Part shown: in pieces, positions 1 to 64,000 of the stretch
Numbering within the stretch: the stretch's first letter is position 1
Layout: the number at the start of each line of letters is the position of its first letter
NCBI GenBank assembly: GCA_031409275.1
Contig: JANNXA010000051.1
Span: 128,001 to 192,000 of the forward strand
DNA length: 64,000 nt
Direction of reading: 5' to 3'
Source of the DNA: Planctomycetota bacterium
GTDB taxonomy: Bacteria; Planctomycetota; B15-G4; SIAN01
Notes under the pieces: generated by a model
Database searches by the model: none
Seen by the model: the letters and a program-made list of their open reading frames with translations, nothing else
What the model was told of the DNA's origin: nothing
Made by a program: the position numbers and the translations under genes

Positions 1-1
1 C

Positions 2-397
2 GGCTTCACCGAGGCGCGCATCGGCTTCGTCGCCGCCATCGTCGCGCGCTTCCTCGTCGAACGGGCCGGCCCGCGCGCCGCGCGCGAACTGCTGTTGAGC
101 GGCCGCCGTTTCGAAGCGCTCGAAGCGCAGGCGCTCGGCATCGTCGATGAACTCGCGCCGGCCGCCGACGTCGTCGAGCGCGCCGTGGCGTGGCTCGCCT
201 CCTTGCGCAGAAGCTCCCGCTCCTCGATCGCGGCGACCAGGCTGCTGCTGGCGGAGCTGCCCGGCCGTGGCGTCGATGCGGCGCTCGAGTGGGCGGCCGA
301 CCTGAATGCGCGCACGCGCGCGACCGACGACTGTCGCGAAGGGGTCGCCTCCGTCCTCGAGAAGCGCGCGCCGCGCTGGTGGCCGCCCACCCCGTGA
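2..397 (+). CDS. Enoyl-CoA hydratase/isomerase family protein (methylglutaconyl-CoA hydratase-like), 5'-truncated by the window edge
   Basis: Frame 2 reads GFTEARIGFVAAIVARFLVERAGPRAARELLLSGRRFEALEAQALGIVDE...DCREGVASVLEKRAPRW, a typical crotonase C-terminal half; stop TGA at 395-397. Confidence 0.85.
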   Translation, partial: GFTEARIGFVAAIVARFLVERAGPRAARELLLSGRRFEALEAQALGIVDELAPAADVVERAVAWLASLRRSSRSSIAATRLLLAELPGRGVDAALEWAADLNARTRATDDCREGVASVLEKRAPRWWPPTP

Positions 398-1815
398 ACC
401 CGTCGCGAGCCCGCGTGCTGGTCGCCGGCACGCTGCTGGCCGGCGCCTGCACGGCGCTCGCGTGGCTGCCGTCGCTCGCTGCGCCAACCGGCGCGCGAGT
501 CGCGGCGCTGGCCGCACTGGCGGCGGCGCCGTTCCTCGCGCTGGCGACCCTGGTCTCGCAGCGGAGCACGCGAGCGGCGACCACGGTCTCGCCGCTGCTG
601 CTGATCGGCGGCGCGCTGCTGATGCGACTGCTGGTCGTCGCCGCGCCTCCTTGGCTCTCCGATGACCTGTGGCGCTACCTCTTCGAAGGACGCGTGCAAC
701 GGGCCGGCTTCTCGCCGTACGTCCATGCGCCAGACGACCCCGCGCTCGCCGCGCTTCGCGATGACCTGCAGGCGCGCGTCGCCTACCGCGACATTCCGGC
801 GGTCTATCCACCGGCGGCCCAGTTGCTGTTTCGCTGGCTGCCAGCGTCGCCGCTGGCGTGGAAGTGCTTCGTCGCGCTGCTCGACGTCGCGTTCATCGCG
901 TGGATGGTGCGACGGCTGGCGCGCCACGGCGACGCCTCGCGGGTGCTCCTCTACGCGTGGAACCCCCTGGTGGTGATCGAGGGCGCGGCAAGCGGCCATC
1001 TCGACGCGGTGGCGTGGATCGCGACGCTGCTGGCCGTGCATGCCGCCGAACCGCTGGCGCGGCGCGCCGGCGCGCGCAGCCGCGAGCTGGCGATCGGCGC
1101 GGCCGCCGCGATCGCGGGAATGGTGAAGCCGCAGGGATTCGTGGCCGTGCTGGCACTGCTGCGACCTCGGCGCGACCTCGCGCTGATCGGCGCGGCTCTG
1201 ACGAGTCTCCTGTTGTGGCTGCCGTTCGCCGGCGATGGGCTCGCGCTGTTCGACGGCGTGCGCCGCTACGCGCACGACTGGGAGTTCAACGCGCTGTGCT
1301 ACCCATCGCTGGTGCGCGGCGCCGAAGCGCTGAAGGAGTGGCTCGAAGCGCTGCCGACGCAGCCGTTGTCGCTGTGGCGCGTGCGCGAACTCGGCTACGA
1401 GATCATCCCGAACCAGCTGGCGCGCAAGCTCGCCACCCTGCTGTTCCTGTTGCTGGTCGTGCTGCTGTTGCGTCGCTGGCGCGGACGTCCCGTGGCGCTC
1501 GCCTTCTTCGTCGTGACCGCGTTCGTCGCGACGACCCCGGTCGCCCATCCGTGGTACGTCGCCTGGCTCGCCGCCTTCCTGCCGTTCCTGCCCCCCACCT
1601 GCGGCCGCTTCGCCTTGCTGCTCACGACCACGACCCTGTTCGCGCATGTCGTGCCCGCCGAACGCCTCGCGACCGGCATGTGGCGTGAGCCGCCATGGGT
1701 CTCGCTCGTGACGTGGCTGCCGCCCTGCGCGCTGTTCGCCCTCGATTCATGGCGCGGCCACTTCCTCGCTGTTTCAGTGCAGCCGGCGTCGAAGGAGTCG
1801 ATCACTCGATCGTGA
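394..1815 (+). CDS. Polytopic GT-C glycosyltransferase (GT87/DUF2029-like mannosyltransferase)
   Basis: GTG overlaps the upstream stop (GTGA); motifs LSDDLWRYLFEGRV..GFSPY, YPP, YAWNPLVVIE, GHLD, WEFN, HPWY; many TM segments. Confidence 0.75.
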   Translation: MNPSRARVLVAGTLLAGACTALAWLPSLAAPTGARVAALAALAAAPFLALATLVSQRSTRAATTVSPLLLIGGALLMRLLVVAAPPWLSDDLWRYLFEGRVQRAGFSPYVHAPDDPALAALRDDLQARVAYRDIPAVYPPAAQLLFRWLPASPLAWKCFVALLDVAFIAWMVRRLARHGDASRVLLYAWNPLVVIEGAASGHLDAVAWIATLLAVHAAEPLARRAGARSRELAIGAAAAIAGMVKPQGFVAVLALLRPRRDLALIGAALTSLLLWLPFAGDGLALFDGVRRYAHDWEFNALCYPSLVRGAEALKEWLEALPTQPLSLWRVRELGYEIIPNQLARKLATLLFLLLVVLLLRRWRGRPVALAFFVVTAFVATTPVAHPWYVAWLAAFLPFLPPTCGRFALLLTTTTLFAHVVPAERLATGMWREPPWVSLVTWLPPCALFALDSWRGHFLAVSVQPASKESITRS

Positions 1816-3682
1816 CGAGCACGGCGTTGGTGAAGCAGCCGGGCGCGCGGCGCCGCTTCGCGGCCGCCTGTACCAGGAACTCGAGGCCCGCCAAGGCCGG
1901 ATCGTCGGCAAGCGGCTGGATCAGCACGAAGTCCTCGCTCGGTGCCGGCAGCAGCGCGAACGGCACGAACGGGTCGATGCGCAGCTGGTAGCGGAGCGGC
2001 GGCAGCGTCAGCGAGACCTCGGGCGGCACGCCGAAGAAGGCCAGCACCATCTCGCCCGGCTCGACGAGGAACCGCAAGGCGACGTCGCTGCCGATCCTCG
2101 CGGTCGGCGAGGTCATCAGCGCCGGCGCTCGCGCGAAGGCGTCCGCTTGCGCGACGCTGCCGAACGACGTGGTCACGACGATCTCGAGGGGGCCCGGCGC
2201 ACCGGCCGGGACCTCGCAGGTCGCGGTGAAGTCATCGAGCACCACCAACGCGTCGACCGCGATCCCGCCGCAGGTCACCGACAGCGGCCCGGCCTGGAAG
2301 TGGCGGCCTCGCAACGTGACCGTCGTCGCAACATCGCGCCGCCCGCGGGATGGCGTCACGGAGTCGAGCCTGGGCGTTCGGTCGACGCGCCAGTTCGAAC
2401 TCACCGCGGCAACGCGCCCCGAGCGGGTGCCGTTGGCGCCGCTCATCGGCGCGCCGCTCGCGTAGTCGGCGGTGCCGCTTGCATCGAGGTCGCCGACCGC
2501 GGCGAGCGCCGAGCCGAAGCGCTCGCCGGCCGCGGCGCCGAGCGTCGCGAACAGCTCGCTGCCGTCGGCGCCGGAGCGCACGGTCACCTTGCCCGCCGCT
2601 GCGCCCGCGCCGTCGTGGCCCCACGCGCCGGCCGCGAACTCCTCGCGGCCATCGCCATCGACGTCGCCAAGCCCGGCTACCGCGGAACCGAGCAGGTCGC
2701 CGGCCGCGTCGCCGAAGAGGCTGAAGAGGCGCGTTCCGTCGATCGCGTGCAGAGTGATGCGCCCCGCGTTGACGCCGCCGCCGTCATTCCACGGCGCGCC
2801 GACGAGGAGCTCGCCGCGCCCATCGCCATCGAAGTCGGCGGTCGCGGAGAGCGCGTAGCCGAAACGATCGCCGGCCGCGTCGCCATCGATGCGAGCGATC
2901 TCGCGGCCGTCGCGACCGGAGCAGACGTAGATGCGACCGCGGTCGAGCCCGGAGCGATCGTGGCGATCGGCGGCGATGGCAAGCTCGACGGCGCCATCGC
3001 CGTCGACGTCGGGCAGTACCGCCAGTGCGGCCCCGAACCAGTCACCGGTCGCCTCGCCGATCCGGGTGTAGAGCGTGGCGCCACTCGCCGAGTTCACCAC
3101 GTTGACGCGCCCGCGATCGACCCCCTGGCCGCTCGCGCGCGGCGCGCCGATCGCCAGTTCGACGTGGCCGTCACCGTCGAGATCGCCCATCGACGCGACT
3201 GCCCAGCCGAAGCGCTCGCCCGCAACTCCCACCAGGGGCGCAAGCGCGTGGCCGTCGGCGCCGGAATAGAGCGCGACGCAGCCGCTGCGCGCGCCATTGC
3301 CACCGGTGTGCTCGGGCGCCCCGACGAAGTAGTCGCTGCGGCCATCGCCATCGACATCGCCGGCGCGACCGAGCGTGAAGCCGAACGCGTCGCCGGCGGC
3401 GGAGCCGCGCCAGGTTGCGAGCAGACCACCGTCGACGCCGGAGCAGAGGTAGGCGCTCCCGGCGTCCGGCGCCGCGGCGTCGTTGCGATAGGCGCCGATC
3501 AGCACGTCATCGTGGCCGTCGCCGTCGAAGTCACCGGCCGCTGCGACCGCGCTGCCCGACTCATCGAGCGGCGCCTCGCCCGCCCGCGTCCAGGCGATCT
3601 GCTGTGCCTTGAGCGGCGTGAGTGCGCCACCGGCGAACAGCAGCGCCCAGACCATGCGCTGCCGCGAGTTCGAGACGATCAT
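1802..3682 (-). CDS. Secreted FG-GAP (integrin alpha-like beta-propeller) repeat protein with C-terminal IPT/TIG domain
   Basis: Signal peptide; about 7 repeats of FG...GD(F/V/L)DGDG..D..(I/V)GAP; then P.L.SVTP.RG....T.VTLRG..F (IPT/TIG). Confidence 0.85.
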   Translation of the reverse strand: MIVSNSRQRMVWALLFAGGALTPLKAQQIAWTRAGEAPLDESGSAVAAAGDFDGDGHDDVLIGAYRNDAAAPDAGSAYLCSGVDGGLLATWRGSAAGDAFGFTLGRAGDVDGDGRSDYFVGAPEHTGGNGARSGCVALYSGADGHALAPLVGVAGERFGWAVASMGDLDGDGHVELAIGAPRASGQGVDRGRVNVVNSASGATLYTRIGEATGDWFGAALAVLPDVDGDGAVELAIAADRHDRSGLDRGRIYVCSGRDGREIARIDGDAAGDRFGYALSATADFDGDGRGELLVGAPWNDGGGVNAGRITLHAIDGTRLFSLFGDAAGDLLGSAVAGLGDVDGDGREEFAAGAWGHDGAGAAAGKVTVRSGADGSELFATLGAAAGERFGSALAAVGDLDASGTADYASGAPMSGANGTRSGRVAAVSSNWRVDRTPRLDSVTPSRGRRDVATTVTLRGRHFQAGPLSVTCGGIAVDALVVLDDFTATCEVPAGAPGPLEIVVTTSFGSVAQADAFARAPALMTSPTARIGSDVALRFLVEPGEMVLAFFGVPPEVSLTLPPLRYQLRIDPFVPFALLPAPSEDFVLIQPLADDPALAGLEFLVQAAAKRRRAPGCFTNAVLVTIE

Positions 3683-3864
3683 GAGCGTGGCTCTCCGGCC
3701 CGCTCCCCAGCGTCGCCATTCCCTTGCCGCCGGACTCTTCGGTCGCGTTCCATGGCTGCTGAAGCGACGGCGGACGGGAGTTCGTTTCCATCGCAACGAA
3801 GCGCGCGGCGGCCGGCACCGAGGCCAACCGCCGCGCGCGATCGATTCCTTGCGACTCGCTTCGA

Positions 3865-4869
3865 TCAGGAAGCGTTGATCGTGTCGAGCAGTTCCTTCAG
3901 GCGCGGGTTGATCTCGAGGCCGAGCTCGGAGACCTTCTTCGCGTACTTCTTCGCCACCTCGGAGTTCTTCAGGAACTGGAAGTTCCAGAAGGCCGCGTTG
4001 ACGTAGAGCTGCATCGCGATCTCCTTGTCCTTCATCGGCCCCAGCGCATCGAGATCGTCGATCTTCTTCGCCGCCGCCTTCAGCTCCTCTTCGCTGCCGA
4101 TCGAGCCGGTTTCGGCGAGGACGACCTGCTCGAGCAGCCCGTTCTCGTTCTTCGGATCGAGCTCGCGCGCCGCAGTCACGACGTCGGCAGCGATATCGCC
4201 AGCGTGCAGGAGCGCCTTCACCGCCTTCAGCTTGCGGCCGGCCTTGTTCTCGGCATCGAGCGTCAACGCGAGCCGCGCGATGACCGAGAACTTCGCGGCA
4301 GCGGGCGCGTCGCCGTCGAGAGCGGCGAGCTTCTCGATCGCCTCGTCGAGCAGCTTCTCCTTCTCGGCGCCGGTGGCCGCAGCGAACTTCGCCTCGAACG
4401 CCTTTGCGTCAGCGAGCGCCGCCTTGCCGCTGGTCCGCATCTCGGTGATGTGCGTGACGTACGGCGCTGCTCCGCCTTCGCGGTAGCCGGATCGGCCGAA
4501 GACCTCGCCTTCGGGCGTCATCAGCAGGACCGTCGGGTAGCCGCTGATCTTGTACTGCTTGGCGAGCTCCGCGTTGCGATCGGGGTTCGGGACCTTGGCC
4601 TTCGCCTCGTCGCCTTGCGGGTAGTCGAGCGCGACCAGCACGAACTGATCGCTGACGCCCTTCAGGAACTCCTCATGGGAGAAGACCTCTTCGTGCAGCT
4701 TGATGCACCAGCCACACCAATCGGAGCCGGTGAAGTCGACGAAGAGATCCTTGCCGGACTCCTTGGCGAGCTTGGCGGCCGCATCCCAGTCGGCAACCCA
4801 CGAGTCGGAACGATGCGTCGCCGGACTGGCGAACGCGGTAGCGGCGGTAAGGAAGAGGTGAGCGAGCAT
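3865..4869 (-). CDS. Exported thioredoxin-family protein with helical C-terminal domain
   Basis: Signal peptide MLAHLFLTAATAFA; DFTGSDWCGWC CxxC motif; cis-Pro loop ISGYPTV. Confidence 0.85.
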   Translation of the reverse strand: MLAHLFLTAATAFASPATHRSDSWVADWDAAAKLAKESGKDLFVDFTGSDWCGWCIKLHEEVFSHEEFLKGVSDQFVLVALDYPQGDEAKAKVPNPDRNAELAKQYKISGYPTVLLMTPEGEVFGRSGYREGGAAPYVTHITEMRTSGKAALADAKAFEAKFAAATGAEKEKLLDEAIEKLAALDGDAPAAAKFSVIARLALTLDAENKAGRKLKAVKALLHAGDIAADVVTAARELDPKNENGLLEQVVLAETGSIGSEEELKAAAKKIDDLDALGPMKDKEIAMQLYVNAAFWNFQFLKNSEVAKKYAKKVSELGLEINPRLKELLDTINAS

Positions 4870-4992
4870 GTCCGAGGGACGTCCTTTCGTTCCAGAAGAA
4901 GCGCTTCCGCCATCGCTGGCGCTAGCCGACGACGACACGGAAGTGCGGGGTGCGGCAGCCCGCCGCACGAATCGATACGACGGGGCGAGAGC

Positions 4993-6213
4993 TTAGTGCC
5001 GGAGTTCGCCGCGCAGAACGTCGGCGAGTCGGACGTACTGCTCGCGCCGGTTGTAGAGCTGCGCCGAGATGCGCAGGAGGCGCTTCTGGGGCGTCGGCCA
5101 CAGCGGCAGCGGCACCTCGATCCGATGGTGGTCGAACAGGCGCACCTGCAGCGGATCGAGGCCCATCGGAGGCGCTCCCGGGCGCTCCTGATCGGGCAAC
5201 GGCACCGCGGCGAGCGATCCGACCATCGATTCGGGGCAGGGTGCCGGTATGCCGAGCGCCGCCAGAAGGAGCGCCCGCCCCTCCATCGCCAACGCATGGT
5301 TGCGGCGGCGGATCTCCGTGAAACCGCCCGGCACTAGCCCTTCGAGGAAGGCGATCGCTTGCGGGATCACCAGCCATGGAGTCGGATCGAAGGTGCCGGG
5401 CCAGTCGAATTCGAGCCGGAAGCGCGAGCGATCCCGCCGCTGCGAGTTGGCGCCGTGGCTGATGGCCAGCGGACGGATCCGCGCCTGCCGATCGCGGCGC
5501 ACATGCAGCAGCGCCGATCCCTTCGGGGTGCACATCCACTTGTGGCAGTTGCCGGTGTAGTAGGCGGCGCCAAGCGCATCGAGCGCGAGCGGCAGCTGAC
5601 CGGGTCCATGCGCGCCATCGACGAGCGTGTCGACGCCGCGCGCCGACAGTTCGGCGACGAGGCGCTCCATCGGGAAGATCACGCCGGTCGGACTGCTGAC
5701 ATGGTCGAGCAGCGCGAGGCGCGTGCGCGCAGTGACCTGCGCAACGACGCGCTCGACCACTTCGTCGGCACTTCCGATCGGGAACGGGACGCGCGCGACG
5801 ACCACCGTCGCGCCGTGCTGGCGCGCGACGAAGTCGAGCGCGTTGCGACTGGCGTTGTACTCCTGATCGGTGGTCAACAGCTCGTCGCCGGCAGCGAAGG
5901 TCAGGCTGCGCAGCACCGTGTTGACGCCCGCGGTCGCGTTGGCCACGAACGCAAGGTCCTCGCTCTGCGCGCCGACGAAGCGTGCCAGCGCTTCGCGCGC
6001 CGTGTCGAGATGCGTTTCGAGCTCGCGATGGAGGAAGCGGACCGGGCCCGCTTCGAGGCGGCGCTGCCATTGGTGCTGCGCGGCCAGGACGGCGTCGGGG
6101 CACGCACCAAAGGAGCCGTGGTTCAGGAAGTCGATGGCCGGATCGAGCGACCAGTGGCGGGACAGCTCGTTCACAGCAGCTCCAATCGCGGGCAGCGAAG
6201 ATAGAAACGCCAT
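4993..6213 (-). CDS. Class V PLP-dependent aminotransferase (isopenicillin N epimerase / cysteine lyase-like)
   Basis: FLNHGSFGACP, DHVSSPTG, VDGAHGPG, GNCHKW (PLP lysine), WPGTFD. Confidence 0.85.
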   Translation of the reverse strand: MAFLSSLPAIGAAVNELSRHWSLDPAIDFLNHGSFGACPDAVLAAQHQWQRRLEAGPVRFLHRELETHLDTAREALARFVGAQSEDLAFVANATAGVNTVLRSLTFAAGDELLTTDQEYNASRNALDFVARQHGATVVVARVPFPIGSADEVVERVVAQVTARTRLALLDHVSSPTGVIFPMERLVAELSARGVDTLVDGAHGPGQLPLALDALGAAYYTGNCHKWMCTPKGSALLHVRRDRQARIRPLAISHGANSQRRDRSRFRLEFDWPGTFDPTPWLVIPQAIAFLEGLVPGGFTEIRRRNHALAMEGRALLLAALGIPAPCPESMVGSLAAVPLPDQERPGAPPMGLDPLQVRLFDHHRIEVPLPLWPTPQKRLLRISAQLYNRREQYVRLADVLRGELRH

Positions 6214-6287
6214 CCCGGAATCGACCGGCGACGCGGGGGCGCGAGGCTAGCAACCCCGCGCGCGCCTGCCGCCACGAGGAGCCGACA

Positions 6288-8027
6288 ACGGCCGCACGCG
6301 TCCCCCACCGACTCGCGATCGCCGCGCTGCTGGCATTCGCGGCGCTGCTGCGGCTGCACGGGCTGACCTTCGGACTGCCCTATCCGTTCGCAGCGATCGA
6401 TGAACATCTGGTCACGGACCACGCGATCGCCTTCACCAGCGGCGACTTGAACCCGCATTACTTCGCCTACCCCGCCGGCTCCTTCCTCCTGCATGCGGGC
6501 GCCTACCTCGTGGCGTGGCTCTTCTCGCCGCAGCCGACGCTCGCGGAATTCCGCGCCCACTTCTGGGTCGCGCCACAATCGCTGATCCTCGTGAGTCGCT
6601 GCGTGACGTTGGCGACCGCGCTGCTGGCCGTCTGGGGCTGCGGGCGGCTCGCGGCCGAGTTCGCGCGACAGGTCGGCGCGCGCGCCACGCGACGGCCGGC
6701 CGCCTGGATCGCGACCGCGGCCGTCGCCGCCTCGCTCCTGCACGTCGCGAATTCGCGCTGGACCACCGTCGACGCCCCACTCGTCGCGGCGGCGACGCTT
6801 GGCATGGTGCTGGCGTTGCGCCATCGACGACGCGGCGGATGGGGCAGCGCCGCCGGCAGCGCGCTCGCGATCGGGATCGCGGCTTCGTTCAAGTACTACG
6901 GCGCCCTCTTCGCCAGCGCGCTCGCCCTCGCCGTCGTGCTGCGCGCGTGCGACGAGCGGGCCACCTCGCCGCGCTGCGCCCGTTGGCGGAGCAGCGCCGC
7001 GCGCCTTGCGGCGGCCGGCTTGCTGACGGCGGCGACCTTCCTCGCCGCGGCTCCCTACACGCTGCTCGACTTCACGACCTTCCAGTCCGACTTCGCCACG
7101 TTGCGCACGCACATGGAAGGCGGCCATTTCGGACACGATCCCACTCGGTCGGGCGCGGCCGTCTACGCCGCTCACCTCCTGTCCCCGCAGGTCGGACCGT
7201 GGTTGCTGATCGCGGCGGCGCTTGGCGGGCTGCTGGCGCTGCGTCAACGGACGGGGCGCGCCGCGCTCGCCATCGTCGTCGTCCCGGCGCTGCTCCATTT
7301 CGCCCTGATCGCGCAGTTCCGCGCCCAACCCGTCGACTATCTGCTGGCGCTGCTGCCGACGCTCGCGGCAGGTGCCGGAGTCGCCGCCGCCGGTGCGGCC
7401 GCGTGGGTGGCTTTGCGAACGGGGCGTCGCACCGCGCTGGTGGCGTTGCTGGCGCTCGCCACTCCCTTGCTCGCGGGCGCGACCGCCGCGTGGCAGCAGG
7501 GCAACGCCTTGTCGCGTCCCGACAGCCGCGTGGTGATGCGGCAGTGGATCGAGGCGAACCTGGCGCCGGGCACCCTGATCGCCGCCGATACCTGGCTCGA
7601 CCTGCCGCTGACCGTCGAGTGCCTCGAGCAGATGCGCGCCGCGAAAGCCAGCGGCGATGCGATTCCGCAACGGCGCGCCCGCGATGAGCCGCTCGAAGCG
7701 CTGGATGCCAAGCTCGCCGCCGCACGCGGCGACGCCGGGCGACGCGCCTTCGACTTCGCCTACCTCTCGCCCATCGAGATCGGGCTGCGCGATGAGCTCT
7801 TCGCGCTGCTCGGCGAACACGGCGGGCGTTGGCTCGTACTCGACGGCAGTCGCGCCAATCGCGCGGCCCGCAGCGGCCCGGCGCTCGCGGAGTTGACCGA
7901 GTGGTATCGACGCCACCTCGACGGGCCGCAGGTCGTCCTTCGGATCGACGCCGCCGACGGCAAGTCGAGCGGTCCGCCGCTGGCGCTGCTCGACCTCACG
8001 CTGCCGCTCGCTCCCGCAACGCGCTGA
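6288..8027 (+). CDS. GT-C glycosyltransferase (GT39/PMT_2, ArnT-like); start codon uncertain, ACG proposed
   Basis: First TM then GLP...IDE motif, LNPHYFAYP, TVDAP, ASFKY; about 11 TM segments; GAGGAG 6 nt before an in-frame ACG. Confidence 0.75.
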   Translation, partial: TAARVPHRLAIAALLAFAALLRLHGLTFGLPYPFAAIDEHLVTDHAIAFTSGDLNPHYFAYPAGSFLLHAGAYLVAWLFSPQPTLAEFRAHFWVAPQSLILVSRCVTLATALLAVWGCGRLAAEFARQVGARATRRPAAWIATAAVAASLLHVANSRWTTVDAPLVAAATLGMVLALRHRRRGGWGSAAGSALAIGIAASFKYYGALFASALALAVVLRACDERATSPRCARWRSSAARLAAAGLLTAATFLAAAPYTLLDFTTFQSDFATLRTHMEGGHFGHDPTRSGAAVYAAHLLSPQVGPWLLIAAALGGLLALRQRTGRAALAIVVVPALLHFALIAQFRAQPVDYLLALLPTLAAGAGVAAAGAAAWVALRTGRRTALVALLALATPLLAGATAAWQQGNALSRPDSRVVMRQWIEANLAPGTLIAADTWLDLPLTVECLEQMRAAKASGDAIPQRRARDEPLEALDAKLAAARGDAGRRAFDFAYLSPIEIGLRDELFALLGEHGGRWLVLDGSRANRAARSGPALAELTEWYRRHLDGPQVVLRIDAADGKSSGPPLALLDLTLPLAPATR

Positions 8028-8046
8028 GGCGGCGCCGCATGCTCGA

Positions 8047-9555
8047 TCAGGGCGTGGCGCGCGCCGCGAGGTCGGGGGCCGCGACGCGACGGAAGCTGCG
8101 GCCCGAGAAGAGCGATCCGAGGCCGACGTAGAAGAAGCCTGCCGCGAAGAGGGTCATGAAGAAGACCACCATCCAGACCTGGTGGATCACTCCGACCCAG
8201 ACGATCGCGAGCATGTAGCAACCGAAGGCTAGCTCGACGAACGGCATCAGCCCCGCAAGGCTCTTGTAACGGCGCTTGGGCGCGACCGTGTGACGCTGCT
8301 GATCGGTGACGTCGTACTTCGGCGTCCGCACGAACGGCGTCTCGTACGAGCAGAGCGCCTCGATCACGGCGCGCGCATTGTTCACCGCCAGGCCGATGCC
8401 CAGAGCGAGCACCGCCGGCAGGAACTTGAGCCCGCGCCGCCAATGCGGGTCGATCTCGCGCTGCGCCGCCGTGTAGAACGAAAGCACGGACGCCGTCGCG
8501 AGCACGAACACCGACCAGTCGAAGAGCGAGCTGCGCAGCCGATCGGGCTCGGCGAGGCGGGCGATCAGCGCCGGCAACATCAACAGGCACATCGCGAGCA
8601 TCAGCAGGTAGCTCAGGTTCGCGGTGAGGTGGAACGTCGCCTCGCTCTTCACCTTGAACGGGAGGTCGCTCTTCCACACCGCCGGCAGCACCTTGAGACC
8701 GGTCTGGATCGAGCCCTTGGCCCAGCGATGCTGTTGCGCCTTGAAGGCAGTCATCTCGACGGGCAACTCGCCCGGCGCGGTGAAGTCGCGCAAGTAGATG
8801 AACTTCCAGCCGTTCATCTGGGCGCGGTAGGAGAGGTCGAGGTCCTCGGTCAGCGTGTCGTGCTGCCAGCCACCCGCCGCTTCGATGGCCGTGCGCCGCC
8901 AGATGCCGCCGGTGCCGTTGAAGTTGAAGTGGCGCCCGGAGCGATTGCGCGCGGTGTGCTCGATGACGAAGTGCCCGTCGAGGAGCATCGACTGCAGCCG
9001 GGTGAGCACGCTGTAGTCGCGATTCAGGTGGCCCCAGCGCACCTGCACCATGCCGATCTTCGAATCGGTGAAGTAATCGACCGTGCGTTCGATCGTGTCC
9101 GGGACGGGCAGGAAGTCAGCGTCGAAGATGGCGATGAACTCGCCCTTCGCGGTGGCCATGCCGGCGGCGAGCGCTCCGGCTTTGAATCCGCGACGATCGA
9201 CGCGGTGGTGGTAGCTGATGTCGACGCCGCGCGCGCGCAGTTCGTCGACCTTGCGGCGCGCCAGCTGCTGCGTTTCGTCGGTCGAGTCGTCGAGGACCTG
9301 GATGTCGAGGCGATCCGCTGGCCAGCGCAGCTGCGCCACGGTCTCGAGCAGGCGCTCGACGACGGTCGCCTCGTTGAAGAGCGGCAACTGGACCGTCACC
9401 CTCGGCAAGACCGTGAAGCGCTCGGTCGGAGTCGGATTATCGCGTCGGTGGCGGTAGTAGAGGAACATCAGCGCATAGCGGTGCAGTCCGTAGACGGAGA
9501 GCAGCGCCAGCAACCCGAAGTAGACGATCAGTACGGTGTCGTGCCACGACTTCAT
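8047..9555 (-). CDS. GT2 processive glycosyltransferase (cellulose synthase-like / CslA-type)
   Basis: [29 protein letters not shown] (DxD), [15 protein letters not shown] (QxxRW); N- and C-terminal TM helices. Confidence 0.9.
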
Positions 9556-9681
9556 GCGAGACGATTCGCTCCATCCCCGCCCCTCTTGGGGCATCAGGCG
9601 CCGACGCCGGATGTCCGGCTCGTGGAAAACGCGGCATAGTAGCGCGCCCATTCCCCCGACGGAATCGAGCCGGTAACTCCC

Positions 9682-13810
<4,129 letters not shown>

Positions 13811-13905
13811 ACAGGAAAAAGGTGCCTGCCCGTGAGACTCGCTGGCGCCACCCCGGATCGCCGATACCTGATCCATCGTCGACTCAGGCGGGGGATGGTG
13901 CAGCG

Positions 13906-15063
13906 ATGGGGCTACTCGGGACGCTGCTTGAACGAATCGGCTGGCGCCGCGCGGCGGCGAAGGCACCGGCGACACCGGTGGGAAGCGCTCCGCCTCGCGT
14001 CGTCGTGACGCAGACTCCGGTCGCAGCGCAGCCGCCATCGCCATCGCCATCGGCCCCGCAAGCAGCGGCGGCTCCCACCCCGCACAAGGCTCCGGCGCCC
14101 ACGGCGGCGCCGCCCGCGGCGCTGAGCGCCGAACAGCTCGACGCGCAGCGCAAGGAACAGGAGCGCGCCGCGCCGCTCCACTCGTTCCAGGCATCGATCC
14201 TCGACGCGCGCTTCCAGGAACTCGACGTCGACCATCGCTTCGTCGACGAGATGGGTGCGCTGCTCCAGCGATCGCGCGATGACTTCGCGCTGCCGCCCGC
14301 TGCCGCCTTCGACGTGATGCGACTCCTCGACAACGCCACCTACCCGGTGAAGAAGGTTTCCGCCGCGATCTCCTGCGACCCGGCTCTCGCGGGAGCGGTG
14401 CTGTCGCTCGCCAACTCGCCGCTGCATCGCGGTTCGGTCGCCGTCGAGAGCGTGCCGAACGCCGTCGTGCGCCTCGGCCAGCGCCATCTGCGCCTGCTGC
14501 TGATGGACATCGCGCTCCATTCGACGCGCGTCCACGGCCGTCCGTACGAGGCGTTCTCGACGCTGCTGTGGAAGCACTCGCTGCTCACGGCGCAGCTCGC
14601 CCATGCCATCGCTGGCGTCGTGCATGTCGACCAGGAACACGCCTACATCGCCGGCCTCTTCCACGACATCGGCTGCCTCGCGGCCCTTTCCGCCTCTCGC
14701 CGCGTGGCGTTGCGCCAGGAACGCCACATCAGCCCGCAGACGCTGCTCGCGATCCTGCGTCGCTTCGGCTACGAGTTGAACGAGCCGATCGTCTCGCGGT
14801 GGCGAGTGCCGGAAGCGGTCGCGCGCGCCGTGGCGAATCGTCGCGACCTCGCGAAGGCGGGCGACCACGCGAGCCTCGCGGCGGTCGTCGAACTCGCCAA
14901 TGAGCTGTCGCGGCCGTTCGGCGCCTGGGTCGAGAAACGCGAGATCGACCTTCCCAACCACCCTGCGGTGGTCCACCTGCAGGTCGATCTGGGACGGCTT
15001 CCGGACGCGAACACCATTCTCGAACTCGCCGGCAAGATCGAACGAGTGGCGAAGATCGGCTGA
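13906..15063 (+). CDS. HDOD-domain signalling protein with Pro/Ala-rich N-terminal linker
   Basis: ISCDPALAGAVLSLANSP, AVVRLG, LWKHS, AGLFHDIG. Confidence 0.85.
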   Translation: MGLLGTLLERIGWRRAAAKAPATPVGSAPPRVVVTQTPVAAQPPSPSPSAPQAAAAPTPHKAPAPTAAPPAALSAEQLDAQRKEQERAAPLHSFQASILDARFQELDVDHRFVDEMGALLQRSRDDFALPPAAAFDVMRLLDNATYPVKKVSAAISCDPALAGAVLSLANSPLHRGSVAVESVPNAVVRLGQRHLRLLLMDIALHSTRVHGRPYEAFSTLLWKHSLLTAQLAHAIAGVVHVDQEHAYIAGLFHDIGCLAALSASRRVALRQERHISPQTLLAILRRFGYELNEPIVSRWRVPEAVARAVANRRDLAKAGDHASLAAVVELANELSRPFGAWVEKREIDLPNHPAVVHLQVDLGRLPDANTILELAGKIERVAKIG

Positions 15064-15077
15064 GCTAGTAACTCTGC

Positions 15078-16904
15078 ATGAACGCGCCCCGCAGCGTCGC
15101 CGAACTCCTCTTCGCGCAGGCGCGACGCCACGGCGCGCGACCGCTGTTGCGATTCAAGGAACAAGGCGCCTGGTATCACTGGAGCGCGGAACAGGCCGCG
15201 CATGCGGTGGCCAACCTCGCCGCGCACCTCGTCGCGCTGGGGCTGCCGCCCGGAGCGCGCGTCGCGATCCTCTCCGAGAACCGTCCCGAGTGGCTCCTCT
15301 CCGATCTTGCGTGCCTCGCAGCCGGACTGATCGATGTGCCGCTCTATGCGACCTGCCCGGCCAATGAGCAGATCGAGCTGCTGACACGCAGCGGCGCCGT
15401 CGCGCTGTTCGTCTCGACGCCGGAGCAGTGGCGCAAGATCGCACCCGCGCGCGCCACGCTGCCGGCGCTGTGCCACGTCATCGGTTTCGAGCATCGCGAC
15501 TTCGGCGACCCGGCGGTGCTGCCGTTCGCGTCGCTCGCGGCCGAGGCGACGTTCGCCGGCGCGGACACCGCGGCGGTCGAGGTGAAGCGGCGGCTCGCGG
15601 CGCTCACTCGCGCTGACGTGGCCACCATCCTCTACACCTCGGGAACGAGCGGCGAACCCAAAGGGGTGCAGCTCACGCACGGCAACCTGCTGTCCAATTG
15701 CGAAGCGATCCTGCAACACATCGCGCTTGGCCCCGACGACCTCACGCTCTCCTTCCTGCCGCTGTCGCACAGCTTCGAGCGCACCGCCGGCCACTACGCG
15801 CTGCTGCTCGCGGGCGGCGCGATCGCCTACGCGAGCGATCTCGACGCGGTCGCGCAGGAGATCCGCGAGGTGGCGCCGACGCTGCTGCTCGGCGTGCCGC
15901 GCTTCTACGAGAAGGTGCACGATCGGATCCTCGGCAACCTCGAACGCGCGCCGCGCTACCGCCGAGCCCTCTTCGAGTTCGCGCAACGCGTCGCCGACGA
16001 GACGCGTTCCTACCGGGAGGCGTCGGGCAGCGGCGGCGCCTTGCCGCTCAAGCTGCGTTTCCGTCATGAGCTCGCCGAGCGGCTGGTCCGCTCGCTGATC
16101 CGGCGGCGCTTCGGCGGGCGACTGCGTTTCCTGGTCAGCGGCGGCGCGCCGCTCGACCCCGAGCTCGTCCGCTTCTTCGAACAGATCGGCCTGCCGCTGC
16201 TCGAAGGCTACGGGCTCACCGAGTGCTCGCCGGTCGTCGCCTGCAATCGTGTCGGGCGCGCGCGCGGCGGCACGGTCGGCGAGGTCCTGCCCGGCGTCTC
16301 CGTGAGCTTCGCCGACGATGGCGAGATCCTCGTGCGCGGCGACAACGTGATGGCGGGCTACCTCGACGAGCCGGAGGCGACGCGCGCCGTGATGACCGCC
16401 GACGGGCGGCTCTGCACGGGCGATCTCGGCCACCTCGATGTCGACGGCTACCTGCATGTCACCGGCCGCAAGAAGGACCTGATCATCGGCTCTGGTGGCA
16501 AGAACGTCGCGCCTGCGCGCATCGAGGAGATGTTGAAGCGCCAGCGCATCGTCGCGGACGCCTGCGTGATCGGCGATCGACGCCCCTACCTCGTGGCGCT
16601 GCTCGTCCCCGACGAAGCAGCGCTGAAGACGCTGCTCGCGGAACGTGGCATCGACTGGAGCGGGCGCGCCGAGATGCTGCTCCGGCCGGAAGTGCAGTCG
16701 CTCTTCGCCACGGCGATCGAACAGGTGAACCAGGCGCTCGCGCCGCCCGAGCGGGTGCGCCGCTTCGCGCTCCTGCCCGAGCCGTTCAGCGCTGCCGCGC
16801 GCGAACTCACGCCGACGCTGAAGGTCCGGCGCGCGGCGGTGGCCCAGCGCTGGGCCGCGCAGATCGAGGCGCTCTACGCGACCCCCCATCGCGGCGCTCT
16901 GTGA
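15078..16904 (+). CDS. Long-chain fatty acid--CoA ligase (AMP-binding, FadD15-like)
   Basis: YTSGTSGEPKG, FLPLSHSFER, GYGLTE, TGDLG, GRKKDLI, ELTPTLK. Confidence 0.9.
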   Translation: MNAPRSVAELLFAQARRHGARPLLRFKEQGAWYHWSAEQAAHAVANLAAHLVALGLPPGARVAILSENRPEWLLSDLACLAAGLIDVPLYATCPANEQIELLTRSGAVALFVSTPEQWRKIAPARATLPALCHVIGFEHRDFGDPAVLPFASLAAEATFAGADTAAVEVKRRLAALTRADVATILYTSGTSGEPKGVQLTHGNLLSNCEAILQHIALGPDDLTLSFLPLSHSFERTAGHYALLLAGGAIAYASDLDAVAQEIREVAPTLLLGVPRFYEKVHDRILGNLERAPRYRRALFEFAQRVADETRSYREASGSGGALPLKLRFRHELAERLVRSLIRRRFGGRLRFLVSGGAPLDPELVRFFEQIGLPLLEGYGLTECSPVVACNRVGRARGGTVGEVLPGVSVSFADDGEILVRGDNVMAGYLDEPEATRAVMTADGRLCTGDLGHLDVDGYLHVTGRKKDLIIGSGGKNVAPARIEEMLKRQRIVADACVIGDRRPYLVALLVPDEAALKTLLAERGIDWSGRAEMLLRPEVQSLFATAIEQVNQALAPPERVRRFALLPEPFSAAARELTPTLKVRRAAVAQRWAAQIEALYATPHRGAL

Positions 16905-16938
16905 TCGGCCGCTCCGCCGCGGTTGAATCAGCGACCCC

Positions 16939-18780
16939 ATGGACGCTCCGCTGCCGCTCCCCACGCTGACGGCCCGCCTCGACGCGGCCTTGCGCCGCCA
17001 CGGCGAGCGACCGCTCGCCATCACTCCGGGGCGCGACGCTGCCGATCGCGTGCTGACCGCGCGCGCCGCGCGTGACGCGGCCGGTCGCTTCGCGGCGGGA
17101 CTCGTCTCGCTCGGCGCGCGCGCGGGCGAACCGGTGCTGGTCTGGAGCGAGAATCGCGAACGCTGGCTGATCGCCGAGCTCGCGCTGCTGCTGATCGGCG
17201 CGCCGGGTGTGCCGCGCGGCGCCGAAGCTCCCGCCGACGAGATCACGTTCATCGTCGGCAAGGTCCGCGCACGCATCGCGATCGTCGAGAAGCCAGAACT
17301 GCTGCGCCGACTCGCCGCCACCCACCCGCAGGTCGAGCACGTCGTGCTGCTCACCGGCAGCGATCCCGACGGCCGCGCGTTGACGTTCGAGCAGTGCCTC
17401 GAACTCGGCACCACCGCGAGCGCGATGCGGCTGCTCGCCGAAGAGCCGGCGCGGCGCCGACCCGACGACATCGCGACGATCGTCTTCACCTCGGGCACGA
17501 CCGGCCGCCCCAAAGGCGTGGTCCTCACGCAGGCGAACCTCGCCGCCAACCTCACGCAGGTGCTGTCGATCATCGACTTCGTGCCGGCCGGCGCCACCGG
17601 CCTGTCGATCCTGCCACCGTGGCACATGTTCGAGCGGATGGTCGAGTACGCGCTGATCGAGCTTGGCGTGCAGTTCGTCTACAGCGATCGGCGCCGCTTC
17701 GCGAAGGACCTGGCGCAATGGCGGCCCGCGGTCCTGCCGGCGGTGCCGCGGCTCTGGATGGCGATCGAGGAAGGCGTCCGCCAGAAGCTTTCGAGCGCGT
17801 CGCCGCGGCGCCGCGCACTGATCGACTACGCGCTGCGCCGCGGCGTCGCCCGGCAGCGCCTGCGTCGCATGGAACGCTCGGCCGGCGATGCGACGCCGTC
17901 CGCGTGGTCGCGCCTCTCGGCGCCGCTCGACGCGGTGCTGCAGCGATTCGTGCTCCGCAAGATCGCGCGCGCCCTCGGAGTCGATCGCCTCGCCGGCGGG
18001 CTGCCGATCAGCGGTGGCGGCTCGTTGCCCGATCACGTCGACCTCTTCTTCGCGGCGATCGGAGTACCGCTGCTGAACGGCTACGGGCTTACCGAGACCT
18101 CTCCCGTGCTCGCGCTCCGGCGACCGCGGCACGTGCGCGGCGGCACCGTGGGTCCGCCGTTGCCCGCCACCGAGATCGAGATCCGCCGATTGGAGGATGG
18201 CACGCCGCTTCCGCGTGGCGAACGCGGAGTGATCCACGCGCGCGGGCCACAAGTGATGGGCGGCTACTTCGAGGAACCGAAAGCGACCGCGGCGGTGCTG
18301 GCGCGCGATGGCTGGTTCGACACGGGCGACCTCGGCGTCCTCACGGCTGACGGCGAACTCGCGATCACCGGACGCGCGAAGGAGACGATCGTCCTGCTGT
18401 CGGGAGAGAACGTCGAGCCCGAACCGCTCGAGAACGCGCTGACGGCTTCGCCATGGATCGCGCAGGCGCTCGTCGTCGGACAGGATCAGAAGCAGCTCGG
18501 CGCCCTGCTCGTCGCCCGCCTGCCCCAATCGGCGCCGCCGCCGCCGCGCGAGCAGCTCCAGGCGTTGCTCCGCGCGGAACTCGATGCGCGCGTGTCGACC
18601 GCGGCCGGCTTCCGGCCCCACGAGCGGATCGGCCGGTTCGTACTGCTCGACGAGCCGTTCACGGTCGAGAACGGCGGCCTGTCGCAGACGCTCAAGATCA
18701 AGCGAACGGTCGTGCTCGAGCGCTGCGCGAAGCAGATCGAGGCGCTCTACCGCGCAGGCGGCGACGACTCCGCGAGCTGA
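16939..18780 (+). CDS. Long-chain fatty acid--CoA ligase (second, divergent paralog)
   Basis: FTSGTTGRPKG, ILPPWHMFER, GYGLTETSP, GWFDTGDLG, GRAKETIVLLSGENVEP. Confidence 0.9.
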   Translation: MDAPLPLPTLTARLDAALRRHGERPLAITPGRDAADRVLTARAARDAAGRFAAGLVSLGARAGEPVLVWSENRERWLIAELALLLIGAPGVPRGAEAPADEITFIVGKVRARIAIVEKPELLRRLAATHPQVEHVVLLTGSDPDGRALTFEQCLELGTTASAMRLLAEEPARRRPDDIATIVFTSGTTGRPKGVVLTQANLAANLTQVLSIIDFVPAGATGLSILPPWHMFERMVEYALIELGVQFVYSDRRRFAKDLAQWRPAVLPAVPRLWMAIEEGVRQKLSSASPRRRALIDYALRRGVARQRLRRMERSAGDATPSAWSRLSAPLDAVLQRFVLRKIARALGVDRLAGGLPISGGGSLPDHVDLFFAAIGVPLLNGYGLTETSPVLALRRPRHVRGGTVGPPLPATEIEIRRLEDGTPLPRGERGVIHARGPQVMGGYFEEPKATAAVLARDGWFDTGDLGVLTADGELAITGRAKETIVLLSGENVEPEPLENALTASPWIAQALVVGQDQKQLGALLVARLPQSAPPPPREQLQALLRAELDARVSTAAGFRPHERIGRFVLLDEPFTVENGGLSQTLKIKRTVVLERCAKQIEALYRAGGDDSAS

Positions 18781-19451
18781 CCTCCCATGCGCGCGGGCAA
18801 CTGCTCGGCGATGGCGGTCATCACCTCGTCGCGCAGCAGGCGACGTGCGTCGCGTGGCAGCACCCCAGGAGCCGCCGCCGCCGGAGTCACCACGCGCGAG
18901 AAGCGGACTTCGACTGCACGCGGTTTGGGGAAGCCGCCGCCGCGCGGCAGCGCGTCGAAGGTGCCGACCAGCGCGGCCGTGAGCACCGGCGCGCCGCCCT
19001 GAAGCAACAGCGACGCGACGCCGAGTTGCCCCTCGCGCAGCCGACCGTCGTCGCTGATCCCGCCTTCGGGAAAGATCCCGACCACGCGCCCGCGCCGCAA
19101 CGCCGCGAGCGCCAGGCGCATCGCCTCGACGTTGGTGGCGCCATCCTGGACGCGGATGCACCCGAAGAGGCGCATGACGAAACGGTAGCCCGGCGCATCG
19201 AAGACGCTCGAGGTGACCAGGAAGGTGATGCGACGGCGCACGGCCAGTCCGAGCATCAACGGGTCGAGGTAGGAGACGTGGTTCGCCGCGACGACCAGCG
19301 CGCCGCTCGGGAACGGGCTCGGTCGACGGCGCACACGGAAACGGAACCAGGCGATGCAGAAACCCTGGGTGAAGAACCAGAGCGCCGCGTGCAGCAACAG
19401 GAAGGGCTGGCGCGGCGGCGCCAGCCCTTCGTCACGAGACCCGGGCGACAA
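18747..19451 (-). CDS. 1-acyl-sn-glycerol-3-phosphate acyltransferase (PlsC family)
   Basis: NHVSYLD (HX4D) and IFPEG motifs. Confidence 0.85.
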   Translation of the reverse strand: MSPGSRDEGLAPPRQPFLLLHAALWFFTQGFCIAWFRFRVRRRPSPFPSGALVVAANHVSYLDPLMLGLAVRRRITFLVTSSVFDAPGYRFVMRLFGCIRVQDGATNVEAMRLALAALRRGRVVGIFPEGGISDDGRLREGQLGVASLLLQGGAPVLTAALVGTFDALPRGGGFPKPRAVEVRFSRVVTPAAAAPGVLPRDARRLLRDEVMTAIAEQLPARMGGQLAESSPPAR

Positions 19452-19475
19452 CGACGAGCCCGCGCGAACGGGTCG

Positions 19476-20555
19476 TCACTTCTTCATCGCCGCCTTCTTC
19501 GCCCACTCGGAAGTCGGGAACTCCTCGGCGCAGCGGCTGAAGAGGATCTTGGCTCGCTTCTGGTTGTTCTCGCCCTCGCGCGCGCCGAGGCAGAGGCCGC
19601 CCTTGTAGAGCGCCTCGCCGAGCAGCTCGCTCTGCTTCAGGCTGTCACCGTAGTGGAAGATCGTGCGGAAGAAGAGGAAGAGCGCCGCGTCGTAGTCCGC
19701 CTTGCTCGGCGTTTCCTTGGCGAGGTAGGTCGATCCGAGCCCGTTGTAGGCACCCGCCACGATCGCGATGTCGGACGCGGAGGCCTGGCGGTCCTTGATG
19801 ATGTCCTCGAAGAACTTCTTGGCCTTGTCGACCTGCTTCTGGTCGATCATCACGTAGCCGACCCGAAGACGCGCCATGTTGGCGACGTCCGGGAACTCGG
19901 CCGCCTTGCCTTGCAGCTCCTGGTAGCCAGTGAGCGCCGCCTTCGAGTCGCTCTTCTCCAGCAGCTCGAGCAGGCGGAAGTCGGCCAGCAGCTCCCAGCG
20001 CGCGCCGAGGTTCTTCAGCGTCACCTGCCCCTTCAGCTGCTCGTAGGTCTTCTTCGCCTCTTCCGGCTTGCGCAGCGCACGCTGGCACATCGCGATGCGC
20101 TCGTAGCAGTCGCCGAAGAAGCGGGTCTTCGGAACCGCGGTGAGCAGTTCGTTGTACGCCTTGATGGCGTCCTCGAGCTTGTTCGAAAGGCGCATGCACT
20201 CGGCGACGTTGAAGAGGCCGTACTGCTTCTCCCAGTTCTTCGCGCCCGCTGCAGCGGTCTTGTAGAAATCGGCCGCCTTGGCGTAATCGCCGACCGCGAA
20301 GGCGTCGTCGCCGAAGCCATAGAACTTCGAGCGCTTGGTGTAGATGACCTCGCGCACCTTGGCCGCCGCGTAGTTCTGCGGCGCCGGGATCCCCTTCTGC
20401 CGATAGACGACCCCTTCGTAGGTCTCGTCGGTGACGGTCACATCGGCGCGCGTCTCGCCCTTGAACAGGACGATCTCATCGGCGCGCGCGTGAACCGCCA
20501 GCGCGGCGAGGAGGAGAGCAGCGAGGGAAGCGCGGAAGAACTTCGAGTGCGACAT
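19476..20555 (-). CDS. Exported tetratricopeptide-repeat protein
   Basis: Signal peptide ending VHA-RAD; repeated TPR-like helices (GDYAKAADFY, EDAIKAYNELL, EEAKKTYEQL); strongly biased codon usage. Confidence 0.8.
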   Translation of the reverse strand: MSHSKFFRASLAALLLAALAVHARADEIVLFKGETRADVTVTDETYEGVVYRQKGIPAPQNYAAAKVREVIYTKRSKFYGFGDDAFAVGDYAKAADFYKTAAAGAKNWEKQYGLFNVAECMRLSNKLEDAIKAYNELLTAVPKTRFFGDCYERIAMCQRALRKPEEAKKTYEQLKGQVTLKNLGARWELLADFRLLELLEKSDSKAALTGYQELQGKAAEFPDVANMARLRVGYVMIDQKQVDKAKKFFEDIIKDRQASASDIAIVAGAYNGLGSTYLAKETPSKADYDAALFLFFRTIFHYGDSLKQSELLGEALYKGGLCLGAREGENNQKRAKILFSRCAEEFPTSEWAKKAAMKK

Positions 20556-20646
20556 CGGGGGCGGCTCCACTACGTTCAGGTTCTCGTGCGTGAGGGTCTT
20601 GCTCGGGATCCTTCGCGCATCCGAGCTCGGCGCGGAAAGGCGGAGG

Positions 20647-20675
20647 ATCAAAGCTGTCGTTGCGAACACGGTCAA
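20647..20675 (-). promoter_or_regulatory. Putative sigma70 promoter of the TPR gene
   Basis: Minus strand TTGACC-N17-TTTGAT, about 90 nt upstream of the ATG. Confidence 0.4.
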
Positions 20676-20688
20676 GGTGAACGGAGAG

Positions 20689-21636
20689 TCAGAGCAACGG
20701 TTCCGGGAGCGCGTCGCCGTCGCCGGGTGGAACGTCGATCGCCTCGGGGTCGCCGCGGACGCTCCAGCGCCCCTCCGGCTTGCCGCGACGCACGGCGATC
20801 ATCTCGGCGACGATCGAAACGGCGATCTCATCCGCCGTCCGCGCTCCGAGTCGAAGGCCGACCGGCGTGCGAATGCGTTTGAGCCAACCACGATCGACCC
20901 CCGCCTCGACCAGCTTGTCGAAGGTCAACCGTGCCTTAGTACCACTGCCGATCATCCCCAGGTAACGCGGGGCGACCCGCCGGCGCCAAAGTTCCTCGAG
21001 AATGACACGGTCGTCGGCGTGCGACCGGGTCATCACCAGGACGTAGCTCGCGGCATCGATCGGAAGGCTCCGCGCCGCGGCGTCGGGGTAATCGACCTGC
21101 GCCATCGCCGCCATCGGGAAGCGGGCGGTGGAGGCGTAGTCGGGGCGATCGTCAGTCACGACGATGCGAAAGCCGACGCGGGCGGCGAGCCCCGCCACTG
21201 CCCGGCTCACGTGACCGCCGCCGAACAGGACGAGCGATGGAGCGGTGATCGGCTCGAGGTAGACCTCGACGTGCCCGCCGCAGATCAGCGCGCCGTCCGG
21301 GGCGTCTTCGGCCGTCAGCTCCATCGCGACGCGTCGCGGCCGCTCTTCCTCGATGACGCGTTGCGCCTGGCGCTTGACCTCCTCTTCGAGGCAGCCGCCG
21401 CCCACCGACCCGAGCGTGCTGCCGTCGGCGCGCACCAGGATCTTCATCGGTTCGCGCGCCGGCGCGGAACCGCGAACCGCGATCACCGTCGCGAGCGCCG
21501 CCGCCGTCCCCTCTTCGCGGCAGCGCACGATCTCGCGGAAGAGCCGATCTTCGATGCTGTGGGAAGCTCCCGGCGGGAGTTCCACTTCATCGAGCGGGTG
21601 GACGCGGACGCGTGACGAGTCAGCGGGCGAGGCCAT
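20689..21636 (-). CDS. XdhC/CoxI family molybdoenzyme accessory protein
   Basis: GSAPAR...GSVGGGCLE, ICGG, LFGGGHV, DDRP, VMTRSH..D, YLGMIGS, PVGL.LGA.T.DEIAVSIVAE. Confidence 0.9.
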   Translation of the reverse strand: MASPADSSRVRVHPLDEVELPPGASHSIEDRLFREIVRCREEGTAAALATVIAVRGSAPAREPMKILVRADGSTLGSVGGGCLEEEVKRQAQRVIEEERPRRVAMELTAEDAPDGALICGGHVEVYLEPITAPSLVLFGGGHVSRAVAGLAARVGFRIVVTDDRPDYASTARFPMAAMAQVDYPDAAARSLPIDAASYVLVMTRSHADDRVILEELWRRRVAPRYLGMIGSGTKARLTFDKLVEAGVDRGWLKRIRTPVGLRLGARTADEIAVSIVAEMIAVRRGKPEGRWSVRGDPEAIDVPPGDGDALPEPLL

Positions 21637-21711
21637 GGCGCCGGAGCTTACGCGGCGCGCGGGCGGTGCCGTCCCCGACGCACCGGCGCGCGGCGATTCC
21701 ACGCGTCCTCC

Positions 21712-21746
21712 ACAACCAACCAATTTGGATGGTTGACAACCAACCA
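21712..21746. promoter_or_regulatory. Putative MocR/PdxR operator (two direct repeats and one inverted repeat) overlapping a TTGACA -35 box
   Basis: ACAACCAACCA at 21712-21722 and 21736-21746; inverted TGGATGGTTG at 21726-21735; TTGACA at 21733-21738. Confidence 0.7.
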
Positions 21747-21768
21747 TTCGACGCCAACATCCCGCACC

Positions 21769-23247
21769 ATGTACTTGCCGGTCGATCGCACCAGCTCCAC
21801 GCCTTTGCGCAGCCAGATCGTGGCAGCGATCCGCGCGCGCATCGAGTCGGGCGAGTGGCACGCCGGCACTCGCTTGCTTTCGAGCCGTGAACTCGCCGAC
21901 CGGCTCGGCGTCAATCGCACGACGGTCGTGCAGAGCTACGGCGACCTCAGCGCCGAGGGGCTGCTCGAGTCAGGCGTCGGTCGCGGCACCTTCGTGCGCG
22001 CCACCGCGGCGGAAGCTTCCGTCGCCGCACTCGCTCCCGACGGCCCGATCGCATGGGACGCACGTCTCTCGCCGAATCGCCCGCTGCCGCGACTGCCGGC
22101 CGCCAGCGACGACACGGCACCGCGCGTCGCGCTGGCACGCGCCGTCGGCCACCCAGCGCTCTATCCCGTCGACCGGATCAAGACGGCCCTCGACCGCGTC
22201 TTCGCTCAGCGCGGCCGCGAACTGCTCGCCTACCCCTCCCCGGCCGGCTACGCGCCGTTGCGCGACGTGTTGCGCCGGCGGCTCGCGCGTCACGGCGTCG
22301 ACGTGCAGCGCAACGAACTCGTCATCGTGAACGGCTCGCAGCAGGGGCTCGACCTCATCACGCGCCTGCTCCTCGCGGATGGCGGGACGGTGCTGACCGC
22401 GCAGCCGACTTTCTCGGGTGCGCTCGACCTGTTCCGGTGGCATCGAGCGCAACTCGTCGGCGTTCCAGCCGACGCCACCGGCTTCGACCTCGCCGTGCTC
22501 GACCGCACCTTGGCAACGGTGCGCCCCCGCTTCTGCTACGTGATCCCCGACCGCGCGAACCCGACCGGCCTTTCGCTGCCAGCGCCCGCACGAGCGGCGC
22601 TGCTCGAACGGCTGCAAGCGGCTCGCATTCCGGTCGTCGAGGACGATTGGCTCGCCGAGCTGCGTCGCGACGACGAACCGCCGCCGCTCAAGGCGCAGGA
22701 CCGCCTCGATCAGATCCTCTACCTCGGCACCTTCTCGAAGGTGCTCGCGCCGGGGCTGCGACTGGGGTGGCTGTTGGTGCCGCGCGCGTTGTTCGAGCCG
22801 CTGTTGGCGCTGAAGAAGATCAGCGATCTCGCCACCAACTTCCCGGCGCAGGCGGTGCTCCACGAACTGCTCGAAAGCGGCTTCATCGACGACCACGCGC
22901 GCGACCTGCGCCTCCAGTTCGAGCGGCGCCGCGATGCCGTCGACGCCGCGATCGACCGCCACTTCCCGCGCGACGTTCGGCCGCTGCGCCCCCATTCCGG
23001 CATGGTCTGCTGGATCGAGCTTCCGCGCGGCGGTGACGTCGCGCGCCTCGTCGAGGAAGCGCGGCGCGAAGGGATCGACATCTCGCCCGGCTCGCCGTTC
23101 GATCCCAATGGTCGTCCGCTCTCCGCGTTCCGGCTCTCCTACTCGGCCGCCAGCGAAGCGGAGCTCGAGCCGGCGATCGCGCGACTCGGCGGCCTCCTCC
23201 ATCGTCAACTCACCAGCGGCAGCCATGCGGCGCCGCCTCTCGTCTGA
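21769..23247 (+). CDS. pdxR: MocR/GabR-family (GntR HTH + aminotransferase-like domain) regulator, probably PdxR
   Basis: LLSSRELADRLGVNRTTVVQSY..L..EG...GRGTFV HTH; NGSQQGL, NPTG, VVEDD, GTFSKVLAPGLRLGW; directly upstream of pdxST. Confidence 0.8.
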   Translation: MYLPVDRTSSTPLRSQIVAAIRARIESGEWHAGTRLLSSRELADRLGVNRTTVVQSYGDLSAEGLLESGVGRGTFVRATAAEASVAALAPDGPIAWDARLSPNRPLPRLPAASDDTAPRVALARAVGHPALYPVDRIKTALDRVFAQRGRELLAYPSPAGYAPLRDVLRRRLARHGVDVQRNELVIVNGSQQGLDLITRLLLADGGTVLTAQPTFSGALDLFRWHRAQLVGVPADATGFDLAVLDRTLATVRPRFCYVIPDRANPTGLSLPAPARAALLERLQAARIPVVEDDWLAELRRDDEPPPLKAQDRLDQILYLGTFSKVLAPGLRLGWLLVPRALFEPLLALKKISDLATNFPAQAVLHELLESGFIDDHARDLRLQFERRRDAVDAAIDRHFPRDVRPLRPHSGMVCWIELPRGGDVARLVEEARREGIDISPGSPFDPNGRPLSAFRLSYSAASEAELEPAIARLGGLLHRQLTSGSHAAPPLV

Positions 23248-23283
23248 AACTTCCCATCGCTCGCCCGTAACCGAGGAACTTCG

Positions 23284-24207
23284 ATGCAGCGCACGAATGG
23301 CCCGTCCGAGTCCGCGTCCGCCTCTCTCCCGCTCGGCCTCGACGAGGTCAAGATCGGCCTGGCGCGCATGCTGAAGGGCGGCGTGATCATGGACGTCACG
23401 GACGTCGAGCAGGCGAAGATCGCCGAGGATGCGGGCGCTTGCGCCGTGATGGCGCTCGAGCGCGTCCCATCCGACATCCGCAAGGAAGGCGGCGTCGCGC
23501 GCATGGCGGCGATCGAGATCATCGCGCGCATCCAGGAAGCGGTGACCATCCCGGTGATGGCGAAGGCGCGCATCGGCCACTTCATCGAAGCACGCGTGCT
23601 CGAGCACCTTGGCGTCGACTTCATCGACGAGAGCGAAGTGCTGACGCCCGCCGATCCCGAGAACCACATCGACAAGCGCGCCTTCAAGGTGCCGTTCGTG
23701 TGCGGAGCGACCTGCCTCGACGAGGCGCTGCGCCGGGTCGGCGAAGGCGCCGCCATGCTGCGCACCAAGGGCGAAGCGGGCACCGGCAACATCATCGAAG
23801 CGGTCCGCCACCTGCGCCTGATCCAGAAGCAGATCCGCGAGCTGTCCGTCACTCCGACGGCGGAGCTGATGAGCCGCGCCAAGGAGCTGCGCGCGCCGTT
23901 CCACCTCGTCGAGTACGTCGCCAAGCACGGCGCGCTGCCCGTTCCGAACTTCGCGGCTGGCGGCGTCGCGACGCCCGCCGACGCGGCGCTGGTGATGGCG
24001 CTCGGTGCGGAGGCGGTCTTCGTCGGCTCCGGCATCTTCAAGTCGGAGGCGCCGGCCAAGACGGCGGCCGCGATCGTCAAGGCGACCGCGCAATGGAACG
24101 ATCCGGCCGTGATCGCGGAGGCGTGCCGCGGCACCGGCACCGCAATGCGCGGCCTGTCGATGGAGTCGATCCCGGAGTCGGAACGTCTCGCCAAGCGTGG
24201 CTGGTGA
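23284..24207 (+). CDS. pdxS: Pyridoxal 5'-phosphate synthase, lyase subunit
   Basis: [71 protein letters not shown]. Confidence 0.97.
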
Positions 24208-24220
24208 GCGGAGCCGCTTC

Positions 24221-24829
24221 GTGAACGCCGACAGCGCCGGCGTGCTCTGCCTGCAAGGGTCGAGCGAGCCGCATCTCGCCCGTCTGCGCGACCTCGGGTT
24301 CGCGCCGCGCGAGGTGCGGCAGTGCAAGGACCTCGACGGGCTCACCCACCTGATCCTGCCCGGCGGCGAGTCGACCACGATTCGCCACCTGCTCGACCTG
24401 TTCGGCTTGACCCGCGAACTGATCGAGCGCCACCGCGACGGCCGTCTCTGCCTGTTCGGCACCTGCGCCGGCGCGATCCTGCTCGGACAGGAGGATGGCA
24501 CGCGGCCGCCGCGGCTTGGCCTGCTCGACGTCGCCGTGACCCGCAACGCCTACGGTCGGCAGGTCGACTCCTTCAGCACCGAGCTCGCGCTGATGCTGGA
24601 GGAGATCGACGATCACTCCCCGTTCCACGGCGTCTTCATCCGCGCTCCACGCTTCGCACGGATCGGACCGACGGTGAGGGTGTTGGCGAGGAGGGACGAG
24701 GAGGCGGTGCTGGTCGAGGCGCCGGGGCTGCTCGCCGCGACGTTCCACCCCGAATTGACGCGCGACCTGAGAGTCCATCGCCATTTCGTCGAGATGGTTC
24801 CCGTGAAGGCGCGCGCGAGGGCGATGTAA
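24221..24829 (+). CDS. pdxT: Pyridoxal 5'-phosphate synthase, glutaminase subunit
   Basis: GVLCLQG, PGGESTT, GTCAG, RNAYGRQVDSF, FIRAP, FHPEL. Confidence 0.95.
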   Translation: MNADSAGVLCLQGSSEPHLARLRDLGFAPREVRQCKDLDGLTHLILPGGESTTIRHLLDLFGLTRELIERHRDGRLCLFGTCAGAILLGQEDGTRPPRLGLLDVAVTRNAYGRQVDSFSTELALMLEEIDDHSPFHGVFIRAPRFARIGPTVRVLARRDEEAVLVEAPGLLAATFHPELTRDLRVHRHFVEMVPVKARARAM

Positions 24830-24886
24830 CCGGCCATCCAACGGCGGCATCAGGTGCGTACTTTGGATCGCCCTTCGGAGTCCTTG

Positions 24887-25744
24887 ATGGCCACGCCGCT
24901 CCCCTCGCTCGCGCTGATGCTCCTCGCCCACTGCGCACCCACCGACCCGTCGCAGGCGGCGCCGCCCGCAGCGCCGGCGTCACCCGTCGCGCCGGTCCCG
25001 ACGTCCGCCGCGTTCGACCACTCCGAACTCGATGCGCTGCTGAAGAAACATGGCCGTGGCGATCGCATCGACTACGCCGCTCTGAAGACCGATCGCACCG
25101 CGCTCGATGGCTACCTCGACCGCATCGCCAAGTTGCCCGCTGACGCCGTCGCCAAGATGGAGCGCGCCGAGCAGATGGCGTTCTGGATCAACGCCTACAA
25201 CGCCTGGACGCTGCGCACGATCGTCGATGCCTATCCGATCGCTGGTTCCGGCCTGTCGGGCCTGCGTTTCCCGAAGAACTCGATTCGACAGCTGAGCGAC
25301 CCGTGGGGCACGAAGCACCCGATCGCCGGCGCGCAGCGCTCGCTCGACGACCTCGAGCACAAGATCCTGCGCGCGCAATTCAAGGACCCGCGCATCCACT
25401 CGGCGGTCAACTGCGCGAGCGTCGGCTGCCCACCGCTGCGCCTCGAAGCCTTCGCTGCCGCCACGCTCGAAGCGCAACTCGATGACCAGATGCGGAAGTT
25501 CCTGGCCGACCCGAAGCGCAACCTCGTGGACCCCGCGAAGAAGAAGATCGAGCTCTCGTCGATCTTCGACTGGTTCGGCGAGGACTTCGGCACCAAGGCG
25601 ACGGGCGCCGCCGGCGAACGCGCGTTGCTCGCGTGGATCGAGAAGTACGGCAAGCCGGAGTGGAAGGAGTTCCTCTCGAAGTTCGATCCCGACGACGTCG
25701 ACTTCCTCGACTACGACTGGGCGTTGAACGATGTGGTGCAGTGA
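24887..25744 (+). CDS. DUF547-domain exported protein
   Basis: IDYAAL, AFWINAYNA, SLDDLEHKILR, DPRIHSAVNCASVGCPPL, LSSIFDWF..DF, YDWALN. Confidence 0.9.
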   Translation: MATPLPSLALMLLAHCAPTDPSQAAPPAAPASPVAPVPTSAAFDHSELDALLKKHGRGDRIDYAALKTDRTALDGYLDRIAKLPADAVAKMERAEQMAFWINAYNAWTLRTIVDAYPIAGSGLSGLRFPKNSIRQLSDPWGTKHPIAGAQRSLDDLEHKILRAQFKDPRIHSAVNCASVGCPPLRLEAFAAATLEAQLDDQMRKFLADPKRNLVDPAKKKIELSSIFDWFGEDFGTKATGAAGERALLAWIEKYGKPEWKEFLSKFDPDDVDFLDYDWALNDVVQ

Positions 25745-25826
25745 GGGGACGGCGCGCACGCTGAACAAACCAACGTCTCGGCGGCCTCTTTTGCGTTGGT
25801 GAGTGCAACCAAGCGGGAGAGGCCCA

Positions 25827-28733
25827 ATGAATCGCGCGACCGTCGATCCCGATCTGCTCCGAACCCACGCGCCCTTCCTGCGCTCGCTCGCGCGCGCGCT
25901 CCGCGATGACATCTCGGAAGCCGAAGACCTCGCGCAGGAGACGATGCGACGCGCCCTTGAGCGCTCACCGAGGGAGTCGGCCACCGGAGCCGTACGCGGA
26001 TGGCTCGCGCGAGTCATGAGGAGCGTGCGGCGCGAGGCGAGTCGCGCCTCTCAACGTCGGCGGGCGCGGGAGCAGAAGGTCGCGCCACCCGAGGCGAGCG
26101 ACTCCCACGATCCCGCGCGAATCGTCGAGCGCCTCGAGCTCGTGGGGCACCTGGCGAGAGCCGTCGCCGAACTGCCCGAACCGTATCGCGGCACGATCAT
26201 CGCGCACCACCTCGACGAACTCTCGCCGGCTGCGATCGCGAGGCGCAGCTCCATTCCCCTCGCGACGGTGCATACCCGGCTTCGGCGTGGCCGCGAGTTG
26301 CTCCGAAAGAGGCTCTGCCCGCGCGATGACTCCGACGCGCGCGTGGCATGGATGGCGGGACTCGACCTGCTGACCCACCAGGGCGGCACCGTGCTGCCGG
26401 CATGGATCTCCCTCCGGATCGCCGCGGCGCTGCTCGTCTGCCTCACCACCGGCATCGGCGGATGGTGGTGGCTCACGGACGGGGAGTCGCACCGCTTCGC
26501 CAGCAGCCGCGCGAGCCGATCAACGGAGCCGATGATTGCAGCAGCAGCCACGACTCCACCTCACGATCCCGTTCCCGCTCGTGAACCTGCCCCATCCGCG
26601 AGTGACTGGACGATTACCGAGGACCGACCATGCGTCGCGGCGCAGGTCGTCCTGGCCGAGAGGGGCGAGCCGGCCGTGGGTGCGACCGTGAGCTTCCGCG
26701 AGATCGGCGCCACCCCGCTCGCTAGGGAGCAGTTCACCGTCCGGCTCTACTCCCGCATCCACGACTGGTGGTTCGAGGATGACGATCAACGGCAGCGCGA
26801 CGTCGAGGCGTTCCTCGCCGATGCCGGCGGGCCGCTTCGCAAAGTCGGGACGACCGATGGAGAAGGAGTCGTTGTCCTGCCGCCGTTCGAGGACGCGATC
26901 GTCTTGGCCACGCTCGGAGAGCGGCGGCTGATCCGGCGCCTCTCCAGCACCGACGCTCGCCCCATCCGCCTTGCGCTCGAACTCCCTGCCGCGCTGACGA
27001 TCCGGGTCGTCGATCGGCACGGCGAGCCGGCCCCGAGGACCTCCGTCGCGATGGAAGCCGACAACGGCCGCAACCGCGAACTCCTCTGGCGCAGCCACAC
27101 TGGACTCGATGGTTGCGTCGTCGTTCCGCCCCGCCATTTCGAGCGCTTCCGAGAGGAATACGCGAGTTCACTCTGGGCCGTGACGTTGGGCCTAGCGGCG
27201 ACAGGCTCGCCAACGGTGACGATCGATCCGGCAGAGCTGCCGACGACGCCGGTGGAGCTGATGCTGCCCGCCTGCGGAAGAGTGCGAGTCGAGCTACGCG
27301 ATGCGGACGACCGGCGAATCACGTCGCCCGCCCTGGTCGGACTCGCGCGCGCCGACCCTGAGCGTCCCGTGAACCAGTCAGACATCGGCATGGCGTGGCG
27401 CCTCACCAGCGATGGGTTCGCGGAGTTCGAAGAGGTGCCGCTCGGCCTCCCACTGATCGCCTGCCCGGTGGATCGTCGGCATTCGAGCGCGCCGCTCGAG
27501 TTCTCCGGACCAACTCGCGAAGGAGAGACTGCGCAAATCGTGATGAAGTTCGGCCCGCGGCTCCCGATGCTTCGCGGGCGCATCGTGCAAGCGGACGGTT
27601 CACCGATGGGAGACTGGAGCTTCCGATCGCGCTGGTCGATCGCATCGGCTCCTCACCTCGGGCGTGTCGTGACGGATCGCGAGGGCCGCTTCGAGCTCTC
27701 ACTCGCGCGGTACGACTTCGAGACCGACGAGCCTCATGGGACTCCAGTCGACGTCGGCTGGTTGACGCTGCGCCCCTTCGAGCCCGACCTGCTCGACCCC
27801 GCGCTCTTGGAAGCGGCGATCGTGCTGCGACTCGAGTCGCACCTGCTCGAACCAGGCGATCACGATCTCGGCGACCTGCGCTGCGCCGACTCGCAGGTGG
27901 TCGCTGCGGGGCGCATTGTCGATTCCGCCGGCGAGCCAGTGCGCGGCGTCGACCTCGCCGTCCTGGCGAACACCGAGCGCGGCTGGCGCAAGGTCTCCGG
28001 ACTCGAGTCGAGGAGTTCGGACGAGGGGGCCTTCACGATCGTCGGCTGGACAGCGCTCACACCGCTGCAGTGCGCGGTCGAGTCGTCCGGTTGGCGCAGC
28101 GCCAGCCCGATCGCATTCACGCCGGGCATGCGCGACCTCGTCGTGGTGGTCGATCCGACCGCCAGCCTGCGCGGCCACGTGCTGCTCGACCCGGACATCC
28201 CCGTCGATCAGATCGCCCTGCGACCGTCGGAGTCGCTGCAACCGCTCGGCGACGTGCGCGAACTGGTTCGGCGCGGCACCCCGCCCGTCACGCTGAGAGA
28301 GGACGGAAGCTGGTGCATCGCGCTGCTCAGCGCGGGCCGCGGAACACTCGAAATCGGGCTCGGCAACGGCGTCGTCGGCCACTTCGCGATCGAGCCGATG
28401 GTGACCATCGAGGGCGTCGCCAACGAGAAGGAGGGCGAGCAAGATCCCCGCCTCGCCGCGATCGACCTGCGTGGACGGCTGCGCGTGATCCCGATCGAGG
28501 TTCGCGATCGCGACGGAGCGCCGCTACCGGGCGCGCGAATCGAGGCGCGCTCCGTGACTGGCGACGGAGCGCTCGGGCCGCGTCGGAGGTTCATCACCGA
28601 TGGCCGCGGCGACGCGAAGCTGCTGGCGGCAGCGGCGCGCTACACCTTGCTCGTAAGCAAGGACGGCTTCGCGGAGCGCGCGCTGGCCGATGTCGGTAGC
28701 GACTGCACGATCGAACTCGATCGTCAGCGTTGA
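25827..28733 (+). CDS. ECF sigma factor fused via a TM helix to a long extracytoplasmic region of carboxypeptidase-regulatory-like beta-sandwich repeats
   Basis: sigma2 (AEDLAQET, GWLARV) and sigma4 (LPEPYR...ATVHTRLRRGRELLR); TM IAAALLVCLTTGIGGWWWL; repeated GR(I/V)VD..G.P and TD..G.F motifs. Confidence 0.8.
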   Translation: MNRATVDPDLLRTHAPFLRSLARALRDDISEAEDLAQETMRRALERSPRESATGAVRGWLARVMRSVRREASRASQRRRAREQKVAPPEASDSHDPARIVERLELVGHLARAVAELPEPYRGTIIAHHLDELSPAAIARRSSIPLATVHTRLRRGRELLRKRLCPRDDSDARVAWMAGLDLLTHQGGTVLPAWISLRIAAALLVCLTTGIGGWWWLTDGESHRFASSRASRSTEPMIAAAATTPPHDPVPAREPAPSASDWTITEDRPCVAAQVVLAERGEPAVGATVSFREIGATPLAREQFTVRLYSRIHDWWFEDDDQRQRDVEAFLADAGGPLRKVGTTDGEGVVVLPPFEDAIVLATLGERRLIRRLSSTDARPIRLALELPAALTIRVVDRHGEPAPRTSVAMEADNGRNRELLWRSHTGLDGCVVVPPRHFERFREEYASSLWAVTLGLAATGSPTVTIDPAELPTTPVELMLPACGRVRVELRDADDRRITSPALVGLARADPERPVNQSDIGMAWRLTSDGFAEFEEVPLGLPLIACPVDRRHSSAPLEFSGPTREGETAQIVMKFGPRLPMLRGRIVQADGSPMGDWSFRSRWSIASAPHLGRVVTDREGRFELSLARYDFETDEPHGTPVDVGWLTLRPFEPDLLDPALLEAAIVLRLESHLLEPGDHDLGDLRCADSQVVAAGRIVDSAGEPVRGVDLAVLANTERGWRKVSGLESRSSDEGAFTIVGWTALTPLQCAVESSGWRSASPIAFTPGMRDLVVVVDPTASLRGHVLLDPDIPVDQIALRPSESLQPLGDVRELVRRGTPPVTLREDGSWCIALLSAGRGTLEIGLGNGVVGHFAIEPMVTIEGVANEKEGEQDPRLAAIDLRGRLRVIPIEVRDRDGAPLPGARIEARSVTGDGALGPRRRFITDGRGDAKLLAAAARYTLLVSKDGFAERALADVGSDCTIELDRQR

Positions 28734-28799
28734 ACCTCGCCACGAGTCGCGACGAGCCGCGCGCCGCAGACGAAGTCCGCGATCGAGCCGCAATCCCCC

Positions 28800-29507
28800 C
28801 TACTTCGTCGGCTTCCTCGCCATCAGTCGCACGACGTGGGTCGGCTCGCCGAGGTTCCAGTCGCTCTCGAAACGGCCGTCCTCGTAGGCCAGGACTCGCC
28901 AATCGGAAAACGTCTTCAGCAGCTGGCCCGGCTTGAAGAGCGTCTCCTTCGGCGGACCGCCGCCTTCGTGCTCGCTCCCCTGCCCCTCGATCACGATCAC
29001 GCCGCCCGGCTTGACTGACGCCTTCAGCTTCTCCGCGATCGAGAGCGCCGGGTTGAAGTAGATCAAGCTCAGCACGTCCCACTGCTCGACGCCGTAGTCG
29101 AACGCGTAGAGGTCCGCCTCGCGCGCATCGAGCGTCAGCTTTTTCTCGGCCGCGGCGGCGCGCGCCTTGTCGAGCCCGACCTTCGAAACGTCGATCCCCG
29201 TGGTCGCGAAGCCGCGCGCCGCGAGCAGCGACGCGTTGCGGCCGTCGCCGCAGGCGAGGTCGATCGCAGTGCCACCGGCGAGCCACTTCTCGTCCGCAAG
29301 CCGCTTCAGCGAGCGGGTGAGGAAATCGTTGGGCTCGGTCCGATAGCGCGGCTGTTTGGCGCCGAAGACCTTGTCCCAGCGCGCCGGTTCGCTGACGCCG
29401 CCGCCTTGCTGCGGGCGCCACGCGACCGCGCCGAGCGAGAGGCCGGCCAGCACCACGCTGGCGATGAGGAGCCCTGCACGACTCGTGAACGGAGCGCTTT
29501 TCCCCAT
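28800..29507 (-). CDS. Class I SAM-dependent methyltransferase (TehB-like) with N-terminal signal/TM segment
   Basis: AIDLACGDGRN, GIDVS, EADL, VKPGGVIV; hydrophobic N-terminus LLIASVVLAGLSLGAVA. Confidence 0.8.
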   Translation of the reverse strand: MGKSAPFTSRAGLLIASVVLAGLSLGAVAWRPQQGGGVSEPARWDKVFGAKQPRYRTEPNDFLTRSLKRLADEKWLAGGTAIDLACGDGRNASLLAARGFATTGIDVSKVGLDKARAAAAEKKLTLDAREADLYAFDYGVEQWDVLSLIYFNPALSIAEKLKASVKPGGVIVIEGQGSEHEGGGPPKETLFKPGQLLKTFSDWRVLAYEDGRFESDWNLGEPTHVVRLMARKPTK

Positions 29508-29718
29508 CGGAGATCTCCTTCGTGCTGCAGTTCGAGAGCAGTCGTCAGCGAACGTCGCGTGCACCAGCGTAGCGCCGGAAAATCATGCGAGACGCCCTTC
29601 GCGCTCGACCTTTCGACGCGTCTCGATCCACCCGCGCGCCGATCAAGGCGACCGAAGGGGAGGGCGGTGCGGCGCTTCGACCGGCCTGCACCACGATGCA
29701 CCACCCAAGATCGACACC

Positions 29719-30612
29719 TTGATCCAAACCGCCGCCGCCCTCCTCTGCTTTTTCGTGGCGCCGCTTCGCAGCGACGAACCCGCTGCGATCGTCGATTCGG
29801 CGCCGGAGCCGTTGTCCACGCTCGCCGACGGACGGCGCCGCTGGCGCTACGCGGGCAAGCCGTTGTTCGGCGGCGATCGCTCGCTCCTCGCCACCGGGAT
29901 GCTGCCCCCGCATGGCAGCCCCGCGCCGTGGGTCGTCATCGCCAGCGATCCCAACGCTCCGCCGGCGCGCTACGAACGTTGGATCGAGGCGCTGTCGAGT
30001 CGAGGCTACGGCGCACTGCTGGTCGAGCGTCAGTCCGACGAGCCTTGGTGGCGTTATGCCGAGGCGACCGCGAACCTCATCCGACTGCTGCGCATCGACG
30101 CGACGACGCCAGGCCATGTCGCCTACGGAGAACTCGACGCGCCTTCCGTGGCCCTGCTCGCCGACGGGGTCGGAGCGGCCGCCGCGGTGCGCGCCGTCGC
30201 CGAGATCGACGGCATCGCGGGCGTGCTGCTCCTCGATCCAGAGGGACCGACGACGGCGCTACCCTGGCTTTCGAGAGTCGAAGCCCCGATTGCGACCGTC
30301 GCGAGCGGGCTCGCGCGCGAAGCGAGCGCGAGGAGCTGGCACGGAGCGGGTTGCGGAAGCGATGACGCACGCTGGTGGGTTGGCATCAAGAGCGAGGTCG
30401 GCATCGCGCGCGCAGACGGGCCACCGACGCCAGCGCTCGAACGCGACGTCCGCGAGTTGTGCACCGCGTTCATCGAGAGCGTGCTGCCACGCGGGTCGGA
30501 ACCGCGACGCGGCTTCACGACGACAGCGCGAAGCGGCGCGATCGACCGTACGGTCGAGTGCACCGCGACGAGCGCGCGCGTCGTTCTGAGCGATGATCCA
30601 GCGCGGGAGTGA
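29719..30612 (+). CDS. Hypothetical exported protein with a degenerate alpha/beta-hydrolase-like fold
   Basis: P(W)VVI...Y....EALSSRGY.ALLV, VALLADGVGAAAA (elbow position), VLLLDP; start TTG uncertain. Confidence 0.45.
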   Translation: MIQTAAALLCFFVAPLRSDEPAAIVDSAPEPLSTLADGRRRWRYAGKPLFGGDRSLLATGMLPPHGSPAPWVVIASDPNAPPARYERWIEALSSRGYGALLVERQSDEPWWRYAEATANLIRLLRIDATTPGHVAYGELDAPSVALLADGVGAAAAVRAVAEIDGIAGVLLLDPEGPTTALPWLSRVEAPIATVASGLAREASARSWHGAGCGSDDARWWVGIKSEVGIARADGPPTPALERDVRELCTAFIESVLPRGSEPRRGFTTTARSGAIDRTVECTATSARVVLSDDPARE

Positions 30613-30699
30613 GCGGCTCCTGACCTTGGCGGAACGATCGCTCGCGCGCGTCGTAGCTCCTTCGTCGCCAACCCGGCGCGACGTCATGGAGCTGGTCGG

Positions 30700-31296
30700 A
30701 TGCTCAAGAGAGTGGCCTGCATCGCACTGCTTTCCTTGCCGGCGATCGGCTCGACCCAGGTCGTCCCGTCGCAGCCGCAGCGCGCGTTCCCCGAAACGAG
30801 CACGCGTGGCAGCGCGCGGCTCTTTTACTGGGGCGGCGACCGCTCGGCGGGACAGCTCACGCTGGACTACGGTCAGCCGCCTTGGAAGGACGCGTACGAC
30901 CAGCAGATCGACGCGCAGCTCGGTGTCCGCTGGCGTCTCGGCCAGAACTTCTGGACCACGCTCGACACCAACGTCGACTTCACGGTCGCGACCAGTGAAG
31001 TGCTCGCGGGCTACTACTACGTCGTGCTCGAGCGCAAGAAACCTGACGGCGAGTACGTGCTGTGGCTGCTCGATCCGGTGGCGATCCGCGACGCGCACCA
31101 GGACGCATTCCACGCCGCGCGAACCGAAGGCGGCATCGAGATCCCGCTGATCCATCGCGAAGTGGCGACGAAGGCCGCGCAGCTGACCATGCGCCTCGAC
31201 GTCGACGCCCAGCGCAAGGACGGCGCGAACCTCGTCCTCCAGTTCGGCCGACACGAGCTGACCGCGGCACTCGCCCTCTCGCCGGCGCGCGGCTGA
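30700..31296 (+). CDS. DUF2911-domain-like secreted protein
   Basis: Signal peptide; LDYGQP, WRLGQNFWTTL, AGYY resemble the DUF2911 YSRP/WRTGAN/AGxY pattern. Confidence 0.65.
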   Translation: MLKRVACIALLSLPAIGSTQVVPSQPQRAFPETSTRGSARLFYWGGDRSAGQLTLDYGQPPWKDAYDQQIDAQLGVRWRLGQNFWTTLDTNVDFTVATSEVLAGYYYVVLERKKPDGEYVLWLLDPVAIRDAHQDAFHAARTEGGIEIPLIHREVATKAAQLTMRLDVDAQRKDGANLVLQFGRHELTAALALSPARG

Positions 31297-31376
31297 ACGC
31301 AAGGCGAACGCCCGCGCGCCCTCCACGGTACGATCGCCGCACTTTTGCCGCGTCGTACTCGTTGGGGGAACTTCGA

Positions 31377-32138
31377 ATGTCCGCGAATGCTCGTGCCTCG
31401 AATTCCAGCGGCCGCACGCTGCAGCTGCTGCTCGTCGTCATCGCGCTCGGCGTGGGCGGCTACTACCTGCTACCAGGGTTGCGCACGAGGGTCGATCAGC
31501 AGCTCGAAAAGGTGGGCGGCTGGAACGACGCGGCGCGCCGCCACGACCCGGTCGGTTTCATCGACTTCTCGATCACCAAGCTCGAGACGAACATCGGCAA
31601 GTTCGACGAGGTGAAGGGAAGCCTCGCGATCGCCAAGGTGCAGCTCGCGAAGCTGCACGAACAGAACGCGTCGAAGCTCGCCTTCGCCGGCAAGCAGCTC
31701 GACGAGTTCAAGGGCGCCTTCAAGGCAGCGACGGGCGGCAAGGGATGGCCCGTCGACCTCGCGGGCAAGAGCTACTCCGAAGCCGACCTGAAGCAGCAGG
31801 TGAACCTCCTGTTGAACCAGAAGAGCTCCTTCGAGAGCGTGTTGAAGCAGACGCAGTCGGGGCTCGACGCCACCGGCAAGCGCGAGATGGAGATCGTCGG
31901 GCGCGTGACGGAGAGCCGCGCCAAGCTCGACCTGCTGAAGACGCAGCGCGAACTGGTGAAGGTCGCCAAGCTCACCGCCGACACCGAGAAGCTGCTCGGC
32001 GAGGTCCATGACGTGCTGATCGAGAACGAGGCGCTCTCGGCCGAGAACCCGGTGCGCACGGTCGAGGAGCTGATGAAGCAGGCGGAGTCGGGCAGCTCGA
32101 CGTCGAACGCCAACGTCGACGCTTTCCTGAACGGATGA
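31377..32138 (+). CDS. Membrane-anchored coiled-coil protein, PspA/IM30-like
   Basis: N-terminal TM (LLLVVIALGVGGYYLL); DPVGFIDFSITKLE; long heptad helices; C-terminal VDAFL helix. Confidence 0.55.
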   Translation: MSANARASNSSGRTLQLLLVVIALGVGGYYLLPGLRTRVDQQLEKVGGWNDAARRHDPVGFIDFSITKLETNIGKFDEVKGSLAIAKVQLAKLHEQNASKLAFAGKQLDEFKGAFKAATGGKGWPVDLAGKSYSEADLKQQVNLLLNQKSSFESVLKQTQSGLDATGKREMEIVGRVTESRAKLDLLKTQRELVKVAKLTADTEKLLGEVHDVLIENEALSAENPVRTVEELMKQAESGSSTSNANVDAFLNG

Positions 32139-32887
32139 ACGTCCGCCGCGATCGAGTCTTCTCCGCGTCGAACTCCGGGAGGATCGCGCTCGCCCTTGCG
32201 CTGTTTGCAGGGGCGGGATGCGACGACCCCGCCGGTCGCCGCAGCTCGTCGCCGCGCGCGCCGACGAAAGCGCCGGTTCCTGCCAGGTCGAGCTGGTCCA
32301 CCGACGAGATGGCCGCCGACCCGGAGGGCTACCTCGCCTGGGCCGACGCGCAGCTTGAACAGCAGACGGCGACGCGTCGCACGCGCATCGACGCGGTGGC
32401 GGCGCGCCGCGCGGAGCTCGAGCAACGGCGCGACGGTTTCGGCACCAACCTCTCCGACCTGCGCAACGTCGAGAAGCGGCTCGGCGATGCCCTTCGCAAG
32501 GCAGAGGACGAGGATCGCTTCCCGCTGCGCATGGGCGGACGCACGTTCGAGCGCGCCAAGGCGAAGTCGATCCTCGCGGAGCTCGCGCGCCTGCTCGAAG
32601 AGCGCGGGCCGTTGCTGGCGACCTACGACGATGGGATCACGCGGCTCCGTGCAATCGAGGCGTCGCTGAAAAGCGACGTCGAGCGGCTCACGGCTCTGCG
32701 CGACAAGCTTTCCGTCGACCTCGAGCAGGTGCGCGTGAGCCACGGTGTCGCCGAACTCGAGCAGCTGCGATCGACCGAATCGGAGATCGCCCACTACGCC
32801 AAGATCCTGGGTTCGCTGGCCGAGGAGTCCTCCGGGTCGTTGCCGGCGGCTCCCCCGCCGATCGACCTCGACCAATTGCTGGAGTGA
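32135..32887 (+). CDS. Coiled-coil lipoprotein, paralog of the upstream gene (PspA/IM30-like)
   Basis: Lipobox-like LFAGAGC; DPEGYLAWADAQLE; FPLRMGGRTF matches WPVDLAGKSY; C-terminal IDLDQLLE; ATGA overlap. Confidence 0.55.
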   Translation: MNVRRDRVFSASNSGRIALALALFAGAGCDDPAGRRSSSPRAPTKAPVPARSSWSTDEMAADPEGYLAWADAQLEQQTATRRTRIDAVAARRAELEQRRDGFGTNLSDLRNVEKRLGDALRKAEDEDRFPLRMGGRTFERAKAKSILAELARLLEERGPLLATYDDGITRLRAIEASLKSDVERLTALRDKLSVDLEQVRVSHGVAELEQLRSTESEIAHYAKILGSLAEESSGSLPAAPPPIDLDQLLE

Positions 32888-32891
32888 TGCC

Positions 32892-34511
32892 GTGAGCAAC
32901 TTCGTGTCGCGGGCGCGCGCTCTCTTCTGCGCCGCCCTGGCCCTGCTCGTCGTGAACGGCGCCGCGCATGCGCAAGGCGACGGGATCAAGAACCTCGCCG
33001 CCGACGCGGAGCTGGTCGAGACGCGCACGGAAGTGCCGCGCCTCCTGCCCGCGGCACCCTACGAGATGAAGGATGGCGTCGTCGCCATCGAGCTCTCGGA
33101 GTACGCCGGCTATGCCGGACTGATCGCGGCGAACGGCGGGCTCGCGCCCAACCCGGAGTCGTGGTTCGCGAAGAAGCACGGCTTCCAGCTCCAGATCACG
33201 CTCTCCGAAGAGGAGAGCTGGTCGTCGCTGAACAGCGGCCGCATCGCCGCCTCGGCCACCACCGCGGATGTCCTCGCCGTCTACGGGCGCCAGTTCCAGG
33301 TCGTGGTGCCGGCGCAGATCGGCTTCTCGCGCGGCGCGGACGGCATCGTCGTTCGCAGCGACATCAAGCGCATCAACCAACTCAAGGGCAAGACGCTCGC
33401 GACCGCGCAGTTCACCGAAGCGGACTTCTTCCTGCGCTACCTCGCGCAGGAAGCGGGCCTCGGCGTGGCGATGCTGCCGGACCTCGCCGCAAAGCCAGAC
33501 CCCGAGAAGATCAACCTCGTCTACTGCGCGGACGCGTTTGGCGCCGGCGACCTGTTCCAGCGCGACTTGAAGGCGGGCCGCAACCGCCTGGCCGGCTGCA
33601 TCACCTGGGCGCCGAAGACGACCGACGTCGTCGACGCCTGCGAAGGCAAGGCGACGCTGCTGATCACCAACCGCAACCTCCTCGTCGTCGCGGACGTGCT
33701 GCTAGTCAACAGAGGTTTCGCGCAGGCGCATCCCGAGGTGGTGACGGGGCTCGTCGACGGGCTGCTCGAAGGCAATCGCCGCGTTCGCGAGTCGCCCGAC
33801 GCCTACGCGGGACTGCTGGAGAAGGCGTTCGGCTGGGAGAAAGGGGAGGCGCGCGGCGAGCTCGCCAAGGTCCACCTCTCGAACCTGCCGGAGAGCTTCG
33901 CCTTCTTCTCGGGAGCGATCGACGCGGCCGGGAGCTTCGGCGGCATCTATCAGTCGGCCGTCTACGCCTACGGCGCGGAGCTCATCAAGAACCCGACGGA
34001 CGCCGATCGCTTCGTCGACTTGAAGGCGCTGAAGGCGGCGGAGGCGGGCGGCGCCTACGCCGGCCAGAAGATCGCCATCGCGCCGATCCAGACCGGAAGC
34101 GGCCCCTCGGTCGAAGGCGATCCGCTCCTCACCAAGGACATCCGCTTCCTCTTCGAGCCGAACTCCGCGACGCTCGACCAGAAGAACCAGAAGAACCTCG
34201 ACGACCTCGCCGCGATCGCGCGTCTGCTGCAGGTGAGCCCCGGCTCGACCGTGCTCCTGCGCGGCCATGTCGACAACGCGATGATCGGCGAGTTCCGCAA
34301 GCAGGGGGGCGAGACGTTCGTGCGCCAGATGGCGCTGAAGGCGATGGAGCTCAGCAAGAATCGCGCGAACGAGATCCGCCGGCTGCTGGCCGAGCGCCAT
34401 CAGATCGACGTTTCGCGCATCGAGACCGTCGGGCGCGGTTGGGACGAGCCGAGCAGCAAGGAGAGCGAGCAGAACCGCCGCGTCGAAGTGCAGTGGTTCA
34501 CCATCGAATGA
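32892..34511 (+). CDS. NMT1/THI5-like substrate-binding domain fused to a C-terminal OmpA-like peptidoglycan-binding domain
   Basis: Signal peptide; YAGYAG, SRGADGIV...I..INQLKGK, LVVADVLLV; then IRFLFEPNSA.L, LRGHVD, LSKNRA, NRRVEV. Confidence 0.8.
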   Translation: MSNFVSRARALFCAALALLVVNGAAHAQGDGIKNLAADAELVETRTEVPRLLPAAPYEMKDGVVAIELSEYAGYAGLIAANGGLAPNPESWFAKKHGFQLQITLSEEESWSSLNSGRIAASATTADVLAVYGRQFQVVVPAQIGFSRGADGIVVRSDIKRINQLKGKTLATAQFTEADFFLRYLAQEAGLGVAMLPDLAAKPDPEKINLVYCADAFGAGDLFQRDLKAGRNRLAGCITWAPKTTDVVDACEGKATLLITNRNLLVVADVLLVNRGFAQAHPEVVTGLVDGLLEGNRRVRESPDAYAGLLEKAFGWEKGEARGELAKVHLSNLPESFAFFSGAIDAAGSFGGIYQSAVYAYGAELIKNPTDADRFVDLKALKAAEAGGAYAGQKIAIAPIQTGSGPSVEGDPLLTKDIRFLFEPNSATLDQKNQKNLDDLAAIARLLQVSPGSTVLLRGHVDNAMIGEFRKQGGETFVRQMALKAMELSKNRANEIRRLLAERHQIDVSRIETVGRGWDEPSSKESEQNRRVEVQWFTIE

Positions 34512-34521
34512 GGAGGCGCGA

Positions 34522-35756
34522 ATGAGCGATCGTGCCACCCCGCCGACCGCGCGCCTCTACCGGGACGATTCGCATCTCCTGGCGTTCGAAGCGAAGGTAA
34601 TCGCGACGCGGATCGACGGCGATCGCGCGGCGGTTGAGCTCGACCGCACTGCCTTCTATCCCACCGGCGGTGGACAGCCCCACGACCTCGGCACGCTCGG
34701 CGCATGGAAGGTCGAGGAGGTCGCGACCACGGACGACGATCGCGTGGTGCACTTCCTCGCTCGCCGTGACGATGGGCCACGGCTGCCCGAGGTCGGCGCG
34801 ACGCTCGCCGGCGCCATCGACGCCGCGCGTCGGCGCGACCACCTGCAGCAGCACACGGGGCAGCACCTCCTGTCGCAAGCGCTGGTGCGCGTCGGCGCGA
34901 TCGACACCAGCAGTTTTCACCTCGGCCCGACCAGCGCGACGATCGACGTCGACGCGAAGCTCACCGAGGAGACGCTCGAACGCGCGGTCGCGCTCACCAA
35001 CGAGGTGATCTACGACGACCGGCCGCTGCGGATCCATGAGGTCGGCGTCGACGAGCTCGCCCGCTTCGCGATCCGCCGCCAGACGTTCCACGGCGCGCGC
35101 ATCCGGCTGATCGAGGTCGAGGACTTCGATGTCTCGACGTGCGGCGGCACCCACGCCAAGCGCACCGGCGAGGTCGGCATCGTCGCGGCGCTCGGCATCG
35201 AGAAGACCAAGGGGATCAAGCGGGTCGAGTTCGTCTGCGGCGGCCGCGCGCAACGCGCGTTCGCGGCCACTCGCGCGACGCTGCTCGACGCGGCGCGCGC
35301 GCTGTCGACGGCACCCGACCAGCTCGCCGATGCGGTGCGCCGCCTTGCCGCCGCGGAGGCCTCCGCGCGCAAGCGAGCGCGTCTCCTCTTCGAGGCGGCG
35401 CTGCCGGCCGCTGCCGAGGCACTGCGGGCGCTGGCGACCGCCGCAGGGCCGTGGCGTTTCGCCGCCGCCCGCCGCGACGATCTTTCGATCGACGAAGCGC
35501 AAACGCTGGTACGTGCCGCGATCGAGGCGAACGGCTACGTCATCGCGTTGACCGTCGGCGAGGGCAGCGGCGCCAAGCTGCTGCTGGCGCGCTCGCGTGA
35601 CGTGGAGTGCTCCATGGGAGAGATCGTGAAGTCGCTCGCCTCACGATTCGCGTTGCGCGGCGGCGGCTCCCCGCAACAGGCGCAAGCTGCGCTCCCGGCC
35701 GCCACCGACATCGATCCGGTCTTCGCGGCGCTGCGCGAACTCCTCGGAACCCGCTG

Positions 35757-35757
<1 letters not shown>
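34522..35757 (+). CDS. Alanyl-tRNA editing protein (AlaX-L type with DHHA1 domain)
   Basis: LDRTAFYPTGGGQPHD.G, QQHTGQHLLS (HxxxH), CGGTH, C-terminal GGG. Confidence 0.85.
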
Positions 35758-36508
<751 letters not shown>

Positions 36509-36512
<4 letters not shown>

Positions 36513-37858
36513 ACCTCCTCCGCCACGCACTCGCCATCGCCAGGAAGGACCTGCGGGTCTACTTCCGCGACCGCACCGGCATGGCGCTCGGATTCCTGCT
36601 GCCGCTGGTGCTCGTCGCCGTGTTCGGCTTCATGATGAAGCTGTTCGTCGGCCAGGGCGACGCCTTCTCGCGCGCCACGCTCTGGGTCACCGATCAGGAC
36701 CGCAGCGACGCCAGCCGCGACTTCCTCGCGGCACTGCGTCAGGCGGAAACGCTGAAGGTGCGCCCCGCTGCGGACGAGTCGCCGGTCGACGAGACGAAGC
36801 TGCGCCAGGACCTCACGGACGGCGAGCTGCACCACGCGCTGCTGATCCCCGCGGGCTTCGGCGCGAAGATCGCCGCGCACGAGCTGCCTGAACTGCGGCT
36901 GCTGCGCGATCCCGATCGCGCCATCGAAGAGCAGCTGATCAGCATCGGGGTGATGCAGGCGGCGATCGGCACGCTCGGCCCCGACTTCGCCGACGCCCTC
37001 ACCACTCGCATGCTCGAACGCGCCGGGATTCCGGCCGAGTGGCGCACGCGAACCCAGGCGCTCGCGAAAGGGTTCGCCGGTTCGGTGCGCCTGCTCTTCG
37101 AGGAGCGCGATGCGGCCGAACGCGGCGCGGAGCAACCGGCCGAGGAACCCGAAGCGAAGCTCGGAGTGAACGACTTCCTCGGCCAGGTCGTGCCGATCGT
37201 CCACGAGGACTTCCGCCCTCCGGAGCGGCCCAAGCAGATGACCTACATGCTGGCCCACAGCGTGTCGGGCATCGGCGTGATGATGCTGATGTTCGGCCTC
37301 GTTGCGTGCGCGTCGCAGCTGCTGCGCGAGCGCGAAAGCGGGACGCTGCCGAGGCTGCTGGCGGCCCCGATGCCGCGCGGCGCGATCCTGTGGGGCAAGT
37401 ATCTCTTTGCGCTGGCCATCGGCGCGTTGCAGCTCGTGCTGCTATTCGGCTTCGGCGCGATCGTCTTCCAGCTCGACGTGCTGCGCGCGCCGGTCGCCTT
37501 CCTCGTCGTCTGCCTCGCGGTGCTCCTCGCCGTCACTTCCTTCGGGATGCTGATCGCCGCGTGGGCCGCTACCACCAAGCAGGCCGAGGGGCTGTCGACG
37601 TTGGTGATCCTGGTGATGTCCGCCGTCGGCGGCGCCTGGTTCCCGCTGCAGGCGTTCGACCCGCCGATGCCGGTGCAGATCGCCATGCGCTGCACGTTGA
37701 CCCACTGGGCGATCAGTTCCTACCAGGCGCTCTTCTGGTACGGACAGGACCTGAGCAACGGCTCGTTGCAGCTTTCGCTGTCGGTTCTGCTCGGGTTCAC
37801 GGTCGTGGCGACGATCACCGCCCGCTGGCTGTTCGAGCGGCGCTACGTCGGGCGCTAG
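36509..37858 (+). CDS. ABC-2 type exporter permease
   Basis: KDLRVYFRDR N-terminus, large periplasmic loop, ERESGTL.RLL motif, 6 TM segments. Confidence 0.88.
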
Positions 37859-37868
37859 CGGACGCCCG

Positions 37869-38564
37869 TCACCGCACGTCGAGTTCCGAGATCAACGCGG
37901 CGAGCTCCGCCAGCACCATCGCCGTCGCCCCCCACACCTCGTCACCGGTGTGCGTGAAGTAGGGAATGACGGCCGGTTCCTGCTCGGCTCCGAGACGCGC
38001 GACCGACCGCTCGCGTCGGCCAGCCGGATCAAGCAGCGCGCGCAGCGGCCACTCGATCAGCAGCTCGACCTCCTGCGGCGCCAGTCGCCAGTTCGGCCGC
38101 ACCGCCGACGTGGCGACGAACGGCTCGATGCGAAAGCCGCTGACCGGGATGAAGACCGGCGTCAAGCGGCCATGCACCCGCGCGGCACCCGGATCGAGGC
38201 CGACCTCCTCATGCGCTTCGCGCAGCGCCGCCGCGAGCGCGCTTTCGCCTGGTTCCACGACTCCGCCCGGCAAGCAGACCTGCCCCTTGTGCGCCGCGAC
38301 GGAATCGGTGCGCCGCGTGAGCGCCAGCAGCGGCTCGCCACGCGCGATGCCGGCGGACGGATCCCCATCCGCCGGAAAGAGCAGCGCGAGCACGGCGGCC
38401 GGGATCGGGTGGTCAGGATCGCACCCGGGCGCCGGGCGCCGTCGCGGACGCGGTGCCATCACCAACTGTGCCGCCGCGCCAGGCAGCGGCGCCGACAGAC
38501 GACGCTCCAGAGCTGCGACGAAGCGCTCGAATGACGGGAAGGAGGTGGCGCTCTCGAGGCTCAC
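37869..38564 (-). CDS. Nudix hydrolase, CoA pyrophosphatase (NudL-like)
   Basis: LPG..AQ..MAP, AAVLAL, HKGQVCLPGG, AALREAHEEVG, VWGATAM; start uncertain. Confidence 0.88.
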   Translation of the reverse strand: MSLESATSFPSFERFVAALERRLSAPLPGAAAQLVMAPRPRRRPAPGCDPDHPIPAAVLALLFPADGDPSAGIARGEPLLALTRRTDSVAAHKGQVCLPGGVVEPGESALAAALREAHEEVGLDPGAARVHGRLTPVFIPVSGFRIEPFVATSAVRPNWRLAPQEVELLIEWPLRALLDPAGRRERSVARLGAEQEPAVIPYFTHTGDEVWGATAMVLAELAALISELDVR

Positions 38565-38617
38565 CGGCGTGATCGTACGGCGTCGGCGCAGCAACCGCTT
38601 GTGCGACAATCGCGAGC

Positions 38618-41600
38618 ATGCGATCGCGCACCACGCTTCGACTCGGGCACCTGCTCTTCGCCACCCTCATGCCTGCTGGCGAATCGGACACCCCGCCGCG
38701 CCCTCTCTTCGCGGCGACCTACTACACCTGGTCGCGTTGGCCCGATCGCCATCTCGGCAAGGCCGACACTGCGCTGCCACTCCACGTGACGGCGCCCGCG
38801 GCGGCCGATCCGACGCAAGCCGCCTGGCATGAGCGCGAACTCGACGACGCGGCGGCCGCCGGCATCGACGCCCTGCTGATCGCCAACGTGCCGGCACCGA
38901 CCCCATTCGATTCCGTGCTCGCGGCCCTCTCCCGGGCACTCGAGCGGCGCTCGGCAGCTGGCGCGACTCCGGTGCGTGTCGGACTGCTGATCGATCCGTT
39001 CTTCGTCGCGGTCGAGCAGGCCGGCGGCGAAACGGCCGTCAAACTGGATCCGCTCGACCTGCGCGACGCAGCGACCCGCGCGGCCTTCCTGGCGCCGCTC
39101 GATGCGTTCTGCGCTGCCATCGCGCCGCCGTTTCGAGCCACGCTCGAAGAGCGGTTGCTGGTGGTGGTCGGCAACGACGCGCTGGTGGGAACGGTCCCGC
39201 CCGACTTCTTCGACGCGATCGAGCAGGTGGGGCCGGAGCGCTTCGGCACGACTCCCCTCTTCGTGATCGAGCAGTCGTGGGGGCTCGCCGAGCGACCCCA
39301 GTGGCGCCGGCGTGCGACGCTCGCCGGGCTCCAGCAGACCGGCGCGGTGGCGACGCTTGGACCGGGATTCCTCGATGCCGAAGCGGCACGAGGGCTGATC
39401 CGGCCGCTCGCGAGTCGCGCCCAGTTCCTCGCCGATGCGGCGCCGCTGCTGCGCGTGCCGCGATCGCCACTCGACCTGCTGCTCCTCGACTCGTGGAACC
39501 AGCTCGACGACGGCAGCGCGCTTGCGCCGACGCTCGAATCGGGCACGCGCTACGTCGGCGCGCTGCGGGAGCTGCGCGAGGCGTGGTCAGCGCCGTCCGC
39601 GCCGCCCTTCGCGGTTGCGACCCCCAACGCGCCGCTGCTTGCTCACAGCTTTGCCGCTGATCGCGACCTCGTGTTGCGCGATGCCGTCGACTGGAGCGCC
39701 GACGGCGCCGGGCGCGGAATCGTGCTTCGCGCCATCGAGCCCGATGCGGCCGCGGCGGCAGCTCGATTCGAGGAGCCGTTTGGCGGTCGCGCTCGACTCG
39801 CCTTGCCGGCGGGTGGCCATCTTCGATTCGAGCTCGCCGCGCCCTTCCGATCGAGCGCCCCGAACGACTACGAGCTGACGCTCGAATTCGAGACGCTCAG
39901 CGCGGCCGACCCGGCGGCTCCCTTCGAAGTCGCGGTCGGCGGTCGCGAGGCGACGCCGGTCGAACGCGGCGGCCCTCGCTCGATCGCCGGCTGGGTGACG
40001 CGCGACGCTCCGACCTTCGAGCTGATCGCCACGGCGCCGTGCGCGCTCCGAAGTCTCCGATGGAGGCGCCGCGAGGCGACGGTCCCGACCACCGCCGTCG
40101 GCATTGACCTCCCGACTCTGTTGACCCGCCTGCCTCGCGACGCATCGGAACGCGCCAACGTGACCGGCCGCCTCGCTGTCGCTCGCGATCTTGGAGCGCG
40201 CTGGTTGCGCGTCGAAGTGCCGTGGGCCTCGCTCGAACCCACTGCCGGCGCGCGGGACTTCAGCGCACTCGTCGAGCTGCTGACGATGATCCGCTCCGTC
40301 GGGCTCGAACCGATCGTGGCACTGACGCGTCCACCGAACGACGCATCGCCACTCCCCGCCCACTCCAGTCGTGCCGCTGACTTCGTCGCGGCGCTGCTGA
40401 CCGCGTGCGGCGACCGCCTTCAGCTCCTCGAGCTTTTCCCACGTGGCAACGTCCCTGGCGCCATCGATCGCGCGCCCGATCTCGCCGGTCAGATGCGTGT
40501 GATGCGCGAGATCGCGGCGCGCATGCACAGCGACTTCCCCCACATCGCCATCGCGCTCGGAGCCATCGCCGGCAACGCCCCGGATTGGTGGAGCTCCATC
40601 CACGGCCTGCGCGAGCCCTACAGCTACGACCTCGCCGCGCTGGAGGTCGACGCCAGTCTCGGGCGGCGCGGGAGCGCCACCTTCGAACGCTCGCTCCAGA
40701 AGCTGGTCGCAGCGGCGCGCCAGGACGAGCCGGACCGCCGTTGGATCGTCTCCGTCGACCGCGAGCCGCCACCCATCGAGGCTGCTGACGACGTCGCGAG
40801 CGCCTACGCGTCGCGCGCGATCGCCGCGGGCCTCGAGGCGAGCGGCCACTCCAGCGACTTGCTCCATCTGCTCGATTCCGGGGAGCTGCCGCGCGTCGAC
40901 GGCGTCGCCATGAAACGCGCGAAGCGCTGGCTCGAAGCGACCGGCCGACCCGTCGTCGTGCAGTCGCTGCGGGAGCTCCTGACCGAGTTGCGCAACGACA
41001 CGGCGCGTTGCTGCGTCCTTGCGAGCGGAGAGTGGCTGCCGTGCGAACTGATGGAGGCGCTGCCGGAGTGGCTCGATCGCGGCGGCCTGCTGATCACGCT
41101 TGGAGGCGTGCCCGGCGGGCGTTCGGCGCGCCGTCGCGAAGACGGCAGCTTCGACGAGGAGGGCAGCGCGCTGGCGCCCGGATGGCGCGAAGCTCTGGGC
41201 ATCGCGCGCCTGCGAGCGCGACCCGCGATGGCGGCGAAACTCACCGCGACCACTCTCGCTGCCGGCGTCACGTTTCCAGGTCTGCTCGACGGTCTCGACG
41301 CGAAAACGCCGCCGCCCTTCGCGGCGTGGTTCGAACGCCGAACGGGACAACCGCGCGATCCGCGCAGCCACCATCGCTACGACGAGCTGATCCGACGCAT
41401 CGATGGCGAAGGCAACGCGCTCGGTGATGGGGCTGCGCTGCTTCGGTATGCGGGCGGACGAGCCGGATCCCTCTTGATGGTCGGTCTTGCCGACGGAGGC
41501 GGCGAACTCGACGACGCCGCGGCCGCACTCGCGCTGCGACACGACCTCGCGGCGGCGCGGCGGAGCGCCGGCGAGACGGGAACCGCGATCGTCTTGTGGC

Positions 41601-41686
41601 GACTCGGCGTGCTCGAGGAACTCGACGCGGCCACGATGGCGGCGGCCGCGTTTCGAGACTTCGCCGCCGAGATCGCCGAGAAATAG
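38618..41686 (+). CDS. Large secreted multidomain glycoside-hydrolase-like protein (DUF5010/GH99-like barrel + clan GH-A-like barrel + GATase-like domain)
   Basis: TYYTW, ELDDAAAAGIDALL, LGPGF.D, DSWNQ..DGS; second domain ARDLGARWLRVEVPWASLEP..G.RDF; C-terminal WLDRGGLLI.LGG. Confidence 0.55.
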   Translation: MRSRTTLRLGHLLFATLMPAGESDTPPRPLFAATYYTWSRWPDRHLGKADTALPLHVTAPAAADPTQAAWHERELDDAAAAGIDALLIANVPAPTPFDSVLAALSRALERRSAAGATPVRVGLLIDPFFVAVEQAGGETAVKLDPLDLRDAATRAAFLAPLDAFCAAIAPPFRATLEERLLVVVGNDALVGTVPPDFFDAIEQVGPERFGTTPLFVIEQSWGLAERPQWRRRATLAGLQQTGAVATLGPGFLDAEAARGLIRPLASRAQFLADAAPLLRVPRSPLDLLLLDSWNQLDDGSALAPTLESGTRYVGALRELREAWSAPSAPPFAVATPNAPLLAHSFAADRDLVLRDAVDWSADGAGRGIVLRAIEPDAAAAAARFEEPFGGRARLALPAGGHLRFELAAPFRSSAPNDYELTLEFETLSAADPAAPFEVAVGGREATPVERGGPRSIAGWVTRDAPTFELIATAPCALRSLRWRRREATVPTTAVGIDLPTLLTRLPRDASERANVTGRLAVARDLGARWLRVEVPWASLEPTAGARDFSALVELLTMIRSVGLEPIVALTRPPNDASPLPAHSSRAADFVAALLTACGDRLQLLELFPRGNVPGAIDRAPDLAGQMRVMREIAARMHSDFPHIAIALGAIAGNAPDWWSSIHGLREPYSYDLAALEVDASLGRRGSATFERSLQKLVAAARQDEPDRRWIVSVDREPPPIEAADDVASAYASRAIAAGLEASGHSSDLLHLLDSGELPRVDGVAMKRAKRWLEATGRPVVVQSLRELLTELRNDTARCCVLASGEWLPCELMEALPEWLDRGGLLITLGGVPGGRSARRREDGSFDEEGSALAPGWREALGIARLRARPAMAAKLTATTLAAGVTFPGLLDGLDAKTPPPFAAWFERRTGQPRDPRSHHRYDELIRRIDGEGNALGDGAALLRYAGGRAGSLLMVGLADGGGELDDAAAALALRHDLAAARRSAGETGTAIVLWRLGVLEELDAATMAAAAFRDFAAEIAEK

Positions 41687-41717
41687 CGAAGGGAGCCGAA
41701 AGGCTCCCTTGTGCTAT
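41683..41717. terminator. Hairpin at the 3' end of the glycoside-hydrolase-like gene
   Basis: AAGGGAGCC-GAAA-GGCTCCCTT, extendable by ATAGC/GCTAT. Confidence 0.6.
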
Positions 41718-42037
41718 GCCTTAATGCCCCACTCTGATTTACCTAGCGACTAAGGCAAGTCGCTCCGTTTGGTTTCGTTGGCGTTTCCTACGCTGCCCAC
41801 CGGCGGTTCGTTCACCGGTGGCGATCCTCCGATTTCAGCGATCGTCGCGACCTCCTACGCGCTCGATGCTCCGCTGTTGGAGCGCGCCCTTTTCTTTTCG
41901 AGGCGAGTGCTTCGTTGCGAGCCGTTCGAACCAGTCGAGGTTGGAAACGGTGCCGTGCAGCGGCGTCCCTGACTACGTCGCGACGCCGCCGCGGTTCCGT
42001 CAGTGCCGCTGCCGCGCTGTCGTATCGCCCGCGTCTC

Positions 42038-42790
42038 GTGGCGTTGCTGTTGGTCCTGGCCATGGCGGCGAACTGCCGCAGCGGACCGACGCCGCCACTT
42101 GGCTGGAGCGGATCCTTCGACGTCGCCGCGGTACGCGAGTTCGTGCGCCGCGCACCTGGAGTTGAAGCCGCGCTGACGCCACCGACCACGCTCGTCACTC
42201 GAACGCGCGCGCTCCTCTACCCGGCGGCACCGCAGCCACCGGTCGAGGCGCGCTTCACGCTCTGGCTGCGCGGCGAGCTGCAGGAGCGGCGCGAGGTCGT
42301 GACGGCAGCTCCGCTCGACCGCACCGTGCTGCAGGTGATCGACGGCGAGCGCTTCCTCGAGCTCGAGCAAGGAGTGCCGACACGGCGCGACCTGCGCGAC
42401 GAGATTCGCGCCCATCGCCGCTATCGACGGTTGCTGATCGACCTCCTCGACGCCGCGGGCGCGCCCGTCACGCTCGTCTCCCCCACCGGCAGCGACCCTC
42501 GTCGCACCATCGTGCTGGAGCAGAACGACCTCGATGGCGCCTGCTGGCAGCTCTGGATCGACGCCAGCAGCGGCCTGATGCAACGCATCCGCCGGCTCAC
42601 GCGCGACCGCGACGGGGATCACGTCGATGAGGATGTTTTCGACAACCACGCCCGCTTCGGCGCCCGGGTGCTCCCGCGCCACCAGGTGACGTGGCGCGAC
42701 GGTCGCCGGGTGATGGAGTCGTGGTTGCTCGAGCGGCTGGAAGACGAGCCGCTCGCCGACGACTGGTTCGCGCTGCCCGAGGGCAGCTGA
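42038..42790 (+). CDS. Hypothetical exported/lipoprotein with a LolA-like beta-rich fold
   Basis: Hydrophobic N-terminus ending AANC; LWIDASSGL..RI and VLP motifs; start uncertain. Confidence 0.45.
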   Translation: MALLLVLAMAANCRSGPTPPLGWSGSFDVAAVREFVRRAPGVEAALTPPTTLVTRTRALLYPAAPQPPVEARFTLWLRGELQERREVVTAAPLDRTVLQVIDGERFLELEQGVPTRRDLRDEIRAHRRYRRLLIDLLDAAGAPVTLVSPTGSDPRRTIVLEQNDLDGACWQLWIDASSGLMQRIRRLTRDRDGDHVDEDVFDNHARFGARVLPRHQVTWRDGRRVMESWLLERLEDEPLADDWFALPEGS

Positions 42791-42912
42791 GCCGCCTCCG
42801 CCCCGGAACCGCTTTCCGAATCGAGCGAACGGGCGCCGACTTCAGTGGCCGCCACGGTGGCCGATAGGCAGACCCGAGGCACCGCATCCTGAAGGAGGAG
42901 ACGGAGCCGCGT

Positions 42913-43314
42913 TTGAACACCTTGGCTGGCACCCTCGCATCGATTCGTCCGCGCTCGCCGCGCGCCGCTCGCGGCACCTCGCTGCTGGAGGTGCTCGTCG
43001 CGGTGACGATCCTGCTGTTGACGTCGCTCGGGCTCGCTCACGCCTACACCTCGGCGGGGCTGGCCGCGAAGGTCTCGGAGCGCGACACCGCGGCGCAACA
43101 GGCGATCGAACAGGTCACCGACGACCTCGGTGAAATCCCCTTCTCGCAACTGCTGGCGTGGAACGGTGCGCAACGCGACTTCGGGAACCACTCGACGACG
43201 CTGAGGCTGCGCGCCGTCACGCCGCGGCTGGTGCTGGTCGAGTGCGTGGCGACCGATGACACCACCGGCGCACCGCTCGCGAGCTTCGCGACCTATCGCG
43301 CCTCGGAGGGTTGA
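42913..43314 (+). CDS. Type IV minor pilin / pseudopilin (PilV-like)
   Basis: Class III signal RG|TSLLEVLVAVTILL (Glu at +5). Confidence 0.75.
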   Translation: MNTLAGTLASIRPRSPRAARGTSLLEVLVAVTILLLTSLGLAHAYTSAGLAAKVSERDTAAQQAIEQVTDDLGEIPFSQLLAWNGAQRDFGNHSTTLRLRAVTPRLVLVECVATDDTTGAPLASFATYRASEG

Positions 43315-43315
43315 G

Positions 43316-43978
43316 ATGAGCGATCGTCCTCACCGTCGGCGCCTGCGCGGTCACACGCTCGTCGAGACGACCGTCTCCGCAGGCGTGCTGATGACGCTGG
43401 CGGGCGGCCTCTTCTCGATGCTGCGAGATTCGGGCGCGATGTTCGGTGAAAGCGTGCGCATCGAGCAGCAGCGCCGCGAGGTCGATGACACGCTGGCCAG
43501 GCTGGCGCGCGAGCTCGAGCAGGCGAACGGCGACACGTTGATCGTCGATCGCAGCGCGCCCGACGGTGACACGCTCCGTCTCCAGCTGCCACTCGACTTG
43601 ACCGCGAACCCGCCGACGTTCGGCGCCACCACCGACGTCGGTGGCCGCGCGCTCCAGCATCCCGGCGCGCAGGTGATCTGGACGACGCGCGCCGCCAGCG
43701 GAGGCGCGACCCGGACGTTGGTGCGCCGGGTGATCGCCTCCGACGGGCAAACGCTCCTCGCCGAGGAAGAGGTCTGCAGCGACCTCGACCTGGTCCGCAC
43801 CGACGGCACCAAGAGCTTCATCGTCGACGTCCCCGGCAACGGCAGCCTGGCGACGCTCACGCTGCGACGCATCGCATTCGTCGCAATCGACCCATCGGGC
43901 AGCGGCGGGACCTCCTCGAACGGCGACTCGACCCGCTGCCACACGCAGACGACGAGCGTCCGGATCCTCAGCCGATGA
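43316..43978 (+). CDS. Type IV minor pilin / pseudopilin (PilW-like)
   Basis: RG|HTLVETTVSAGVL; LARLARELEQA; LVRR. Confidence 0.7.
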   Translation: MSDRPHRRRLRGHTLVETTVSAGVLMTLAGGLFSMLRDSGAMFGESVRIEQQRREVDDTLARLARELEQANGDTLIVDRSAPDGDTLRLQLPLDLTANPPTFGATTDVGGRALQHPGAQVIWTTRAASGGATRTLVRRVIASDGQTLLAEEEVCSDLDLVRTDGTKSFIVDVPGNGSLATLTLRRIAFVAIDPSGSGGTSSNGDSTRCHTQTTSVRILSR

Positions 43979-45906
43979 CGGAGCCCTCGATGTCCGATCG
44001 CCGCCAGGATCAGCGCGGCGGCGTGCTGATCGTCGCCCTGATCGCGATGGTGCTCGCCGTTTCGCTCGCCTTCGCCGCCACGACGTTGTCGACCTCGCGG
44101 CGCAGCGCAGTCGCCCGCGACGAACGCGATCTGCAGGCGCGCGCCACCGCCGAGGCGGGCGTCCAGCGCGTCATGGCCTGGGCGCAGGAACTGGCGGCGC
44201 TCGACCCGGCACGGCCCTTCGCCGCGATCGATGCACTGGCCGGTCGGACCGCGCTCGATGGGACGCCGATCCCGTTCGTCCTCGCGGACGGCGAGCTGCT
44301 GACCGGTGCCGCTCGCAGCTACGGCGCCCTCACCGTCTCGCTCACGGCGCGCGCCAACGGCGACGCTCGCGATCTGCGCATCACGGCGACCGGCCACGTG
44401 CCGGACGTGAATGCGCCGCTCGCCAAAGCGACCGCCCACGCGATCGTGCGGCTCGCGCCGCGCCCGGCGCCAGGCTTCGAATACGCCTACTTCGTGAACC
44501 ACTGGGCGTGGCTCTACAGCAGTCGCATCAACGTCTACGGCAACGCGGGCAGCAACGGGCAGTTCGACGCGGGTGACCGCGCCCCCGGCCTGTTCGGCAA
44601 TCCTCGCTACCGCTCCGTCTCGCGAGCGGACCCGGCCCATCCCGACCTGGTCGGTTACCTCGACGACAACCACGACGGCGTGACCGACGGCAGCGACGGC
44701 GGCATCTACTCGGCGTGGGACATCGTCGGCTCCGACAGCGTGCGCGGCATGGGCGGCAACACCGCGAACCAGCACGCGTTCGGGGCGCCGCTCGCGATGC
44801 CGCAGCTCGCCGACCTCAGCGTGCGCGAAAGCGACGCGCTGGCCACGGGCGCCAACGTCTCGCTGTCGGGCGGCTACGACGCGAGCGGAAACCCGCTGCC
44901 GCCCATCGAGCTCGCCGACGCGGTGCTTGGCGACGAGCCCGGCGAGCAGCAGAACCTCGTGCTGATCGGCACCGCCAACCAACCGATCGTGCTGAACGGA
45001 CCGATCGTCGTGCGCGGCGACGTCATCATCAAGGGCGTCGTGACCGGCAAGGGAGCGATCTACGCGGGCGGCAACATCTACGTCGCCGACAACGTCACCT
45101 ACGCCAACCCGCCGAGCCAGTGGCAGCCGGCCAGCATGAGCGAAGCGGACCTCGAGGCATGGCTCGCGGCCGAACGCCAGCGCGACTTCTGCGGGCTGTT
45201 CGCTCGCGAGAACGTCGTGATGGGAGACTTCACCAACGCGACGTGGCGCACCTGGGTCGACAAGTGGCTCGCGGATCCGGGCAACGCGTCCGCGGAGGAC
45301 GCGGGCCTCGACGGAATTCCGGGCACGCTGCTCGGCCGCGACGGCATCGCCGGCACCGCCGATGACGACGTGCTCGAAGGCGACGGCACCTGGACCGTCG
45401 ATCACTACACGCAGGCGCATGCAGATGCCGGCATCCTGCCGCCAGGGAAGGTGGTCGGCGACCCGATCCCGGCTTCCGGCGAGGACATCGATGCCGACGG
45501 GGTGCAGGACGGAGCGATCACGCTCAACGACTTCGACCTTCCCGCGACGCTCGACAGCGGCGCATGGGCGGGCAACCTCCCGCCCGGGACGACTCAGTTC
45601 AAGCAGCTCTCGACCGTCGGCCTCACCACCATCGAAGCGACCGTTGCCACCAGCCACGCCGCCGCGATGGCGAGCCTCGCCTCTCGCAACGAGTTCAATC
45701 TGCGCGGCTCCCTGGTGTCGCGCGTGGAGGCGATGGTCTCGTCCACCACCAAGTTGAACTTCACGTTTGACCTCCGGCTGCTCGGCGGCGGGCTCCATCC
45801 CGAACTCCTGCCACCGGTCCTTGCACCGCCTCAGATCGTCGCCTGGCAATGGAGCGGCGAGGATCTGCACCAGCTGCTTGCAGCCGCGGGCGGAGCGACT
45901 CCATGA
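43975..45906 (+). CDS. Large PilX/GspK-like minor pilin with extended C-terminal domain
   Basis: QRG|GVLIVALIAMV (no Glu5), QARATAEAGV, LRITATG, FEYAYF; acidic Ca-binding-like loops. Confidence 0.7.
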   Translation: MTEPSMSDRRQDQRGGVLIVALIAMVLAVSLAFAATTLSTSRRSAVARDERDLQARATAEAGVQRVMAWAQELAALDPARPFAAIDALAGRTALDGTPIPFVLADGELLTGAARSYGALTVSLTARANGDARDLRITATGHVPDVNAPLAKATAHAIVRLAPRPAPGFEYAYFVNHWAWLYSSRINVYGNAGSNGQFDAGDRAPGLFGNPRYRSVSRADPAHPDLVGYLDDNHDGVTDGSDGGIYSAWDIVGSDSVRGMGGNTANQHAFGAPLAMPQLADLSVRESDALATGANVSLSGGYDASGNPLPPIELADAVLGDEPGEQQNLVLIGTANQPIVLNGPIVVRGDVIIKGVVTGKGAIYAGGNIYVADNVTYANPPSQWQPASMSEADLEAWLAAERQRDFCGLFARENVVMGDFTNATWRTWVDKWLADPGNASAEDAGLDGIPGTLLGRDGIAGTADDDVLEGDGTWTVDHYTQAHADAGILPPGKVVGDPIPASGEDIDADGVQDGAITLNDFDLPATLDSGAWAGNLPPGTTQFKQLSTVGLTTIEATVATSHAAAMASLASRNEFNLRGSLVSRVEAMVSSTTKLNFTFDLRLLGGGLHPELLPPVLAPPQIVAWQWSGEDLHQLLAAAGGATP

Positions 45907-46391
45907 GCGCCCGTCTCATCACTCGAAGCGTCGGCGCGCTGCTGCTGGCGCTGGCGACGGGTCAGGCTGCGCGCGGCGGACAGCAGGAACCAGCGGCCGC
46001 CACGCAGGAGCGGCAGCTGGGAGAACGGCAGCGCGAGTTGTCGGGGCACCACTCCCTCTCCGGACTCGGTCGGCGCGGACCCGAGCGACTCGCGCCGGAA
46101 GCGACGCAGATCGACCCGGCCACGGCGCGCGCTCAAGCGCTGGCGTTGTACGAGAACCGCGGCATCGCTGTTGCCGCCGCCGCGGCGCTGCGCGCGGCGC
46201 CGACGCCGGCGTCCACGCCGACCCGAATCGCGACGGTGCCGATCGATCCGCCCACGCTCGGCTACGCGATGATCGCGCTGCTCGCGTTGTGCGGGCTGTT
46301 CTTCCGGACGCGCCGACACCGGGTGCGGGTGGTCGTCACCAGCGCGTTCGACCGCGTCAGCGAGGCGCCGAGCGGACGCGCCCTGCGCTGA
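45903..46391 (+). CDS. Hypothetical protein with signal peptide and C-terminal TM anchor
   Basis: ATGA overlap with the PilX-like gene; N-terminal signal; VPIDPPTLGYAMIALLALCGLFFRTRR. Confidence 0.5.
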   Translation: MSARLITRSVGALLLALATGQAARGGQQEPAAATQERQLGERQRELSGHHSLSGLGRRGPERLAPEATQIDPATARAQALALYENRGIAVAAAAALRAAPTPASTPTRIATVPIDPPTLGYAMIALLALCGLFFRTRRHRVRVVVTSAFDRVSEAPSGRALR

Positions 46392-47421
46392 CGATCGCCT
46401 GAGCCTCTTCGTCGGCGGCGCGAGCCGTCGGAATGCCCTGACGCTTGGCCCTCTCGAAGACTGCCGCCAGCGACGAGCCGATGCCGCGAACGCGCTCCTC
46501 GGCCCGCTTGGCGTCGTATCCGGAGGCCGACAGCTCGACGCTGATGTTGAGGATCCCGCCGGCGTTCACGACGTAGTCCGGCGCGTAGAGGATTCCCCGA
46601 CGTAGCAGTTCCGCGCCGTGCCGATCCTCGGCGAGCTGGTTGTTCGCAGCTCCGCAGACGATCTTCGCCTTGAGCTGCGGCAGGGTGCGATCGTTCAGCA
46701 CGGCACCGAGCGCGCACGGTGCGAAGAGGTCGCAATCGACCGCGAAGATCGCGTCCTGCGCGACCGCCTTCGCCTTGAACTCGCGCACGACCCGCTCGAC
46801 GCGGGACGGCTCGAGGTCGGTGACGATCAGCTCGGCGCCCGCTTCGTGGAGCTGCTTGGCCAGCCAGTAGCCGACATGGCCGAGCCCTTGGATGGCGACT
46901 CGCTTGCCGCGCACGCTGCGCGATCCTGTGAGGTGCTCGAAGCAGGTCTCGATGGAGACGAGCGTCCCGAGCGCCGTGAACGGCGACGGATCTCCCGAGC
47001 CGCCGACTTCGCGAGCGCGGCCAGTGACATGCTTGGTCTCGCGCGCAATCACGTCGAGATCGAGCACGCTGGTGCCGACATCCTCGGCGGTGATGTAGGT
47101 GCCGTGGAAGGTCTCGATGAAGCGACCCATCCAGGAGAGCAGCGCGTCGCTCTTGTCCTTCTTCGAGTCGCCGAGCAGCACCGCTTTGCCGCCGCCGAGT
47201 CCGGTGCGAGCGACCGCAGACTTGAACGTCATCCCGCGCGCGAGCCGCAGCACGTCGGTCAGCGCGTCATCGGGCGACCCGTACTTCCACATCCGCAGGC
47301 CACCGAGCGCGGGACCGAGCGTCGTGTCGTGGACCGCGATGATCGCGCACCAGCCCTGATCGGGCTCCTCGGCGCGCGCGACTTTTTCGTATCCGGCGAC
47401 GGGGAGCTCGACGATCTTCAT
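46357..47421 (-). CDS. Leu/Phe/Val dehydrogenase
   Basis: IIAVHDTTLGPALGG.RM, GMTFK, GGGKAV, YITAEDVGT, SGDPSPFTA.G, QGLGHVG, GAANNQL, YAPDYVVNAGG. Confidence 0.93.
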   Translation of the reverse strand: MKIVELPVAGYEKVARAEEPDQGWCAIIAVHDTTLGPALGGLRMWKYGSPDDALTDVLRLARGMTFKSAVARTGLGGGKAVLLGDSKKDKSDALLSWMGRFIETFHGTYITAEDVGTSVLDLDVIARETKHVTGRAREVGGSGDPSPFTALGTLVSIETCFEHLTGSRSVRGKRVAIQGLGHVGYWLAKQLHEAGAELIVTDLEPSRVERVVREFKAKAVAQDAIFAVDCDLFAPCALGAVLNDRTLPQLKAKIVCGAANNQLAEDRHGAELLRRGILYAPDYVVNAGGILNISVELSASGYDAKRAEERVRGIGSSLAAVFERAKRQGIPTARAADEEAQAIVSAGRVRSAPR

Positions 47422-47536
47422 GGCGGTTCCAGCGGTAACTTGGGGCGCGCTGCCTGACGACGGCCCAGGAAACGCGAGACCTTAGTAGGTCTGCGAATGG
47501 GTCGCAAGGCGGCCGCCCACGCGCGAGAACCGAAGC

Positions 47537-49291
47537 TTGGAACCGAGCGCCTCCCCACACCTCGTCGACCCGGATGCCGGTCAACTGCTGGCGTCCGAAC
47601 GCACGCTGCTCGATCGGCTGGCGGCCGTCGCGGCCGAGGTCGACCCGCGCGGCGCCGACGAAGAGACGGCGCGCATGCTCCGCGCCCACCTCGAGGAGCG
47701 ATTCCTCCTGGTCGTCGTCGGCGAGGTGAAGGCGGGCAAGTCGAGCTTCCTGAACGCGCTGCTCGGTCGCGATCTATGCGCGGTCGGCCCGACCCCGCTC
47801 ACCGATCGCATCTGCGTCCTCCAATGGGGAGCGACGCCCGCCGAGCGAGTGGTGGAAGAGTTCCTGGTCGAGCGCGACGTCGACGCCGAACTGCTGCGCG
47901 AGGTTTCGCTGGTCGACACCCCCGGCACCAACTCGATCCTGCGCCAGCACTCGACGCTGACCGAGCGTTTCATCCCGCGCGCCGACCTCGTGCTCTTCCT
48001 GACTTCGATCGATCGGCCCTACAGCGAGTCGGAGAACCACTTCCTGGCCTTGATCGCCGATCGTTGGCGCAAGAAGGTGGTGTTCCTGCTCACCAAGATC
48101 GACGGTCGCGATGCCACGGACATCGACGCCGTCGTCGCGTGGATCCGACGAAGCGTGCTCGAACATCACGGATTCGAGCCGATCGTCCTCCCCATTTCGG
48201 CGCGGCTCGAACAGCAAGGGCGCGACGGCGGGCTGCGCGCGGTACGCGAGTTCGTCCGCTCGACGCTGGCGGCGGGCGAGAAGATGAAGCTCAAGCTCGA
48301 GAGCCCGGCGCGCACGGCGCAGGCGTTGATCGAGTCCTTGCGCGCCACGCTCGAATCGCGTTCCGCGACGCTCGATCACGACTTCCGAGCGGTGCAGGAT
48401 CTTGAGGCGCAGGTCGAGCAGGCGGTCCTCGACCTGAAGGAGCGCAGCCACCGCTTCCTCACCGAGATGAACGAACTGTTCGTCGCATGCGAAGGGCGCG
48501 CCGAGGAGTTCTTCGACCGCCACGCTCGCCTCAAGGCGCTCGCGTTCGGCAAAGGCGAGGCCCCCCTGCGCGATCGATTCGAGCGCGAGGTCCTGGCGGA
48601 ACTCGACGCGAAGTACCGCGATGCAAGCCAGCGGGCGACCGACTGGATCACGCGCGAGGAGGTCGCGCTCTACGAGCGAAGCACGCGTTTCGTCCACGAG
48701 CGACTCGCGCAACTCGATCAGAGTCGGACGCTGCGCAACGAACCGGCGCGCTTCGAGTACCGCCGCGACCAGCTCTTCTCCGGGATCGCCGAAGCGTTCA
48801 AAGCGGAGACGCTCGCGCTCGATCTGCCGGGTGAATCGCGCCGCTTCCTGGAGAGCGCGGAGAGCGGCATGAAGCATCAGCTCGCACTCACCGGCGGCGC
48901 GGTGGTGGTAGGCGCCGGCAGCCTCGCGCTACTGACGAAGCTCTCCTCGCTCTGGTGGAACGCGGCCGGGTTGCTGCTCGCGCTCGGGCTCGGGTTGACC
49001 GGACTCGCGGTGCTTCCGGCGGTGCGGCGTCGCGCGGTCCGTCAGTTCCGCACGCGCCTCCAGGCCCTGCGCGAGCAGGTGCAGGCTGGTTATCTGCGAG
49101 CCATCGGCGACGAGATCGACGGCGCTCGCGACCGGCTCCGGCGCGCGTGGGAGCCGTTCCTGCTGTTCCATCGATCGGAAGCGAGCAGCGCCGAACTGCG
49201 CCGACGCGAACTCGTCGAACTGGCGCGTGGATTCGCAGAACTGCGCGCAGCGGTGACTCGCATCGGAAGCGGGCGCGTCAGCGATCACTGA
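47537..49291 (+). CDS. Bacterial dynamin-like GTPase
   Basis: G1 GEVKAGKS, G2 PTPLT, G3 DTPG, G4 TKID; helical stalk; paired TM helices near the C-terminus. Confidence 0.88.
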   Translation: MEPSASPHLVDPDAGQLLASERTLLDRLAAVAAEVDPRGADEETARMLRAHLEERFLLVVVGEVKAGKSSFLNALLGRDLCAVGPTPLTDRICVLQWGATPAERVVEEFLVERDVDAELLREVSLVDTPGTNSILRQHSTLTERFIPRADLVLFLTSIDRPYSESENHFLALIADRWRKKVVFLLTKIDGRDATDIDAVVAWIRRSVLEHHGFEPIVLPISARLEQQGRDGGLRAVREFVRSTLAAGEKMKLKLESPARTAQALIESLRATLESRSATLDHDFRAVQDLEAQVEQAVLDLKERSHRFLTEMNELFVACEGRAEEFFDRHARLKALAFGKGEAPLRDRFEREVLAELDAKYRDASQRATDWITREEVALYERSTRFVHERLAQLDQSRTLRNEPARFEYRRDQLFSGIAEAFKAETLALDLPGESRRFLESAESGMKHQLALTGGAVVVGAGSLALLTKLSSLWWNAAGLLLALGLGLTGLAVLPAVRRRAVRQFRTRLQALREQVQAGYLRAIGDEIDGARDRLRRAWEPFLLFHRSEASSAELRRRELVELARGFAELRAAVTRIGSGRVSDH

Positions 49292-49475
49292 TCGGACGCC
49301 GTCTTTTGCTCCGAATCGCCGATTCTCTTGAAAACGACGTGAGCGGTCGCTAATTCGGCGCGATCTTTCGGCCCAAAGACCTCGATTGGCGGGGCTCTTC
49401 GGCAGACGCTGGAAGGATTTTGGGGACTGGTGCTCGCTCTACGGCGCACACGTCCCGACGTGTTGGAGGGGATCC

Positions 49476-49682
49476 ATGGCGAAGAAGGCGAAGGCGAAGA
49501 AGGGCGGTCGCGACTCCCTCGTTGTCACCAGCAAGGTCAAGGGATTCGTCCGCGCTTGCAAGATGATCTGCGCTGGCGACCTCGCCCAGGCAGTCGACGG
49601 CAAGGTCCGCGAGATGCTCTCGGCGGCCGCGAAGCGTGCTGCGGCCAACAAGCGCAGCACCGTGCGCCCGCAGGACCTGTAA
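49476..49682 (+). CDS. Bacterial histone-fold protein (68 aa) with lysine-rich N-terminal tail
   Basis: RBS GGAGGGG; MAKKAKAKKGGRDSLVVTSKVKGFV...AGD....V...V.EML..AAKRAAANKRSTVRPQDL; C-terminal R-x-T-V-x-x-x-D histone-fold signature; strongly biased codons. Confidence 0.85.
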   Translation: MAKKAKAKKGGRDSLVVTSKVKGFVRACKMICAGDLAQAVDGKVREMLSAAAKRAAANKRSTVRPQDL

Positions 49683-49703
49683 GCCGCCGACGAGCGGCGC
49701 CGT

Positions 49704-49743
49704 CGACCTGGATCCTCTCTTCTCGGAGGGGGGGTCCAGGTCG
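49704..49743 (+). terminator. Strong hairpin just downstream of the histone gene
   Basis: CGACCTGGATCCTCTCTTC...GAGGGGGGGTCCAGGTCG inverted repeat; no strong U-tract. Confidence 0.55.
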
Positions 49744-49772
49744 CGTGCTTTCCAGGCTCGAGGAGCCGAGTG

Positions 49773-50606
49773 ATGCGCAGTCTGCATGCGATCACGGTCG
49801 CGACCGCGATGGTTGCGTTCGGCGACGCGCCACTTTCTCAGCCGCCGCCAGCACACGTCGACCTGCCTCTGGGCGAGATCTCGTGCGATCGCGTCGCGAT
49901 CCAGTCGCCGCTGCGCCGCGATGCCACCGAAGACGAACGACTCGCGCCCAACCACTGCCTCGTCCGGCTCTTCTCGTTTCCGAGCCTCGCCCCCCTCGAC
50001 CTGCCGCTCGAATCGGTCGAACTGCGTGGCGCCGTGGGAGGCCGTCGCGTCGGCTCCGGCGAGTACCTCTTCGAACAGATCCCGATCAGTTACACCTCGG
50101 TGGCAGTGCATCGGCTCGCGAGCGAGCCCGCCGTCGATCCGCCAATCCAGCAACCCTCGACGCGACCGGGACGGCGGCGTCCGGAACCGATCGCCAGTCG
50201 CAATCCGCTCGTGCTCGCGCGCCACGCAACGACTCTCTGCGACCTTTACGTCGCGGAGTCGATGCCGCCGGAGGCGACCGTCGACCTGCACGGAATCGTG
50301 ATCGATCGCCTGACGGCGAAACCGATCGAGGGCGCGACCGTCCGCTGCGGCGATGGAGCGAGCGCGGTCATCGCGACGACCGGCGCCGATGGCCACTATC
50401 GGTTTCCGGCGCCCCTGCCGTGGAACCTCGTGCTCGACGGCACGCTCGTCGAGAAGCCCGATTTCAATCCATCTGGAATCAGTCGCCAGCGACTGCTTTC
50501 CATCTGGGTGGATCGATTCCATCACGACGGCGTGGCCGCGTTCGTGCTGTTTCCCGCGGATCGAGCCAGGCTCCGCTCGCCGCTGCTGCCGGCACTGACC
50601 AGGTGA
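49773..50606 (+). CDS. Hypothetical secreted protein with a carboxypeptidase-regulatory-like domain
   Basis: GAGGAG RBS; signal-like N-terminus; LHGIVID..T.KPIEGATV...ATTGADGHYRF. Confidence 0.5.
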   Translation: MRSLHAITVATAMVAFGDAPLSQPPPAHVDLPLGEISCDRVAIQSPLRRDATEDERLAPNHCLVRLFSFPSLAPLDLPLESVELRGAVGGRRVGSGEYLFEQIPISYTSVAVHRLASEPAVDPPIQQPSTRPGRRRPEPIASRNPLVLARHATTLCDLYVAESMPPEATVDLHGIVIDRLTAKPIEGATVRCGDGASAVIATTGADGHYRFPAPLPWNLVLDGTLVEKPDFNPSGISRQRLLSIWVDRFHHDGVAAFVLFPADRARLRSPLLPALTR

Positions 50607-50613
50607 ATCAACG

Positions 50614-51027
50614 ATGCCTCCCAACAGCTCCGCGCCGGTGAGCGATCCGATCGCGGCGTTCCTCGCCGGAGCGTCGTTCGCCGTGGTCGGGGCGAGCAAC
50701 CACCCCGCGAAGTTCGGCGGCAAGGTCTTCGCCGCCTATCGACGCCACGGGCGGCGCGTCTTCGCGGTCAACCCGCGAGAAACCGAAGTGCTCGGAGCGC
50801 CCTGCTATCGATCGCTGGCGGAGATCCCGGAAGCCGTCCACGGAGTGTCGATCGTGACGCCGCCGGCGGTCACCGAACGAATCGTGGAGGAGGCCGCGGC
50901 GGCTGGGGCTCGATGGGTCTGGATGCAGCCCGGCGCCGAAAGCTCGACAGCGATCCAGCGTGCGCGGGATCTTGGCCTCGGCGTGATCGCGAACGGACCG
51001 TGCCTGTTGATCGAGATCGACGCCTGA
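50614..51027 (+). CDS. CoA-binding protein (YccU-like)
   Basis: FAVVGAS.HP.KFG, AVNP, YRSL.EIP, WMQPGAES, GPCL. Confidence 0.9.
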   Translation: MPPNSSAPVSDPIAAFLAGASFAVVGASNHPAKFGGKVFAAYRRHGRRVFAVNPRETEVLGAPCYRSLAEIPEAVHGVSIVTPPAVTERIVEEAAAAGARWVWMQPGAESSTAIQRARDLGLGVIANGPCLLIEIDA

Positions 51028-51130
51028 AACGAAAGCGGGCGGATGACTCGTCTCCGAGTCACCCGCCCGATCGACCGCGAACCGCAGCGAACCGTCGCTC
51101 AGAACGAACAACGATCGCGGCGCAGGCGCA

Positions 51131-51640
51131 TCACTTCTTCAGCTGGTAGAGCCCGCGTCCGGCCTTCTTCACGTCGCTCATCTCGCTCAGACGCTGACCG
51201 ACGATCACGGCGAACTTCGAGCTACCGGTCTGGTAGCCAGCCTCGATCACCTTTGCAGCGACATCCGCGAGCTTGACTGGCTCGCTCGAGCCCGCAAGCA
51301 CGGTTCGAATCATGTTCTGGAGCCCGCCCTCGCCGCGCGGACCGCGCTTGCCCTTGCGGCCGCCACGCTTCGCGGGCACTGCAGCCGCACTCGGAGCGCC
51401 GACGGCGCTGACGACTTTCCGCGGACGCCCCGGACCACGCTTCACGCCCAAGCGGAGCGCCCGTCCATCGCCCATCGAAGCGGCAATCGCCGAATCGATG
51501 GTGTCGAGGGTCGACTGAATTTCGGCTCGTCTCGCCTGTAGCGCCTCGACTTCAGCAGCCTTCTCGTCAAACAGTCGCTTCAGGTCAGCGAGCGAAAACC
51601 CCGTGTTGGCACTCGGCACGCTCTTCTTGCGACGACCCAT
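51131..51640 (-). CDS. Putative nucleoid-associated DNA-binding protein (coiled coil + AT-hook + winged helix)
   Basis: AGGAG RBS; N-terminal heptads; KRGPGRPRK; basic linker KRGGRKGKRGPR; C-terminal LQNMIRTVL..S.EPV...DVA.KV...GY...GRGLYQL. Confidence 0.65.
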   Translation of the reverse strand: MGRRKKSVPSANTGFSLADLKRLFDEKAAEVEALQARRAEIQSTLDTIDSAIAASMGDGRALRLGVKRGPGRPRKVVSAVGAPSAAAVPAKRGGRKGKRGPRGEGGLQNMIRTVLAGSSEPVKLADVAAKVIEAGYQTGSSKFAVIVGQRLSEMSDVKKAGRGLYQLKK

Positions 51641-51817
51641 TCATTTCTCCTGGCCCCTGGTTTGATTGCGCCGAGCCTGCGAATGACCACCCGTGCGCGA
51701 ATCGCGCCGACCGGGTCGCTTCACAGAACCGACTACCGCGCATAGGCAAAGCGCGCCACCACTCACTCGACACACATCACGAGAATGGTGGTACATACGA
51801 TCCACATACGGCCATGA

Positions 51818-51826
51818 AGTATAGCA
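51818..51826 (-). promoter_or_regulatory. Extended -10 promoter element upstream of the putative NAP gene
   Basis: Minus strand TGCTATACT (TGnTATAAT-like) in a locally AT-richer stretch. Confidence 0.5.
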
Positions 51827-52278
51827 TCCGGATCACCCCAGAAATACAGCTGCGATCAAACGCGGCCAATATGCCCGCATCGATCGGGAGCTCATGACTG
51901 CTCCGCGGAATGTCGTTCGCCGCCGATTCCACGTGATTGTGGCGCGTGTGAACGCACTCGGGCTCGGTTGGCGGGCTGGGCGTTGATGTCGGGTTCATGG
52001 CAACCGACAACTCCACCGGAACCGCACATCGACCGAAGTGAAGCAGAGCCGCCGGCGTCCTATCACGCACCCCCGCAAAAATGCGGCGCTGCACCGCGCT
52101 GGATTGTCCACCCGATTGCGCGACTGATTCACGCCCCCTGCTGAGTTTCGGCCCTGCGACTCCGCACTGCGCCTCGAACAGGAGCTTCATCCCCTGGGTG
52201 CTGGGGACCGACATCGTCGGAATGGCGTCCGACTCCGATCCAAAACCGCATCCCGTGCCGCGACGCAGGGAACGTGAA

Positions 52279-53583
52279 TCAGCTGCGCGACGGGTGATCG
52301 TCGGGACGGTAGTCCGAGGCCTCGACCACGAATCGTCGAAGCTGCCCCGCCAGACGCGCCGAAACGCGAGCCTTGATCCACACGGCGGAGGCGTCGTAGC
52401 GCAACTCCTCGATGTCCGCGCCCGCGCGCAACGCTGCGATCGACGCGCCCGCATCGTGAGGCAGTCGCAAATGCAGTTCACGATCCCCCGCGGTCGCCTC
52501 GGCCGCAACAAGACGTCGCAGCGAGTCAAGTCCGGCGCCGCTCCGAGCGGAAACGAGCAGTGCCGCGGTTCCAAAGCGAGCGAGGATGGCCGGATCGCCC
52601 ACGGCGTCGACCTTGTTCACGACGAGGCGCCGTGGACGATCGGCTGCACCGACCTGCGCAAGAACCTGCTCGACGGCGCTGACCAACAGATGCGAATCGG
52701 CTCGCGATCCATCCACGACGTGGAGCAGCAAGTCCGCCTCGAGCGCCTCCTGGAGCGTGGCATGAAATGAGGCGATCAGATGATGCGGCAGCTCGCGAAC
52801 GAACCCTACCGTGTCAGAAAGCAGCACGGTGCATCCAGCCGCAGGGCGCCACACGCTGGTCTTGGTGTCGAGCGTCGTGAATGGCCGGTTCTCGGCGATC
52901 TCGTTCGAACGGGTCAGCGTGTTGAACAAGGTCGATTTGCCGGCATTCGTGTAGCCGATCAGCCCGACCGTGAACCGTTCGTTGCGGCCCTCGCGACGAA
53001 GGGCGTGGGATCGCTCGATCTGCGCGATGCGGCGGCGCCGATCGGAGATCTTCTTCTCGATCTCGCGGCGATCGAGTTCGAGCTGCGTCTCGCCTGGGCC
53101 GCGCATGCCGATGCCGCCCTTGTATCGATCAAGATGCGTCCACATCCGCTTGAGCCGGGGCAGCGAGTACTCGAGCTGAGCAAGCTCGACCTGCAACCGC
53201 GCCTGATGCGTGCGCGCACGGAGCGCGAACAGGTCCATGATCAGCTGTGACCGATCGATCACGCGCAAGCCGAGACGCTTCTCGAGGTTGACCCCCTGCG
53301 CAGGCGTCAGATCACAGCCGAAGATGATCAGCTTCGACTGGCTCGATTCCGCGAGCTGACGCAACTCTTCGACTCGCCCGGCACCGAGGCACGTCGCCCG
53401 ATCGGGCTGCCGCCGGTTCTGTCGCAGCTCCGCGACGACCGTGGCCCCCGCCGCATCCGCAAGCGAATGCAGTTCGTCCATGGCATCCTCGGGCTCGATC
53501 GGATCGTCGGGAAGCGAGATGCAGACAATGACGGCTCGCTCGATCTCGACGACGGGACGCGCGCGATCGATGGCACGGCTCAC
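52279..53583 (-). CDS. hflX: GTPase HflX
   Basis: EL..LA..AGA, LTPAQ..NLE, LQVELAQLEY.LPRL, GPGETQLE.DRR, GYTNAGKST, FTTLD, DTVGF, NKVD. Confidence 0.95.
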   Translation of the reverse strand: MSRAIDRARPVVEIERAVIVCISLPDDPIEPEDAMDELHSLADAAGATVVAELRQNRRQPDRATCLGAGRVEELRQLAESSQSKLIIFGCDLTPAQGVNLEKRLGLRVIDRSQLIMDLFALRARTHQARLQVELAQLEYSLPRLKRMWTHLDRYKGGIGMRGPGETQLELDRREIEKKISDRRRRIAQIERSHALRREGRNERFTVGLIGYTNAGKSTLFNTLTRSNEIAENRPFTTLDTKTSVWRPAAGCTVLLSDTVGFVRELPHHLIASFHATLQEALEADLLLHVVDGSRADSHLLVSAVEQVLAQVGAADRPRRLVVNKVDAVGDPAILARFGTAALLVSARSGAGLDSLRRLVAAEATAGDRELHLRLPHDAGASIAALRAGADIEELRYDASAVWIKARVSARLAGQLRRFVVEASDYRPDDHPSRS

Positions 53584-55250
53584 TCACCGAACTCCAGGGG
53601 GAGAGGCTTTGTCGGGTCGACCTCGCCGATCGGCTGACGACTGACCTCGATGTCCCCGGCAGCGCTCCGTTTGAGGGTCAGATCGGCGCGCCAGCGCGGA
53701 TCGTCCCGTTCTGGCAGGTCCGACCGGAAATGCGTGCCGCGGCTCTCGTCTCGCTCGCGAGCGGCACGCGTGATGAGCCTTGCGACGGTGAGAACGTTGC
53801 GCAGTTCCCAGTCGCTCGGCTCAGGACGACCGAATCGATCGGCTCCGTGCTGCCACGCTTCGAGTCGACGCTCCGCCTCCGCGAGATCGAGACCGTTCCG
53901 GACCAGCCCGACCCGCTTCCACATCAGGGACTTGATCGAGTTCGACAGGTCACTGGTCGAGAAATCGCGATCCTCCGTACGCTCTTCCCGCCGTGCGGCC
54001 GAGAACTCGTCGCCGAGATCGACGAGACGCGCCTCTCCAGCGGCAACGCCGCCTGCGTGATCGCCGAGGACGAGGCCCTCGAGCAGTGAGTTCGAAGCCA
54101 GGCGGTTTGCGCCGTGGAGGCCGCTGCACGCGACTTCCCCCACCGCGAACAAATGGCCGATCGTCGTATGGCCGTCTGCGTCGACGGTGGCGCCGCCGAT
54201 CATGTAATGAGCCGCAGGCGTCACCGGAATCAGGTCTCGCGTGATGTCGAGACCAAACGTGAGGCAGACTCGGTGAATTCGGGGAAAGCGCTGGCGCACG
54301 AAAGCTGGCGGCAGATGCCGAAGGTCGAGATAGACGTTCGGATGACGCGTCTTGACCATCTGCTCGAGCACCGCCCGGCTCAAGAAGTCACGAGGAGCGA
54401 GCTCGCCACGCGGATGGATGTCGTGCATGAACGCGACGCCGTTGCAGTCGCGCAGCAGCCCGCCCTCGCCCCGGGCAGCCTCGGAGATGAGCAGTCGTGA
54501 GCTACCGGCGACATAAAGGGTCGTCGGATGGAATTGCATGAACTCCATCCCGCGCACTGCAGCACCGGCGCGAAACAGCATCGCGTGCCCGTCGCCGGTG
54601 GCGATCTCGGGATTCGTCGTCTCACGAAACACCTGGCCGCAGCCGCCGGTCGCGCAGATCAGCGCGCCGGCACGGACGATCGAGAGCTGACCGCCACGGA
54701 ACAGGAGCAACCCGGTGACGCGTCCGTCTCGAAGGATCAGGTCGAGCGCAAAAGCATGCTCGAGGACCGTGATGCGAGGCGTCCGCCGGACCCGATCGAC
54801 CAGAACTCGCTGGATCTCCCGGCCCGTCCCATCCCCCATGGCGTGGACGATGCGTTCGGCGGAGTGTCCTCCCTCGAGCCCGAGGGCAATCCGCCCGTCG
54901 GGCTGGCGATCGAACTGACCGCCCCATTCGATCAGGCGTTCGATCGCGCGCGGCCCGCCCTCAACTACGCGCCGAACGACCACCTCGTGGCATAGCCCCT
55001 GCCCGACCTCAAGAGTGTCTTCACCATGCGCGGCGACGGTGTCACCGTCGCCGAAAACTGCCGCGATGCCGCCCTGCGCGTAGTCTGTGTTCGAGTCCGA
55101 GAGCCAGGACTTCGTCACGAGCAGCACGTCGCTGGTGCGGGCCGCTGAGATCGCGGCAGACAGCCCGGCCACTCCACTCCCGATCACGACCACGGGCGCG
55201 GACTCGGTGGGAACGTTGGAGCGCGGAAGAGCCTCGAGCCATCGCTGCAT
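53580..55250 (-). CDS. nadB: L-aspartate oxidase
   Basis: VIGSGVAGL, AQGGIA, EGGHS..RIVH, TTNP..ATGDG, QFHPT, ELAPRD, PAAHYMIGG, GLHGANRLASNSLLE, ESRGTHFRSD. Confidence 0.93.
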   Translation of the reverse strand: MQRWLEALPRSNVPTESAPVVVIGSGVAGLSAAISAARTSDVLLVTKSWLSDSNTDYAQGGIAAVFGDGDTVAAHGEDTLEVGQGLCHEVVVRRVVEGGPRAIERLIEWGGQFDRQPDGRIALGLEGGHSAERIVHAMGDGTGREIQRVLVDRVRRTPRITVLEHAFALDLILRDGRVTGLLLFRGGQLSIVRAGALICATGGCGQVFRETTNPEIATGDGHAMLFRAGAAVRGMEFMQFHPTTLYVAGSSRLLISEAARGEGGLLRDCNGVAFMHDIHPRGELAPRDFLSRAVLEQMVKTRHPNVYLDLRHLPPAFVRQRFPRIHRVCLTFGLDITRDLIPVTPAAHYMIGGATVDADGHTTIGHLFAVGEVACSGLHGANRLASNSLLEGLVLGDHAGGVAAGEARLVDLGDEFSAARREERTEDRDFSTSDLSNSIKSLMWKRVGLVRNGLDLAEAERRLEAWQHGADRFGRPEPSDWELRNVLTVARLITRAARERDESRGTHFRSDLPERDDPRWRADLTLKRSAAGDIEVSRQPIGEVDPTKPLPLEFGE

Positions 55251-55721
55251 CGCGTATCCCGAAAACGACCCACCGGAAACCAAGAACGCCGTCAAGCCTC
55301 GCCGAAATCGAGGCGTCAATCGACGCGCCACGATACGTCGCAAAGACGCTTCGTGAGCCAAGAGACCGAGCCGGCGTCGCAGCTGCAACGGAGTGCACGG
55401 AGACCGACAACCTAGCGCGCCCCGCGATCCGATCGGAGACGGATCCGCCGAAAGTGCGTGATCCGTGAAAACAGGGCCGACTGACAGTAGTGAACGCAAG
55501 AACGGCGGCGATCGTCGCAATTGCGACCAGACCGGATCGGATTCACCCGAGCCCGACCGAGCTTCACGACTTCCCAAGACGCCGCGCGGTCCGACGCGAA
55601 TCGACAGCGAACGAGCGCGCCTCGACCGGTGAATCCGAAGAACGCCTACTCGAAACTTCGCGGACCGGGAGAGACAAGGAACCGCTCGTCGACGTTGGAT
55701 CGATGTTGGATCGATCGACGC

Positions 55722-55752
55722 GCGAACGGCGGTGCGAACGGCGGTGCGAACG
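55722..55752. repeat. 12-bp tandem repeat (GCGAACGGCGGT x2.6)
   Basis: GCGAACGGCGGT GCGAACGGCGGT GCGAACG; an 11-bp tandem GTTGGATCGAT x2 lies at 55694-55715. Confidence 0.7.
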
Positions 55753-55789
55753 CAGCGCCAGACTGTCTGAATCGAGAACCTGTCGGGAC

Positions 55790-55822
55790 AAAAAAAAACG
55801 CCTGATGCATACGCATCAGGCG
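55790..55822 (-). terminator. Rho-independent terminator of the rrn operon
   Basis: CGCCTGATGC-N4-GCATCAGGCG stem followed by T9 on the minus strand, just after 5S. Confidence 0.9.
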
Positions 55823-55837
55823 CCATAAATCTAGAAA

Positions 55838-55949
55838 GCCCGGCAACAACCTACTTTCTCGGAGTGACCCAATATCATCGGCGCTAGCTGCTTAACTTCC
55901 GTGTTCGAGAAGGGAACGGGTGTATCCAGCCAGCTATGGTCACCGGGCA
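55838..55949 (-). rRNA. rrf: 5S rRNA
   Basis: Minus strand GCCCGGTGACCATAG...CACCCGTTCCC..CTCGAACACGGAAGTTAAG...GAAAGTAGG..GTTGCCGGGC; ends approximate. Confidence 0.95.
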
Positions 55950-56042
55950 TTTTGTGATTTTAGTAAAAACCTAGTAGCACAAGGATCGATGTCCAATTCA
56001 TTGGACCATGACCGCCCCGCATCGCGGGGCGATAGAAAAGCG

Positions 56043-59044
<3,002 letters not shown>

Positions 59045-59162
59045 CACTTTTCTTTAATTTTAGCGCGCTCGAGTTTCGCATTTCATTCATGCGCTTCTTT
59101 CGACAGACAAACTGAGTCTTAGTTTGATACTTGTGCCACTAGGTTTTCAAAGAACGTAAAAA

Positions 59163-59238
59163 TGGTGGAGGCGACAGGATTCGAACCCGCGACCCCCAGC
59201 TTGCAAAGCTGGTGCTCTACCAACTGAGCTACACCCCC
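59163..59238 (-). tRNA. tRNA-Ala(TGC)
   Basis: GGGGGTGTAGCTCAGTTGGTAGAGC...TTGCAA...TTCGAATC...CGCCTCCACCA; G3:U70 pair present. Confidence 0.97.
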
Positions 59239-59305
59239 ATTCGAAGGCGCAAAGCAGGGAGCCGCGGTCGACGATGCCCGGTTGGACGAACCAGGATGCA
59301 CCCGA

Positions 59306-59382
59306 TGGTGCACCCGAGTGGATTCGAACCACTTACCTCGCGCTTATCAGGCGCGTGCTCAAACCAGCTGAGCTACGGGTGC
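59306..59382 (-). tRNA. tRNA-Ile(GAT)
   Basis: GCACCCGTAGCTCAGCTGG...CTGATAA...GGTTCGAATCC.CTCGGGTGCACCA. Confidence 0.96.
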
Positions 59383-59504
59383 GGGCATGCAGACATCTCA
59401 GCAGACAAGCTGCCGAGAAAAAGGACAGAGAGGCCTGACCGATGAGTACTGGTCGACAGTGCTTGCATCGCCGAAGCGATGCAGCCAAGGTGTTACATCC
59501 TTAG

Positions 59505-61051
<1,547 letters not shown>

Positions 61052-61204
61052 TTTCTTTGTGAATTTGATTCTGTATTTAATTCTTGTGAGCCACGCACGA
61101 CCCTGCAAAGGGACCGCGCGTAGCTCGGTCGCGGCACTCTGAGCAAAGCACGAGGCTTCGCACGAGAGTGCGGCATTCAGCACTCAAAGGTCAGGCTTCC
61201 CTGT

Positions 61205-61216
61205 CTGTCAAAGATC
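61205..61216 (-). promoter_or_regulatory. rrn leader boxA-like antitermination element (second copy in the ITS at ~59143-59155)
   Basis: Minus strand GATCTTTGACAG; ITS copy GTTCTTTGAAAAC. Confidence 0.6.
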
Positions 61217-61336
61217 TTGTCGCGGCCGCTTTGGCCGACCACCCCTTTCCCGGGGCGGTTTGCTGAGATCGAGGAGCGCGTGCGTGACACGCGTTGCACC
61301 CGTTAGGGCGCCTCTTCGGTCTTCAGCGGGGCGGAT

Positions 61337-61384
61337 ACTGTAAGCCCCAACGCGCTTCGTTCAAGAGGGTCATTATTTTTTTTT
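61337..61384 (-). promoter_or_regulatory. rrn promoter with UP element
   Basis: Minus strand A9TAAT (UP element)...TTGAAC-N16-TACAGT then GC-rich ATCCGCCCCGC discriminator. Confidence 0.75.
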
Positions 61385-62878
61385 GGCCCTGCGGCGGCGT
61401 CTGATTTTCGGATTCCGAACCATCCGCGTTGCCGGCAGCCGCGCCGGTCGAGCCCGGCCTGCGGACCGGGGCGAGGCTCTCTCCCAGCCCCTCTCTCCCA
61501 GCCCCGAGTTCGAGCGTGGCCCGGCGGGGCTTCTCAACGGCGGCACCCGCCGGTCCCGCCGCTCGCTCGGATGCGCCCGTTCGACTCAGAACCTGGCGCG
61601 CCGACGCGGGAGATCCTCGCTCTAGCTCTGGGCCTGTCTGCTCCACGAGTGGGCGCCCGCCGTACCGAGCCGTTCGATCGATCGCGCTTCGACTCGGTGA
61701 CGCACGCGCGCCCCGCGGCTGCGCTTCGATCGCCCCTTTGCGCGACGGCGGAGCCTCCGTCTGGTGAACGCCGTCGAAGGTGGACTCTTTGGGCGAGTCT
61801 GGTCGCTGCCCGGTCGGGACGGCGGGCCGGGACTCGCGTTCGACGCTTCGAGGTCGACCAACCGCAGCGGAAACCACCCGCGGGCGGCCGACGACGTGTG
61901 ATTCGAAGCGCTGATCCGCACCGCCAGGCTGACGGTCCCGACGCCGACCGCGAGCCGCGCTCTCGTCGCGCAGCGACCGATCGGCTCAGTCGATTTCGAT
62001 CCTGCGGTTCCGCCCCCGAGTGGTTGAGCTGGGTCGCGGGGCGCGTTGGCGGCCGCCCATCCCGCGCCCTCGCCAACTGCTCGCAGCGCCGGCTCCGGGC
62101 GACTCTGAGTCGGTGGAACGCGCCGTCGGCGCTCCCGATCGCGCCTAGGGGCTGAAGTGGTCGTGCCTGCTCCCTTTCCGCTGGCGCGCCCTAGTTTTCT
62201 TTCGAACTGCCGCAGCGCGGCCGTGCCGCCTCCCGGAGAAATCCCCGCGTCGTAGGCTCGTGGGTTTTGATGCGGGGCGTTGGGGAAGTTAGTTGCCCGC
62301 TCTCCGGAGAGTCGTCGAGACGGTCCAACAGGCACCTGCTCGAAGGAGGCCTCCAGTGCCGCGAACGCCTCTCCGGGCGGCGACCTGGGGCCATCGGCGG
62401 CGAATCGAGCGTCTCTTGGCGCGAGGCCTCGAAAGTCGCTGCAGGCCTCCCCACGACCCACGATCACGCCTCGTTCACGATCCCCGCTGAGCCTCGGCCG
62501 CGATGCCGCGCTTCGCAGCGCCGCCGAAGCGAAAGCGAAGTTTCAGCGGCCTTCCGTGCCCTTCGGTCGCGCTTCGATCACGACCGGGATCTTGCTCCGC
62601 GCTCTAGCGGGGGCGGGCCGACGGTCCGCAACAGCGGCCCGCGGACGATGCGCTGCGCCTGAGTCCTGGGTCCCGCCGCGACGCCGCTGTCGATGAAAAC
62701 GAAGCCGGCTGCCCGCAGATGCGAGCAGCCGGCTTGGCCACGCGGAAAAGTCGATCGATTCAGAGCGACGAGTTGAATGCCCGCTGCCTTCGACCGGCTG
62801 CGGCGACCCGTGACTTCGGCGGTGTCGAGCGCCCGCACGCGGTCTCGCGGCGCGACGCGTTCATTCGGCTCGGAGCTC

Positions 62879-63925
62879 TCAGGCGCGAATCGTCACCACC
62901 ACGCCTTCCGAGATCCACTCGAAGAGCTCTTCCACCTCGCGATTGTGCATGCGCACGCAGCCGTTCGAAGACTCGGTGCCGATCGAGTCGTCATCGCGCG
63001 TGCCGTGGATGCCAAACGTCGCCGCTTCCGGAAAGCCTTCCTTTTCCGCGAACCCGAGCCAACGGGTCCCGAGGATGTTCTCCGGGTTTTCGGGCGGCAG
63101 CGGACCAACACCTGGCTTGATCCACATCGGATCAGTCAGGCGAGTCTTGATCTTGAAGTCGCCCTCTGGAGTCTTGTTGTTCTTGCCGAGCCCCACCTGG
63201 AAGCGTCGCAACATCAAGTCGCCGATGAAGACGTCGAGGCGGAACTTCGACTTCTCGACGACGATCGAGACCGGGACGTTCGGGATCTTGAGCTTCGCGC
63301 CGGGGTAGATGTTGTCGCCCGTCAATCCGTTCAGCAGTCGCACCAGGCCCGGAGTGACCGTGACGTGGCCCTCTTTCTCGGCGCGCTTGCAGATGGCCCA
63401 CAAGCTGTCGCCCTTCTTCACTTCGACCCGCATGCAGAGGTCATCGATCCGTGGGTTCAGCAGCCCGCGTTGATTCGCCTCGACAAGGGCCAGGTACGCC
63501 TTCTCGTCAGCGGCACGATCGAGCGCGCCGCTCTTCAACGCGTCCGTGAGCAGGCGCGCCTGCTCGATCGGGTTGTTGCTCTTCGCCGCCTGATCGACGA
63601 GCGAGGCCGCCTTCTGGCGAGCCTCTCCTTCGGCGAGCGTGACCGCGCCGCCGGGTCGGTCTTCGTCTTTCGCTGGCGTCGCGATCGGTGTCACCGACGA
63701 TTCGAGTTCGGCCGCGATCGCCTGTGGCGCGTCGGCTTCGGGGAGTTCGTCGCCATCGACGATCGGCGCGTCCGCAGCGTCGGAAGTCTCGACCTCTTCG
63801 CGACCGGCGTCGTCGACCTTGTTCGCGGTCGGCGACGATGGCGGCTCCGCGTCGCGGCGCCACATCTTCATCGCGCCCGCGGTCCCAACCCCGATCAACA
63901 ACAACGCCACCAGCCACGTCCGCAT
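62879..63925 (-). CDS. L,D-transpeptidase (YkuD) with LysM domain and N-terminal membrane anchor
   Basis: VKKGDSLWAIC (LysM), TPEGDFKI, LGTRWLG, GIHGT...IG..SSNGCVRM (catalytic His/Cys). Confidence 0.92.
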   Translation of the reverse strand: MRTWLVALLLIGVGTAGAMKMWRRDAEPPSSPTANKVDDAGREEVETSDAADAPIVDGDELPEADAPQAIAAELESSVTPIATPAKDEDRPGGAVTLAEGEARQKAASLVDQAAKSNNPIEQARLLTDALKSGALDRAADEKAYLALVEANQRGLLNPRIDDLCMRVEVKKGDSLWAICKRAEKEGHVTVTPGLVRLLNGLTGDNIYPGAKLKIPNVPVSIVVEKSKFRLDVFIGDLMLRRFQVGLGKNNKTPEGDFKIKTRLTDPMWIKPGVGPLPPENPENILGTRWLGFAEKEGFPEAATFGIHGTRDDDSIGTESSNGCVRMHNREVEELFEWISEGVVVTIRA

Positions 63926-64000
63926 GACCGCCCCTCCCTCGCGCTTGTCGCGAATCCCACCCCACCACGGATGAGTCTCGCACTGCCGCCGACCGACGTC

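Follow-up and report, generated by a model that had tools for sequence, protein, structure and literature searches.

A cassette of three genes in a Planctomycetota bacterium, found within a stretch of 64,000 nucleotides analysed as a whole (the window), probably represents a reduced form, turned inside out, of a known, functionally putative PspA operon. What is new is that an exported pair of paralogues takes the place of PspA and that ATPases have been lost. In the explanation considered best, with a probability of about one half, genes 1 and 2 encode membrane-anchored paralogues, likely PspA/ESCRT-III descendants and likely facing the periplasm, which would co-assemble, presumably as a polymer, on the outer face of the inner membrane. 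For the gene 3 protein, attachment to peptidoglycan and binding of a small solute are predicted; it would likely serve as sensor or docking point, recruiting the gene 1–2 assembly through a presumed contact, and the recruited assembly would give the membrane stability or shape without using ATP.

Organization of the Cassette and Its Proteins

The genes and their main features are as follows.

Gene 1, 31377..32138, + strand, 253 aa: divergent PspA-like family with N-terminal signal-anchor helix
Gene 1, residues about 15–33: signal-anchor helix
Gene 1, after the anchor and before the hairpin: motif W-x7-DPxGF
Gene 1, residues 58–122 and 135–196: long helical hairpin (AF2 model)
Gene 1, residues 126–133: beta-hairpin insert at the hairpin tip
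Gene 1, residues 201–222, 229–237 and 247–252: C-terminal helices (AF2 model)
Gene 2, 32135..32887, + strand, 250 aa: predicted lipoprotein, paralogue of gene 1
Gene 2, features: Cys29 followed by Asp-Asp; Pro-rich linker; DP motif, insert and C-terminal helix of gene 1 type
Gene 3, 32892..34511, + strand, 539 aa, GTG start: solute-binding domain and OmpA-like domain
Gene 3, N-terminus: predicted cleavable Sec-type signal, cut between AHA and Q
Gene 3, residues about 50–395: TauA/SsuA/ThiY-type solute-binding domain
Gene 3, residues about 420–535: OmpA-like peptidoglycan-binding domain with invariant D461 and R491

An earlier note on this DNA had described the three genes as tightly coupled, and the sequence agrees: the stop of gene 1 and the start of gene 2 share an ATGA overlap, and a 4-nt gap separates gene 2 from gene 3. 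The flanking genes encode a DUF2911 protein on the 5′ side and an AlaX-like tRNA-editing protein plus an ABC-2 exporter pair on the 3′ side, so that, as had been claimed, no cognate importer adjoins the cassette. The ABC-2 ATPase/permease pair was dropped as a candidate partner because it is of exporter type and, outside the closest relatives, is not seen next to the cassette. A promoter scan of the region found none.

Two motifs are shared by the proteins of genes 1 and 2, namely W-x7-DPxG(F/Y) at residues 49 and 54, and (W/F)P(V/L)x(L/M)xG(K/R)(S/T)(Y/F) at residues 124 and 129, respectively; both had been noticed before, the first with an incorrect W-x6 spacing. BLASTP gave only 21% identity (E = 1.2), a level at which paralogy is invisible. 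Profiles nevertheless support the distant paralogy that had been proposed, with an hhalign probability of 98.4% (E 6e-15) and a match of the gene-1-family HMM to gene 2 at 1.6e-17, and at the profile level the two genes are paralogues. The gene 1 family comprises 293 relatives at E<=0.001. Longer fused forms were absent at E<=1e-5 among proteins of 593–2000 aa, which is weak evidence, and ESM Atlas returned only Planctomycetota clusters without names (0.94) and no usable named match. A second gene 1-like copy suggested by a weak tblastn match near 236 kb on another contig (C14) was not confirmed by the HMM. The AF2 model of gene 1 (pLDDT 87.5) displays a hairpin of 65+62 residues followed by short C-terminal helices. 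A predicted complex of gene 1 (33–253) and gene 2 (50–250) scored 0.01 and is uninformative in either direction.

The fusion of an NMT1-like and an OmpA-like domain previously read in gene 3 proved well founded. Pfam detected OmpA (PF00691) at 5.7e-14 (52.7 bits, above the cut-off) and NMT1 at 0.004, while the SsuA-family model TIGR01728 matched at 5e-13. The closest fold match was TauA (E 1e-14, target TM-score 0.74), followed by ThiY (8e-12) and SsuA (4e-11). The OmpA-like domain has the conserved residues of GHxD and LSxxRA. D461 and R491, invariant in 43/43 sequences, are presumably its mDAP-binding residues; R491 aligns with the LSxxRA arginine of Omp38. With a regex heuristic, an SPase-I-like site was detected in 17/18 cassette copies vs 3/71 PspA-operon copies, and on this heuristic call cassette gene 3 carries a predicted cleavable signal instead of the membrane anchor of the PspA-operon copies.

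Conservation and Relation to the PspA Operon

In the close gene-3 subfamily (111 loci), gene 2 lies directly upstream of gene 3 at 21 loci. Gene 1 is also present in 18 of these 21 cassette loci, and the contigs of the remaining three end <=500 bases upstream. Although the 21 loci include near-identical copies, the tree resolves about ten separate Planctomycetota lineages. The co-occurrence of the three genes is far beyond chance, and the synteny survey thereby sustains the three-gene unit that had been postulated.

The usual home of the gene-3 family is an operon of PspA, TM-Snf7 and double AAA, with or without an ABC importer, and PspA next to a SIG+PBPB+OmpA protein has been described (Ravi et al., 2024, PMC11237479), OGG56892.1 being an example of such an operon (PMC11237479). 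Accordingly, the earlier view of the cassette as an uncharacterised system stands only in part: the PspA and PBPB/OmpA neighbourhood was already known from Ravi et al. (2024), and the exported pair and the ATPase loss are the new elements. PspA-system genes neighbour gene 3 in 68/111 close and 18/20 distant loci, and in these PspA is usually directly upstream of gene 3, the slot taken by genes 1 and 2 in the cassette. Beside the cassette, PspA, TM-Snf7 (TM-coil), double AAA, permease or ABC ATPase genes occur in 0/21 loci; in the bacterium's own genome (93% complete) there was no TM-coil match and only generic single-domain AAA matches. In a FastTree phylogeny, cassette gene-3 copies nest among PspA-operon homologues. 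The tree counts two changes for the cassette, driven by one long branch; a single origin may also hold. The gene-1 family is also found without gene 3, and its sister family X is present in 67/301 genomes of the phylum.

Export and Membrane Topology

The N-terminal TM anchor and the lipobox noted earlier, one in each protein, were both recovered. The hydrophobic helix of gene 1 reaches a KD19 value of 2.09 at residue 17, and gene 2 has a lipobox-like Cys29, with such a cysteine in 18/23 aligned relatives and an uncleaved anchor in its place in four others. A periplasmic topology is strongly indicated for gene 2 and moderately so for gene 1.

The flanking charges of the gene 1 helix are neutral (41 N-side vs 42 C-side), which would also suit a PspA-like protein of the ordinary kind, facing the cytoplasm and equipped with an extra anchor (N-out, C-in), the cassette then being a remnant of the operon of Ravi et al. 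To our knowledge, moreover, the polymers of ESCRT-III, PspA and Vipp1 reported to date act from the cytoplasmic side of the membrane. This account is nevertheless very unlikely, since Lys/Arg occurs on the N-side of the helix in 83/103 relatives, where acidic residues are almost absent, and since domain fusions point outward together with the lipoprotein paralogue. In one gene-1 relative, a cytoplasmic SEFIR/TIR domain precedes the TM helix; in another, the PspA-like domain comes after an exported toroid domain, and no TM lies in between. An N-in charge bias was also seen in 24/28 members of family X.

Ancestry of the Hairpin Proteins

An alpha1–alpha2/3 hairpin with short C-terminal helices is a hallmark of ESCRT-III, and in the polymer such hairpins are described as lying side by side, with alpha5 contacting subunit j+3/j+4 (Liu et al., 2021, PMC8281802). 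The earlier note had treated a missing hairpin as evidence against its proposal; the AF2 model of gene 1 contains one, in an alpha1–alpha2/3-type layout that also occurs outside ESCRT-III. Foldseek gave no match at E<=0.001; Vipp1 ranked 3, 6 and 10 at E about 0.01–0.02. The VIA fold search placed F-BAR/BAR first (Z 11–11.9, 166–189 residues aligned) and ESCRT-III chains (Snf7/CHMP) at Z 9.5–10.2 among generic coils; for helical bundles, the tool regards Z values below about 13 as carrying no information. ESCRT-III, BAR domains and generic coils are not told apart by the fold searches. When the PDB was searched by sequence with the gene-1 profile, generic coils came up again, and Vipp1 at E 0.35–0.49.

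Profile comparisons lean towards PspA. Against a broad set of 75 PspA sequences, hhalign gave 89% (local) and 92% (global) for the gene-1 family and 92% and 95% for the merged family, compared with about 1% for reversed PspA, 40% and 10% for the CT398 hairpin and 21% and 3% for LemA. Against canonical PspA alone the local value was 38%, level with the CT398 control. Gene 2 alone matched PspA at only 8%, and family X alone at 27% and 36%, no better than its own CT398 control (24% and 36%). The global profile alignment is colinear: the two DP motifs coincide, the insert is placed where PspA has its hairpin tip, and the final helix aligns with PspA alpha5, the alpha4–alpha5 region being about 25–30 residues shorter than in PspA. 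The helix at 33–47 of gene 1, downstream of the TM or lipid anchor in these proteins, aligns with alpha0; its moment as a candidate alpha0 is weak (0.29, vs 0.47 in PspA and 0.25 when shuffled).

PspA_IM30 is the commonest Pfam match in the gene-1 family (21/113 relatives at E<=0.1, best 7.5e-7), but no family member reaches its cut-off of 33.9 bits, the best scoring 29.4 bits, and a Pfam search gave neither a PspA_IM30 nor a Snf7 match in the window's own proteins. These proteins were also absent from the top 12 when local PspA HMMs were run against 36,430 genome ORFs. The PspA HMM scored >10 bits in 16/108 members vs 1/108 reversed sequences. With the gene-1 HMM, unrelated coiled coils (CT398, MotB-like, GGDEF) reached 20–23 bits, whereas true PspA ORFs did not exceed 12.7 bits. 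PF04012 was not found in the own genome and is likewise absent from 16/18 selected genomes; this absence was given no weight and not counted as support, because 283/401 genomes of the phylum also lack PF04012 and the model barely detects divergent operon PspAs.

It is possible, though doubtful, that genes 1 and 2 encode exported coiled coils unrelated to ESCRT-III. They would then pair into a dimer of BAR-like or LemA-like type, or build a rod that sets the spacing or curvature of the inner membrane and connects it with the gene-3 protein on the wall. The BAR/F-BAR lead in both VIA searches, the 40% reached by the unrelated CT398 hairpin and the failure of every family member to pass the PspA cut-off would agree with this, and LemA/MamQ offer a precedent, being anchored helical proteins, some of them periplasmic, that are reported to reshape bacterial membranes (10.64898/2026.10.21.759321). 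However, the VIA scores lie in the uninformative range, identity to BAR domains is 5–13% only, and LemA falls far below the broad PspA set in hhalign. In addition, genes 1 and 2 occupy the PspA slot beside a PspA-operon gene, and their DP motif and insert position agree with PspA. PspA ancestry of genes 1 and 2 appears probable, with moderate confidence, as supported but unproven. Of the PspA/ESCRT-III kinship suggested earlier, the PspA part is favoured by the profiles (89–95%), whereas ESCRT-III membership is not established, given the missed Pfam cut-off and the non-discriminating fold searches.

Ligand and Importer

A TauC-type permease was found beside 0/111 close gene-3 loci and 13/20 distant ones. 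Four TauC-type permease queries had no tblastn match in the own genome, which is incomplete, and 7/10 of its PF00528 matches could be typed, all as Opp, Pst, sugar or Fe/thiamine-like. In the cassette, the PspA operon's binding-protein/OmpA gene has been kept without any importer, which points to sensing rather than transport across the family.

The reverse pattern is shown by a Tat-type flavin amine oxidase, which adjoins gene 3 in 38/111 close and 0/20 distant loci. As this oxidase is the recurring neighbour, the ligand of gene 3 is possibly an amine or amino compound, although in the own genome the oxidase lies on another contig. The cassette might then be a periplasmic scavenging station, in which gene 3 traps an amine-type solute at the wall and passes it to the oxidase or an unlinked transporter, and genes 1 and 2, of whatever ancestry, are a mere membrane dock without remodelling activity. 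A 55%-identical oxidase copy in the own genome is in line with this, as are the strong conservation of the binding domain (mean column identity 68%), the duplication of gene 2–gene 3 as a unit in one genome and the position of one gene-1 relative before a different binding protein, an SBP_bac_11–vWA lipoprotein. Such a station is unlikely, however: the oxidase adjoins only 7/21 cassette loci and is not seen at the other 14 (some on short contigs), and neither the retention of two long PspA-like hairpins nor the family's occurrence without binding proteins is explained.

Possible Significance

For the preferred reading, a membrane-stabilising or membrane-shaping assembly, a periplasmic location would reverse the geometry in which the membrane is bent or sealed, and disassembly would have to proceed without ATP. 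Genes 1 and 2 may represent the first ESCRT-III-like family outside the cytoplasm. As a more tentative extension, they and family X could form an extracytoplasmic ESCRT-III branch, an ATPase-free periplasmic polymer, tied to the wall and switched by ligand, which helps to build or repair the deeply folded planctomycete inner membrane, and whose domain serves a second time as the sensor that a SEFIR/TIR receptor exposes to the periplasm; the tie to planctomycete membrane invaginations is one that we only infer. If true, this would provide a concrete, testable candidate mechanism by which the planctomycete inner membrane acquires its shape. All three proteins are of small size, and direct expression and imaging are feasible.

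Comparison With Known Systems

Unlike LemA/MamQ, the hairpin proteins have no LemA Pfam match, in addition to the low hhalign values, and a LemA search of the own genome gave no match. In archaeal Meth_adaptin ESCRT loci, as presented by Makarova et al. (PMC11188069), a ProX solute-binding protein is encoded beside ESCRT genes; unlike the cassette, these loci as presented there have Vps4 and SPFH genes and another binding-protein family, and the resemblance is by analogy only. Gene 3 shares its fold with the TauA/SsuA/ThiY binding proteins at only 15–18% identity, and differs from them in its fusion to an OmpA-like domain and in that a TauC/SsuC-type permease was found neither in its neighbourhood nor elsewhere in the genome.

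Like PspA/Vipp1 (PF04012), genes 1 and 2 have a DP-capped alpha1, a long alpha1–alpha2/3 hairpin and short C-terminal helices. Unlike them, they carry a TM or lipid anchor and no strong amphipathic alpha0, a beta-hairpin tip insert, a shorter alpha4–alpha5 region, sub-cut-off scores and a predicted periplasmic location. In the literature outside subscription papers and the Ravi web-app tables, neither exported or periplasmic PspA-like proteins nor such a cassette were found described, and the SIG/TM+PspA architecture is absent from section 14 and Table S3 of Ravi et al. (PMC11237479).

The closest known system is the operon described in that study, which shares with the cassette the PBPB/OmpA family and a PspA-like gene directly upstream. 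Across its 21 loci the cassette differs in lacking cytoplasmic PspA, TM-Snf7, double AAA, permease and ABC ATPase, and it has instead two exported paralogues upstream of a gene 3 whose signal is predicted to be cleavable, with no membrane anchor.

Gene layout, paralogy and a sister family

The cassette comprises two genes for exported coiled-coil proteins, genes 1 and 2, and gene 3, which encodes a solute-binding/OmpA-like fusion. In the window sequence the open reading frames are:

31377-32138, + strand, gene 1 (signal anchor)
32135-32887, + strand, gene 2 (lipobox)
32892-34511, + strand, gene 3

Genes 1 and 2 overlap at ATGA, and 4 nt lie between genes 2 and 3. The shared motifs described in the earlier note were found in both proteins, with a spacing of W-x7-DP rather than W-x6. 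Paralogy was borne out by profile-profile comparison (98.4% match, 98.9% with larger sets); BLASTP of gene 1 against gene 2 gave no link (E=1.2). The relatives that carry names belong to Planctomycetota, which is thus the probable source phylum of the window, and the genome containing the window is 93% complete.

Another family (family X), reached through a weak match, can be aligned with gene 1 over its full length (97%), anchor and insert being common to both. With one query it was detected in 67 of 301 genomes, 46 of them at E<1e-25. Family X is a widespread, unnamed Planctomycetota family of signal-anchored coiled-coil proteins and a full-length relative of gene 1. It also matches the two-TM coil family (77%). 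Pfam assigned it no consistent family, PspA_IM30 standing outside the top 25 of the 56 matches listed. Its loci are:

G000:C14:108487-109413 (L239), copy in the window's genome
L203-L232, other family X loci

The query copy lies after an ECF-type sigma gene. In the window itself, 25803-28733 encodes an ECF sigma factor joined by a hydrophobic segment to carboxypeptidase-regulatory-like repeats.

Probable relation to PspA and ESCRT-III proteins

Sequence profiles and a predicted model make a PspA/ESCRT-III ancestry of genes 1 and 2, as proposed in the earlier note, fairly probable. PspA_IM30 was the commonest Pfam match among 113 gene 1 relatives (21, best 7.5e-7). When the gene 1 family was compared with 75 PspA sequences using hhalign, the match reached 89% locally and 92% globally (merged family, 92% and 95%). 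As controls, reversed PspA gave about 1%, the CT398 hairpin 40% locally and 10% globally, and LemA 21% and 3%. The alignment is colinear, and the G-K-x-Y insert falls at the PspA hairpin tip. The gene 1 AF2 model (pLDDT 87.5) predicts a long hairpin plus short helices, a layout described by Liu et al. (2021; PMC8281802).

The proposal fared less well elsewhere. No member of the gene 1 family reached the Pfam PspA cut-off, and PspA HMMs picked up none of the window's proteins. The gene 1 HMM ranks unrelated coils higher than real PspAs, canonical PspA alone scores locally no better than the CT398 control, and neither gene 2 alone nor family X alone rose over noise against PspA in hhalign. Fold searches placed BAR domains first and did not separate ESCRT-III proteins from BAR domains or generic coils. 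A BAR/LemA-like or plain rod scaffold, the alternative to PspA ancestry, is rather unlikely. A lipoprotein of another genome, G317 (L131:8645-9535), matches both the gene 1 HMM (8e-7) and PspA HMMs (2e-4) and retains a PspA-length C-terminus; it may be an evolutionary bridge.

Predicted membrane topology

In 103 of 108 gene 1 relatives the N-terminus holds a hydrophobic segment whose N-side is basic and not acidic, and an N-in charge bias was found in 24 of 28 family X members. A lipobox-like Cys occurs in 18 of 23 aligned gene 2 relatives (four have an uncleaved anchor, one is truncated). The window's gene 2 carries Asp at +2, an inner-membrane retention signal in E. coli. The net charge bias around the gene 1 segment is neutral, as a cytoplasm-facing remnant might have it, yet that reading is very unlikely. 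Two fusions favour an N-in/C-out orientation of the gene 1 domain. P0252, a single sequence, joins a SEFIR/TIR domain, a TM helix and a complete gene-1-type domain, and P0231 joins a signal, a toroid and a gene-1-type domain. P0252 resembles a receptor: its periplasmic portion could drive oligomerisation of a TIR-like effector in the cytoplasm.

Gene 3 and its neighbourhoods

The OmpA-like domain of gene 3 scores above the Pfam cut-off, and its NMT1/SsuA-family match is weak; TauA, ThiY and SsuA are the best fold matches of the AF2 model (pLDDT 76.8). The OmpA-motif residues D461 and R491, which presumably bind peptidoglycan, are invariant in 43/43 sequences. The family is large and conserved (of 7,997 candidates scored, 3,868 reached E<=1e-10), and its members often bear the label 'NitT/TauT substrate-binding' or 'phosphate ABC transporter substrate-binding/OmpA'.

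Gene 3 loci were drawn from genomes and metagenomes, and neighbours were labelled by local HMMs checked against Pfam. Sufficiently complete gene 3 was present at 131 loci, 111 of a close and 20 of a distant subfamily. Distant loci carry PspA-system genes (18/20) and a TauC-type permease (13/20); these neighbourhoods are the operon set out by Ravi et al. (2024; PMC11237479). Close loci hold PspA-system genes in 68/111, the gene 1-gene 2 cassette in 21/111 and neither in view in 22/111, with a permease beside gene 3 in none. The 21 cassette loci, near-identical copies included, contain no PspA, two-TM coil protein, double AAA or permease, though just 8 of them include 3 kb or more on each side. 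In a FastTree phylogeny, their gene 3 copies form about 10 lineages placed among PspA-operon sequences. By regular expression rather than SignalP, a cleavable-looking signal opens gene 3 at cassette loci (17 of 18 distinct N-termini), whereas at PspA-operon loci its N-terminus is an anchor that stays uncleaved (3/71 show an SPase-like site). One or two evolutionary events probably underlie this switch, which is consistent with the whole module having moved into the periplasm.

The gene 1 profile matched 20 genomes of a 401-genome phylum sample, 11 at E<1e-38, several lacking an adjacent gene 3. One genome has the order gene 1-gene 2-gene 3-gene 2'-gene 3'; at L122:5510-11155 the gene 2-gene 3 unit is tandemly duplicated behind one gene 1, which suggests a matched pair. 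At L124:1-2575 a gene 1 relative lies directly upstream of a different binding protein, an SBP_bac_11 plus vWA lipoprotein. Many binding-protein/OmpA genes likewise have vWA proteins beside them, and some occur as tandem pairs, in operons that encode a vWA protein and a PspA of highly divergent sequence (L015, L016, L017, L020, L022, L026, L048, L078).

In 38 of the 111 close-subfamily loci the gene next to gene 3 encodes a flavin amine oxidase that carries a twin-arginine-like signal:

G000:C24:29492-30973 (L233), copy in the window's genome, on a contig other than that of the cassette
L005, L018, L064, L119-L121 and others, further loci

That the cassette is a scavenging dock serving this enzyme is improbable.

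Proposed mechanism

In the most likely physiological role that we infer for the cassette, with a probability of about one half, TM-anchored gene 1 and lipid-anchored gene 2 would assemble together where the inner membrane faces the periplasm. Gene 3, which peptidoglycan would retain, would bind a small solute and dock or trigger this assembly. As the cassette lacks an AAA ATPase and the periplasm lacks ATP, the state of the assembly would depend on ligand and membrane state.

Comparison with known systems

The related operon of PspA, TM-Snf7 and double AAA (± ABC importer) with a PBPB-OmpA gene was published as a genomic prediction by Ravi et al. (2024; PMC11237479). Neither an exported PspA-like pair nor the cassette was found in the literature searched, the Ravi web-app tables, a possible source of SIG/TM+PspA entries, lying outside that search. 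That genes 1 and 2 form a periplasmic ESCRT-III branch is a tentative idea and somewhat doubtful.

What the first reader, a model, noticed from the sequence alone, without database searches (positions are those of the whole stretch)
51131..51640. Candidate H-NS/Rok-like nucleoid protein: coiled coil + AT-hook + winged helix
Seen: a 169-aa very basic protein with an N-terminal heptad region (LADLKRLFDEKAAEVEALQARRAEIQSTLDTIDSAI), an AT-hook-like KRGPGRPRK, a low-complexity K/R/G linker and a compact C-terminal domain ending GRGLYQL that looks like a winged helix. Known: xenogeneic silencers (H-NS, Lsr2, Rok, MvaT) share an oligomerisation-linker-DNA-binding layout; Rok uses a winged helix, and H-NS/Lsr2 use an AT-hook-like loop. 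Inference: this could be an uncharacterised planctomycete silencer or bridging NAP that combines both DNA-binding modes.
Basis: partly seen in the sequence, partly recalled or inferred. Interest (0 to 1): 0.72.

Follow-up and report, generated by a model that had tools for sequence, protein, structure and literature searches.

The report
Planctomycete Rok-like chromosome-bridging protein family
This is a real gene for a small, very basic protein (a predicted pairing helix, a floppy linker and a predicted winged-helix DNA-binding domain) from a large unnamed planctomycete family that also rides on prophage-like elements, and it likely organises the chromosome and may silence foreign genes the way Bacillus Rok does.

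Summary
The gene is real: 169 aa, minus strand, with a ribosome-binding site, a terminator and conserved neighbours. AlphaFold gives a long helix (17-57), a disordered basic linker and a winged helix (104-169). It belongs to a large unnamed family: 1,359 clusters at E≤1e-10, and matches in 86 of 401 genomes of the phylum. This genome has four copies, two on prophage-like elements. Sequence profiles point to Bacillus Rok: profile match 88%, and a Rok profile ranks this gene first of 47,261 genome ORFs, though weakly (E 8). Structure alone does not single Rok out, and HARE-HTH is about as close. Rok's wing contacts (K171, R174) are kept, but N154 and T156 are not in this protein. The 'AT-hook' is PGRP, not canonical RGRP. 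GRP is enriched in the family's linkers but missing from 51 of 130, so it is accessory. Most likely this is a dimeric DNA-bridging nucleoid protein. Dimerisation, DNA binding, AT preference and silencing are all untested. I found no description in nine literature searches. This scan noted the same kind of family earlier on other DNA.

The parts
51131..51640 (-). Gene for the 169-aa protein P0001 (coiled coil, basic linker, winged helix)
   Evidence: 56 hits including itself; syntenic in L005, L029 and L010
51470..51592 (-). Predicted long helix, residues 17-57, continuous heptad; R38 invariant in A1, D/E49 conserved; net charge -3; predicted dimerisation domain
51332..51469 (-). Disordered K/R/G/P/A-rich linker, residues 58-103, net about +13
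   Evidence: pLDDT 44-51; charge
51416..51442 (-). KRGPGRPRK, residues 67-75: GRP-core basic motif, AT-hook-like but non-canonical (PGRP)
   Evidence: sequence; enrichment against shuffles
51134..51331 (-). Winged-helix domain, residues 104-169; family signature GY.[TS].S..F..IV...L and wing K..RG.Y; K159 and R162 match Rok K171 and R174
51647..51651 (-). Shine-Dalgarno-like AGGAG, 6 nt before the start codon
   Evidence: sequence; a similar GGAGG lies before the ortholog in L029
51036..51069 (-). Intrinsic-terminator-like hairpin (15 pairs, 11 G-C, T-rich tail) between this gene and the convergent CoA-binding gene
51750..51899 (.). Less GC-rich patch (52-53% GC against 69% genome-wide) upstream of the gene; possible promoter or autoregulatory site (inferred; no sigma-70 consensus match)

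Best explanation
The gene encodes a coiled-coil, basic-linker, winged-helix protein that likely works as a Rok-like nucleoid protein: the N-terminal helix is predicted to dimerise it, and the two winged helices would grip two DNA segments and bridge them. The wing (K159, R162) likely contacts backbone and minor groove as Rok's K171 and R174 do. The K/R/GRP linker likely adds non-specific or minor-groove affinity, as Rok's basic N-terminal tail does. As an abundant bridger it would compact the chromosome and probably repress genes on relatively AT-rich acquired DNA. The window copy is the core-genome copy; mobile elements carry their own paralogues, which may pair with it. Shown here: gene, family, domain layout by prediction, copy number and context. 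Inferred: dimer, DNA binding, bridging, abundance, AT preference, silencing.
For: Layout. Rok link by sequence: hhalign of the family C-domain against 9 plasmid Rok homologues gives 88% probability, E 2.9e-6 over 59 columns, with Rok N154 aligned to family position 142. A Rok profile ranks this gene first of 47,261 genome ORFs, with paralogues at ranks 3, 4 and 12; the family profile places all 9 Rok proteins at ranks 5-24, right after the four paralogues. Pfam WH_Rok matches 42 of 52 close relatives at E≤0.1, best 6e-6. Foldseek's top PDB hit is Rok 5ZUZ (E 0.014). R174 is matched in 125 of 130 and K171 (K/R) in 111 of 130; N154 in 60 of 130. The coil motif R..[LIV]...L..[LIV][DE] is in 80 of 130 family members, 9 of 9 Rok proteins and 103 of 3,836 genome proteins (motif chosen after seeing both sets). 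Silencer-like behaviour: four paralogues here, up to 9 matches per genome, some tandem; copies beside a DNA methylase, terminase and serine recombinase, in an integrase/BREX island and on a 61-kb viral contig. This parallels sRok on pLS20 and CgpS on a prophage (PMC7074111 passages). Codon usage is like ribosomal-protein genes: 99th percentile, 96th when GC3-matched. No H-NS or Lsr2 match in the 93% complete genome. The coil is acidic and the linker and DNA-binding domain basic, as described for H-NS-like proteins (PMC9757077 passages).
Confidence: 0.55

Rival explanations
1. A purely architectural, sequence-indifferent compaction protein, like a linker histone or Sso10a: it dimerises and coats or bridges DNA but has no AT preference and no silencing role.
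Against: Carriage on prophage-like elements, a defence island and a viral contig and patchy, variable copy number fit silencers better than housekeeping compaction proteins (inference); GRP cores are enriched beyond composition.
Confidence: 0.25
2. A HARE-HTH-type reader or regulator: the winged helix reads modified DNA or a specific site, or docks on RNA polymerase like the delta subunit, and the mobile copies regulate their elements' methylases.
Against: Among the 52 closest relatives WH_Rok (42) beats HARE-HTH (9); the core copy has no methylase nearby; delta's acidic tail (recalled) is replaced by a basic linker; a third copy of the prophage-like element has the methylase but no family match.
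Confidence: 0.12
3. An RNA-, ribosome- or Z-DNA-binding protein rather than a chromatin protein.
For: Top structural matches include Z-alpha-like domains and ribosome-associated winged helices; the gene lies near hflX and an rRNA operon.
Confidence: 0.05

Closest known systems
Rok of Bacillus subtilis and sRok of plasmid pLS20 (PDB 5ZUZ/5ZUX; Pfam WH_Rok PF23159)
   Same: Same order of N-terminal dimerising helix, linker and C-terminal winged helix; weak reciprocal profile similarity; wing K/R contacts kept; similar R..h...L..hD coil motif; chromosomal plus mobile copies.
   Different: Different phylum and a 69% GC host (Rok is reported mainly from Bacillus, PMC6212790 section 21); below the Pfam cut-off; N154 kept in 60 of 130 and T156 in 7 of 130; the linker is strongly basic with GRP motifs, whereas the 9 plasmid Rok linkers carry +1 to +5 and B. 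subtilis Rok's is called neutral; a GY.[TS].S insert before helix 3; forms with two winged helices exist.
H-NS, Lsr2, MvaT (H-NS-like xenogeneic silencers)
   Same: Multimerisation domain, flexible linker, DNA-binding domain; acidic N-terminus with basic linker and C-terminus; homologues on mobile elements.
   Different: No match to their Pfam DNA-binding domains. Their Q/RGR hook sits in a folded domain; here a GRP motif sits in a disordered linker and is optional.
HARE-HTH domain proteins (Pfam PF05066)
   Same: Same winged-helix subtype; 37 of 130 members match at E≤0.01.
   Different: This protein does not match; it is standalone, with a coiled coil and no enzyme domain.
HMGA AT-hook (RGRP)
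   Same: GRP core flanked by K/R in a disordered region; 31 of 130 relatives have a true RGRP in the linker.
   Different: This protein has PGRP and lacks the first Arg that enters the minor groove.
Sso10a/Sac10a of Sulfolobus
   Same: Dimer of winged helices joined by a coiled coil (seen only as a title in a reference list).
   Different: Archaeal; domain order reversed and no long basic linker (recalled); no sequence link tested.

Membership tests
Rok family | C-terminal winged-helix domain | tested here: met
Rok family | Pfam WH_Rok above the curated cut-off | tested here: not met
   12 bits against 27.6; precomputed PF23159 on only 3 listed relatives
Rok family | Invariant N154, K171, R174 and conserved T156 (PMC6212790) | tested here: not met
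   K171 and R174 equivalents are present; N154 is K and T156 is A in this protein; family 60, 111, 125 and 7 of 130
Rok family | Homologous N-terminal dimerisation helix | tested here: inconclusive
   hhalign 7%, E 0.005; shared post-hoc motif; Pfam PF26513 is not in the library
H-NS-like proteins (functional class, PMC11841835 section 13) | N-terminal multimerisation domain, flexible linker, C-terminal DNA-binding domain | tested here: met
   Predicted layout; heptad conservation
H-NS-like proteins (functional class) | At least dimeric in solution | tested here: inconclusive
   Only covariation could be run: top pair R38-D49, antiparallel band reached by 10% of permutations
H-NS-like proteins (functional class) | DNA-DNA bridging in vitro | not testable with these tools
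   needs a bridging assay
H-NS-like proteins (functional class) | Minor-groove binding with AT/TpA preference | not testable with these tools
   needs protein-binding microarray or ChIP-seq
H-NS-like proteins (functional class) | Global gene repression | not testable with these tools
   needs deletion plus RNA-seq
H-NS / Lsr2 sequence families | PF00816 or PF23359 DNA-binding domain with Q/RGR loop | tested here: not met
AT-hook proteins | RGRP core / Pfam PF02178 | tested here: not met
   PGRP here; no Pfam match; 1 of 130 relatives matches PF02178
HARE-HTH | Pfam PF05066 above cut-off | tested here: not met
   no match for P0001; paralogue C10 scores 18.4 bits against 25.9

The most novel reading that the evidence does not exclude
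This is a further major class of xenogeneic silencer and chromosome bridger: a remote Rok relative, expanded into more than a thousand sequence clusters in Planctomycetota. It joins a Rok-type winged helix to an H-NS-like charge layout and linker AT-hooks, may polymerise through two pairing sites on one helix, and is hijacked by prophages. That would make the Rok architecture ancient and widespread rather than a Bacillus oddity, and give many planctomycetes their missing silencer.
Probability: 0.3. Interest if true: 0.82.

Novelty: new variant of a known kind. Interest (0 to 1): 0.6.

Why it matters
My searches found no xenogeneic silencer described for Planctomycetota. A 2012 study of the condensed Gemmata nucleoid could name only HU as a candidate organiser (PMC3440768 passages). 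This family supplies a concrete, easily expressed candidate and a test of whether Rok-type bridging is widespread. It would also show how a silencer tells foreign from self DNA in a 69% GC genome. Limit: it matched 86 of 401 sampled genomes (a lower bound), so it is unlikely to explain nucleoid condensation across the whole phylum.

Tried and rejected
Covariation on 263-304 sequences gave R38-D49 as a top long-range pair and several pairs summing to 81-89, as an antiparallel dimer would, but 10% of permutations did as well; inconclusive. The single-sequence model of residues 101-169 was poor (pLDDT 71, no strands) and was not used. No RNA holder was listed for the locus. NCBIfam gave no match. 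PDB sequence searches gave only generic coiled coils. Rok is not among the 50 rows listed by the wide structural search. No match in annotated plasmids or phages; two of three viral-contig scans found nothing. No sigma-70 promoter match upstream, and no conserved upstream DNA motif in five aligned loci (one locus was given in the wrong orientation). No tRNA gene in the fetched stretches around the two prophage-borne copies. Mobile copies do not form one group on the tree (2 changes). Rejected: a spurious ORF (conserved family, synteny, RBS, terminator); an H-NS or Lsr2 homologue; a canonical AT-hook protein. MvaT and MucR were not searched for in the genome.

Full report
The observation. The window holds a 169-aa ORF at 51131-51640 on the minus strand with all the motifs quoted. 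It has an AGGAG 6 nt upstream and a 15-pair terminator-like hairpin 60 bases downstream. It sits between a convergent CoA-binding gene and hflX. The same neighbours flank the orthologue in L005 and L029, and two of them do in L010. The nearest named record, 70% identical, is titled Planctomycetota bacterium.

Anatomy. AlphaFold on 52 relatives gives one helix at 17-57, a disordered stretch at about 58-103, and a three-helix, two-strand-wing domain at 104-169; both folded parts score above 90 pLDDT. Across 130 relatives, hydrophobic residues fall on a continuous heptad from 17 to 55, with conserved basic residues at core positions 27 and 38. Median net charges are -1 for the coil, +14 for the linker and +6 for the winged helix. 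Fold searches return winged helices only.

The AT-hook claim needs trimming. The core here is PGRP, whereas HMGA uses RGRP and Lsr2 and H-NS use R/QGR (PMC8476142, passages). The GRP tripeptide is selected for: 79 of 130 linkers carry it against 22.5 in shuffles, and some carry up to four. But 51 lack it and only 31 have RGRP. It is an accessory basic minor-groove candidate, not the family's defining feature.

The family. The first search gave 56 hits including the query. I aligned 52 as A1, dropping three fragments and one spurious hit. Its profile finds 1,359 clusters at 50% identity with E≤1e-10 and 3,066 with E≤0.001. I examined only the top 150, and low-complexity linkers may inflate the weak tail. 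A2 holds 25 A1 members plus 105 of the 144 new hits, those with one winged helix and 128-200 aa. A crude pattern flags 20 of the 144 as having two winged helices, at least one wrongly. Every source name shown is 'hypothetical protein', with Planctomycetota or Phycisphaerae labels where given. The Atlas's nearest clusters are unnamed and mostly Planctomycetota, one mostly Verrucomicrobiota. Matches occur in 17 of 31 related genomes and 86 of 401 across the phylum (only 9 candidates per genome were scored, so this is a lower bound). Some families show none (0 of 33, 0 of 30).

Copies and context. This genome has four copies, 33-41% identical to the window protein. The window copy is core and syntenic. 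The C55 copy lies upstream of a DNA methylase, terminase gpA, DUF2924 and a serine recombinase; the C15 copy lies beside a 95% identical methylase. A third such element at C55:72-84 kb has no family match. A genus-mate has a copy in an integrase-methylase-BREX island (L028), and one of three viral scans found a member on a 61-kb contig. Tandem copies occur in L030, L032 and L033. On a 46-row tree without Rok, the three prophage or island copies fall in one supported clade apart from the window copy, and the viral one lies elsewhere.

Expression proxy. Against 29 ribosomal-protein and elongation-factor genes, the window gene's codon usage is at the 99th percentile of 1,440 called genes of 100-300 aa, and the 96th of 95 GC3-matched genes. 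The prophage copies are at 74 and 68, and HU at only 53. This is suggestive, not a measurement. My gene caller is crude and apparently missed the window gene itself, which I scored by its coordinates.

Mechanism. Most likely the helix dimerises the protein, as AlphaFold predicts for Rok's residues 1-47 (PMC9757077, passages). The two tethered winged helices would then hold two DNA segments, helped by the basic linker. That would compact DNA and probably repress. The genome has one HU match and no H-NS or Lsr2 match (93% complete). Mobile paralogues fit the pattern known for silencers (PMC7074111, passages). Against silencing in particular: the base-reading residues differ and the genome has little AT-rich DNA. 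I put the Rok-like bridging nucleoid protein with a repressive role at 0.55, a sequence-indifferent architectural protein at 0.25, a HARE-HTH-type reader or specific regulator at 0.12, and an RNA or Z-DNA binder at 0.05.

Literature. Nine full-text searches of the open library returned no paper that, from its listing, describes this family. I read find-passages of PMC6212790 (plus section 21), PMC9757077, PMC8476142, PMC11894785, PMC12673574, PMC7074111 and PMC3440768, and the outline and section 13 of PMC11841835. PMC8476142 and PMC11894785 have no occurrence of 'Planctomyce' in their main text. Subscription papers and supplements were not seen and could list members. Earlier unverified notes of this scan describe what appears to be the same family on other DNA; I saw them after forming my reading.

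Verdict. It is a new variant of a known kind: a large, undescribed Rok-like family with no experimental data. Interest 0.6.

Noticed in passing
window 49476-49682 (+): 68-aa small basic protein with weak histone-fold matches (DUF1931 E 0.007, CBFD_NFYB_HMF E 0.06), probably a bacterial histone. It is 92% identical and syntenic in a genus-mate, has codon usage at the 99.7th percentile, and lies 1.45 kb from the Rok-like gene.
   Followed up: partly
G000:C55 about 38-51 kb and 72-84 kb; G000:C15: Three related prophage-like elements (DNA methylase; terminase gpA and serine recombinase in the two on C55); two carry a family gene.
   Followed up: partly
proteins P0068, P0072, P0081, P0088, P0106, P0154, P0183 and others: Family forms with two tandem winged helices after the coiled coil, about 19 of 144.
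   Followed up: no
L028 (G004:C19): Family gene inside an integrase, DNA methylase, restriction and BREX (BrxA, BrxB, BrxC-like) island.
   Followed up: partly
window 47537-49291 (+): 584-aa bacterial dynamin-like GTPase (Pfam Dynamin_N, E 3.6e-25), syntenic in L005 and L029.
   Followed up: no
window 55838-61051 (-): Complete rRNA operon, 16S-tRNA-tRNA-23S-5S.
   Followed up: no
L024 8135-19063 (+): Type II secretion-like cluster (secretin, ATPase, F, G and pilin-sized ORFs) in a lower-GC stretch just upstream of the C55 copy.
   Followed up: no
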